Counted from the stretch's first letter, positions 1-64,000 are shown. The stretch is 64,000 nucleotides of DNA from Macrostomum lignano (GCA_002269645.1 NIVC01002459.1:80286-144285); one strand, 5' to 3'. The notes: generated by a model from the letters alone, not told the origin. Translations and numbers: made by a program.

Positions 1-266
1 TCCCGGTTAGGAGTTCCCACGCTGCCTTCAGACCGCCGACGCGCTCGGCGACAACCAGGCGCCGGCACCAGGCGACCTCAGCGCGGACGGCGTTGTCGAC
101 CTCGGACGAAGACGGCGCTGAGGACGATGGCGATGACGTGTCGTCGTTGCGACGCTCGACAAAATCGGCGGTCGGCCAGCCGGCGGCGGACTCGGCGGTC
201 GTCGGCGTCGTCAGGCAGGCGGCGACCACCGCGACCGTCAGGAAGAGCGGCAAAAGCGAGACGGAC
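1..266 (-). CDS. GC-rich exon running off the window edge; signal-peptide-like segment of an unidentified, possibly secreted protein
   Basis: Minus-strand frame open to the edge: SVSLLPLFLTVAVVAACLTTPTTA-ESAAGWPTADFVERR...AWELLTG; candidate acceptor ccgcag|g at 268/266. No ATG or family identified. Confidence 0.4.
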
Positions 267-323
267 CTGCGGCGGTTTCGGGAAATCCCGAATTGAGTGG
301 GGAAGACTTTGTGTGCGGAACTG

Positions 324-1020
324 GGTGTGGTAAATCTGGTGTGGTAAATCTGGTGTGGTAAATCTGGTGTGGTAAATCTGGTGTGGAAAATCTGGTGTGG
401 TAAATCTGGTGTGGTAAATCTGGTGTGCTAAAACTGGTGTGGTAAATCTGGTGTGGTAAATCTGGTGTGGTAAATCTGGTGTGGTAAATCTGGTGTGGTA
501 AATTTGGTGTGGTAAATCTGGTGTGGTAAATCTGGTGTAGTAAATCTGGTGTGGTAAATCTGGTGTGGTAAATCTGGTGTGGTAAATTTGGTGTGGAAAA
601 TCTGGTGTGGTAAATCTGGTGTGGTAAATCTGGTGTGGTAAATGGTGTGGTAAATCTGGTGTGGTAAATCTGGTGTGGTCAAATCTGGTGTGGTGAATCT
701 GGGGTGGTAAATCTGGTGTGTTGAATCTGGTGTGGTAAATCTGGTGCGGTAAATCTGGTGTGGTAAATCTGGTGCGGTAAATCTGGTGTGGTAAATCTGG
801 TGTGGTAAATCTGGTGTGGTAAATCTGGTGTGGTAAATCTGGTGTGGTAAATCTGGTGTGGAAAATCTGGTGTGGTAAATCTGGTGTGGTAAATCTGGTG
901 TGGAAAATCTGGTGTGGTAAATCTGGTGTGGTAAATCTGGTGTGGAAAATCGGGTGTGGTCAAATCTGGTGTGGTAAATCTGGTGTGGTCAAATCTGTTG
1001 TGGTAAATCTGGTGTGGCAA
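324..1020. repeat. 14-bp minisatellite (GGTAAATCTGGTGT), about 50 copies
   Basis: Directly visible; explains the repetitive ORFs at 428-1092. Confidence 0.95.
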
Positions 1021-4000
1021 AGTTTAGGGTGGGGAAGTTGGGGTTGGGTGCTTGAAAATCTTCAATTGAAAAATTCTGTGACGAAACTGTGACTGTATCT
1101 GAATTTGCTATCGCTAAAGACACTTACATTGTTCTTCTTCAGATTATTTTAATAGGTTTATCGCAAAAGTGACTTATAAACTTGACGGAAGTTTGTCGTT
1201 CAGTTTTCTGTCTTCTTTAGCAGTTCAGCGTGAATCTCGCTGCGCTCTCGGGGTGAGAGTCTTTATATGGCCAGACACCCCTCCCAGCGGCTCTCATTCC
1301 CCAATTTCGTTGCCAAAGCAAAACTTCTGCGCGTGAAGTCCCAGCCTCCTTCCTTGATGTCGGGTGAGAAATCAAAGTGAAGTGAAGAGAAAATCCCAAG
1401 AGATAAAGGAATGCGGCAGTTGTCTGCTTTCCCAGCGCAAGCTGTGTGCGATTATCAGCGCAGATGAAGACGCTTTTAAAATGAGCGCGAGATCTCAAAT
1501 ATCAGTTTCAGCCCGAGAATTGGATATCCAATTGGAGAAAATGAGCTGGAAAATGCGCCACCTCACGATTTCTTTGGCGCTTTTTTTCTCGATTCAACTC
1601 GTGAGCCTTGTTGAGATTTGAGATCAAAACAGGGGATCCCGCTGTTCGATTCCCATGACAAGCCATCCTATCTGTGGAGTGGAACGGCTTAAAGATTGCT
1701 TAGCAATTAAACTTTTTATTTTCTGGAATAATTGCTATCTACAGTACAATATTCGTACGATACTACTCGAGTAGCTTTCTAAGTAGTCAATGGTAGTATA
1801 AATATGTTTCGGTGACAAGACTGCACTTTCTGGATGGATGGCTTTTTAATGGCTCTCATTGTTCTCACTGAAGGGAGGGGAGAGCAGGTTAGGAAGCTAG
1901 AAATGCACCTAAGAAATGCGCTTAATTTTTTATCAATGTAAATGTAATTCTAAGTCCCAGCTGCCCTCTTTACACTTGACAGTTCCAGCTGACTTGTACG
2001 ACTTCTCATGAGCTAATATGAAGTAGTTTCCAGCCCAGCACTGCTCTGCGGCTTCGGCTGAGCCCTCAACATTGCCTGTGTTTGTGATGGGCGAATTGAA
2101 TTTTGCGTTTCCTGAAACGACTACACTTGTTAGACTTGATATTGACATAGGTAATAAATCTTAGAGTAGAGTGAAAAGTCGATGGCGTTCCAATTCACCG
2201 GCAATATTTCACCATTTTGGATGATGTTTGGAAATGTGCAGTCAGTTTCATCAACTCGGCAACTGATGCATTGTAATGCAGATTGTCGCATGTGATTGGC
2301 TCGCAGATTGCAGTGGCATTCTCAGAAATCCGGTCTTGTTCGCCACCACCTATCTTCGAGCTGTGTGCTCGGGCTGACAGCTGGCGGTCACGACCATCTC
2401 CATCGGGTTGCCGATGCTAGTCATTGAGGCGTTTTCAACAAATATGCTTTAAAATTTGAGTAGTTGTGCTATGGACAGAGTTGCAATTCATTCATGTCCG
2501 TTGCAAAGTTGCTTGTCCAGCTGGCATTATTGCAATTTCTATTGCAGTTCACTGTCCAGTTGTAATTGACCAAGGTGGGAGACATCGGAATTGCATATGC
2601 AGCAAGCTGGTGGTCCAGCTGCACACCAGAGTTGCGTGATTGTTGAGCAAATGGGTTGAGTAGGGAGGAAGCAGCGCCAAGCCGTGGTCTCCAGCGATGA
2701 CGCTTCTATTCCGATTCCAGTGCGTGGCGTGGCGACAGTCATTTATGGCTTTAGCGCAAAAGTTTCGCCGATCAACCTCCATGAGGGCCAACCTGGGTAC
2801 ATGCCTGAGGACTCAAAATGCAGGGCTGCTTTACACCCTGTGTGAGGGTGTGTATTATTGCGTGGCTGAGTACAGTGCTCAGGAGTCAGTGGAATGGGCA
2901 GAATTGCCTCAGCGCTGATTCTGGGACGATGTGCGTCAGGGTGCATGGAACCCTAATAGCAATTAGAAATATTGTTATCACAGCTATTATGATCGACTGA
3001 CAGTCAAAATCACTTCAGATCCCTGCTGAGCGAAGTGCCATCGGGTTACAGTGGTCACATAGTCATAGTTTCGAGTCTGCTTATTAAAAGCGACTATCTG
3101 ACACTTCATGGAGGCGGTGATGTACAGTCCGCTGGCTACAAAGACATGCTGGAGTTCGATACAAGTCTAAAAAAGCCCAAGTATTGGCTTGACGACTACC
3201 TGCTGGTGAAGAGTGCATTACGCAACCAAGGCCTATTAGCGTACAACGTTAATGGAGTGCAGCTATCAAGGAGGCTTGGTTACTACTGGCTAAGTAGCAT
3301 TTTGCATTGGTAAGCCCTCTTAGATCTGTTAAAATTCTCGAACATAAAAATTTTATTCTAATCAGAACTGATTATTAGAGAAAATTGTATATTAGAAGCT
3401 GAAGAATCGTTTAATCACCTGGAGTAAATTTCAGCCTCACAACGACTCTATAACAAGCAAGCAAGCGATCAGCGAATATATAAAACTAGAATCTTGAATA
3501 TCGGGCAAGCCATTTTGCGTACAAAAGTTGAATTCTCTTATTGAGTTGAATTTACCATTAGTCAACAGGTAATAGTCAACAGAGAAGTTCATGTCTAAGA
3601 AAAAGTGTTCTTCAGAAAGGAACCAGTTTTTTGAACACAAATATATAAAGTTGAAACAAAAAGGGTTAGTCTAAAATCACTCTGTGATTTGGGGCGTCAA
3701 CACGAACTTGGAAAAAAAACATGGGTTAGAGTTAGACTACTAAATAAATAGAAAGCATTTGTTAGTAAATTTTGCTTTCATTTAAAGCGTTAGGTCTAAA
3801 AAAACTGCGAGCCATCCCAAAATTCTCCGCATATGGCTGACTAAAAGGCTTGGATCTCAATGCCCTCTTATCAGGGCGTGAGGGTAAGAAGGATTCGAGC
3901 GCTTTATCAAGTGCATCCACCTGGGCCGGGCGCCGGTAATCAAAAAGATGGAATTAATAGTCTGGTGAACTTGATCACACCTTGTGACTGAATCCGTGAT

Positions 4001-4503
4001 GCAGCTGCACTGGACCGACTTAAAGCATTAATATCAATATTTTTTAATTTGACTGAATACAGAGAAATTTTGAATGGCCCAGCGGGACAAATACTAAAAT
4101 CTAGTGCGTGAGTACATATAACGATTCAGATGTAAATTTGACAGAGTAACAAAAATGATAGTTCTACGTGCAAAAGTAGTCAGAGTCTCTAACAGAACAT
4201 TTTCGGTCTTACAGCTCTTGTTAAAACACCCGAGCTACACAAGGAAGGCTACACTAGCAGTAAACTCATAGTCTGTTCAATAATAGTTTCTTAAAGATAA
4301 TAGTAATTCAAGTTGCTCCGCTCCCTCACTGGCTCAGCTCTCAACTCTCGAATTTGCGATGGACCCGCCTCACTGAGCATTTCCTGGTGTTGGAAGGACA
4401 CGGGTGCGCGTTGATGCAAAGAATGAAAATGCAAATAAGCAAGCATGTATCCCACCGAAAGTTTCAGAGCGTCTTACCGTTTTCCAACGGGGTGGCGCGA
4501 ACT

Positions 4504-7500
4504 TTACTGGAATGACACCCACTGGCCAACTTGTCTCCATCGCTCTCGAGCCACGGCCGGTACTCCAATCATTTCTGAAGCTGCTCTCATGTTTTCCTGG
4601 ACTTTAGAGTTTCGCTTGTTCCTTTGCATAAGCAGAATGACTACTATAAAAGTCACAACTAGGCAAAAGGCACCAACTGAAGCACCAACAGCGATGCTAG
4701 TGTTGTCGCTGCCATTCTTTATAGTAGGCTGCAAAGCTGATTTCACATCAAGAAGCCGCAGGTACTCCCAGGACACAGTTAGGCTGCTGTTGCTCAGGCT
4801 AAGTAACACGAGCTGGCGGTTGTTCATGAGCTGCACCAGTAGATACACAGCGAAAGAAGCACTAGTGTTGGCACCAGACTGACTGTTGACGGTAAAACTG
4901 ATAAGAACGCTACCATTTTTAAACTCCATGTCAGTTAGTTGCGACTCGACGAGCCTTAGCTGACGCGCAAGCTGACCCGTCAGGTGGCTTCGAAGGCTGC
5001 TTTCGTTGGTAACGACGCTGGAGAATGACTCTGTAACCCTGATTTGGAGTGTCACAGCTACAGTGTCCGTCTTTGAGAGTGTCGGAGCCGTTACAGGAGG
5101 TAATGTAGTCGTCGTGATGCTGTTCCAAAACGTTGCAGCTGAAGTTTGCGTCTCTGAGAGTGTCGACTGCAGTGTCGAGTGTCGGCTAGTCTCACTTTTG
5201 GTGGTAGACGGAGCGATAGTTGTCTCCGGTTGGAAGCCTGGTGGTCCCTCAAAGACGCCAATGAATGAGGATATGTCATGGCACACACACGTTACGTGCC
5301 AGATGCCATCGTCGGTCTGGAATGGCGCGCGAGTCGTGCAGTTATCCGGGGTCCAGTCGGCTCCGCTCCAGCTGCGGCATATGAGGCTGATGCTACTGAG
5401 ATTCACAGAGCCACTGATGTTGGTGGTGATAGCCACACCATTGCTGAGGCGTGAAACATTCTGGTTCGCGCCGTCGCTCGGGTGAAAAATTCCTACGTAG
5501 GCCAAAGGACTGCGTCGCGTGGAAATCGTTGGAGAAGCCACTTTGGCCTGTGGAGTGAGCAGATCCTTGTCCAGCAGGATGGTTCCGATGCAGGCACCGT
5601 CCTGGAAGCAGTCAGTCTGGCCACATGACCAGTTATAGTAGCGCTGTTCAAGATCGGCTCCCAGTGCAATCTGCTGACGGACTTTGAAATTGGATAGACA
5701 GTCGGTGCTTCCTGAGTCGCATCCCATCTCCAGATTGGCTGAACCCACCGAATTGAAAGAAGTCTTGTAAACGCGTACAACAGCCATTGTAGACGCTGCC
5801 GCTTGAGCTAGCGAGTTCGGATTTTGGTTGTTGCAGAAGGCAGGCACGGTGTTAAGAATTGTAGCCTGGATATCGGCAGCTGCTGTCGAGTCAAGCGTGG
5901 AGTGATAGACTCCGGATGCAATTTCAAGGACGGACTTCACTTCAGAGGCAGTTATTTTACTTGTTGTTCCACCCTGAGATCCCGATGTGTCGCGCCTTCT
6001 CCTTGCGCCATTTGGTGAATCTGGTGAAAACAACTGAGAATGAAACGCATCAAGGCACTTTTTAAGAGTTCTCAGTACCAAGTTTGTTATGTACTGCTTG
6101 TTGGCTCTCGTTTTCCGAAACAGTTGACAGCTTGTTGCAGTCCTCAGACACGATACTGATGGCACACTGAAATAATCGATAAAGTTTGAATAAAATACCA
6201 CCCATTAGTTATTCCACACTGCTGACAGGACAGAGGAGTTATACCTTGTGTCTAAAGTCAGAAGATCCTGAATCGCTAGTCCCTGCACTAGCTCATTCTT
6301 CTTGTTCTTTTCTTCGGGCGATAGACCAGTATCTGGCTCACTCAGAATCATTCCTCCTAGAGCTGGAGCGTCAACTGTAATGCAAGTTATGATATCGATA
6401 CTGTGTTAATTCTAATTTTGCTGCAGTAATATGAAAATAAAATCGAAAATAATTTGATCGCACTCACAGCTGTTTGAAATATTGTTCAAGTTGTTTAGTA
6501 AATCGTCAAGCTTGGCAAGCGTTAGCTGTTTCGCTTGCACCTGAATTGCAGTAGTAAATGAGAACCAATCTGAGCCTGCTCCGTTAGAGTCGATGGCTGA
6601 AGCTTTGCAGATCCAGTTTCCTCCAGGTAGATGGGTGGTGAGCAGAGTCTAGCGGGCGTTGGTTCACTAGTTACGCTGACGCACTGGCTTGATGAATCTT
6701 GGCGACAGCACATGGCGCTGTAACTGAAGAACACGTCGGAATCGTCAGTAATATTCGGCCATATTGTGAGCGTGAAGGAGGTCTCCAGAGCGGCTCCTTG
6801 GGTGGGAGTCACAGACAGTGCTCCACCACTTGGCGGCGCATTGACGCGGAAGTCGAACTGGGCCTGAGCGGTCCCGGAACTGGCGCTGGCAATCAAAAGC
6901 AGTTGATAGGAGACACCGGCAACAAGCTGCAACTCCGTCCTGGCTGGAGAACCAAAGTGATGAAGCAGCGACGATTGGGTACGCATGTATCGGCCAGCGG
7001 CGGTCCTACTGAGCACTGCTCAAGCGACAGCGAGCCAAAGCCAGTCTCTTGAGTTTCCACTGACCATTGGGTCTGAGTGATCTCACTGGCAATCACTAGA
7101 GCTGTCACATGGACAACAGCGTTTGGATTGATTGGTTTGTTGCTCGGTTCGGTCAAGATCCGGACTGATGGAGGCGGACGAGGCAAAATCTGCACAAGCT
7201 TTGTACTACTGGACCGTCGCTGACCCCGCTGACAACTCACAGTGAGGTTCATGAAGCCTGAGGGTAGCTCGTATACACTGGGATTCGGCCAAGGCACTTG
7301 GATACTGTTCGATGATGTCTGAGTTCCATCCGAACCGAAGAAGCTAAATGAGGACAGCATGTTCCCCGTGTGTATGTTGCGCATGTAGATTGCCTCACCG
7401 TTGGCCCGTTTGGTCAGATAGAAGGTGCAAAATGTCGTCTCGGTCGAGTAGTCGATCGATGATGTACACGGATTCCTGCAGTGCTTCGCTGACGCCGAGA

Positions 7501-10500
7501 TCAGAGCGGCCTCCGCGAAGGAAAATGGGAATCAGAGGGCGGCTGATGGTCTCCAGAAGCAAAAAGCCGCACGCCACGCTGGGCCAAGTCGGCATGGAAG
7601 CGCAGACACTGAGGTTGTAGGTCTGGCCTCCTTGCAGGACTCCAGATCTCAGTCGGAAGAATTGACCTGTGATCCCATGTTGTTCGACATTGACGGCTCT
7701 AGTACCACCCACGATCTTCCATTTGTACTGCAAAAGTAAAGTGTGGAGGTTAAGAGCCTAATCAAGTTATTTTATTGAACAGTAAAGAACAGGCGTACTT
7801 TTTATTCGATAGTAAGACATTTTACTAATATCACAATTACGCTCGTACGATTTGTTATAGTCTTTGCATCTATCATCGTGTTCTGATGCACGATTTCTAC
7901 TATACCGGTAAGCGTTCTCAGAGTACTGTTACTTACACTCAGACTGTCGATAGCCTTGATATAGCAAAATGAAGGTCGGACAATAAGCACAGCACTGTAC
8001 GGCTGATCGGGCATCACATGCTTTTGCTGTCCGTAGATATTAATGCTGAATGGTGTTCGTTCGTCGAGTCGTTTTACTACAATGCTCGCAGTATTTGACT
8101 GCGTTCCGCATTCGTTCTGGGCAAAAGCCGTGATGTTGTATGACTCGCCAGGTGGAATCTGAAGATACAAAGCAAAGAAATGAGAATGTGAGCTGATGAA
8201 TATTTTGGAGTTATATTCTCTGACTTGAGCACTTGGAGAGCACTAACATCCTTTCCGGCGTAGAAAGTGACTTCTGTAGAAAATTTTGACTGGAATGCGG
8301 CCAGCTCAGTTGTTTGACAGGTCGAGCCTGTGGCACAGCGGATGTCCCAAGTGATCCGCTGTACCATCGATCCTCTGACGGTGGCATACAGGGTAAACGC
8401 GTCGCAGAATCCGACGGTGGCTACATTGTTGGCATCTGACTGGACTCCGGCCAGAAAGATGACTGGCGGCTCCCGACTGTTTGTATTCACAACAGCGTTG
8501 CTGACACTGGAACTGGTGGCCAGGCTGACGTCACTGCCATCCACATAAATGATATTCGAATTGATGCTGATTCGTGAGCCAGAGCAGATTGCAGTACCGC
8601 GATCTTTCCGCACGATGAGAACGTTTGCCCGCGCGTAGCACTCTGAGCCTGAACCTATCAGCGCAAGAGTCGACGCATTAAAGATGGCTGAGCATGCTGT
8701 CTGTCGCAGTTGGATGTTTGTGTCAAACTCGAGACGCAGGTGGTAGCCAATGGCGTCATCAGTTGCTGAGAGCAGCACTGGACCCTTACTCGAGCGTATC
8801 GAGAGCGACAGAGAGTTTTGCCTGGTCGGTGATTGCAAGAAGTGTAATCAATGTGTCACTAAGTCAAGGACTTAGCTCAAATAGTTATATTTGTAATAAC
8901 GAGAAACAAGTCACTCACTTGAACACCGCAATGCATCGTGCTGAGTGTCTGCGGCTTGCAGTTCATGACGCTGAGCTTCCATTGCAACGGCTGTCCGACT
9001 TTGGCCAGCGCAGAGATGTTGCAGGTGACACTGGTCGCGCTGTCGAATATAGCGGCACAGTGAGAAAGCCAGTGCGCGGGTCGCATCGGGTGTGGCGGCT
9101 AAGATCGTCGCAGTAGAGAAGGCAGGCGAGATCGGGCGTGTTGACGAATCCCTGTCCTCTCACTGGCAGAGAGTAAACGGGATTTTCTAGTGTGAGTCCA
9201 CTCCCGACACTCAAGCTGACAAGCTGGGAGGTCCAAAAATAGTCAAGTTTCCACCGGAAACGTCCTCGATGACTGTAGCACCGGAAGCGGTCAAGTATTT
9301 CACCTGCAGGGCGTACTGGCCCGCCACGAGACTCAAAGGTGCGGAAAAGCGGAACAGACCAGAAGATATATCGATGGACAATGCTTGAAGCTCCATGTAG
9401 AAGGACTGTCAATGCGAAAGCAGAGAAAATCTTTTTTATTTTATTAACGTTACTTACAAACTTATCAATTAAAGCTTCAGGATTCTGAGTCTTACTGGAA
9501 TTATTATCTAGACTGCTTTATGCACCTGCATCTACTATCAGTGTAATTATACCTTCAGGCAAGGAAAGGTTTATTTCCTTTTTGCTTTTTCGTCATCATC
9601 TAGATAAATGTACGAACTACACGGCTTGTACAAATTTTTGCCGCATTTTACATCGTTGTGTAAATTCGTGCGATTTGATGGCGGCGTAAAAGAGCTTTTG
9701 GTTTATCCTAGAAAAATGGAATTGATGCCTTACCCGATCGGTCACCCTCATCAGGCGCAGAGCAATTGAGCTGATTGAGATGTTGATGCTGCTGCTGAGG
9801 ATCGTCACTTGCTGCTGAGCAGCGTACGACCCCACGCATGCATGTCGGCTTATTGTGAAGTGAATCCGATCGCAGATGTCTCTTGTGGGTCACTGGGCTG
9901 TAGACAACGACCGCATTTGTCCAGAGTCTTTCGGAGCGACACCGATGGCTCAACGACACCGTCACAGCCTGTGATACAAGAAGTGTCGTTGCTGCAGCCG
10001 CAAGGTCCCACGCCGAAGTTAGTGGATCGTCCGGTGCTTCCCTCGGTACAGAAGCCGCACTTATTGGTGCGCGCAGTTCTGTTCACGTTGCCATCGCACC
10101 ACACCGAGCGGATGTACTCATCAGCAGTCGGATATCGACTGGAATTGTAGCACAGACCAGGGATTGGCGAGACAAAGGATCCATTGCATCGACCAGCGCA
10201 GTCCTTGCCATATCGCATGGCTTTGCCAGTTCTTCCACCAACGCAGTTGCCGCAGTCGTTCCAGATCGCTGTGCCATTCGCATCACCGTTGCAGTCGATG
10301 CATGAGCGACCATTTCCACCACAGATTTTACAGACATCAGTCTGGAGACCTGACCACGGCTGATTGTCACAGCCAACCGTCACTGGACGTACCACTACCC
10401 TGGCTGCACTTTTGTTGACCACGCTACTGACAACGAGTGGGTTGATGTAGACTTGTTGTTGATCGACCAGCTTCTCTGCGGCTGTAAAAGCAAGGATGGC

Positions 10501-13500
10501 GCGACTGCGGGACCAGGACGCCGGGACCGTAGGCCGAAATCGGATCGAAGCGTTGGCTGGGAGGAACATCGCGGTGACAGGCCCCGTACTGTTGACGTCA
10601 TCTGCTAGGAAGTCAGAGAGCTGCTGCGTGGAGGAAGATATAGATGAAATGCTTCCCACGCACTGGATGCTTGAGAAGGCATCCGCAGTTTTTGCTGAGT
10701 CCTTGAAATGCGACAGCATACGGTACTGCTTAAACGCAGGCTTGTCTGCGATACATTCAAAGTCTGCCAGGACATTGAGTTCGGCAGCTGGTACTCCAGA
10801 ACACCACTTGCATCGTCGCCGAAGCCTTGCAGAACGAGAGCGCCCAACTCGGATGTATTATCGTCACAAAAGAACATTGATACCATGTCGCCGACCCGAA
10901 TCTGGGTGCCGTAGTTTTCTCCGTGCCGTTGCAGCATGAAGCCTCGCTCTCGCTGTAATTTCTGACTCACGTACTCGTTCTCCCTGTCTTTGAGAACACC
11001 AAAAGTAAAAAAATCTTTATTCACAACAGGAAGATGCTCGTTGTGCAGCACGCTGATCTTGAAGATGACTGTCCCACCCATGGCTGTAGAAGGAAGGACG
11101 GATGGAACAAGAGAACCAGAGCTGGTGTAGCTGAAGTAAGGCGGCAGTCCACTCCAAGCCTGGCACATCAGAACGAAGGTCTTGGTAGCGGCATTGCGAT
11201 TTGGTTCGAATCGTATGTGGGCTTGGCTTGGACTCGGAACGAGAAAGCCTCTCATGTACTCGATGATACCGCTTGCTGTGACTCCACTTCGGAACGTCAG
11301 TTTTCCGTAGATGTCAAGCCTGAAAGTTAAACAAAAAACATATGCATGCATCATATATTTTACCGGAGCCACAACTATTCACATGATACATTAATCATTC
11401 TACTTTTATTTTATTCAGTAAAATATTAGGACTGATTTATGTTTCGCTTCTTTGTACATTGCTAACAACGTTTAGAAGCGGGTAAGATTCAAAAGCAGGA
11501 GTAAATTTACCACACTGGCTCCACCATGTACTTGCAGAACACGCCACCGACAGTCGAGGACTCAACCGCTGAACGCATGTTGCAGACACTTCGCTCGGAG
11601 TGCAGATCAATTAGATTGTCGAGTCTTAGATCGCACACACTGCTGCTCGGGAACCCGTTTGGACTCAACACCAGCACTGTGGAGAGAGACACATTCAGCA
11701 CAGAAGTGTCCATGACGCTGAGGCTGGATTTAATCAGTGTCACATTTGGAGGTAGAGCTCTCGGAGGTAGGAGCACAAAGGTTCTCATAACGCATTCTGA
11801 TCCGTCTGGAAGTAGCAGCGAGTACGTGAGATTGATAAGTACATTCTGAGCGCCGTGGACGAGAAACTGGAAGCAACTGTCGGGTCTGATCGGCTCTGAA
11901 CTTCCGCTGACGTTGATTTTGCGACCATCCAGCTCCATCTCGATACCTGGTGCCGGGCTGACAAAAAGCACTCTGATGCGTGCGGCAGACACAGCGCCAA
12001 GAATGTGACCTGTGCGACAGACACCGGGGTCCGGAGCACCCCTGTACAAGCCCTTGAATCCAGAAACGAGCTGGGCAGCTGGCAAAAGCCGATGAGAGCG
12101 AGGGCACAGTTGGCGGCAGTTGGCGAAGTCCAAGCAGGCACCGAATGCGTGAGGACAGGCAGTCTAAGGGTGAGCAGTTTGAATAAAACAACATCGTCAC
12201 CGCTCATTAGACATACGTAATGCAAACTATGATCTTTTGCACCTGCTACGAATGTAATTATGAAATATAGAAAGCCAAATGCATTATGCCACTCACCTCG
12301 TTGACGCCCTCGCATATCGTGAAATTTTGAGGCAGAGACGCACAGAAGCTTGACTCAGCTGTAGCATTCTCGCAAACACCGTTGGATGGACAGAATCTCT
12401 GAAACGAGCGGCATTTTTGCTTCACTAGATTAGCATGTATTGCTGAGAATGCTAATAATAGCCACTTTAACACTTACCTTGCCTTTTGCGTTGCACTGTG
12501 CACCCTGCTCGACAAGAGACAGCACACAAGCAGCCTTGCAGAGTAGTAAACCACTGGGTGGGCAGGCAACCTGCGTAAAAAGACAGCAATTGATTTTATT
12601 TGAAGTTGGAACAACACGAAAAAATCAGAGAGTAGCTTGTACTCACTTTGTATCGGCAATCTCTGGGCTTTTCTGTAGTCAGTTGATCGATTGTAGTTTT
12701 CGGATTGATTGTAGTAAGAGGACCAACCGTAGTCCGTTGATCGGTTACTGTGGATGTCTGTGACTCAAGGGTAGACACAGAGGGCAGCACTGTTGAGTCC
12801 ATACTCCGCGTTGTGCTTGAACAGGATCCAACAGGGGCGCATCGCTTGAGTTCCTCACAGTATGTCTCAGCCTAAAAAATAATTTTAACGATTACAGAGC
12901 AACAGAAAACTCAGATGCACATAAGAATGACAGAAAAAAACCTTACAGAGCTGCAGTTCGTCGGTGCTTCGCACAAATCACCAGAAGGAATGCAAGTCTT
13001 TGAAGCCAAACAGGGAACATAGCCAGGATAGCAGCTGAATGAATACTCAATTCGAAGAATCTCGTCTCCAAAGTAGTTTCCGTCAGTTGGAGGCGTGCCT
13101 TGCACCGGAAGCAGTCCGTTCCACAGTCTGCATGTCAAATTGACCCTGCCCGGCTGTCTTAGATGCGCTTTAAAGTATGAGCCTTCAACCGATAGCGATA
13201 GATATCCTGAGCCGAACTTATAAGGTGGAGCGCCAAGATAGTGGGCGTAGAACGAATATTCGGTGTAGAGCGACGACGCCTCGATGTAGCAGTAGGCAGC
13301 CTTCCTCGGCGTCTCTCGACACAGCTGACGAACGTGGTCGTTAAATGAGGATTTGGGAAATTCGGCCTGACCGAGACTGTCGCACCACGGCGCAGATGCT
13401 GTGGACTGGTTCAATACTGAGCTTAAAATATTCCTTGGGATGATAATTTCATTAATGTGAGAAGTGCTGTTCTTTTTCAGCACGACCGTTGGGAATCCAG

Positions 13501-14316
13501 CTGGTGGCGGTCGCAACTTCGGCGGAAGCAGCAATCCGAAAGTAGGTTGACACTCTGCGACTACTTTGTTGTCTTTGTTGACGTAGCGAAACCTCAGCTT
13601 TACCCACGATAGACTCGCATTGGAGCCGGCGTATTTGGATATTTCCTGTGCGTCTGCGCTCTCACAGATGCTGTTATCAGGAAGCCTGTTGAGTTGGATT
13701 TCCTCTCCGATGCGGCTGTTGTTGAGTTTGTTAGATCCAAGTCTCATCACAGGAGGACCCGCTTGCTGCACAACGGTGAAGCGAAACTTCAGACGCGGAA
13801 GAATAAAGCAGGAGGCTGCAGGCCACACAAACGGGATAAGCAAATTTTTGTTTGGACACGACCTCTTTGCCACCACTTCATCGCACTGAGCCTGTGTTAG
13901 GCACATTTGGTATCCGGGATTGCATCGGATCAGTGGCTCAGTGCTGGTGCGTGTGGCATTGTCACACGGGCTGCTCATGTAATAATTACAGTTGTCCAAA
14001 GACATGTGAACGGTACTGTTGTAGCAGATTCCTTGTTTCGGGCAGAAACTCTGAACATTGGAGAAAGACGTAACATCGAAATGCTTTAGAGAGATCAAAT
14101 CTGAAGAAGACCTCGGCATGCCATTATTGTGTCGTTTCAAATGATTTTTTAAGTCTACCCATGCTGCCACAATGTCGTTCTGATTGCTAGTCATCAATAC
14201 TTTTGGACTTTTTAAGTTTAGGTCGATCAAATACTTCCGATTTTCCGATTTTTTAATACTTTTTTCCAGACACTTTTTTTCCAGGGGGTACCGAAAGTTA
14301 CAAAATGCAAAAGCCA
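4504..14316 (-). CDS. Large single-pass membrane protein with REJ region and GPS/GAIN motif (polycystin-1/REJ-like ectodomain), plus SEA-like domain and one TM; multi-exon, with several frame breaks
   Basis: Exons with phase-compatible GT-AG joins: 14316-12947, 12871-12647, 12570-12478, ~12419-12297, 12163-11511, 11319-10722, 10662-~9733, ~9408-8919, ~8822-8233, 8158-7937, 7727-~7399, ~7343-6468, 6374-6245, 6166-4504 (the join into the ~8822 exon was not phase-resolved). Motifs: REJ (VNAPPSGGALSVTPTQGAALETSFTL; AIDSNGA), GPS (CRSW..W...C...CVCHDISSF), Ser/Thr stalk, FKNGSVLISFTV, TM SIAVGASVGAFCLVVTFIVVILLM, short basic tail. Confidence 0.8.
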
Positions 14317-15038
14317 CTGCAAAAAATACCTTCAGTGGTTATGCAACCTCAATTTTGTTAATCCCCTATGCTGTTAATGAGAATTCGATTACAAATAGTT
14401 TCGACGAATGATGTATTTAAAAAATGAGCCTTTATCAAAACAAAAGATTAAAGAAGTATTTTGAATAAAAATTTAACGTTTACCTTTGCTGTTTTGTATT
14501 CTATTCATACTTCTTGCCGAATAATTTTGGTTATGCAAGAATCAGTACTGTTAATAAATATCTACTAACTCTATTAGCATATCAACTAATGTGTTTACTA
14601 ATCTATTACTAACACTAACAGTGAGCTTTTGGTCGTTACTTCGTAGCATGCACTTTTTTCCTGATTTTTGCCAAATATTGTTCTTTGAAATTAGATTCCG
14701 ATTACAATTGATAGCAATCTAAATATCAATAATTTATTATAGTCAAACTTGAATAGGTTCAGAGGTCTCTATTCAAGTTTAGGCTGTTAAATTAGTTGAG
14801 GTAATATAATTTTATTTCTAAAAGGGTTTTGGATGGGCTATTCAAGCTCCATGTATATATGGACTAGATTAATTCCCATAAATAATCTATAAAATAGTCA
14901 ATAACCCTAATAAGCTACATATAATTGGGTTGAAGCTACCAAAAAATGAAGCTCATATTTTAAATCAGCACCATCAAAAACCACTAGAGACAAAATTCTA
15001 ATATTCTCAAAACTACAAACAACAAAATAAGTAACCTT

Positions 15039-15581
15039 TTGCTAAAGGAATTTAAAATTGGTGGCTTGAAAACTATTCTGTGCGTCGACACTGAGAGTAA
15101 AATCTCTGCAATCCCTCACAACCTGGCTGCAAAGACCGGCCTCGAAATTCAAAGCGACAACACCACGTCTCTGAAAGTGTATGGAGGCTCTCAGGCAGCT
15201 GCTTTTGGAGTGCTGAGGCAGGCTGCGGTCAAGGACAACAGCGGGAAGAGCGCAGTCAAACAATTTTCATTGAACTTCATTCGACAACTTCATCTGATAC
15301 CAAACTTGGACTCAAGCTTAAAGTGCGCTGCTGTCACTGTCAACGATGCAAACAAATTCACAGCAAGCTTTCGCCTGAACTATGAAGTATCATTCAAGGT
15401 TATGTGCTACCCAGTTCCATCACTGTCATTCTTAATGAAAACTAATGTCGAGATCGAGTTGAAGAGACTTCTGGGCGCAGGCAACATTTATCCTGCTCAA
15501 AATCCGATGGCTGGTGTTGAAGCTCGAAGGACCAGCAAGAGCAGTGCGAATATGCGGAGACTACTCAGTGATACTCAATAG
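15039..15581 (+). mobile_element. Decayed Ty3/gypsy-like retrotransposon fragment (aspartic protease and start of RT)
   Basis: ILCVDTESKISAIP resembles the retropepsin DTG(S/A) motif; CYPVPSLSFLMKTNVEIELKRLLGAGNIYP resembles the RT N-terminal motif; the RT core is absent. Confidence 0.6.
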
Positions 15582-15799
15582 ACTCATCTATACAGATCAA
15601 TACAAGCCTTTTCTAGTTTCTTCTACCAAAGCTAGAAGAAATTCTTCATGCCATTCCGAACGCTAAGCATTGACATCGAGGTCCGTCATCGACCTAGAGG
15701 ACGCATAATTACAGATAGCCCCTACAGAAGAGAGTCAAAAGTTAACTTGCATCTCTATGCAAGTAGTGAGATATAACAATAAGGGGGTGCGCTATGAGA

Positions 15800-16760
15800 G
15801 TCTACTAATTAACCCAGTCGACTGAACAGCATATTATTATATCATAACAAAAACTATCGAGGTGTCGAAAAGACATTACCCACACCAGATGAAGCTCTAG
15901 CAAAGAAGCATATAGCTGATGAGAAAATGATTGCTGATTTAGATGCCATTCCAACCAGTGACTTGCCTGTGAAAGAGAGACTCTTTCGAAATCTAGTGAA
16001 ACGTATCATTGAGGTCAAAGTTTGCTTTGGATCAGGCATTCAAAGTACTAACCCCAAAAATTGCATAGACTGCTTAACCATATATGAAAACGGTCTTAGT
16101 TATAAAGATGCTGTAAAATTGCATAAAGCATATACGAGTAGAAAGCCAAAACCCATTTAGGAAAACTGATTCACTATGCAAAAGGCACCATTTGGCATGC
16201 TGTTTGACACGTTACGCTTGGACAGTCCCATTTAAAAAGAAAGGCAGAAGCGGAAGTTGCAGAAGCTTCCAAAAAGTATTTGAGGAATCAGGGAGACGAT
16301 CGGAGAGACTTTGTGTTGATGAAGGCAAAGAGTTTTAAAATCAGCATATGTACAAGCTCTACTCATTTTTAAATGACAACGTAAGAGAGAAGAATAAAAA
16401 TGGATAGTATATTAACAAGATGTGACCAATTTATGGTGAATCCTTAGACTGCAATGATTGAGCGATTCAACTACACTCTCACAAATTAACTCTGGTTTGA
16501 ATTCGATCTACAGGGTAATCAGAAGTGGTTGAAAAATACAACAACACAATTCATTCTGAGATTAAACTAAATCTTTAAGAGCGAGTACTATAACCTTCCT
16601 TTGAGTTTACAGATGTGAACCAAACTTTAATGTAGGTGACAAGGCGCATATCTATAGATATAAGGAGCACTTTGAGAAAGGTTGAAAAGTTTACTGGAAA
16701 ATTTTGTAAGTGTTCACCATTAAGAAAGTCTATCTGGTTACAAGTACTTTTCTTGTTGGC
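15800..16760 (+). pseudogene. Polinton/Maverick (adintovirus-like) integrase pseudogene
   Basis: Collinear motifs across frameshifts and stops: AWTVPFKKK, FQKVFEESGRRSERLCVDEGKEF*N, MIERFNYTL, YNNTIHSEIKL, PNFNVGDKAHIYRYKEHFEKG*KVYWKIL*VFTI. Confidence 0.75.
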
Positions 16761-17750
16761 CTACGCGTAGTTGAATCGTTAACATCCTCAATCTTTTGCA
16801 TATCACGTAGGCGCTATTTATCAGTAGCTACAGATGGCATTTTTCTAAATAACCGTGGTTGTAAAATAAAAAAAACTAAAAGGATTGTTGCTAGTGCAGA
16901 AGGTGGCGCACACGCCTACTGCTGCCTGCAACAGTACAATACAATGGAGAGACAGCAAGAGACAAGTGGCTCTGGGGCAAGGATGAATAGAGGCCAGCGC
17001 ACGAGGCCAACTTGCGAGGCCAATTCACGTGCTTATTCTCTCGCTATCGCGCCTACTTGTGTATTATTCGCCTAGACTATACAAGGAATAGAATTTGAAG
17101 AAACTTCTAACTAGAGCGGAGCCTAAAAGCGGCGCCTGCAGCCCCCCTGCGACCGAATAGGTACGTGCTCGGTCTGGTCCGCGGGAAACAACTCGTACGC
17201 AGACAGGCAATAGTCAAAACCGAATAAAATAAGATGAATGGAGCAAGTGTTTTTTGTCACTACCTGCATGGGCTTGTATTACTATTAGTTGGTGGCGAGA
17301 GAAAGATTAACCCTCTTAGCATTTACAATACCGAGTTTCTGTGTTGGCAGTTGCTACCCAGCAAGGTTGGGGCGAGATTAGTCAGGGTTTTGTGTAAAAT
17401 ACCTTCCGTCAACTGCCAACTTGTGAATTCTTCACAAGAGATAACTGTTTGGATTCTGGACTGCAAGCGGTGCCTATCTGAGGCATTTTTCAACCAAGTT
17501 TTTGTGTGATGTAGTGTACAATAGACTCATATGAATGACCTCACAAATGCTCTTTTTAAATATTCATACTAATAGATCTTTCTAGCACGCATTTATCAAT
17601 AATTCGAGTGTAAGTTAAATGCATGATCTTAATTCAACTCATATCGCTACAGCTATATTTCCTTTATTAAATGTTGAAAATGTACAAGAACACTACATTA
17701 CAGATACACATATACATATAACATGAAACCAGTAACGTCAAAGCGCTCAC

Positions 17751-18245
17751 CAAGTTATTTAAACGACACTGCTGCTCCTTATCCAGGAGGCGTTCTAAAC
17801 AGGCGCTCATGTTTGTGCAGCCGTTAGCAGCAGGACAGTCGAACTCCCCCTGTGGTTTAATACAAAGGCGTCATGAGTTCAACCGGCACATAAAGCTTTT
17901 AAATTTGACGTTAAGTTAAATTAACGTTATGCGGGACATTCTTGACTACAGTTTCCTGTATTAAGACTTGATTGCGATATATTTTGTAAAGGCTCTGAGT
18001 ACTCGTAACTCTTCATGGCCGTTTACAACGGCATAAAAAACAAATATGAACGCCATCAAACGGGTTGTATATCTACATTTTTTGCATCCAATTGTATAAT
18101 TGTATTTAAATAACAATTCTACATAAGCCAGTGAGTCAGTCAAATCACTTACTGCATCCGAACAATTTCTAATCGCAAATACGTCTTGAGGTCCGGTTAG
18201 CAGCAGCTGCAGGACCAGCCAGAGTCCCAGCATGGCGCCTGCCAT
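17751..18245 (-). CDS. Probable 5' exons (signal peptide) of the large REJ/GPS receptor gene
   Basis: MAGAMLGLWLVLQLLLTGPQDVFA-IRNC from 18245; clean 99-nt exon 17849-17751 (ccacag|GEFDCPAANGCTNMSACLERLLDKEQQCRLNNL|gtgagc). Linkage to the 14316 exon is inferred. Confidence 0.5.
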
Positions 18246-18494
18246 TTTTGTGAGGCTAAAATTTGTGTTGATTTTCATATTAAATAGCTTCTACCAGCTA
18301 GAAATCTATTGGCAAGTTTATAACTCGAAGTTACTCGAGCCTATGAAAATTTTACTGAAAAAAATTGCTTTCCTTAGAAAAAACATTTTTGGCAAGCAGA
18401 TAAGCAGATTGTACAAATCCTAGCTAGCGATACGCATAAATTTGAATTGGAGGGGCCGCAACCCTTAGGGGCGCCACTATTTGATGTCTTTGTG

Positions 18495-18785
18495 GGCGCT
18501 CCCTGACTCTTTGATGAGCGCCCCTGTTTCTTAGTTGGCGCCCCTGTCTCTGGGTTGGTGCCCCTGTCTCTTAGTTGGCGCCCGTGTCTCTTTGTTGGCG
18601 CCCCTGTCTCTTGGTTGGCGCCCGTGTCTCTTTGTTGGCGCCCGTGTCTCTTTGTTGGCGCCCCTGTCTCTTGGTTGGCGCCCGTGTCTCTTGATTGGCG
18701 CCCCTGTCTATTTGTTGGCGCCCCTGTCTCTTAGTTGGCGCCCGTGTCTTTTGATTAGCGCCCGTGTCTCTTGGTTGGCGCCCCC
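18495..18785. repeat. 20-bp minisatellite (CCCCTGTCTCTTAGTTGGCG)
   Basis: Directly visible, about 14 copies. Confidence 0.9.
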
Positions 18786-19429
18786 TACCTCTGTCTCTTA
18801 GGCCGGTTGATGAAATGAAGTGAATCCTATTTCATTTAAGTCTTTGGATAAGGGAGGGATACCATGGTAAGGGAGGCCCAGAATATAACATATACATAAC
18901 TTTCGGGGATAACGAGACGCAAGATAAACAGCTTTTGTTTTTAAAACTTGATAAAACTAAGATTTTTTAGGCTGTAACCCTTGAGCAACGCAGTAAAAAC
19001 ACTACTCAAAATCGTGAATATGAGCCGATTTACTCACCGAACTTATTAGAAGACGAAACGACGGCTATAGTCAAGTTTCTAGTTTTGTGTGCCACCAAGT
19101 TTCAGTTAGCGGCTATTATGCGAAGAGTTTTGTATTCAACTATTCAAACCCTTCTTGAGGCTTACGAGGCTTCAAATGACCAATGAGAAATTTACAGTGC
19201 TATTATAAGTTATAGCCTGGTTCGCAGGTGCAAAAAGAGACTGAGAAAGTTGACTGGGGCGAGTGGGGCTCAAAAGTCCTGCAAAGGGTCAGTAGGACTG
19301 GCAACCGGAGACAATTAGGGTTTGTTAGCAGCTCGTAAAAATGGAAATTCAGCAGGCTGAGTGCTTCGCACAATGTTGGAGTGGAGGAGCCTGGAAATGA
19401 GGTGGGCTGGCCTCCGGTGCAGTACAGGC

Positions 19430-20004
19430 GGGTCTACGACAATTGACCGCCACAATTGACCGGTTTTTGTTCAGAATTGTTGTTGGTTTAATTGTCGGTG
19501 GTTTAATTGTCGGTGGTCTAATTGTTGTTGGTTTAATTGTCGGTGGTTTAATTGTGGTTTAATTGTCGGTGGTTTAATTGTATGTGGTTTAATTGTCGTT
19601 GGTTTAATTGTCGGTGGTTTAATTGTCAGTGGTTTAATTGTCGGTGGTCTAATTGTTGTTGGTTTAATTGTCGGTGGTTTAATTGTGGTTTAATTGTCGG
19701 TGGTTTAATTGTAGGTGGTTTAATTGTCGTTGGTTTAATTGTCGGTGGTTTAATTGTCGGTGGTTTAATTGTCGTTGGTTTAATTGTCGTTGGTTTAATT
19801 GTCGGTGGTTTAATTGTAGGTGGTTTAATTGTCGTTGGTTTAATTGTCGGTGGCTTAATTGTCAGTGGTTTAATTGTCGGTGGTTTAATTGTAGGTGGTT
19901 TAATTGTCGGTGGTTTAATTGTCGGTGGTTTAATTGTCGTTGGTTTAATTGTCGTTGGTTTAATTGTCGGTGGTTAAATTATGGCGGTCAGTTGTCGGTC
20001 TCCC
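19430..20004. mobile_element. Mutator/Phantom-like MITE filled by a 15-bp tandem repeat (GGTTTAATTGTCGGT)
   Basis: Imperfect TIRs (GGGTCTACGACAATTGACCGCCACAATT versus reverse complement GGGAGACCGACAACTGACCGCCATAATT); flanks agtacaggc/aggacatgc match 7 of 9, like a 9-bp TSD. Confidence 0.65.
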
Positions 20005-21097
20005 AGGACATGCTACTCTGCTCTTACGATCTAGAAAGCGTGGCTATCACCGCGGTAAACAAAACATAAGCAATGAACATACACTCGATATAATGAGCCT
20101 TGTTTTCTCACGGTTTTAAATTTCAGTAATGTGCTCCACAAAATTAATTAATTGTCCTTGGTCGGTATTACATGTACACTTCAAGCAAGGACTCCTGACC
20201 TTAGGGTCTCCTTACGGCGGCTGCAAGCACCTTACGATTTCCGGGTCGGTGAATGGTAGCCGCTTTGCAGTCTCCATCGAAATTTCTAATCTCCCCAACG
20301 ACTTCCAACCAGAAAACGTTTGTCAGAAAACGGAATAGCTATTAAAACCGTCTCACTCGCTCAAAGATGTCGATTCGTTACTTGGCAAAACAGAAGGATG
20401 ATACTAAGATCGAAAAATTGGTAATTGGTAAAATATTATTAAGGCGGTTACACAACTACCACCAGTAAATGTGTTGTGACGTTAGGATACACCTTGTGTG
20501 CCAACAGGAAACTCAATAAATTATTTTCAGACAGCTACTCGACATCGTAGTAAGGTGACGTTCTATTTGAAACGCAAGAAAGGCTAGAAATTGCTTATAC
20601 GCTCGTAGAGGCAATACAGCGAGTGGACTTTTAATGACCCAGGGTACTACGTTCTGAATATAGAATACAAAATGGAATGCTTGGGCTTGAACACACTATA
20701 ACAACGAGCTACATGTAGCTCTGCGGGTCCAAGGTTGCTCAAATCAATGTTAAAATGAGTCTGAATCAACTGTAAATAATGTGAACCGGCCTTTACATGT
20801 TCTTTACAGACTTTTTTAAGGAGTCTGCATGGTTCGATGCTCTAACCGCTAAACTACAACTCCAGTTGTGTCAGACTACAGATTTGTGTGCCAGACTACA
20901 GGTTTTCGTTTCAAATTACAGATACTTCTGTCAGATAGCAGACAATGTGTTAGATTATAATTTTTGCGTAAGATTTTTGTGGCGAATTGCAAATTTGTAT
21001 TAATAGCACCAATGTATTGTCATATTATAGATAGATTATTGTGTCAGATAACCGATTTTTGTATCAGACTGCAGCTTCTGTTTTATAGAAGCCGATA

Positions 21098-21470
21098 TTT
21101 GTGTCAGAGGTGTGGATATTGTGTCAGAGGTGTGGATATTTGTGTCAGAGGTGTGGATATTTGTGTCAGAGGTGTGTATATTCGTGTCAGAGGTGTGGAT
21201 ATTTGTGTCAGAGGTGTGTATATTCGTGTCAGAGGTGTGGATATTTGTGTCAGAGGTTGCCGAAATTTGTGTCAGACATATGCCAATGTTTGTCTCAAAC
21301 GTGCCGATTTCTGTGTCAGAAGTGCCGATGCTTGTGTCAAAAGTGCAGATGTATGTGTCAGAGGTCAGATGTTTGTGTCAAAAGTGCAGATGTTTGTGTC
21401 AGAGGTGCAGATGTTTGTGTCAGTGGTGCCGATAATTGTGTCAGAGGTTGCCGATGTTCGTGTCGATTGT
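21098..21470. repeat. 21-bp minisatellite (GTGTCAGAGGTGTGGATATTT), degenerating outward
   Basis: Directly visible. Confidence 0.85.
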
Positions 21471-22997
21471 TCAAGCGCAGAGTCCATGACAGAACGAGCT
21501 GACAGCGGAGGGCAGCTCAGTCAGTTCCATAAATCGGCCAGGGCCCAATTATGACAGAGGATTAATTTTTGCTAACCCGTCAACAACTTGACGGATAGCC
21601 AAACAGAAAAACGATGATTTTCACTCAGACATCCGGGTGTAAATCTGTGCTCGCAATGTTTTTGCTTAGGTCTAGAAAGCATTATAAAAATTAGATTTGC
21701 GAAATGTGATTAAGCCAGTGAGCTCTGGCTATTGTTGTGAATAAATCCAGCTGGGAAAAATATTTACGTACTCCACATATAGTATATTGGCTTTAGCATC
21801 GACTCTCAAAGACTCTCTCGGGGACTCAATAGATAGAGTAACCGCATAAGTTAGAAGAGGTGTGCAATTAATTATCGGACGGGAGTTGGGAATAAACAAT
21901 AGCAAATAGTCTATTGTGCCTGTGCAGTTGTGTTTCGTTATGCTTGCATAAAAATAAAAACCATAATAAAAAAGATTAGATTGCGTTCGTTGTGTTAGGA
22001 AAGAAAAACCGTAAAAAATCGTACAAAGTAACATCAAAATAGCGAATCAACTTCTATTCTTTAGTCCAGAAACAGACGATTAAATCTTAATATTCCACTA
22101 GAAGTAGAAGCAGAGTACATTTCGTTTCTAAAAATTTATGAGGCCTATGTTTGGCTAAACAACCGAGTAACCGCTACATAATATAATAACTAGATGGCAT
22201 TCACTTAGCTCAGCCTAGCACATGTGCGTTTAAGCTACTCGTAATTTCAGTTCAGTACGTAGAAAGTCAAATAGAAGCATTTTAACGTTTTTTAGGACAC
22301 CGACAAGATTTTTATTGGCCATCTCTTCCCCCCTCTTTTTGCACAAGATCTCTAACCCGGCCTGCCCCAATTTTATTGCCTTCTCGGTGTTCCAGTCTAA
22401 AGTTGTCATGTGCATTATATAAGGGTGATAAGGCTCGCTTATTGGCTCTATCACCCCTCCCCCGGGTTTGAACCCCTCCGACCGCCTCCCCCGGGTTTGA
22501 ACCCCTCCGGCCGCGACCTTCCGCACAAAATCTCTTACCCCCGGCCTACCCCCACTTTTATTGCCTTCCTCGATGTTCCAGGCTAAAGCTCCCATGTACA
22601 TCATTTAGGCTCATTTATTGGCTCTCTCACCCACCAACCCCCCCCCACTGAACCCCTCCGACTGCGTCTTTCCGCATAAAATCTCTACCCCCCAATTTTT
22701 ATTGCATTCCTTAGTGTTCCAGCCTTAATCTGCGTGCCACGTACATTTCCAGTGGGCAGTGGAGGTGACTAATGTACAGTATGGCTGCACCAATAGCCGG
22801 TTGTTTACGCCTACAAGTCATGGCAACTGCTTTTCTTTTCATAAATTACCTTTTCTGAATTGAAATTAGAAAAACTCATTAGTTTAGAGGAACTTTACCA
22901 AACAAATATGGCCTCATATAACTTCTCAAGAAACGGAGTGTCCATTGCTAATTCCTAGTACTTTTAGCAGCGATCAATTGAGTTAATTATGAGCGAT

Positions 22998-25900
22998 TCA
23001 CAGGGATACAAGTGCTTCGCAATCAACTTGCACTTTGAGAAACATTGAGTCGTCCTTGATGTAGTCCAACGTATTCAGCGTCTCCAGTCGGACAAATTTA
23101 ACTGCTCCAAAGCTGGCGTTTCGTTCGCCGATGGGGCGGCCTAAGAAAGGCCGGTTCTCTTTGCAGGTGTTCGGCTTCAAAGAGTAGCTAATGTGCCGTC
23201 TGGCCTTTACGTCCTCGCATTGGTCCAGCAGCCAGATGGTGACGCGATGACCGAATGGCCAAATTAGCAATGGATCATTTTCGCTCTTGCATATGGACAG
23301 GAACACCGACATGTACTCGCCGCGGCCTGCGGAGTTGGCGATGGAAGATGCTAACTGTTCTTTGAATGGCAGATATTGCAGATAGAGACTAAAAAAGGGA
23401 GAGGTGGAAACCTTGGAGGCTTTGGCTAAAGGTTTGGGAAGTTGTTTTCATGCTTGAACTTCAGGACGTTAGAAAAGTGCATACAAGCACGTACATGATA
23501 ATATTTAAGGGGCTTAACGGGGCTGAGGTTTGGGAGCTGATAATTATTTGTGCGACTTCTGGGGAGAGGTTCGAGGGCTGCTAGTTATTTGTGCGACTTC
23601 TGGGGAGTGGTGTTTGAGGGCTGCTAGTTATTTGTGCGACTTCTGGGGAGTGGTGTTTGAGGGGCTGCTAGTCATTTGTGCGACTTCTGGGGAGTGGTGT
23701 TTGAGGGGCTGATAATTATTTGTGCGACTTCTGGGGAGTGGTGTTTGAGGGGCTGATAATTATTTGTGCGACTTCTAAGGAGAGATGTTTGAGGGGCTGA
23801 TAATTATCGCGATAATTATTTGCGCGACTTCTGGCGAGAGGTGTTTGAGGGGCTGATAATTATCGCGATAATTATTTGCGTGACTTCTGGGGAGAGGTGT
23901 TTGAGGGGCTGCTAATTTTGCGACTTCTGGGACGTGTGGGTGTGAGAGGAGGCGGAGACAGGTGGGTACTTGGGCCCCACCAGCTGAGACATTTTCCAAC
24001 CTACCCTGACCATCGCCGTATAAACAGGTGGACAGGATCAGCTTGTACCCGTAGCGGTGCGTGAGGAACGGCGGGCTGAATAGAGTAGTCTTCTTGCCGC
24101 TTTTAGCTTCGGCCAGTCGCTCCTGATACGAGTCGATGCGCCACACCAGCTGCGGTCCGTACAGCTTCTCTAGGCAGGCAATTCGGCGTTCAATGCCGGC
24201 CAACTTTTTGGTGAGCTCGGCGGCCAGGCGCTCCTTCTCATTGCGAGCCTCCTCGCTGCGCTTGACGGCCACGCAGAGCAGCTCCATGTGGGTGATCTGG
24301 TTCTCCTTCAGGTGGGCCGGCAGCTCCTGCTTCTTGCCCTAGAGAGGTATTAGATCCGATTATAGGGTGCAGTCAGTCAATGATTGGACAGATTACTAAA
24401 TGTACCGATGAATGACTGCAGAGATGACTAGATGTACCGATGAATGACTGCAGAGATGACTAGATGTACCGATGAATGACTGCAGAGATGACTAGATGTA
24501 CCGATGAATGACTGCAGAGATGACTAGATGTACCGATGAATGACTGCAGAGATGACTAGATGTACCGATGAATGACTGCAGAGATGACTAGATGTACCGA
24601 TGAATGACTGCAGAGATGACTAGATGTACAAAGAAGTGATTAGACAGTCCAAAAGCAAGGCAGATAAGTAAGTCAGCCGCTCACAGTGTGCGCGCAACCG
24701 TAGTTGGCGAACGGGCAGGGCTGGCTCTGCTGCAGACAGTCGCTATCCAGATGCTCCTGCAATGTCTCCCGCGTCACCTCCTTCTTGCTGCACTTGTTAG
24801 GACAGGGCACGGGAAACTTCGGACACGCGTCCAAATGCTCGGACTCAGTCTCGGCCAGCATTGACAGCTCGCAGAACTGGCAAATCACCTGCCGTTTCGG
24901 GCAATCCTCGTCGCGATGCTTCTGCTGGAAGCGTTTCTCGAATTCGGCTCCGCAGCGCATGGGGCAGACCGTGTGCATGCGGTCGCAGGACTCCAGGTGC
25001 GGCTGCGGTTGAGGGGTTCATAAATAATTTTGCTACTATAATGAAACAATTAGTTCTGTCAGTTCCATTAGTTCAATCAGTCGTCAGGCACTCTGGAATC
25101 AGTCCTGAGTCACTCTGGAATCAGTCCTCACTCTGGAATCAGTCCTCAGTCACTCTGGAATCAGTCCTGAGTCACTCTGGAATCAGTCCTCAGTCACTCT
25201 GGAATCAGTCCTGAGTCACTCTGGAATCGGTCCTGAGTCACTCTGGAATCAGTCCTGAGTCACTCTGGAATCGGTCCTGAGTCACTCTGGAATCAGTCCT
25301 CAGTCACTCTGGAATCAGTCCTGAGTCACTCTGGAATCGGTCCTGAGTCACTCTGGAATCAGTCCTCAGTCACTCTGGAATCAGTCCTAAGTCACTCTGG
25401 AATCGGTCCTGAGTCACTCTGGAATCAGTCCTGAGTCACTCTGGAATCGGTCCTGAGTCACTCTGGAATCAGTTCTGAGTCAATCTGGAATCGGTCCTGA
25501 GTCACTCTGAAATCAGTCCCGAGTCACTCTGGAATCGGTCCTGAGTCACTCTGGAATCGGTCCCGAGTCACTCTGGAATCGGTCCCGAGTCACTCTGGAA
25601 TCGGTCCCGAGTCACTCTGGAATCGGTCCTGAGTCACTCTGGAATCGGTCCCGAGTCACTCTGGAATCGGTCCCGAGTCACTCTGGAATCGGTCCTGAGT
25701 CACTCTGGAATCGGTCCCGAGTCACTCTGGAATCGGTCCCGAGTCACTCTGGAATCGGTCCCGAGTCACTCTGGAATCGGTCCTGAGTCACTCTGGAATC
25801 GGTCCCGAGTCACTCTGGAATCTGTCCCGAGTCACTCTGGAATGATTGTTTAGTCTCCCTCTACAAGCACTCCTAAGTCACTCAGGAATCCGCAACACCT

Positions 25901-27512
25901 TACCATGAGCTCCTTGAGCACGCCGGTCCACTTGCAGCCGCGGCCGTAGAAGCTGCATTTGACGCCTAAATTGTCCGTCTCAACTTGGAACGCTTTGTCC
26001 GCGTACACCTTGTCCTTGTCGATGGGCATCTGGTCCAGGGGACAGCGGGGCGCCACCCTGACAAGGGATAGGTAAGATTGTGAGGCTGTGTGATATAATG
26101 GGTTGATTAAGCCATCCACTGCTTGTTGAGTCAGATACGAGTACTATCTACTCACTACTGAGCCGCTAACTACTCACTACAGAGCCATCTACTCACTACT
26201 GAGCCGCTAACTACTCACTACAGAGCCATCTACTCACTACTGAGCCGCTATCTACTCACTACTGAGCCGCTAACTACTCACTACAGAGCCATCTACTCAC
26301 TACTGAGCCGCTATCTACTCACTACTGAGCCGCTATCTACTCACTACTGAGCCGCTATCTACTCACTACTGAGCCGCTATCTACTCACTACAGAGCCATC
26401 TACTCACTACAGAGCCATCTACTCACTACAGAGCCGCTATCTACTTACTACTGAGCCGCTATCTACTCACTACTGAGCCGCTATCTACTCACTACTGAGC
26501 CGCTATCTACTCACTACTGAGCCGCTATCTACTTACTACTGAGCCGCTATCTACTCACTACTGAGCCGCTATCTACTCACTACTGAGCCGCTATCTACTC
26601 ACTACTGAGCCGCTATCTACTCACTACAGAGCCATCTACTCACTACAGAGCCATCTACTCACTACAGAGCCGCTATCTACTCGCTACTGAGCCGCTATCT
26701 ACTCGCTACTGAGCCGCTATCTACTCACTACAGAGCCGCTATCTACTCGCTACTGAGCCGCTATCTACTCACTACTGAGCCGCTATCTACTCACTACAGA
26801 GCCGCTATCTACTCGCTACTGAGCCGCTATCTACTCACTACAGAGCCGCTATCTACTCACTACTGAGCCGCTATCTACTTACTAAAATGAGCCACTATCA
26901 ACAAACAACCAAATCTACTTCTTTGAGACAGATATTTTTACCGTCAACAAACTGTCTTAAGACAAATAACAAGACAATGCACTCTCGGTCCTTAGCAACC
27001 GGGTAGAATTACCTGAGCAATTCGGGCAGACAGGAGCTGCAGCACCGGTGTCCACATTCGTCAAACTGCACCGGGTAGCGGAGCACCTGGCTGCAGACTG
27101 GGCATTCGTATTTCTTATTCAGCTCCTCTAGGAACACAACTTCGATCTCCTCTGTCATGCCGCCGATGGAGCCGCCGCCTCCGCTGCTGCTAGTTTTCGA
27201 ATGACCACTGCTCGGCCGCACCGGCTGCAGGGTGCTCACTGATGAGGCGCGCTTTGCCAAGGTTGTCGGCTCCGCAACTGTCTCGACTGGGACAGGCTGC
27301 TGCTTCTGCTGCCTGGCAACACTTGAGGCGGCAGCAGAAACCGGCGGGACGCTGGCAATGCTGCCTCGCTTACCGCTGTTAGCATTGGAGCCTTTAGCCG
27401 GGTTGCCGCTAGCGTTAGTTTTGTTGCTAACGCCACTGGCGGCGGACTGCGGCGCCGCCTTCTTAACAGACGGCGTCGCTGGCTTCTGGGTTGCAGCCGC
27501 TGGTTCGGGCAT
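22998..27512 (-). CDS. TNF receptor-associated factor (TRAF family: RING, TRAF zinc fingers, coiled coil, MATH), 5 exons
   Basis: Exons 27512-27013, 26057-25904, 25002-24685, 24338-24005 and 23326-22998 join in phase. RING CPVC...CGHRCC..C; zinc fingers HLDACPKFPVPCPNKC; MATH LVWRIDSY..FSPPFLT..YGYK, PLLIWPF, FGAVKF, YIKDDSMFLKV. Subfamily not fixed (TRAF4-like appearance). Confidence 0.93.
23540..23930. repeat. ~44-bp minisatellite in TRAF intron 4
   Basis: Unit GATAATTATTTGTGCGACTTCTGGGGAGTGGTGTTTGAGGGGCT. Confidence 0.9.
24400..24630. repeat. 32-bp minisatellite in TRAF intron 3, about 7 copies
   Basis: Unit GATGTACCGATGAATGACTGCAGAGATGACTA. Confidence 0.95.
25090..25845. repeat. 22-bp minisatellite in TRAF intron 2
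   Basis: Unit GAGTCACTCTGGAATCGGTCCT. Confidence 0.95.
26148..26885. repeat. 22-bp minisatellite in TRAF intron 1
   Basis: Unit TACTGAGCCGCTATCTACTCAC. Confidence 0.95.
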
Positions 27513-27769
27513 TTCTGGCTCTGGTCAGCTCCGGCTCCGGCCTTCCCGGGTGCGTTGAGAGACAAAATAAATCCACTAGAAAACTGCCCACCACCCCAAC
27601 CTCCTCTTCTCTTTCTGCTTTGCCGTTGCTAGGGGCGAGGCCAAATACACACGGCCAGGGTCTGCGCTCTTCTGTCTATCCCTCTGCCAGGCCAACCCAT
27701 CTGTTGTGTAGCGATTTTTCCTCATTATCTCCAGCTTCCCTCATGCAGCCCTCAGTTGCTTCCAGAAAC

Positions 27770-29192
27770 TTCCACCCCCTCCTACAAACTCAGCAATCAT
27801 ATTATTAATTCCCAACTTCATGGAGATGCAGCAGTTGTCTCTTGTATATCCCACCCCCTCCTACAAACTCAGCAATCATATTATTAATTCCCAACTTCAT
27901 GGAGATGCAGCAGTTGTCTCTTGTATATCCCACCCCCTCCTACAAACTCAGCAATCATATTATTAATTCCCAACTTCATGGAGATGCAGCAGTTGTCTCT
28001 TGTATATCCCACCCCCTCCTACAAACTCAGCAATCATATTATTAATTCCCAACTTCATGGAGATGCAGCAGTTGTCTCTTGTATATCCCACCCCCTCCTA
28101 CAAACTCAGCAACCATATTATTAATTCCCAACTTCATGGAGATGCAGCAGTTGTCTCTTGTATATCCCACCCCTCCTACAAACTCAGCAATCATATTATT
28201 AATTCCCAACTTCATGGAGATGCAGCAGTTGTCTCTTGTATATCCCACCCCCTCCTACAAACTCAGCAATCATATTATTAATTCCCAACTTCATGGAGAT
28301 GCAGCAGTTGTCTCTTGTATATCCCACCCCCTCCTACAAACTCAGCAATCATATTATTAATTCCCAACTTCATGGAGATGCAGCAGTTGTCTCTTGTATA
28401 TCCCACCCCCTCCTACAAACTCAGCAATCATATTATTAATTCCCAACTTCATGGAGATGCAGCAGTTGTCTCTTGTATATCCCACCCCCTCCTACAAACT
28501 CAGCAACCATATTATTAATTCCCAACTTCATGGAGATGCAGCAGTTGTCTCTTGTATATCCCACCCCCTCCTACAAACTCAGCAATCATATTATTAATTC
28601 CCAACTTCATGGAGATGCAGCAGTTGTCTCTTGTATATCCCACCCCCTCCTACAAACTCAGCAATCATATTATTAATTCCCAACTTCATGGAGATGCAGC
28701 AGTTGTCTCTTGTATATCCCACCCCCTCCTACAAACTCAGCAATCATATTATTAATTCCCAACTTCATGGAGATGCAGCAGTTGTCTCTTGTATATCCCA
28801 CCCCCTCCTACAAACTCAGCAATCATATTATTAATTCCCAACTTCATGGAGATGCAGCAGTTGTCTCTTGTATATCCCACCCCTCCTACAAACTCAGCAA
28901 CCATATTATTAATTCCCAACTTCATGGAGATGCAGCAGTTGTCTCTTGTATATCCCACCCCCTCCTACAAACTCAGCAACCATATTATTAATTCCCAACT
29001 TCATGGAGATGCAGCAGTTGTCTCTTGTATATCCCACCCCCTCCTACAAACTCAGCAATCATATTATTAATTCCCAACTTCATGGAGATGCAGCAGTTGT
29101 CTCTTGTATATCCCACCCCCTCCTACAAACTCAGCAATCATATTATTAATTCCCAACTTCATGGAGATGCAGCAGTTGTCTCTTGTATATCC
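27770..29192. repeat. 79-bp tandem repeat, about 18 near-identical copies, upstream of TRAF
   Basis: Identical ORFs recur every 79 bp in the ORF track. Confidence 0.95.
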
Positions 29193-29349
29193 CAATCGCG
29201 TTGCGCTCCAACTAAATGCGTACAATTCAATACCTCTTATTGACAGCAAAGTCAGGAATATTCACTTCCTAATATAGTCTCAGTTGAAGCAAAACATTTC
29301 CTGTTGAAATATTTGATCCTCAATAGGTGCAACTAATCAACGAATCCTC

Positions 29350-29800
29350 TGTACATCTAATCATCTATACAATCATTCATCTGTACATCTAATCATCTAT
29401 ACAATCATTCATCTGTACATCTAATCATCTATACAATCATTCATCTGTACATCTAATCATCTATACAATCATTCATCTGTACATCTAATCATCTATACAA
29501 TCATTCATCTGTACATCTAATCAGCTATGCAATCATTCATCGATAAATCTAGTCATCTATGCAATCATTCATCGATAAATCTAGTCATCTATGCAATCAT
29601 TCATCTGTACATCTAATCATCTATGCAATCATTCATCGATAAATCTAGTCATCTATGCAATCATTCATCGATAAATCTAGTCTTCTATGCTATTATTCAT
29701 CTGTACATCCAATCATCTATGCAATCATTCATCTGTACATCCAATCATCTATGCAATCATTCATCTGTAGATCTAATCATCTCCGCAATCATCCATCCGT
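29350..29800. repeat. 32-bp minisatellite (TACATCTAATCATCTATACAATCATTCATCTG)
   Basis: Directly visible. Confidence 0.9.
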
Positions 29801-30319
29801 TGTCGAATCATTTATCCAATTATACATGGGTAAATCTAATCTTTTTCTCCCAGTTAGGGAAGCAGCAAATAAGGGGATAAAACAGTTTTTTACATCTAGC
29901 GCCAAGGCATGATTGCAATTAGTGCTGGTCACGCTTATGCCCGGGGAAAACTTACTCAAACAGACTCAAACTACGGCATGCTAGAGTGGCTGTGCACCGG
30001 ATTGCCATTCTAGCTACTTCGTATTGTGTGTTGTTTTCCAACCATGCCAGTACTAGAAATCTTATTAAAATATTTTAGTACAATGGAAAAGTCAATCCAT
30101 CTGCAACGCCAAGGACCAGAATGCCAAGGACCTCTGCATACTGGTGGACTGGAAACATGGCTGAATCTACCCAAAACCCTTCTAGTTGCGAGTTCACGTT
30201 TGTGACAAAGTGGATCAACAAACTATTATCTTTGGACTGTACCCTTTCAAAGGCGTTCTAACAAGTTTAAAATTTGAACATTTTCTAACACTTTCTCGAA
30301 AATATGTTTAGGATAGTAA

Positions 30320-31195
30320 TAATCCCAATCCCGATTCCCATAATCCCAATCCCGATTCCCATAATCCCAATCCCGATTCCCACTATCCCAATCCCGATTC
30401 CCATAATCCCAATCCCGATTCCCATAATCCCAATCCCGATTCCCATAATCCCAATCCCGATTCCCATAATCTCAATCCCGATTCCCATAATCTTAATCCC
30501 GATTCCCATAATCCCAATCCCGATTCCCACTATCCCAATCCCGATTCCCACTATCCCAATCCCGATTTCCATAATCCCAATCCCGATTCCCATAATCCCA
30601 ATCCCGATTCCCACTATCCCAATCCCGATTCCCATAATCCCAATCCCGATTCCCATAATCCCAATCCCGATTCCCACTATCCCAATCCCGATTCCCATAA
30701 TCCCAATCCCGATTCCCATAATCCCAATCCCGATTCCCACTATCCCAATCCCGATTCCCATAATCCCAATCCCGATTCCCATAATCCCAATCCCGATTCC
30801 CACTATCCCAATCCCGATTCCCATAATCCCAATCCCGATTCCCACTATCCCAATCCCGATTCCCATAATCCCAATCCCGATTCCCACTATCCCAATCCCG
30901 ATTCCCACTATCCCAATCCCGATTCCCATAATCCCAATCCCGATTCCCATAATCCCAATCCCGATTCCCACTATCCCAATCCCGATTCCCATAATCCCAA
31001 TCCCGATTCTCATAATCCCAATCCCGATTCCCATAATCCCAATCCCGATTCCCACTATCCCAATCCCGATTCCCATAATCCCAATCCCGATTCTCATAAT
31101 CCCAATCCCGATTCCCACCATACCAATCCCGATTCTCATAATCCCAATCCCGATTCTCATAATCCCAATCCTGATTCCCATAATCCCAATCCCAC
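30320..31195 (+). repeat. 21-bp minisatellite (ATAATCCCAATCCCGATTCCC)
   Basis: Directly visible; inverted relative of the 32895-34080 array. Confidence 0.95.
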
Positions 31196-31884
31196 TAATC
31201 GCCTACTCCCTACCCCTGTCCAGGTATCGCAGAGGTCCATGGCTCACAGGAGCAGCCCCCATACCGGATGGGCCACAGCCCCACCAGAGGCAGTAAAAAC
31301 GACCACCCACCCCATCCGCAATTCAATTTCGTTAGTCGCCCCGCAGACTGCACACGCAGTCGCTCAGCCTGGCAACCCGCCGCCCTCACACTAGATGCCC
31401 GCCACCCCAGTCAACTCGTATTCATAATGAATAATTCATAACTCTTTAACAGCGGGCAACTCTAGTGAGGAAGCTGACAGTTTTAACAGAGAAGATGAAG
31501 CAGAGCGGAGCCTCGCTACGCAGAATCTTCCTGTTGTTGCTTCTCAAGCCGCAAGTAATTGTAAGATCTGTTTGCTGAAAATCTCTTTAAATAGAATCGT
31601 TTACCTTCGCCATACAGGCTTTGAAATTGTAGTGCACAACTGAAGTGCATGTAAACAGGCAGAATGTGCTTATAATCGAGTCGCAGCTTTAACTGCCGAA
31701 ATTATGAAGTGTGATTGACTAAAGAGATTTGAGTGGATACTGAATTGCTGTTTGTACAGCCCAAGGTTGCTGTTGGCAGAAAAAGTGGGCTGCTGAACTT
31801 CATGACGGAAATTTGCGCAGAATGGGTTTAAAATAATTTCTGTCACAGCGCTGAAAGAAAAGTTGAAAAGTTGGATCGGCTTTT

Positions 31885-32560
31885 AGGGGAACTGGGGATG
31901 GCTTCCGAGGCGGAACTGGGGATGGCTTCCGAGGCGGAACTAGGGATGGCTTCCGAGAGGGAACTAGGGATGGCTTCCGAGAGGGAACTAGGGATGGCTT
32001 CCGAGGCGGAACTGGGGATGGCTTCCGAGGCGGAACTAGGGATGGCTTCCGAGAGGGAACTGGGGATGGCTTCCGAGGGGGAACTGGGATGGCTTCCGAG
32101 GGGAAACTGGGATGGCTTCCGAGGGGAAACTGGGATGGCTTCCGAGGGGGAACTGGGATAGCTTCCGATGGGAAACTGGGATGGCTTCCGAGGGGGAACT
32201 GGGATGGCTTTCGAGGCGGAACTGGGAATGGCTTCCGAGGGCTTCTGAGGCGGAACTGTGGATGGCCTCCAAAGGGGGAACCAGGGATGGCTTCCGAGGT
32301 GGAACTGGGGATGGCTTCCGATGTGGAACTGGGGATGGCTTCCAAAACGGAACTTGGGATGGCTTCCGAGGGCTTCCAAGAGGGAACTGGGGATGGCTTC
32401 CGAGGGCTTCCGAGAGGGAACTTGGGATGGCTTCCGAGGGCTTCTGAGGCGGAACTGTGGATGGCTTCCAAAGGGGGAACCAGGGATGGCTTCCGAGGTG
32501 GAACTGGGGATAGCTTCCGAGGGGGGACTGGGGAGGTCTTCCGAGAGGGAACCGGGATGG
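31885..32560. repeat. ~23-bp minisatellite (GGGATGGCTTCCGAGGGGGAACT)
   Basis: Directly visible. Confidence 0.9.
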
Positions 32561-32894
32561 GTTCAGAATGGGAACTGGTTTTCAGAAAAACTGGAACAGA
32601 GGTTTTTGGCTTTTACGGAAAATTTTACAGGGTTTAAAACGGGGAACTAAGAAAATTTAAGCAACGCTTTGAAGCGGAAGCAAAAATGTAGATATCGACT
32701 TTTATTATGAGCTGAAACTTGTCAAAAGTAAGAGTCAAAATAAGTTCAATAACGCAATTTATTTGTTTAATTTATAAATTCATCGTATTATCCTATGAAA
32801 ATCACATTGCCTTGAAACAAAAATATTTTTTCTGAGTGCAATCTTAATACAATTAATAGAGGCTAACCAAGTTGAATTTAATTCATACAATAAA

Positions 32895-34080
32895 CTGATT
32901 GGGATAATGGGAATCGGATTGAGATTATGGGAATCGGGATTGAGATAGTGAGAATAAGGATTGGGATCATGGGAATCAGGATTGAGATAGTAGTGAGAAT
33001 AAGGATTGGGATTATGGGAATCGGGATTGAGATAGTGAGAATAAGGATTGGGATCATGGGAATCAGGATTGAGATAGTAGTGAGAATAAGGATTGGGATT
33101 ATGGGAATCGGGATTGAGATAGTGAGAATAAGGATTGGGATCATGGGAATCGGGATTGAGATAGTGAGAATAAGGATTGGGATCATGGGAATCGGGATTG
33201 AGATAGTGAGAATAAGGATTGGGATTATGGGAATCGGGATTGAGATAGTGAGAATAAGGATTGGGATCATGGGAATCGGGATTGAGATAGTGAGAATAAG
33301 GATTGGGATTATGGGAATCGGGATTGAGATAGTGAGAATAAGGATTGGGATCATGGGAATCAGGATTGAGATAGTAGTGAGAATAAGGATTGGGATTATG
33401 GGAATCAGGATTGAGATAGTAGTGAGAATAAGGATTGGGATTATGGGAATCGGGATTGAGATAGTGAGAATAAGGATTGGGATCATGGGAATCGGGATTG
33501 AGATAGTGAGAATAAGGATTGGGATTATGGGAATCGGGATTGAGATAGTGAGAATAAGGATTGGGATCATGGGAATCAGGATTGAGATAGTGAGAATAAG
33601 GATTGGGATTATGGGAATCAGGATTGAGATAGTGAGAATAAGGATTGGGATTATGGGAATCGGGATTGGGATAGTGAGAATAAGGATTGGGATTATGGGA
33701 ATCGGGATTGAGATAGTGAGAATAAGGATTGGGATCATAGGAATCAGGATTGAGATAGTAGTGAGAATAAGGATTGGGATTATGGGAATCAGGATTGAGA
33801 TAGTAGTGAGAATAAGGATTGGGATTATGGGAATCAGGATTGAGATAGTGAGAATAAGGATTGGGATTATGGGAATCGGGATTGGGATAGTGAGAATAAG
33901 GATTGGGATTATGGGAATCGGGATTGAGATAGTGAGAATAAGGATTGGGAATCAGGATTGAGATAGTGAGAATAAGGATTGGGATCATGGGAATCAGGAT
34001 TGAGATTATGGGAATCGGGATTGGGATTATGGGAATCGGAATGATGATTATGAGCAATCCTGATTGGAATTATGGGAATT
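32895..34080 (-). repeat. 42/45-bp higher-order repeat of two diverged 21-bp monomers
   Basis: Unit GGGATTATGGGAATCGGGATT+GAGATAGTGAGAATAAGGATT. Confidence 0.9.
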
Positions 34081-34164
34081 GACAGTGTCGAGAGCATGCC
34101 AGTTATCACACACAACTTGTAGCTCACGCAACAAAGCGTAAAACCGGGATGACGTCACGAAGAA

Positions 34165-35749
34165 TCAGTGAGCATTCAACCGCAAGTCTGGCTCTGAGCA
34201 GCCCCACTTTTTCACCTCGACGGGCTGCAAAGGAATGCCATCAGCTTTCTGTTCGGTGAGCTGTCTGTTGACGCTGGCCATCAGCTCATTCAGCATCACG
34301 GGTCGGTGAGCTTCAATTTGAGCCTCGGCGTACCCACACAGATAGTGGATAAAGAATGAGCCCAGATCACCACTGCGCATGGCTTTGTAAGAAGGCAGGG
34401 TGGCATAGCACTGGTACACCTCAGTGTAGCTTCTGTTCATCTGCAAATGCCCAGCTGGAGTTCCCGGCTGCGACTGCTCCTGCGACGGTCCGTCAGTGTA
34501 GAAGTTCACAAATTCGCCGCGACAGAATTGAAACACGAACAGCTTCGGTTGGCGACTGAACATTGGCTGCGAGCACGTCAGGTTCACTAGATCCGTGATG
34601 CAGTGCAGAGTCTGGTTATCTGCAGTCAGCACATCGTGCGCATCTTTCCCGTGGCCCATCACGAACATGACGAAGCTGGTGTACGCACCAGCGCCAAACT
34701 CGTCGAAGCATTCGTCACGAAAGTCGATGCACTTCTCACGAGTCATTAGCAGGTCGGGCTCGTCAGTAGTATTGGGACTGCGTAAAATCTGATAGCCGAG
34801 CTTCTTGAACACCCGAGATATGTTCTCCACGTCACGTGCGCTGCCTTGGCGCCTGTGGAATTGTGTAGGCGCATCGGCTTGCTCGTAGCGGTCAATGTTG
34901 AGTATGCAGCATAGGCCAACAGGCCTAGCAGCTGGACTTGGCGCCGGATGTACTGGCCTTAATTCAGCTGATGGCGGCTCGGCATCGTCTGTAATTAAAA
35001 ATCGGAAAGTAAATAAAAACTAATTTTAACAAATTTAAATATTTACTTTTATGTACGCGAATGTGCATTGCGAAAAGAGAGGTGATTATTAGATTTTAAG
35101 CATCAAGACTTAAAAATTACGACAGGTTGCTATTTATAGTATCAACATTTCAAAAATGACGACAGGTTGCTATTTATAGTATCAACATTTCAAAAATGAC
35201 GTCAGGTTGCTATTTATAGTATCAACATTTCAAAATGACGTCAGGTTGCTATTTATAGTATCAACATTTCAAAATGACGTCAGGTTGCTATTTATAGTAT
35301 CAACATTTCATAATGACAAAGTGACAAAGCTTCACAATGACGTCATCAGGTACCTATGACGAAATATGTTTACGTGAGTCACTTAGCCAATGTCTACTAA
35401 CAACATGTTTAAGCAAAGACAGCATACCAGTTTGAAGGACGCGACGTACGAATTCGACAACCGTCTGGTGCGGCGACTCCCGGTAGTGGATGGATAACAG
35501 AAGAAGCATGGCTGAGGAGCAGGGGTAGGCTTGCACAAGATCGGTATTCCGTCTGGTCCACCAGGGTTGCATAGCCAGACTGCGCCGAAGCCGCCGGCAG
35601 CAGACGGTTTCGTCGTAGGGGGCCAGCGCCTTGTACAGGTCCAGATGGCGCCGCAGCAGGCGGGGAGGCGCTACCTCTGTTGAGCTGCAAAAATAAAGTG
35701 TCAAAACTCATTCTAAAAAGTTTAACGCCAGGGATACAAACAGACAGGC

Positions 35750-35818
<69 letters not shown>

Positions 35819-35837
35819 GTCAGGCAGACAGTAAGGC

Positions 35838-35898
<61 letters not shown>

Positions 35899-35917
35899 GT
35901 CAGGCAGACAGTAAGGC

Positions 35918-35974
<57 letters not shown>

Positions 35975-35993
35975 GTCAGGCAGACAGTAAGGC

Positions 35994-36050
<57 letters not shown>

Positions 36051-36089
36051 GTCAGGCAGACAGTAAGGCAGACAGACAGACAGACAGGC

Positions 36090-36122
<33 letters not shown>

Positions 36123-36506
36123 GTAAGGCAGACAGACAGACAGACACATCATTCACCACTCAGCGGAGCAATCGGCCTGGCGCAGCAGGGCGGCTGGAAA
36201 CTCGGCGCCCAGCGCCTGCAGCACTTCGGCCAGGAGCCTGACAGCTTTGCTACCGTCCGCGCCACCGTCCAGCTGTTCAACGAGAATCCGGCGCAGTTCG
36301 GGCCAGCCGTTGGCGACCAACCGACGCCAGAAGTCGAACCGGCGAGGCAACTGCGGGCAGCTGCCGGCAAGAAGGAAGGCGGCATCTTCAATGCTGCCAA
36401 GAAGAGCGGAGCTGCAGAACAGCTGGTTGAGGCATGGCGAGTCCAGCAGGCTGCGCGCTTCCGTCTGGGCCACCGGCACCGAGTCCGCAAAGGGTGCCTG
36501 GTTCAT
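34165..36506 (-). CDS. Caspase (initiator-like, long prodomain; QFCRG active site)
   Basis: Exons ~36506-36156, 35684-35428 and 34988-34165 are phase compatible. p20 motifs GLCCILNI, RQGSARD, FVMGHG, PKLFVFQFCRG; p10 motifs YATLPSYKAMR, GSFFIHYLC. The start codon is uncertain. Confidence 0.88.
35120..35312. repeat. ~40-bp tandem repeat, about 5 copies, in a caspase intron
   Basis: Unit GACAGGTTGCTATTTATAGTATCAACATTTCAAAAATGAC. Confidence 0.9.
35742..36145. repeat. (CAGA)n microsatellite with periodic interruptions, in a caspase intron
   Basis: Directly visible. Confidence 0.95.
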
Positions 36507-36584
36507 TCCGCGGCTCCGAGCTGCAGCTGCATCAAGATATGCACTCGGGCTTGTGACTTCGGGAGAGGATCTAGGGAACGCTGT

Positions 36585-37465
36585 GGCCCAGCAACTGAGG
36601 ATCTGGGCTGGCCCAGCAACTGGGGATTTGGGAGGCTGACCCAGTAACTGAGGATCTGGGAGGCTGGCCCAGCAACTGAGGAGCTGGGAGGCTGACCTAG
36701 CAACTGACACTCTGGGAGGCTGGCTAGCAACTGAGGATCTGGGAGGCTGGCTAGCAACTGAGGATCTGGGAGGCTGGCTAGCAACTGACACTCTGGGAGG
36801 CTGACCCAGCAACTGACACTCTGGGAGGCTGGCCCAGCAACTGAGGATCTGGGAGGCTGGCTCAGCAACTGAGGATCTGGGAGGCTGGCTCAGCAACTGA
36901 GGAGCTGGGAGGCTGGCTCAGCAACTGAGGAGCTGGGAGGCTGGCTCAGCAACTGAGGATCTGGGAGGCTGGCCTAGCAACTGAGGAGCTGGGAGGCTGG
37001 CTCAGCAACTGAGGAGCTGGGAAGCTGGCTCAGCAACTGAGGAGCTGGGAGGCTGGCTCAGCAACTGAGGAGCTGGGAGGCTGGCTCAGCAACTGAGGAT
37101 CTGGGAGGCTGGCCTAGCAACTGAGGAGCTGGGAGGCTGACCTAGCAACTGACACTCTGGGAGGCTGGCTAGCAACTGACACTCTGGGAGGCTGGCTCAG
37201 CAACTGAGGATCTGGGAGGCTGGCCCAGTAACTGAGGATCTGGGAGGCTGGCCCAGCAACTGAGGAGCTGGGAGGCTGACCTAGCAACTGACACTCTGGG
37301 AGGCTGGCTAGCAACTGAGGATCTGGGAGGCTGACCCAGCAACTGACACTCTGGGAGGCTGGCCCAGCAACTGAGGAGCTGGGAGGCTGACCCAGCAAGT
37401 GACACTCTGGGAGTCTGGCCCAGCAACTGAGGACCTGGGAGGCTGGCCCAGTAACCGAGGATCTG
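36585..37465. repeat. 28-bp minisatellite (CAGCAACTGAGGATCTGGGAGGCTGGCT)
   Basis: Directly visible. Confidence 0.93.
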
Positions 37466-37849
37466 AGTCGCGTTAAAGAGCAATTGATGAGACAGAAGAT
37501 AATGACAGGCCATCCGTACTAACAATTACAAATGTCTGCTTTTTGTCAGTAAGAACTAAGTCAGGAAGTCATACAAGATTTTCGGCCATTTCTGCTCGTA
37601 AGCGGACTGCATATGCACACGTTAAAATGTGTATTTTGCTCAGAAAATATATAAAGGCTGGCATCCCTGGGTGCCGCTCTTGCAAATAATAGCTCATAAT
37701 CCTCAGTAAAACTGATTACAAGTACTTTACTGTGCGACATCTTGTGTGAGTCCACTGATTGGGACTTGACCCCGGCACCTGCGTATCATGGGCTGTAAAT
37801 GTACCTTTATTAGACTGGGCCGCGTGACACCGAAGGCAGACATGCGCAC

Positions 37850-37877
37850 GGACAGACAGAGAGACAGAGAGACAGAC

Positions 37878-37918
<41 letters not shown>

Positions 37919-37945
37919 CTAAGACAGACAGACACTAAGACAGGC

Positions 37946-38006
<61 letters not shown>

Positions 38007-38089
38007 CCCACTAAGACAGACAGGCAGGCAGGCAGACAGACAGACAGACAGACAGACAGACACCCACTAAGACAGACAGGCAGGCAGGC

Positions 38090-38150
<61 letters not shown>

Positions 38151-38153
38151 CTA

Positions 38154-38194
<41 letters not shown>

Positions 38195-38265
38195 CCCACT
38201 AAGACAGACAGGCAGGCAGGCAGACAGACAGACAGACAGACAGACACTAAGACAGACAGACAGAA

Positions 38266-38302
<37 letters not shown>

Positions 38303-38397
38303 GCCAGACAGACAGGCAGACAGACAGACAGACAGACAGACAGACAGGCAGGCAGACAGACAGACAGACAGACAGACACTAAGACAGACAGACAGAA

Positions 38398-38430
<33 letters not shown>

Positions 38431-38495
38431 GCCAGACAGACAGGCAGACAGACAGACAGACAGGCAGACAGCCAGGCAGACAGACAGACAGGCAG
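37850..38495. repeat. (CAGA)n compound microsatellite
   Basis: Directly visible. Confidence 0.95.
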
Positions 38496-39374
38496 GCAAC
38501 ACAAACAAGACAGGAAAAGCATGATGCAGCATGGAGCTGGCAATGCAAGCAGAAGCAAACAAAATAAAGTACAAATGTCCCGAAACTGACAGCAGCGAGT
38601 ATGAAATGAAGAGTGCAATTTAGTTGGCAGTTGGGCGGGGCTAAAACACTGAATTTAATAAGTAGCAGAAAAAAGAATATTCACAAGTGAAAACATACGT
38701 GTCAGCATATGCGGATACGCAGTTACGGCCGGTGCACAGGTGCCAGACATGCCATATCTACAGTACAACAATATATTTCTATGTAATCCGTCATTGAAGA
38801 CCGATATATATACTTTAGTGAATGTTTAGAGAAAAGCAAAAATAGCTAGCATAGGCTCGGCAGACTAGTATGAGTAGTATTCGCGGGACACCAAACCAGC
38901 TAGCGGTGGAAAGTAAAAATAATCTCAATTAGGTGCTCAATACGTATTGCTCAGAGAGCAGCTCAAACGCGACTGTGCTACTCGAGCAGGTAAGTAGTAT
39001 AAGTTGAGTTACAATGCCTTAATCTTTTAGGCATTAAAAAATGAAAGAACAAAAAACATATTGATTTCAAATACAGCAAAGGAAAGCAAAACACAGTTCT
39101 GAATAAATGTTTAAAGCAAATATGGTTGCAAGAGGGATTGTTAAACTGCCTCTTGCTAACTCACAGTACTTATTGTGGATATAAACAAATAATTTTCGGA
39201 TCTTCTGCAATTTAAAGAAGCAAGACGTCAAGCAGAGCAAAACAGACAGACATCAAACAGACATATTCCGGCCATAGAGATCCGTGTTTTATATATTCAT
39301 ATCTCTAGGATTTCTCCATCATCATTTTTCTTCTTAATCCCCTGCTGATACAGCCCTATCCCATCTTTTCCGCC

Positions 39375-39700
39375 CTCTACCTCTTCTCTTCCGCCCTCTC
39401 CCACCTCTCTTCCGCCCTCTCCCTCCTCTCTTCCGCCTCTTTTCCGCCCTCTCCCTCCTCTCTTCCGCCTCTTTTCCGCCCTCTCCCTCCTCTCTTCCGC
39501 CCGCTCCCTCCTCTCTTCCGCCCTCTTCCGCCTCTTTTCCGCCCTCTCCCTCCTCTCTTGCGCCCTCTTCCTCCTCTCTTCTGCCTTCTCCCTCCTCTCT
39601 TCCGCCCTCTTCCGCCTCTTTTCCGCCCTCTCCCTCCTCTCTTGCGCCCTCTTCCTCCTCTCTTCTGCCTTCTCCCTCCTCTCTTCCGCCCCTCCCTACT
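39375..39700. repeat. CT-rich ~21-bp degenerate repeat (CCGCCCTCTCCCTCCTCTCTT)
   Basis: Directly visible. Confidence 0.85.
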
Positions 39701-39894
39701 CACTTCTAGCCGTTCAACAGCTGTCAATCCATAGTCCAGCAACTATAATACACTCCCAATCAAAACAGGATACACAGGTAAAACGCAACAATACAAAGAA
39801 TTCAAATATTAGACATCAAATTAATCAAATTGAAATGTTACACAGTTCTGAAAGTCACAGGAAATTGGTCGTGCCGTACCATCTAGGCCTCACT

Positions 39895-44124
<4,230 letters not shown>

Positions 44125-44952
44125 TAGCTCTGTAGGCGAGCTTTAACCTCAACTAGCTAAATTTAGATATTATAGATAATTTATGCTGCAGAACTCAAGT
44201 AGCAATAAGTAGCAGAAAGCAGGTTAGCTATTGTCAAGCACTTTTTGCTACTTCAAAAAGGATTAGCACACATAGTCCTATTAAAACAAATTTTCAAATC
44301 TAATAACATCATTTTAAGAAATAAACATATCTTATTTGGCTAAATATCAGTTAAGAAGGATTTTAGTATTGTAGCATAATTAATAGGATTCAATGTGGTC
44401 AATTATTCTAAAAGCTACTTTAAAATTATTTTCAAATATATCTGGAGCTTTGACTGTAGCTAATAAAAATTTAAAAATACCTAAATAGTTTTTTAAAAGC
44501 CAAAACATAACTACCAATTACTTTGGCAATAATCTAGCAGTCATTATGGCCCCTATTATGGCCAAGGGATTTTTTTAATTCAAAAATTGATTGGCATGCT
44601 AACATACTAAAGCTTGTATGTCTGCAGCAAAGAAAAGTAAGGCTAGACATAGCTTTGTTTGGCAAATGGGCTATATTTGGTTTAGCCTAACATATTTAAA
44701 GAATTATTTGGCATCATTTGACCCTAGGCCACAATAAGGATTTTTAGCTATATGAACAAATATAATATACAGAAATAAAATGGCAGAACATATAAATAAG
44801 TCTAATAGTATTGCCTATTTTGCTACCATTGGTTAAACAAGTTTGTTAATACCTAGCTAGTACTCTTATCCCACTATTAGTCAAATAAACTATATGTTTG
44901 ACTAATATATGCAATATATGCAATAAATATTGGTTTGTTTAACTATAGCTTA

Positions 44953-44986
<34 letters not shown>

Positions 44987-45687
44987 AATAAATATAAATA
45001 TAATTTGTTTAAATAGTTTAAATTTCATATACTAGAAGTATTTCATCTGATGGCACTATTGAAGTTGGCCTAGATAGACATTGAATTCTGGTTGTTTTAC
45101 TCCCAAACCATTTTGCCCATAGTCTGTTTTGCCTATAAACCAGATTGGTTATAGGAATTTCAGCCAAAATGGTAATTATATAATTTTGAGATATAGCTAT
45201 ATTGTATCTTTATTTACTTTTTCAATGCTAGTTTATAGTTTTATTGAGTAAAAAATATGATCTGATTTGTTGCTACAACAATTTTTTTTATTAGAAGCAA
45301 GGGGGTTGTATGCACCCTGGCACACTTTAAGCAACATAGGCACATAACTGGCGAGAGGCATTACTGCCCATTCTGCCAACTCCCTTGAGCAGGCATACAA
45401 GCGTGTGGATATGTACGCAGTCATACGCACAGGCACACACTCACACAGGAGTTATACATGCCCAACACCCGTCCAACCCATCCGAACTGGACAGGTGAAA
45501 TGGCCGCTGGCCAAGGTAAGTCGCAAAATGGAAAATGCAAAAAACGAAAAAATTGGGAGAAGAAAGAAAGGAGAGGAAGAGAAAAGGAAAAGAAAGGAGG
45601 GAGAAGAGAGAGAGGGGGAAAGAGGAGAAAGAAAGAGAAAGAAAAGAAAAGAGAAAAAGGCAAGAAAAGTCATATACAAAGTGAAAA

Positions 45688-46725
45688 TTAAGTCGCAATC
45701 GGGAGGAACTAAGTCGCAATCGGGAGGAACTAAGTTGCAATCGAGAGGAACTAAGTCGCAATCGGGAAGAACTAAGTCACAATCGCGAAGAGCTAAGTCG
45801 CAATTGAGAGGAACTAAGTCGCAATCGAGAGGAACTAAGTCGCAATCAGAAAGAACTAAGTCGCAATCGGGAGGAACTAAGTCGCAATTGAGAGGAACTA
45901 AGTCGCAATCAGGAAGAACTAAGTCGCAATCGAGAGGAACTAAGTCGGAATCGAGAGGAACTAAGTCGCAATCAGGAAGAACTAAGTCGCAATCGAGAGG
46001 AACTAAGTCGCAATCGAGAGGAACTAAGTCGCAATCGAGAGGAACTAAGTCGCAATCGAGAGGAACTAAGTCGCAATTGAGAGGAACTAAGTCGCAATTG
46101 AGAGGAACTAAGTCGCAATCAGAAAGAACTAAGTCGCAATCGGGAGGAACTAAGTCGCAATCGAGAGGAACTAAGTCGGAATCGAGAGGAACTAAGTCGC
46201 AATCAGGAAGAACTAAGTCGCAATTGAGAGGAACTAAGTCGCAATCGAGAGGAACTAAGTCGCAATCAGAAAGAACTAAGTCGCAATCGGGAGGAACTAA
46301 GTCGCAATCGAGAGGAACTAAGTCGGAATCGAGAGGAACTAAGTCGCAATCAGGAAGAACTAAGTCGCAATCGGGAAGAACTAAGTCACAATCGCGAAGA
46401 AGTAAGTCACAATCGAGAGGAACTAAGTCGCAATCAGAAAGAACTAAGTCGCAATCGGGAGGAACTAAGTCGCAATCGAGAGGAACTAAGTCGCAATCAG
46501 GAAGAACTAAGTCGCAATCGAGAGGAACTAAGTCGCAATCGAGAGGAACTAAGTCGCAATCAGGAAGAACTAAGTCGCAATCGGGAGGAACTAAGTCGCA
46601 ATTGAGAGGAACTAAGTCGCAATCGAGAGGAACTAAGTCGCAATCAGGAAGAACTAAGTCGCAATCGGGAGGAACTAAGTCGCAATCGAGAGGAACTAAG
46701 TCGCAATCGAGAGAAACTAAGTTGT
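45688..46725. repeat. 21-bp minisatellite (GGAACTAAGTCGCAATCGAGA), about 49 copies
   Basis: Directly visible; explains the TKSQSRG ORF. Confidence 0.95.
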
Positions 46726-46839
46726 CTTGAATCCCATATTCTAAATCGTCTTAAAATCCTCTGTAAAGCCTTTTTAAATACCATATCTTGTTTTCCCTGT
46801 TTGCAAAAACTGACTTCCATTGTCCAGACTCAGACTCTC

Positions 46840-47570
46840 ATGTCTCCTCTCTGCATTCTCGCTGTTACTCTCTTCTCCCTCCTCCTCTCTACCTCTTTAT
46901 TTATCTCTTCTCCCTCGTGTTTCGTCTGTACCCTCTCCTGTCTCCTGTCTCCTCTCTTCTCTCTTATTTCTCCCCTCTTCTTTCCTCTCTCATATCTCAT
47001 CTCTACTCACTAACTATCGTCTCTCCTATACCCTCTCTCTTCTCTTTTCTCTCTCCTCTCTGCTCTCGTTTATCATATCTCGTATACCCTCACCTTTCTT
47101 ATCTCCCATCTTTCTTGCTTCCTTTCTACCATCTCGATTCTATCTTCTCCCCTTTGTCTCTTCTCTTCTCTAATCTTTACTCTCTCTTATTTTCTCAATC
47201 ATATATTTTCTCATCGCATCTTTCATCTGTCCTCTCTGCACTCTTACCTTTACCCTCTTTCTTTCTCCTCACTACTTTCTTCTCTTAACTCTCTCATCTC
47301 TGATCTTTCATCTCTCTCCTCTCTTTTATTTCAGCTGTATGCTCTTATCCCTCCTTTCTTCTCTCATTTCTCCTGTCTCCTCTCTGCTATCTTATAACTT
47401 CCCTCTCATCTCCTCTCTCCTCTTCTCTTCTCTCTCCCACTTCATTCCTACCTTACTCCCCTTTTCTCTCCCATCTGTCATCTCTAATCTGTCCTCTCTC
47501 ATATCTACTCTCTTTTCTATCATCTCTCTTCTATTTGTTCACTCTTCTCTATACTTGCTCTTCTCTGACT
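46840..47570. repeat. CT-rich low-complexity tract
   Basis: Strong pyrimidine skew with no clear period. Confidence 0.8.
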
Positions 47571-47699
47571 CATTTAATGTGCCAAATCCATCGAAATCCT
47601 CTCCGTAAAAATGAACTCTATCAAAATCTCTTCATGAGACTGAACTTCATCAAAATCCCTTTTGATAAACTACAAATATATTTTTTCTCGGAGGACTCT

Positions 47700-48300
47700 C
47701 ACTTCTTTGGCCATCAGTCTCAGTCTCCGAATCTGAGTCCAAATGAATGGCTGTGTTGTGGTTGGATCCGCGCTTCAGTACCAGCATCAGTTGATGGTCA
47801 AGATTCTATAGCAATAGATTCAGCATGAGCAGTGCACCGTTGTAAAAATTCTGTCTCAAGACTTCTAGTTTCTTCTTTATTTCAAAAACAGCTTCTCTTT
47901 CAGCTGACATAACTCGAGAAGAGTAATGTCGTTGCATCTGCACCATGAATTTCAATTTTTTGCATTCTGCATAGATAGATCTTTATTAAAAGCAACAACC
48001 TCTGGATTTTGCACTGCCATTAACAGTCCCTCTCTGTGTGAGCTTGCTGAACATTGGGATGGTGGTGCTTCTAGTTCCCTTGAATGTGCTGCAGCTGCAC
48101 CATCACCTGATCCCCCAGGCTGCACTTAAGATTGCTGGTAAATTTTCTTCTAATATCCAATGCGCACCACAACAATCATTAACTTCTCCAGGAGTTACAT
48201 GACCAAGTTTCCATAGTGTAAAGAGCTTTTGCTCTTCAACTGCAGAAAGGGGACACTAGTTGATGGAATAGTCTTCATGGCCATTTTCATCCCATTCATG
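47700..48300 (-). pseudogene. Possible decayed DNA-transposase C-terminal relic
   Basis: Stop-interrupted minus-strand peptide HEWDENGHEDYSIN*CPLSAVEEQKLFTLWKLG...VAFNKD; by-eye resemblance only. Confidence 0.25.
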
Positions 48301-48847
48301 TGCAAGATTCAATATATAGTCAGGTGCAGGTCTATCTTTAAGTGAAGTATATAATGACTCAAAGAATGTACACCTATATATATATATGAGTGCATGAGTG
48401 TATATATACAAGTTAGTTTGCCAGACACACAGTACAGTATATAGGGAGTATAGCCTACAGGGTACAGGCTACAGTGCAGTTTAGTACTGCATAAGTGAAT
48501 AAGTGAATGATAAATCAATTGGGAAAGAGAGTGAAGGTAGGAAAAGAGAAGAGAAATGAGGTACTTCCATTTTTCAATAAGCACAAGCACGCAACGCATG
48601 CTACCCCCCCCCTCCCAGTCTTTCAGTGTGGTGGCGCATAGGTAAGTCACAAATCTGGACAAAACTAAGTTGCACTAGATGGGAAAAATTTTGAGGTTGG
48701 GCATGTATGACAGGAGTATACAGCAGCCCTAACTTTATTTTATTGTTAGGCATGTACACTTCACTGTGCCTTGGGGGGTTGGCTCTCAAAGCTGTTAATT
48801 GCATGAGCAAAGATTCCAATTCAGCCCCAAATTAATGTGACTGCACT

Positions 48848-48910
48848 TAGAATTGAGCCTGGGTCGCTGGTACACCAGAGCAGCTACGCTACCGCTAGGC
48901 TATGGCCCCC
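48848..48910 (-). other. Degenerate tRNA-like sequence (tRNA pseudogene or SINE head)
   Basis: Minus strand GGGGGCCATAGCCTAGCGGTAGCG...CCAGCGACCCAGGCTCAATTCT: A-box TAGCCTAGCGG and degenerate B-box GGCTCAATTC; acceptor stem not intact. Confidence 0.4.
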
Positions 48911-51900
48911 TTTGCTACAACAATTGTGTTATTGCAATTTTGTTTATTACAATTGTGAATTATTAAAAGTTTTTAAAAAGTCATTCCTTTTAAAAGTGTG
49001 ACAATTAAAAGCCAATTTAAACAATCAAAGGGTAAGAAAGGGTTTCAATTACAGCAAGTTAAAACAAGAAATACTAAAAGAATAAGATTTGTCACCAAAA
49101 TTGAGAATCAAAGCACATAGTTTAAAACTGTAAAGTTTAGAAATGGTCTATAGCCAAAATGGTCTATCGGCAAAACATTCTATAGGCAAAATGGTCTTGG
49201 GGCAAAATGTCCATTGCCAAAACTGTTTATAGGCAAAATGACTAGTTACCTAGAAATTTAGGCTTAGCTATTTTGGTTAGAGGTAAAATATAGGGGCCTA
49301 CTTTAGAATTTTAGAATGCTTTTATATTTAGAATAATTACAATTGATTCATAGTTTGAAAGGCAACATATATACTAAGATTTCCCAGCATACAACAAAGG
49401 TCTTACCATTTTTCAGCATAGGCCTACATTAAGGGGCCTAGGATATATCCAAGCCGTGGCGCAAGTTACATCACTTGCAGTTGAGGTGAGAGAGAAGTCG
49501 CCTCTTGGTAGGGTGGCAGTTTTGACTGTTGCTGAGTGTATAATATAGATTACTGATGCTCATTATGGAACCGACCTGAGCAACCAACTAAAACACAAGA
49601 TGCTACCTATGACCACTGATAAGTAATAACAATTTTACAACTAAATTTTGTGCTATATTCCAGTTGTCTGAATCTGTTTTCAATTCTATATAGCTGAAAT
49701 GAATTCTTTTAATATTTTAATTGTTGATCAATGTTGGTTACTGTTGGGGAAGAAATACTTTTACGTGAATCTTTGTTTGGCTAGTCAAACATTAGTCAGG
49801 CAAAACTGCAGGCTCTTCAGTGGATGTTCATTTTTTCTTTGGAACCTTTGGCAGGACAGATTGAATGCCAAACTCTGGCTGTCTCTTTCGCCAAGCCGTT
49901 TCATTAGCAGCTTTCTTCAGTGCTCGCTTGACCACAGCATGCTTAATCTCCTTTTGCCGAGCTTGAAAACCAGAGGCTTGCACAGCCTCACACTATATTG
50001 ATAACATTCATGAAACTTAAATTGAGCACAAAATAAAACACCATACTTGAAAAAAAGTTGAAAGGATTGGTGTCCACAAAAAATTGCAAGAAATGAGCAA
50101 AATAGATGAAATTATCGCTAAGCAATTAAAAATTGCTGAGCAATAAAAAATCACAATGGTGGCAACACTGCCTGGCATACAAATGAGGTCTTGTCATTTT
50201 TTCTATTATTAAACCTAACATACATTAATAATAATATACAATCCAAACTTTAGCAATTGATAAAAAATATTTATTGCTTGGCCTATCTTTCCACTTAGCA
50301 TTTATTAAATATACCTATTTGGGACATAGAAAACCTATAATATAATTTTTGTGACAAGCATTGATTTTCCTTTTAAGCATAGGGCCTAGGTCTTAAAGTA
50401 AAGAACTTTTAGTTATACTTTAGACAATATTATATTAGGCTATAGTATCATCACTTATATTGCCTTATTAATATTTGGCATTGGCATTGGCATAAATTCA
50501 AATGAAAATTAAAGATAGGCCTAGGGCCTAACTATAAAAATAAAACTGCAATATATTTTACTGGCTGCTAGCTAAATAAACATCAGCTAGGTCTATGTCT
50601 TAGGCCCTACTTTAAACTATTTTATAAATATAAGTCACTTTTTATGGACTTGTCTTTTAGCCATTTAGCAATATTTTTGTTTTCTATTATATTAATATAT
50701 TTAGGCCTTGGTTCTAGGTTCTAGTTGGGTTTCATTATGGGCCTATTTTTATGAGGACTAGGCCCTATAATTGGCTATTGTATTTATATTTTTACAAAAT
50801 TTAGTCTTTAACTTGAAAAAATAGGCCTAAGCTTATCAAGGACTTAAACTTTAGTCCTGACATAAAACTTAACAATTAGCTTACTGATTTACTACTTAAA
50901 AATTAATTTCATACTTAATACAAATTTACAAGTTTTTTCATTGTTTCCCTACAAGGACTACATCTGGACAAATGTGACTTCTGTTTTTTATAGGCCTATT
51001 CATTCATTTTTGGCATTTTCAATTCCATGCGAAAAATTTGAGATAAAACTTAAACACATCTAGATTCCAGATTAGACTAAATTTTATGTTAATTTGTAAT
51101 TGTAACCCGAATTAGGATTCGGGTCCTGCATGAAAATCAAGACGGTAGTTTAAAGTTGGTGGTAAGTACTTGGCTTTCGTATTTCTGTACTGTTATTTAT
51201 TGATCAATGAAATAATATAGTCATAGGCTACTATTTCATTGTTGTTGGCTATAATATTTCATTGATGTGAAACAACGCACTTCAAGTGCAACCAACCGAG
51301 TTTCCCAGAAATATCAGATGATTTAAACAATTCTCTCCCTCTCTAAGGACGCGATACTCCAGCTGCCAAGAGCTTCAGGTTTGGAAAGCAATCGACGGTC
51401 TACAGATGCTTGATTTCCTGGTCCACAATGAACACAAGTCTACTTTTTTAAAACGGATTAAGCCTAAACTTATCCAGATTTGCTCTTAAGCTCCTAATTT
51501 TAAAGTTTGACGTTTCATTCTTTGTTACTTATAGTAGCGCATTTCTAGCAGAGCCGAATTGCATATCCAACACGAGAGAGTTAAGTTTTTCGAAGAGGTT
51601 GGTAATTTTTCTTACACTCTACAGTGCAGAATAACTACGTGTAACGAATGTGACGAATGTAACGAATATCACATCTATTGAATAATAGACTCTTGAATAA
51701 TGACTCTTAATTTTATCTCGCATCATTCTTCCATTAATTAATTTTTACACGTTGCCACGACGACAAAGCCATTACTGATGACACAGAGATATCTACATGT
51801 AGATGAGTAAATTTTCCGGAGGCATTAGCGTAAATATGTATGATATGTATGATGATATATAGATGTATGCGCTAGGAGAGGATAGTTGGCGCGTTGAAGG

Positions 51901-54687
51901 CCAAAAGTACAATTCCTCGTATTTAGCAATGTAATAGTACATGCAGCTACCATATAGTCTCGCCACTGCAAGAATCCCCTGCACAAGTCCCCTCTGTATC
52001 TGCATGGCCAATGCGATCAAGTCCCAGCAGTGTCCCTTATCATCGGCTATGACTTCGAGATTGACAGCAAAACGACACTAGTTGGCAGGTAAGTGCTAAG
52101 CCCCCTCTAGTCGGAAGCCCGATTTTGAAAGTTCCGGTTTGGTGAGCCAGAACGCACGTGCTGGTGGCAGCGGGTTAGCTAATCTGCGGATTGGCTGATC
52201 TCTACCTTCAAAATTCTCCCTGCTTGTCTCTCGCTGTCCCTCTCTTAGCTATAGGACCTGGACTGCTCGCCACACGATCAAGCTACCATGGGGCTGACCA
52301 TCTGACAGGAGTGGGGGGCCAGGACTCTAATTGATTTATTTCTGAGACCTGAGGCCCGAAGGCTTCCCGAAAGGGGCCGAAAAGGCCGAAACCCATCCAA
52401 AGTATCAAACTGTATGCAAAGGATCAAAGGGTCTGTATGCAAACAATGCCAATTTGGTAGTAGGAAAAGTTGAGTAAAATTTGCGCAATGAATTTTGTGT
52501 CAAAGTGCTTTCAGCGATCTAGCCTGGGCGAGATCACCAGTTGAAGAGTTGAAGAGTCACTAAAAACTCCCTCACTTCTAGACACTGGGGAACAAGTGCC
52601 TAGGTATATTTAAAATCAAATAACTCTTACTGGAGCCGCTCCTTTAGTAGCTTCTTGACTTTTTGGTTCGGCGGCGGTGTTGACTCTGAAGTGTTGACTA
52701 GAGAAATTCGCATCAGGGTGTCCATAGTCACCTGGTGCCACCTGTTGAAGGTCCAGAAGCTCCGCCTGTGTGAAGGCCAGTGACCAACAAAGTCTGAGCT
52801 GATGCAGACACATGTGGTCGACGTGCTGATGAAATTTGGAGACTTGGCAAGGCTGCACTGAGGTGCAGTGCTGATTGGCGCACAGGGGTGTACTGAATAT
52901 ACTGGCGCTTATGGGAAAAATCCGACCTTCTGGCAGAATCGTCGAATATCTCGACGGTCCGGAGGGCTGGCGACTTGATTCTTGTTTGAGAAGGTGTGCA
53001 ACAAAAAGTCAGCCCGTATTCTTGAATTTTGTGTGCCTGCGTTGCTCCGTTTCGGCGTAGCAAAAAATTGTCTGCAAACCCCCCCCCTCTTGGTAGTTCT
53101 ACTGTCCATCTAATGTACAATTGTGACTTTTATCCCAACCCCTTTTTCGTCAAAATTTATATATAAATATAAAGACATTAATCGTTTCTAATTCCTTATG
53201 AGTCTGCATGGCGATACGTGAGAATGCAAGTGCACTCACGTTCTTATTTGCAAATGCATAAAATTTCCATTACGAAGAATGCATGTAATAAGTTTATTCT
53301 GCACCAAAAGCAAAATTAATATTCTAAATTAGTATAGAACTTTCACCCAGGTGTTTGCTTTCTGCCGCATTTTTTATAGCTTGAACACGTACGAGTGTGT
53401 GCTCCGTCAGCTGTAACGCAGTTTAATTGGCAAATTTAGAATTTGTGTCGCACATGCAATGTGAGACAGGATCCTTCATAAAAGATCCTTCAATCCGCTC
53501 AATGACAATTGGTTTCATTTTCATTTTGCTTGCTTCGATTAAATTAATTTCTGATATGGAGGCTTCAGGTATTGCGACAAAAACAGCTGTTTAATAGCGA
53601 GATCGCTAAACTACGACGTATATAAATGAGAATGAGATCATAAAATCAAACTTTGTGTAGTCGGATTTTGCATAAGCTGATCCTGATTCTGCACTATGTA
53701 TGAAGCTATGCACTATGTTTGAGTTACATATGAAGCAAGTTTACAAACAAAAAAGAAAAAAACACATTATTGAATACGGCTGGCTTTCGTCTCCAGTAGT
53801 TTTTTTATAAATTTGAGTGCACCTCGGACACAGCACATCTCTGCATCATTTGGAATTTAAAACTTCAGAATTTTTGGAAGTGCAGTGTGACTGTGTCGAA
53901 AGCGAAAAGGAAAGCATCAAATCCCAATTTGAAATAATTTAGAAACTGAACACTGTTTATAAAAATTGTAAAAATCTGGTTCATTTTGATTGCTTATTGT
54001 TAGAAATAAACTTTTATAATAGTCTTAGATTTGTTTTTTAACGCATCATGGCTTGCAATTCATAGGTAAAATTAATAATAATAGTATTACTTACCAAACA
54101 TTTATTTGTTTAATCGATAAAATATCATTACACAGGCAGTACGCTGACATGAAAAATGAGGGCACAGGTAATATAATAGGAAGGACGACACAGATCATCA
54201 CAATGTAGGTTTATTTTCATTTTACAACTTTCTATTTCCTAGAAATAGAAATTCTTACTGGAACAATGTTTGGTGACTTGGTGGGCGCCTCAAATCCCTA
54301 ATCTCCTAAGGCAGCTACGCCCCTGTCTCTTGGTTGGCGTTGGTTGGAACCTCTGCTTTTTTAAAGTGTGCGGATGCTCCGGGACTTCTAGGGTTGGTTA
54401 GTAAGGCTGAAACCAAGAGGGTAACCAGTCATAAATGTATTGAGCTATTTTTCCCAAAACAGATTAGTTTCACTAGTATTAGTATAAACCATATAAAGTG
54501 TCAAGACAGGACACACTCGAGAGCGAGAGAACCAGAAGACGAGAAAACCAGAGAATCAGAGAACCAGAGAACAATAAAACAACCGAAGCACCTGTAGAAT
54601 GAAAAAGCCATCCAAAAGTTGCCAATGCCTTCATGATGGATTGTTACGAATGACGGGGTCAGAGGGGATTGGCATGAATGTCTTTAT

Positions 54688-57282
54688 TCACGTCAGCGTG
54701 TGAATCCTGTGAAGTCTCTTAGCATTCTCCACAGCCTTAGGCTCGCGTAGCCAGCTGTCCAGCCGCTGCACTTGTCCAGCGGACAGTCTGTGACTACCTA
54801 ATGGAGGCGAGGCCAATGCGTTGGCGCGGAGCAAGGCAGCGGGAACTGCCGCGTAGTAAATGTGACTCAACTGGGCTCGTCTGACTGGCGGGCGGGAGGC
54901 GGCCGCCAGAATGCCAGTGATGTACACGTCTTCAAGCCAGAACGGCGCCACTCGATCAGCTGCTCGGGTCAGAGCTGTGGCGGCTGCGTCCGATATGAGG
55001 TAGCCAGGGCCGCCCAGCGCATAATTCGGGAATCTGTTTGGCGCAAACGCCTGAGGCGGTGTGCAGAACTTGGACGAATTGTGCCTCTGCACCGGCGCCC
55101 CGCGCTGAATGTCGCCCAGGATTTCCGCTGACGAGTCCGGCAGGCTTGAAGCGGATTGCACTTTGGTGGAGTTGCTTCTAGGAGGATGTCTCGTAGAATT
55201 TCTGGGAACAGAATGACAAAACGAGTTGGTTTGTTATTTAAAATGTTCCCATCGTCAGGCATGTAGATTCGAACTCGTGACCAATACAGAGCGATACCAG
55301 GTGTCCCATTCTGACTTACAAAGGGATGAAATTTATACGAGCGTAGCAAAATTAATTTGATGATTTTGGTGAAATGTTAGAGTGCGAGGGGCGTATCCGC
55401 GCCGTCTATCGCTGTTTCATTATCGAGGTGGAGGTGGGACTTTATAATTAACTCGGCTGTCTGTTTATTCAGATGCTGGGGCGACCAAAATACGGTGCTC
55501 GGATGCGTGTTGACTCAAGACATACACACATATGCTATCAAGTGATCTAGGCTGTATTTGAACAGGTGCGAGGTCGGGCATTGAAGTACATCTACATGTA
55601 ACCAGTGCTGGGCAGCAAGTCCGTTAATAAGTGTTACGATTTTTCGTTAAGGATAGCAGCCTGTCTTTAAGCAACTTTTTCTAATTAATGGATTGATTAC
55701 CTTTGGATAGCTTCATTGTTAAAGTTGTATTCAGCGTTACTTTTTCCTACAAGTAATTCCGCTTTTTGTGTCGGTTGTCTTGAGAGATTCTGTAGATTAC
55801 ACTAAACCATTTTGTAGATTGCAGTAAACCCTTCTGTAGATTTCAGTAAACCATTGTGTAGATTACAGTAAACGCTTCTGTAGATTACAGTAAACCCTTC
55901 TGTACATTACAGTAAACCATTCTGTAGATTACAGTAAACCCTTCTGTAGATTACCGTAAACCCTTCTGTAGATTACAGTAAACCATTGTGTAGATTACAG
56001 TAAACCCTTCTGTAGATTACAGTAAACCCTTCTGTAGATTACAGTAAACCATTGTGTAGATTACAGTAAACCTTTCTGTAGATTATAGTAAACACTTTTT
56101 TAGATTACAGTAAACCATTCTGTAGATTACAGTAAACCCTTCTGTAGATTCAGCCATCAAGATTTGGTCTCACCTGGGATTTCGTTCGTCCAACTTCAGT
56201 CTTTGCCGCAGCAGCCGGTTCAGCGAGTTCGCATTCCAGACTGAGTCGTGATCGGACTTCAGCAAGTAGTGAAATGCGCCGCTGCAGTTTTGTGAATACC
56301 AACGTAGAAATGATAGAATCTGCAGAAAGTATATCAGATTTTTTTAAATCTTATAAGATTTTTGAGATTTCTTGACACATGCCGACATCTAAGGCGTCAA
56401 AATAAGTGTTAGGGGGCACCAAACTAAGACGTCAGGGGCGCCAAACTAATATGTCAGTGGCGCTAAACTAAGACCTCAGGGACGCCAAACTTAGATGTCA
56501 GGGGTGCCAAACTAAGATGTCAGGGGAGAAAAACTAAGATGTCAGGGGCGCCGAACTAAGATGTCAGGGGCGCCAAACTAAGATGTCAGGGGCGCCAAAC
56601 TAAGATGTCAGGGGCGCCAAACTAAGATGTCAGGGGCGCCAAACTAAGATGTCAGGGGCGCCAAACTAAAATGTCAGGGGCGCCAAACTAAGATGTAAGG
56701 AGCGCCAAACTTAGAAATCAGGGGCGCCAAACTAAGATGTCAGGGGCGCCAAACTAAGATGTCAGGGGCGCCAAACTAAGATGTCAGGGGCGCCAAACTA
56801 AGATGTCAGGGGCGCCAAACTAAGATGTCAGGGGTGCCAAACTAATATTCGCTAAACATGTTCGTATCCAGCTCTCCAGCTGTCTCCCAAGCACGCCTCA
56901 TCTAAGCCAGCATGCCGCAGGCAGCACCTTCAGTGTCAGACACTGGTAGGTGTCCTCCGTTGGTCCGCCCATCAGAAAAATGTCGCCAAACTTTGCGGAC
57001 TCCGAGGACAGCGCCGGGTCAGGGGCTTCACCCTCCGGCAGCTGGACAAGGAAGATCAGTAGTTCGAATCCCGTGCCGTTGTCGCGTCGACCCCACGTTT
57101 GGCGAACTAAGGACCTCTGCAGGGCCATGTTGGCCCTCAATGGTACAAAGACCAGCACTAAGTGGCGAGTCTTGGTTTGCTGGCAGGCCGCCTGCAGCAT
57201 TGCTGGAGGTTGATAACTCCAGCTGGCATTGCTCAGACAGTCGATCAGGCCCAGGTAACCTGAGCAGCTGCTCAGGCTTCTG
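54688..57282 (-). CDS. GT31 family beta-1,3-galactosyl/GlcNAc-transferase, catalytic exons
   Basis: Exons ~57282-56928, 56319-56174 and 55144-54688 join in phase. Motifs LVRQTWG, ESAKFGDI, DTYQCLTLK, YLLKSDHD (DxD), FPNYALGGPGYLIS, FWLEDVYITG. The N-terminal TM exon is not securely located. Confidence 0.88.
55785..56150. repeat. 21-22-bp minisatellite (TCTGTAGATTACAGTAAACCCT) in a GT31 intron
   Basis: Directly visible. Confidence 0.92.
56420..56845. repeat. 22-bp minisatellite (TCAGGGGCGCCAAACTAAGATG) in a GT31 intron
   Basis: Directly visible. Confidence 0.93.
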
Positions 57283-57439
57283 CTGAAATTTTAAGTTTAT
57301 AGAAAAAGATTTTCCCGCAGAAATTTTCCCCCGCCGAGATTTCCCCCCGCTCATCAACGGCCGCGTCATTGCCACGCATGCCCAGCTCACTGGCAGACTC
57401 TCCACAGTCTTCCAGAACGAAGTCAGCTTGCTATCAGCT

Positions 57440-58130
57440 CTTGCGCTGCAGAGCTGAACGCCAAGGGTACGACATGAGAGACTATTGTCATCCACTCTGA
57501 TAGCCAAGCGGCCTTACAGGCCCTTTGCCACACCACAACGAACTCCCGGACAGTCGCCGACTGCGTCCGGCAGCTCAACCTCCTGGCCAGTAGCAATACT
57601 GTCAGGCTGAAGTGGATCCCAGGGCACGCAGGGTTTCCGGGGAACGAGCTGACAGACACCCTCGCCAAGAGGGGCCGCTCTGGCTTTTTTTGGGCCTGCC
57701 CCCCTTAGCCTGGTCCCTATGCCCTCGACGGTCATCAATCGTCAGATCGAGGACTGGACTGACTCCCTCCACAGGGACAGATGGGCGGGGCACCCAAAAC
57801 TGCCGACAATCTCGTGCCGCGGTTCCGTGCCCCTCCCGCAGGCTTAGAAACGTCCTTCTGAACCAAAATCTGAAGGATATTCGAGCCCTAGCCATGACCT
57901 TTACCGGCCATGCTTCCTCTGAGGCGATCTCGAGAGTGAGCTTTGCCCCTTTTTCGAGTACGACAATGAAGATGCTCAGCACTTTGTTCGTCACTGCCCT
58001 TTCTTTACCAGAGACCGGCTACGCTACCTCGGGCCGAACCCGTCCATTGACGAAATCTGCCAGCCCGACAGCATCCCACGGCTCATCCAGTTCCTTCGGG
58101 CGACTAGACGAGCCAGTTTCTTCCCAACGG
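57440..58130 (+). mobile_element. 5'-truncated non-LTR retrotransposon fragment (RNase H and C-terminal Cys/His region)
   Basis: TIVIHSDSQAALQAL...VRLKWIPGHAGFPGNELTDTLAKRG is typical LINE RNase H; further on, frameshifted ALAMTFTGH and NEDAQHFVRHCP. Confidence 0.8.
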
Positions 58131-58384
58131 AAGATCACTCTGCAGGACGGACCGGCGGACCACCCTGACCGGCCCCACGCCTCTGCCTGTCTGCGGGTCT
58201 TCAGGGGCTAGCGGAATGGGCGAACCACCCTGCAGCTAATCCCGCCCACCGAGACTTCCCCGCCGAGACTCTCCCCTTGCGACTTTCCAACAGCGTCCAG
58301 GCGAGGTCAGGAGAGGTCAAAGCAGAAAGCGTCAGTCCGTCAGTAATATCCCCAGATGTTAAACACGCAACAGACTAACAGAAT

Positions 58385-58727
58385 TGTATAACTTTTTTAA
58401 TTTGTACGTAAAACTGTTACTGACCTTGGCCTTGGGTGAACAACGATACTCGTAGCATGTTTCCGACCGTATAACGCTTCCGTATGCGACCAGAGCAGCT
58501 CGACTAGCAATCCGCTTAGCAACAGGATAGCAACGCAGTTGACCGCCGCTTTGATCTGGCAGCAGGGCATAATTTTCTGCTGTTGGGAAAGTTGGGAAGG
58601 CTGCTTCAATGCGCGTAGGCCCAAATGGGCTGCAAAACGCTATATTATAAGCAAGCAATTTAATAATCAGTGCGGAAAGTGGAAACCCAGCGCTAAAAGA
58701 TAGATTTCTTAGTACTCTATGGTCCAA
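58385..58727 (-). CDS. Unassigned exon-like ORF, possibly the first (TM) exon of the GT31 gene
   Basis: ATG-initiated ORF with a hydrophobic stretch (FPLSALIIKLLAYNIAF); splice phase to the 57282 exon not confirmed. Confidence 0.25.
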
Positions 58728-59504
58728 ACCATGGGCTTTAGAGCAACCAATTTAATAATCCAAAGCACTCAATTATAGTTAGTCTAAGCGTGTTGAAACT
58801 GCAATTGAAACCGACTGAATGCATTGGAGTAAATGGGATTTTACCATAGACAGTCTCAGCGGACCGTGAAACTACAGCTATAGCTCTACCTATAGCTCGT
58901 TTCTGCCCTCTGCAGCCCATCAATATTGGTGTATTAGTCATTTAAAACTTGTGTCGCATTTAAACACTGTATTTTGGGAGACAAAACAATGAAGCACAAA
59001 CAGTTTGAGAAAGAAAACAGAACACAAATGAACCGACAACTGATTAAGGCAGAAAATTAGCAAAAGCGGGTCAGTGAAATGAAGCGCCTTGTCGACGCCT
59101 TCGGGTTTGTGACCGAGTTGAGCAGCTCCCCGATGAGCACCTGGAATAGGTCGGCAGTCAGTGTCTGGCTCACGATCTCATCGTATGGTGAACCAGTGCA
59201 AGATCCGGTGAAACCTCCTGGATGATTTTCATCAACATAGAAGCTCCGATGACATTCTGGAGTCACATCAGTCAGCCACTGGACGAATTCCTGCCTCCAT
59301 GCTTTGTCTAAGCTTTTGCTTATTGTGGCCACTCAAGACCATGGTGTCTCGCAGATATTTTATTTGTTTGCGCTTCATCAGCAGTGACAAAGCTTTCTCC
59401 GTCTTCTTTGAAAAGCTCGCTTGGCTTCCTTGTCTTCTACCATGTTGAATGCGTGCGTCTATTTGTAGCCAGTGCAACACAAGTAACTGTTTGAGTGAGG
59501 CTAG

Positions 59505-60345
59505 TCTGGGGGAGCGGGGCTAATCTGGGGGAGCGGGGCTAATTTCGGGGGAGTGGAGCTAATCTGGGGGAGTAGGGCTAATTTCGGGGGAGTGGGGCTA
59601 ATTTCGGGGGAGTGGGGCTAATTTCGGGGAGTGGGGCTAATTTCGGGGGAGTGGGGCTAATCTGGGGGAGTGGGGCTAATTTCGGGGGAGTGGAGCTAAT
59701 CTGGGGGAGTGGGGCTAATTTCGGGGGAGTGGGGCTAATCTGGGGAAGTAGGGCTAATTTGGGGGAGTGAGGCTAATCTGGGGGAGTGGGGCTAATTTGG
59801 GGGAGTGGGGCTAATTTGGGGGATTGAGCCTAATATGAAGGGAGTGGGGCTAATCTGGGGGAGTGGGGCTAATTTCGGGGAGTGGGGCTAATCTGGGGGA
59901 GTGGGGCTAATTTGGGGGGAGTGAGGCTAATCTGGGGGAGTGGGGCTAATTTGGGGGAGTGGGGCTAATCTGGGGGAGTGGGGCTAATTTGGGGGAATGA
60001 GGCTAATCTGGGGGAGTGGGGCTAATTTGGGGGAGTGGGGCTAATTTGGGGGATTGAGCCTAATATGAGGGAGTGGGGCTAATTTGAGGGAGTGGGGCTA
60101 ATTTGAGGGAGTGGGGCTAATTTGGGGGAGTGGGGCTAATTTGTGGGATTGAGCCTAATATGAGGGAGTGGGGCTAATTTGAGGGAGTGGGGCTAATTTG
60201 GGGGAGTGGGGCTAATTTGGGGGAGTGAGGCTATTTTGGGGGGAGTGAGGCTAATCTGGGGGAGTGGGGCTAATTTGGGGGAGTGGGGCTAATCTGGGGG
60301 AGAGTGGGGCTAATCTGAGTGGAATGTAATCTGGGGAGTGAGGCT
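59505..60345. repeat. G-rich ~20-bp minisatellite (GGGGAGTGGGGCTAATTTGG)
   Basis: Directly visible. Confidence 0.92.
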
Positions 60346-60799
60346 ATGTTGTGAATCACGATATAGGCTAGTATATTTCTCGCGCATTAATTAATGACTC
60401 AAGCCAATGCGCGATCACGAGCTGTTTAATGCACGCCTTTTCACATTTAAACTGTGTTACAATGACAAATCTGTATATTGACTTCTAAATAAAGTAATCA
60501 ATTTCAGGTCAGAAAAGAATGCCCTGATAAAGTACACACAAAGGTCACAGTCTAAGATTCAAAATAGTCCCAAAAAATCTTGTTAAATTAAGTCAACGAC
60601 AATTATCGTTTTCGTGCGCTAGAAATGATGATAGCGGAAAAGACACTAAAGCGAGATGCTCTGGGTCGATATATTTATGGATTTCAGTGAAGAAGCTATA
60701 TTATAGAAAAAAATTGGCTATTTAGGGTGATTTAGATAAGCTTTCTTGGCTGATGGGATAAACATCTATATATAGGATAATATAAATATAGATTAGTAC

Positions 60800-61560
60800 G
60801 AGTCACGCGGGGTGAGTTGCTGAGATGTCATGGCTCACGCGGGGTGAGTTGCTGAGATGTCATGGCTCACGCGGGGTGAGTTGCTGAGATGTCATGGCTC
60901 ATGCGGGGTGAGTTGCTGAGATGTCATGGCTCACGCGGGGTGAGTTGCTGAGATGTCATGGCTCACGCGGGGTGAGTTGCTGAGATGTCATGGCTCATGC
61001 GGGGTGAGTTGCTGAGATGTCATGGCTCACGCGGGGTGAGTTGCTGAGATGTCATGGCTCACGCGGGTGAGTTGCTGAGATGTCATGGCTCATGCGGGGT
61101 GAGTTGCTGAGATGTCATGGCTCACGCGGGGTGAGTTGCTGAGATGTCATGGCTCACGCGGGGTGAGTTGCTGAGATGTCATGGCTCATGCGGGGTGAGT
61201 TGCTGAGATGTCATGGCTCACGCAGGGTGAGTTGCTGAGATGTCATGGCTCACGCGGGGGGAGTTGCTGAGATGTCATGGCTCACGCGGGGTGAGTTGCT
61301 GAGATGTCATGGCTCACGCGGGGTGAGTTGCTGAGATGTCATGGCTCACGGGGGGGAGTTGCTGAGATGTCATGGCTCACGCGGGGTGAGTTGCTGAGAT
61401 GTCATGGCTCATGCGGGGTGAGTTGCTGAGATGTCATGGCTCACGCGGGGTGAGTTGCTGAGATGTCATGGCTCACGCGGGGGGAGTTGCTGAGATGTCA
61501 TGGCTCACGGGGGGAGTTGCTGAGAGTTCAAGGCTCACGCGGGGGAGTTGCTGAGATGTC
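60800..61560. repeat. 32-bp minisatellite (TCACGCGGGGTGAGTTGCTGAGATGTCATGGC)
   Basis: Directly visible, about 23 copies. Confidence 0.95.
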
Positions 61561-62164
61561 ATGGCTCACGGAGGGAATTGCTGAGAGTTCAAGGCTCATG
61601 GATGGAATTGCTGAGAGTTCAAGGCTCACGGAGGGAATCACCGATATGGTGGGGCTCATGGAAGAGTTTCTGAATCATCAAAGGGATACAATCAGGGTCA
61701 GGGTTAAGCTACTAAGATGCTCCTTGACACTCGGTTAGCGCTCTCTGACCTGAGCTTTGGTATAGGACAGGATGTGAAATAGAATTTATAGCAAAGGGTA
61801 CTCACCACTGCTAATTTCATCCAGTTGCAATGAAGCCAATTAATATAAATAAAGAAAACTGTAAATATTATATACGAGCTACGAGCGCAGCAAGCACTGA
61901 ATTCAATGAGGATTTGCAGTCACTGTATCGTTTGTCCCGATTAAATTATTTAACATGGGCAAGGTTGCACGATATGCCTAGGTGTTCACTCTGGGCCAAT
62001 GAGGTGCGCTGGTTATTGGATAGATTTTTTATGTTTCCGCGTGAAAACGTTTGACTCTGAGCAGAATACGAACTGTTCTGTAAAATTAGCTCAAAATTAT
62101 GATAAGACAGAGGGCAGAAATAAAAAAATTGGTGCTTAGTCAGACAAAAACAATGGTTCCAAAT

Positions 62165-62780
62165 ACCAGCTTTGGCGCCACCTTTCTCAAAGTTTTGGCG
62201 CCCCTTTCTCGAAGCCTTGGCGCCCTTTTTCTCGATGCTTTGGCGCCCTTTTTCTCTAAGCTTTGGCGCCCCCTTTATCGAAGCTTTGGCGTTCCCTTTA
62301 TCGAAGCTTTGGCGCCCCTTTCTTGAAGCCTTGGCGCCCCTTTCTTGAAGCCTTGGCGCCCCCTTTATCGAAGCTTTGGCGTCCCCTTTTCTCGAAGCTT
62401 TGGCGCCCCCTTTTCTCGAAGCTTTGGCGCCCCCTTTTCTCGAAGCTTTGGCGCCCCCTCTATCGAAGCTTTGGCGCCCCTTTATTCGAAGCTTTGGCGC
62501 CCCTTTTCTCGAAGTTTTGGCGCCCCTTTTCTCGAAGCTTTGGCGCCCCTTTTCTCGAAGCTTTGGCGCCCCTTTTCTCGAAGCTTTGGCGCCCCCTCTA
62601 TCGAAGCTTTGGCGCTTCCTCTATCGAAGCTTTGGCGCCCCCTTTCTCGAAGCTTTGGCGCCCCTTTCTCGAAGCTTTGGCGCCCCTTTCTCGAAGCCTT
62701 GGCGCCCCCTCTATCGAAGCTTTGGCGCCCCTTTCTCGAAGCCTTGGCGCCCCCTTTATCAAAGCTTTGGCGCCCCTCGA
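62165..62780. repeat. 22-24-bp minisatellite (CTTTGGCGCCCCTTTTCTCGAAG)
   Basis: Directly visible. Confidence 0.92.
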
Positions 62781-63464
62781 GTTGAGTGGCACCTTTTTAG
62801 ACGTGCTCAGTCGAGAAGAAAAAACATTTGAAGAAAAAGACAAAAAATTGTATATGCAGCTCGTAAAACTGAAACGCTGATTAATGTGAATTGAAAAATT
62901 TAGGTTCCAATTCGGGGTTGCTTTCAAGAAATAGGATTTTTCCGATCGATTTTTTCTATGGCAAAACCCCATTTAGCGCTATGCGGTCTCCAGAGCATGC
63001 TAATGATAGATAAAATATATATGTACGTTACTTTCTGGACTCCAGCTTATTTCTAAAAATATAATGTGGCGTCCTTCTATTTCAGCTGTTCAATTGTGAC
63101 AATTGACGCAACAAAATATTTCTTGTTTTCCAGCCTTGATTTGAGCTTCCTATATCGAAGGCAACTCTGAGAACATTGTTGTAAAAATGTTGCACAGTGA
63201 ATCGAAGCATTAGCGATACAAGGCATACAATGCCTTTTGCCGTAGTACCCTTGGGAGAGGAAAGAATTAAAAATTAAATCGCTTATTCATGCGTTATTCC
63301 TACATTGCGCACCTTAGCTGCGCGGAAAGGAACTCAAACACATTTTTTTACAGCGCTTTGCATGGTCGAAATGTGGGACATACGGAGCAATGTTATGCAG
63401 CTCTGCGTTCAAGCAACCGTGTGGGTTTTAGCAATAATTGAGTAAAAGGTTGTTTATAAGTGCG

Positions 63465-63665
63465 ATTCTCAGGCTGTTTATAGGGGCGATTCTCAGGCTG
63501 TTTATAGGGGCGATTCTCAGGCTGTTTATAGGGCGATTCTCAGGCTGTTTATAGGGGCGATTCTCAGGCTGTTATAGGGGCGATTCTCAGGCTGTTTATA
63601 GGGGCGATTCTCAGGCTGTTTATAGGGCGATTCTCAGGCTGTTTATAGGGCGATTGTCAGGCTGT
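63465..63665. repeat. 24-bp minisatellite (GGGGCGATTCTCAGGCTGTTTATA)
   Basis: Directly visible. Confidence 0.92.
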
Positions 63666-64000
63666 CAAATTTTATTCCAATATGGAACAAAGATAATTTC
63701 CAATTAATTCTTCTCGTAGTCAGTCTACGTCACACAAAGCAGTCACAAATGCTACTTGCGTTGCGCGTGCAAGGTCTTTGTTACCTAGATCTTACAGAAG
63801 ACTTCGCGCAAGCAGTATTGCTTTGGCGCGGGGCTAAGCTTATAGCAGCGCCACGCTTAGCAAAACTGCGATTTTTCGTTCTTTCACGGAGGTTGACGTT
63901 TTTTTTGTGCGTGAAAAGCTTTTGCTAGTTCTTGTAGAATCCTGAGCATCTTTCACGTACCTCGTGACCCTGGCTGAGACCTTATAATTTTATGATCCTA

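Follow-up and report, generated by a model that had tools for sequence, protein, structure and literature searches.

Macrostomum lignano carries, on the minus strand of the 64,000-nucleotide stretch analyzed here (the window), a 14-exon gene whose product combines a polycystin-1-type ectodomain with a mucin-like stalk, an SEA-like domain and a single transmembrane (TM) helix. The protein begins with a signal peptide, after which come modules rich in Cys, CGxC repeats and β-rich repeats; next are a REJ domain, a long helix and a polybasic site. A GAIN-fold domain, whose GPS motif is degenerate, a Ser/Thr/Pro stalk and the SEA-like domain follow toward the membrane, and the chain ends with the TM helix and a short tail in the cytoplasm. 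Our favored interpretation, held with moderate confidence, is that the protein belongs to a pan-bilaterian, uncharacterized family of type I single-pass glycoproteins that are furin- and SEA-processed and can be shed, and that the window copy is likely intact.

The gene spans positions 18245–4291 and is larger than the 4504–14316 assigned to it in a previous sequence-only reading, which had placed the start near 14316; the first exon, coding for the signal peptide, begins at 18245. All splice sites of the 14-exon model are canonical (26/26, GT-AG), and exons 1 to 14 are open from Met1 to the stop after bridging ten indels. The predicted product comprises about 2,730 residues instead of the ~3000 estimated before. 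A possible cassette exon, which P0001 skips and the paralogue models P0003 and P0004 retain in part, would bring it to about 2,805. Splicing alone does not give a continuous reading frame; ten indels of 1-2 nt interrupt the window copy. A splice-only gene model with introns bridging the frame changes (e.g. 10721-10624 and 7398-7344) was ruled out, because the coding sequences of P0001 and of the paralogous locus L001 are continuous at these positions, with 1-2 nt indels. The coordinates of all features are listed in Table 1.

Table 1 Exons, domains and motifs of the M. lignano gene in window coordinates.
Feature	Position	Strand	Evidence or remark
Exon 1: ATG at 18245, signal peptide MAGAMLGLWLVLQLLLTGPQDVFA	18153..18245	(-)	Sequence reading; GT donor
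Exon 2: small Cys-rich module (GEFDCPAANGC…)	17751..17849	(-)	P0004 residues 156-190 match; AG/GT sites
Exon 3: N-terminal Cys-containing region, no Pfam match	12947..14050	(-)	P0005 residues 1-369, 99.7% identity; splice sites
Possible in-frame cassette exon, 225 nt, Cys-rich and Ser/Thr-rich	12647..12871	(-)	AG/GT sites
Exon 4: Cys-rich module	12478..12570	(-)	
Exon 5: Cys-rich module	12297..12398	(-)	
Exon 6	11511..12163	(-)	
Exon 7: CGxCxGG-type Cys repeats at 10383-9883	9734..11319	(-)	Frame breaks ~10750, ~9883
Exon 8: 'IPT-like' segment 9214-8940	8919..9405	(-)	Frame breaks ~9218, 9053, 8939, 8930
Exon 9	8248..8821	(-)	
Exon 10	7937..8158	(-)	
Exon 11: most of REJ domain	6468..7727	(-)	Frame breaks ~7453 (2 nt), ~6926, ~6647 (+2 nt)
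Pfam REJ stretch	6369..7252	(-)	Profile positions 176-435 of 452; crosses intron 6467-6375
Exon 12	6245..6374	(-)	
Exon 13: helix, polybasic site, GAIN, mucin linker, SEA-like domain, TM, first part of tail	4478..6166	(-)	
Polybasic RRRR (furin-type) site	5992..6003	(-)	Low-confidence loop, pLDDT <50 at residues 47-65
GAIN-fold domain	5245..5958	(-)	Exon 13 product residues ~70-307; AlphaFold block pLDDT mostly 77-95
GPS-like motif CRSWSGADW…C…CVCHDISSFIGVFEG	5245..5379	(-)	Last two strands of GAIN-fold model
Mucin-like Ser/Thr/Pro linker, 60 residues, predicted disordered	5065..5244	(-)	
SEA-like domain βαββαβ, juxtamembrane	4738..5064	(-)	Exon 13 product residues 368-476; AlphaFold pLDDT 87, pTM 0.81
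Single TM helix IAVGASVGAFCLVVTFIVVILLM	4627..4695	(-)	Hydropathy 2.79 and predicted helix
1-nt deletion, AGT-CCAG vs AGTCCCAG	4598..4602	(-)	Makes apparent stop 4504-4506
Exon 14: final 30 tail residues (EMLSEAGPSQ…NLNYYYL) and TAA stop	4291..4383	(-)	

In the N-terminal half, the Cys-rich repeats noted previously are present as Cys-rich modules and CGxC repeats; a profile search of P0005 against the PDB gave only a non-significant ADAMTS5 match, at the CGxC region. The 'IPT-like' label given to the segment in exon 8 reflects a motif resemblance only, with no Pfam TIG match in the M. lignano proteins at E≤1 and chance-level matches when a profile of the sub-alignment was compared with the PDB. 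The REJ motifs were confirmed by Pfam (PF02010), with E=5.9e-13 on window positions 6522-7016 (minus strand) and E=1.5e-16 on the near-identical protein P0001; in relatives, E-values go down to 7e-54. Matches to GPS, SEA, TIG, lectin, EGF, PLAT or ZP domains were absent from the Pfam results for the M. lignano proteins.

The region previously read as GPS/GAIN contains a GPS-like motif within a domain whose AlphaFold model matches GAIN by Foldseek. Compared with the PDB, this model matched five adhesion GPCR GAIN structures (E=2.5e-9 to 4.8e-5), including those of BAI3 (4dlo, E=2.5e-9), BAI2 (8oek, 9.2e-9) and latrophilin (4dlq, 1.9e-6). In addition, the family profile weakly matches the GPS of ADGRF1, ADGRB2, BAI3 and ADGRL3 (E=8.5e-4 to 0.013); the Pfam GPS model detected the motif neither in the M. 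lignano proteins nor in their relatives. Family members share the Cys/Trp pattern of the GPS but lack its His-Leu-Thr tripeptide. GPS autoproteolysis takes place at a His-Leu/Ile-Thr/Ser tripeptide and strictly requires Thr or Ser at +1 (PMC9539791). In the window copy, the tripeptide at this canonical cleavage site reads Asp-Ile-Ser, with the +1 Ser present and the −2 His absent.

A polybasic site precedes GAIN in all family sequences covering the region (10/10). On the other side of GAIN, the roughly 60 amino acids of Ser/Thr/Pro described before correspond to a linker with a Ser/Thr/Pro content of 55%, compared to 24% over the whole protein; this linker has no tandem repeat, and that of the paralogue is ~120 residues long. 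The SEA-like segment that follows was likewise recovered as a βαββαβ, ferredoxin-like sandwich, for which Foldseek returned EpCAM, Trop2, IA-2, phogrin and dystroglycan (probability 0.92-1.0). EpCAM, Trop2, IA-2 and dystroglycan are counted among the proteolytic modules of SEA or SEA-like type (PMC6586460). Classical mucin SEA structures are absent from the top 50 fold matches, and the 'SEA-like' domains among these mostly do not self-cleave. Neither the M. lignano proteins nor the relatives matched Pfam SEA (PF01390) at E≤0.1-1, and a profile of the SEA sub-alignment gave only chance matches in the PDB. The β2-β3 turn of the domain holds a Gly-Ser pair (4914-4909) that is invariant in 15/15 sequences, in the context NG-SVLISF in the window and GSI(I/V)V in most relatives; the autoproteolysis site of dystroglycan is GSIVV, with Ser as the nucleophile. 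In the amphioxus relative, the SEA-like segment is degenerate and without the Gly-Ser.

The one hydrophobic helix of the sequence-only reading was confirmed, and hydropathy places exactly one C-terminal TM helix in the M. lignano protein and in every relative. Taken literally, the window does give a 40-residue tail closed by a stop within the exon of the TM helix, but both the short tail and the stop at 4504 are caused by a 1-nt deletion at ~4600 and appear only downstream of it. In P0001, P0004 and L001, the tail continues as NSKVPE…PPRWKT, is then spliced from 4478 to 4383 and ends with NLNYYYL and a stop at 4291; the intact tail thus has ~97 residues and uses one additional small exon. PLAT or polytopic exons were found neither in the gene nor in the rest of the window nor in any relative, and Pfam gave no PLAT/LH2 match in the M. 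lignano proteins. Outside the gene, the long ORFs of the window lie in minisatellite arrays and have no Pfam matches. The proposed absence of a polytopic membrane module is therefore upheld, with the mucin-like stalk, the SEA-like domain and one TM helix in its place.

Two alternatives concern the gene itself. The first is a canonical polycystin-1-like gene seen only in part, with PLAT and 11-TM exons further downstream or alternatively spliced; in its favor, an ectodomain of REJ plus GAIN is the hallmark of the PKD1 family, and one exon does exist past the stop assumed previously. However, this exon encodes the remaining 30 tail residues and a stop rather than further TM or PLAT sequence, the DNA downstream of the gene carries short ORFs only, a tblastn search with 104 proteins, among them polytopic REJ proteins for which 7-9 TM helices are predicted, gave no match outside 4291-18245, and relatives from seven animal groups end at the TM helix and a short tail, so that we regard such a truncation as extremely improbable. 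The other alternative is that the window copy is a pseudogene, the decaying duplicate of a paralogue or homeologue that is intact, and that the locus makes no full-length protein. As sequenced, the copy cannot be translated from end to end: relative to both the ~99% identical UniProt model P0001 and L001, it contains ten frame-disrupting 1-2 nt indels (~10750, 9883, 9218, 9053, 8939, 8930, 7453, 6926, 6647 and 4600), and the five M. lignano protein models matched share 79-92% identity with the query, which suggests that the gene exists in several close copies. Against decay, nine of the ten indels are deletions in the window copy, and a bias of this kind to one side is typical of consensus errors in long reads; the splice sites are all canonical, and in-frame stops are absent except for those due to the frame shifts. 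Between the indels, most exons are 98-100% identical to P0001 at the protein level, and dN/dS against L001 ranges from 0.11 to 0.39 in the tested segments, with 0.11 for GAIN and 0.30 for SEA. We consider a pseudogene somewhat unlikely; most likely, the ten frame breaks are assembly indel errors and the window copy encodes the single-pass protein described above.

Relatives were identified by an exhaustive HMMER search. The GAIN–mucin–SEA–TM order of modules occurs in an annelid, bivalves, a bryozoan, an amphipod, a sea spider and amphioxus, in proteins listed in databases as 'uncharacterized', 'PKD/REJ-like domain-containing', 'GPS domain-containing' or 'GPS motif' proteins. Our literature search retrieved no description of mucin–SEA modules inserted between GAIN and TM, nor of REJ+SEA or GAIN+SEA single-pass proteins. 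A coral REJ skeletal protein and planarian PKD genes are canonical multi-pass forms. With regard to the suggestion of an undescribed class, the mucin–SEA insertion appears to be undescribed in the literature searched, but the relatives are already present in databases and single-pass REJ+GPS proteins have been published. Moreover, the premise that GAIN/GPS always precedes a 7TM or 11TM module has published exceptions in SpREJ1, SpREJ8 and SpREJ9, which are single-pass proteins with a GPS and one TM (PMC1934368).

Set beside these three proteins by published description rather than by sequence, the M. lignano family is similar in having a large ectodomain, predicted to be glycosylated, with REJ and GPS upstream of a single TM and no 11-TM channel module. 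It differs from them, as they are described, by the Ser/Thr/Pro stalk (60-120 residues) and the SEA-like domain between GAIN and TM, by the pre-GAIN polybasic site and by the non-canonical GPS tripeptide; SpREJ1 also has C-type lectin CRDs and EGF, neither of which was found by Pfam on P0001-P0004. An ectodomain with REJ followed by GAIN/GPS is shared with polycystin-1 and PKD1-like proteins (PKD1, PKDREJ, PKD1L1-3, SpREJ3-6), whereas their PLAT/LH2 domain, 11 TM helices, channel domain and conserved GPS His-Leu-Thr are missing from the M. lignano protein. The best structural matches are the GAIN domains of adhesion GPCRs (BAI2/3, latrophilin, CD97, GPR126), but here no 7TM domain follows, and the last GAIN strand therefore cannot be a tethered agonist; in addition, SEA sits after GAIN, beside the membrane. 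The ectodomain of ADGRF1 unites SEA and GAIN as well. Next to the membrane, the cassette of a Ser/Thr-rich segment, an SEA or SEA-like α/β sandwich and a single TM resembles that of MUC1, dystroglycan, IA-2 and EpCAM/Trop2, and the Gly-Ser-[Ile/Val] at the β2-β3 turn is like the GSIVV of dystroglycan. Unlike in MUC1-type membrane mucins, however, the Ser/Thr/Pro segment is short and lacks tandem repeats. The upstream part is a PKD1-type ectodomain in contrast to the mucin repeats, cadherin-like or thyroglobulin domains of this group, and similarity to Pfam SEA is not detectable at the sequence level.

A possible course of processing, including cuts and glycosylation, can be inferred from the sequence. 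A furin-type convertase would cut at the predicted polybasic site, and the SEA-like domain would cut itself at Gly↓Ser, as MUC1 and dystroglycan do, giving fragments that are held together non-covalently. As a result of this self-cut, a large adhesive or ligand-binding outer part would be connected, through a stalk that is flexible and glycosylated, to a juxtamembrane joint able to come apart. Under force, or by the action of a second protease, the outer part could be freed, by shedding or in the manner of a mechanical fuse, and the short membrane stub may signal. In most members, GAIN would act as a structural cap and not as a self-cleaving agonist-presenting module, since it has no +1 nucleophile and no 7TM/11TM partner after it. 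A mechanosensitive or shed receptor would fit the conserved SEA Gly-Ser and the polybasic site; the data speak neither for nor against the other role suggested, a decoy for a PKD1-like partner. As a tentative extension, which we consider possible but would not yet favor, the family might represent a third membrane context of GAIN, next to the 7TM of adhesion GPCRs and the 11TM of polycystin-1 proteins. It would then be an ancient bilaterian clade of single-pass receptors with a PKD1 ectodomain, in which GPS self-cleavage was lost and the SEA Gly↓Ser and the furin site substitute for it in making the receptor sheddable and separable by force.

It might also be argued that the M. lignano GAIN is autoproteolytic at Asp-Ile↓Ser, which would yield a cleaved ectodomain of the SpREJ/PKD1-like type with SEA as a second joint. 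Ser at +1 and Ile at −1 suit the required positions, the window copy has His at −3, GPR125 cleaves with Ser-Leu-Ser despite the missing −2 His, and dN/dS is lowest in GAIN among the tested segments. Yet His at −2 is found in no family member, the +1 residue is mostly Gly, Asn, Arg or Ala, and the −3 His is replaced by Arg in L001. The Ser at +1 therefore leaves room for GPS cleavage in M. lignano, which we nevertheless judge unlikely. A further alternative, compatible with the proposed architecture, relates to the role only, namely a gamete-recognition receptor like that of the sea urchin. SpREJ1 is a heavily glycosylated single-pass REJ+GPS sperm protein whose ligand is the fucose sulfate polymer in egg jelly (PMC1934368), and M. 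lignano has several diverged paralogues. However, neither a lectin (CRD) nor an EGF domain was found by Pfam, dN/dS gave no sign of positive selection in the tested segments, and no paper retrieved in our literature search connects Macrostomum with REJ proteins; a gamete role is thus quite doubtful.

At present, discussion of GAIN centers almost exclusively on adhesion GPCRs and polycystin-1, where it is the cap that cleaves itself and presents the agonist. The single-pass family favored here couples a conserved, mostly non-self-cleaving GAIN, with no 7TM/11TM, to a predicted self-cleaving SEA joint of the mucin/dystroglycan type and could therefore serve as a natural experiment on roles of GAIN beyond tethered agonism. 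It also bears on the way in which surface receptors replace an autoproteolytic "mechanical fuse" by a different one. With members in Spiralia, arthropods and amphioxus, the family is widespread, and it is wholly uncharacterized. Methods for RNAi and in situ hybridization exist in M. lignano, so that its function can be tested.

A word-indexed homology search returned nothing from the last exon alone (even the identical P0001 was missed) or from the family alignment, probably because the candidate list was swamped by low-complexity Ser/Thr and TM words. Separately, the indel-ridden assembly of the M. lignano genome distorts gene models; the public paralogue models splice out the GPS strand or stop early.

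The gene on the minus strand of the window is larger than the sequence-only reading had proposed (4504-14316), and our 14-exon model, built from matched M. lignano proteins and splice signals, spans 18245-4291 with introns that are all GT-AG. A roughly concatenated exon sequence, used as query, matched five M. lignano proteins, including UniProt A0A1I8H4L1 (P0001, "REJ domain-containing protein", 2,506 aa), with which the minus-strand translation shares 98-100% identity across most exons. The predicted product comprises ~2,730 residues, and its ectodomain contains 48 N-glycosylation sequons and 106 cysteines. The in-frame 225-nt candidate exon at 12871-12647 has AG/GT sites and encodes a Cys-rich and Ser/Thr-rich segment; P0001 skips it, and the models of the paralogues P0003 and P0004 include part of it. 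It may therefore be a cassette exon that gives the protein a second mucin-like patch close to its N-terminus.

Exons of the gene model and coding indels of the window copy
Feature	Position	Strand	Remark
Exon 1	18245-18153	-	ATG and signal peptide
Exon 2	17849-17751	-	
Exon 3	14050-12947	-	
Candidate in-frame exon, 225 nt	12871-12647	-	
Exon 4	12570-12478	-	
Exon 5	12398-12297	-	
Exon 6	12163-11511	-	
Exon 7	11319-9734	-	
Exon 8	9405-8919	-	
Exon 9	8821-8248	-	
Exon 10	8158-7937	-	
Exon 11	7727-6468	-	
Exon 12	6374-6245	-	
Exon 13	6166-4478	-	
Exon 14	4383-4291	-	stop
Deletions of 1-2 nt (nine)	~10750, 9883, 9218, 9053, 8939, 8930, 7453, 6926, 4600		vs P0001 and L001
Insertion of 2 nt (one)	~6647		vs P0001 and L001

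Compared with P0001 and with L001, a paralogous locus (assembly GCA_002269645.1, contig NIVC01001490.1), the window copy carries ten coding indels of 1-2 nt. As the sequence stands, it cannot be translated end to end and splicing alone cannot carry the frame; with the ten indels bridged, a single open frame results. The deletion at ~4600 (AGT-CCAG in the window vs AGTCCCAG) explains the previously described 40-residue tail with a stop in the same exon: the window indeed reads so, but in P0001, P0004 and L001 the frame runs on as NSKVPE…PPRWKT and is then spliced to a last exon ending in NLNYYYL-stop. The ten indels could mark the window copy as a (young) pseudogene, which we consider the less likely reading, since they are biased one-sidedly towards deletions, splice sites are intact throughout and amino-acid identity to P0001 between the indels is high. 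In addition, dN/dS against L001 reveals purifying selection (0.11 for the GAIN domain, 0.30 for SEA and 0.39 for the pre-furin helix, with dS ~0.24). For these reasons we favor assembly error as the likely source of the indels, whose pattern resembles that of errors in long-read assemblies.

Overall, the earlier observation was largely real, albeit with wrong bounds and partly read through frame errors. Its REJ domain was matched by Pfam PF02010 in the window (E=5.9e-13 on 6522-7016) and in P0001 (E=1.5e-16). Pfam GPS gave no match; the postulated GAIN/GPS region was instead recovered from predicted structure. When the exon 13 product was modelled with AlphaFold2 on a 23-sequence family alignment, confidence was high over residues ~70-307 (block pLDDT mostly 77-95), and five of six Foldseek matches at E<=0.001 were GAIN-domain structures, namely BAI3 (4dlo, 2.5e-9), BAI2 (8oek, 9.2e-9), latrophilin (4dlq, 1.9e-6), then CD97 and Gpr126. 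The last two strands of this domain correspond to the motif CRSW…W…C…CVC-HDISS-FIGVFEG, and the family profile weakly matched the GPS stretch of ADGRF1, ADGRB2, BAI3 and ADGRL3. The Ser/Thr/Pro stalk proved to be a 60-residue linker (55% Ser/Thr/Pro) with predicted disorder and no tandem repeats. Pfam SEA gave no match, while a separate model of the SEA-like segment showed a βαββαβ sandwich (pLDDT 87, pTM 0.81), in agreement with the initial assignment. It best matched membrane-proximal domains, those of EpCAM and Trop2 (TMq 0.63-0.72), IA-2, phogrin and dystroglycan, which are treated as juxtamembrane SEA/SEA-like proteolysis modules (PMC6586460). Exactly one TM helix is predicted, as proposed, and a tblastn search with 104 collected proteins, some of them polytopic REJ proteins, matched nothing in the window outside the gene, consistent with the claimed absence of a polytopic module. 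No support was found for the IPT-like label.

Searching exhaustively with HMMER, with the C-terminal 901 residues as query, we obtained 92 proteins. The best matches can be aligned from either the REJ end or the GAIN domain to the far side of the TM helix, beyond which they extend for 80-160 residues; those with a named source come from an annelid (Dimorphilus gyrociliatus), bivalves (Potamilus, Mercenaria, Mizuhopecten, Mactra), a bryozoan (Bugula neritina), amphioxus (Branchiostoma lanceolatum), an amphipod (Trinorchestia longiramus) and a sea spider (Nymphon striatum). Each relative has a single C-terminal TM helix, several show strong full-length REJ matches, and the labels of the named ones are all automatic ("uncharacterized", "PKD/REJ-like domain-containing", "GPS domain-containing", "GPS motif protein").

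Besides that, P0019, P0022, P0050, P0062, P0078 and P0081, mostly from metagenome or Logan assemblies, match the query in the REJ part only and have a single predicted TM near the C-terminus, so REJ proteins of the single-pass kind may be commoner than the literature would suggest. Just after the TM helix (window 4626-4600), alignment A1 of the family proteins shows a small juxtamembrane pattern in the cytoplasmic tail that is conserved across phyla, a basic cluster followed by Lys/Arg and Val/Ile ~10 residues past the helix (e.g. QRNKRNSKV, QKNNQQQKKI, KYKKQRDKV). The public models of the paralogues are faulty: in P0002 and P0004 the final GPS strand is spliced out together with some of the stalk, and P0003 terminates prematurely after a change of frame. 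P0004 is labelled 'ZP domain-containing', and Pfam detects no family whatever in it. In the DNA of L001 (7874-10177), by contrast, the complete GAIN–mucin–SEA–TM–tail module lies in a single open frame.

All ten sequences covering the region contain a polybasic site (RRRR, RRRKR, RKKR or KRKKR type), located in a loop of low model confidence that separates a long helix from the GAIN domain. In the SEA turn, at the β2-β3 hairpin, Gly-Ser is invariant (15/15 sequences, mostly GSI[IV]V); the place of the cleavage turn within the SEA fold is known from MUC1. Dystroglycan cleaves itself at GSIVV with the Ser of the motif as nucleophile. The family GPS keeps the Cys/Trp framework and Leu/Ile at -1, has His at -2 in no member and at +1 mostly Gly, with Asn, Arg or Ala in others. 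As GPS self-cleavage strictly requires Thr or Ser at +1 (PMC9539791), most members are predicted to be incapable of it; the M. lignano tripeptide is Asp-Ile-Ser, so cleavage may still be possible there.

Among described proteins, the closest are SpREJ1, SpREJ8 and SpREJ9 of sea urchins, which share REJ, GPS and a single TM helix (PMC1934368); single-pass REJ/GPS proteins were therefore already known, and the proposal of an undescribed receptor class is partly supported. Compared with the literature found, three features are new: a mucin–SEA cassette inserted between GAIN and TM, a conserved polybasic site alongside a degenerate GPS, and the wide distribution of the family. Lacking PLAT and the 11 TM helices, the M. 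lignano protein is not a member of the PKD1 family in the strict sense, nor, without a 7TM, of the adhesion GPCRs, and its likeness to membrane mucins and dystroglycan is limited to the juxtamembrane cassette.

Architecture, folds, motifs, conservation and purifying selection are what the analysis showed; as the most likely mechanism, we infer a type I surface protein with heavy glycosylation, whose outer part would be adhesive or ligand-binding. Judging from the motifs, a proprotein convertase would cut at the polybasic site and the SEA domain would cleave itself at Gly↓Ser, with the fragments presumably remaining joined non-covalently. Release could follow from force on the ectodomain or from a sheddase that attacks the SEA-like domain where it is exposed, leaving a short stub with the ~97-residue tail; in SEA domains without a structured neighbour (MUC1, IA-2), protease access is constitutive (PMC6586460). 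The GAIN domain would act as a structural cap. A role in gamete recognition, as in SpREJ1, is conceivable but finds no support.

Elsewhere in the window, no further protein-coding gene was recognised. A 180-aa ORF at 15039-15581 (+) in the 3.7-kb intron 2 (17750-14051) weakly matches a retroviral-type aspartyl protease (PF13650, E=3e-4, below the Pfam cut-off) and is probably a retroelement remnant. Several long ORFs inside minisatellite arrays (e.g. 30304-31296, 32780-34057, 45405-46730) had no Pfam match. These arrays, ~30 in number, lie at 324-1021 and 18487-63665 with periods of 4-79 bp, many being 0.3-1.4 kb long, as exemplified by 27772-29194 (period 79, 99% matches).
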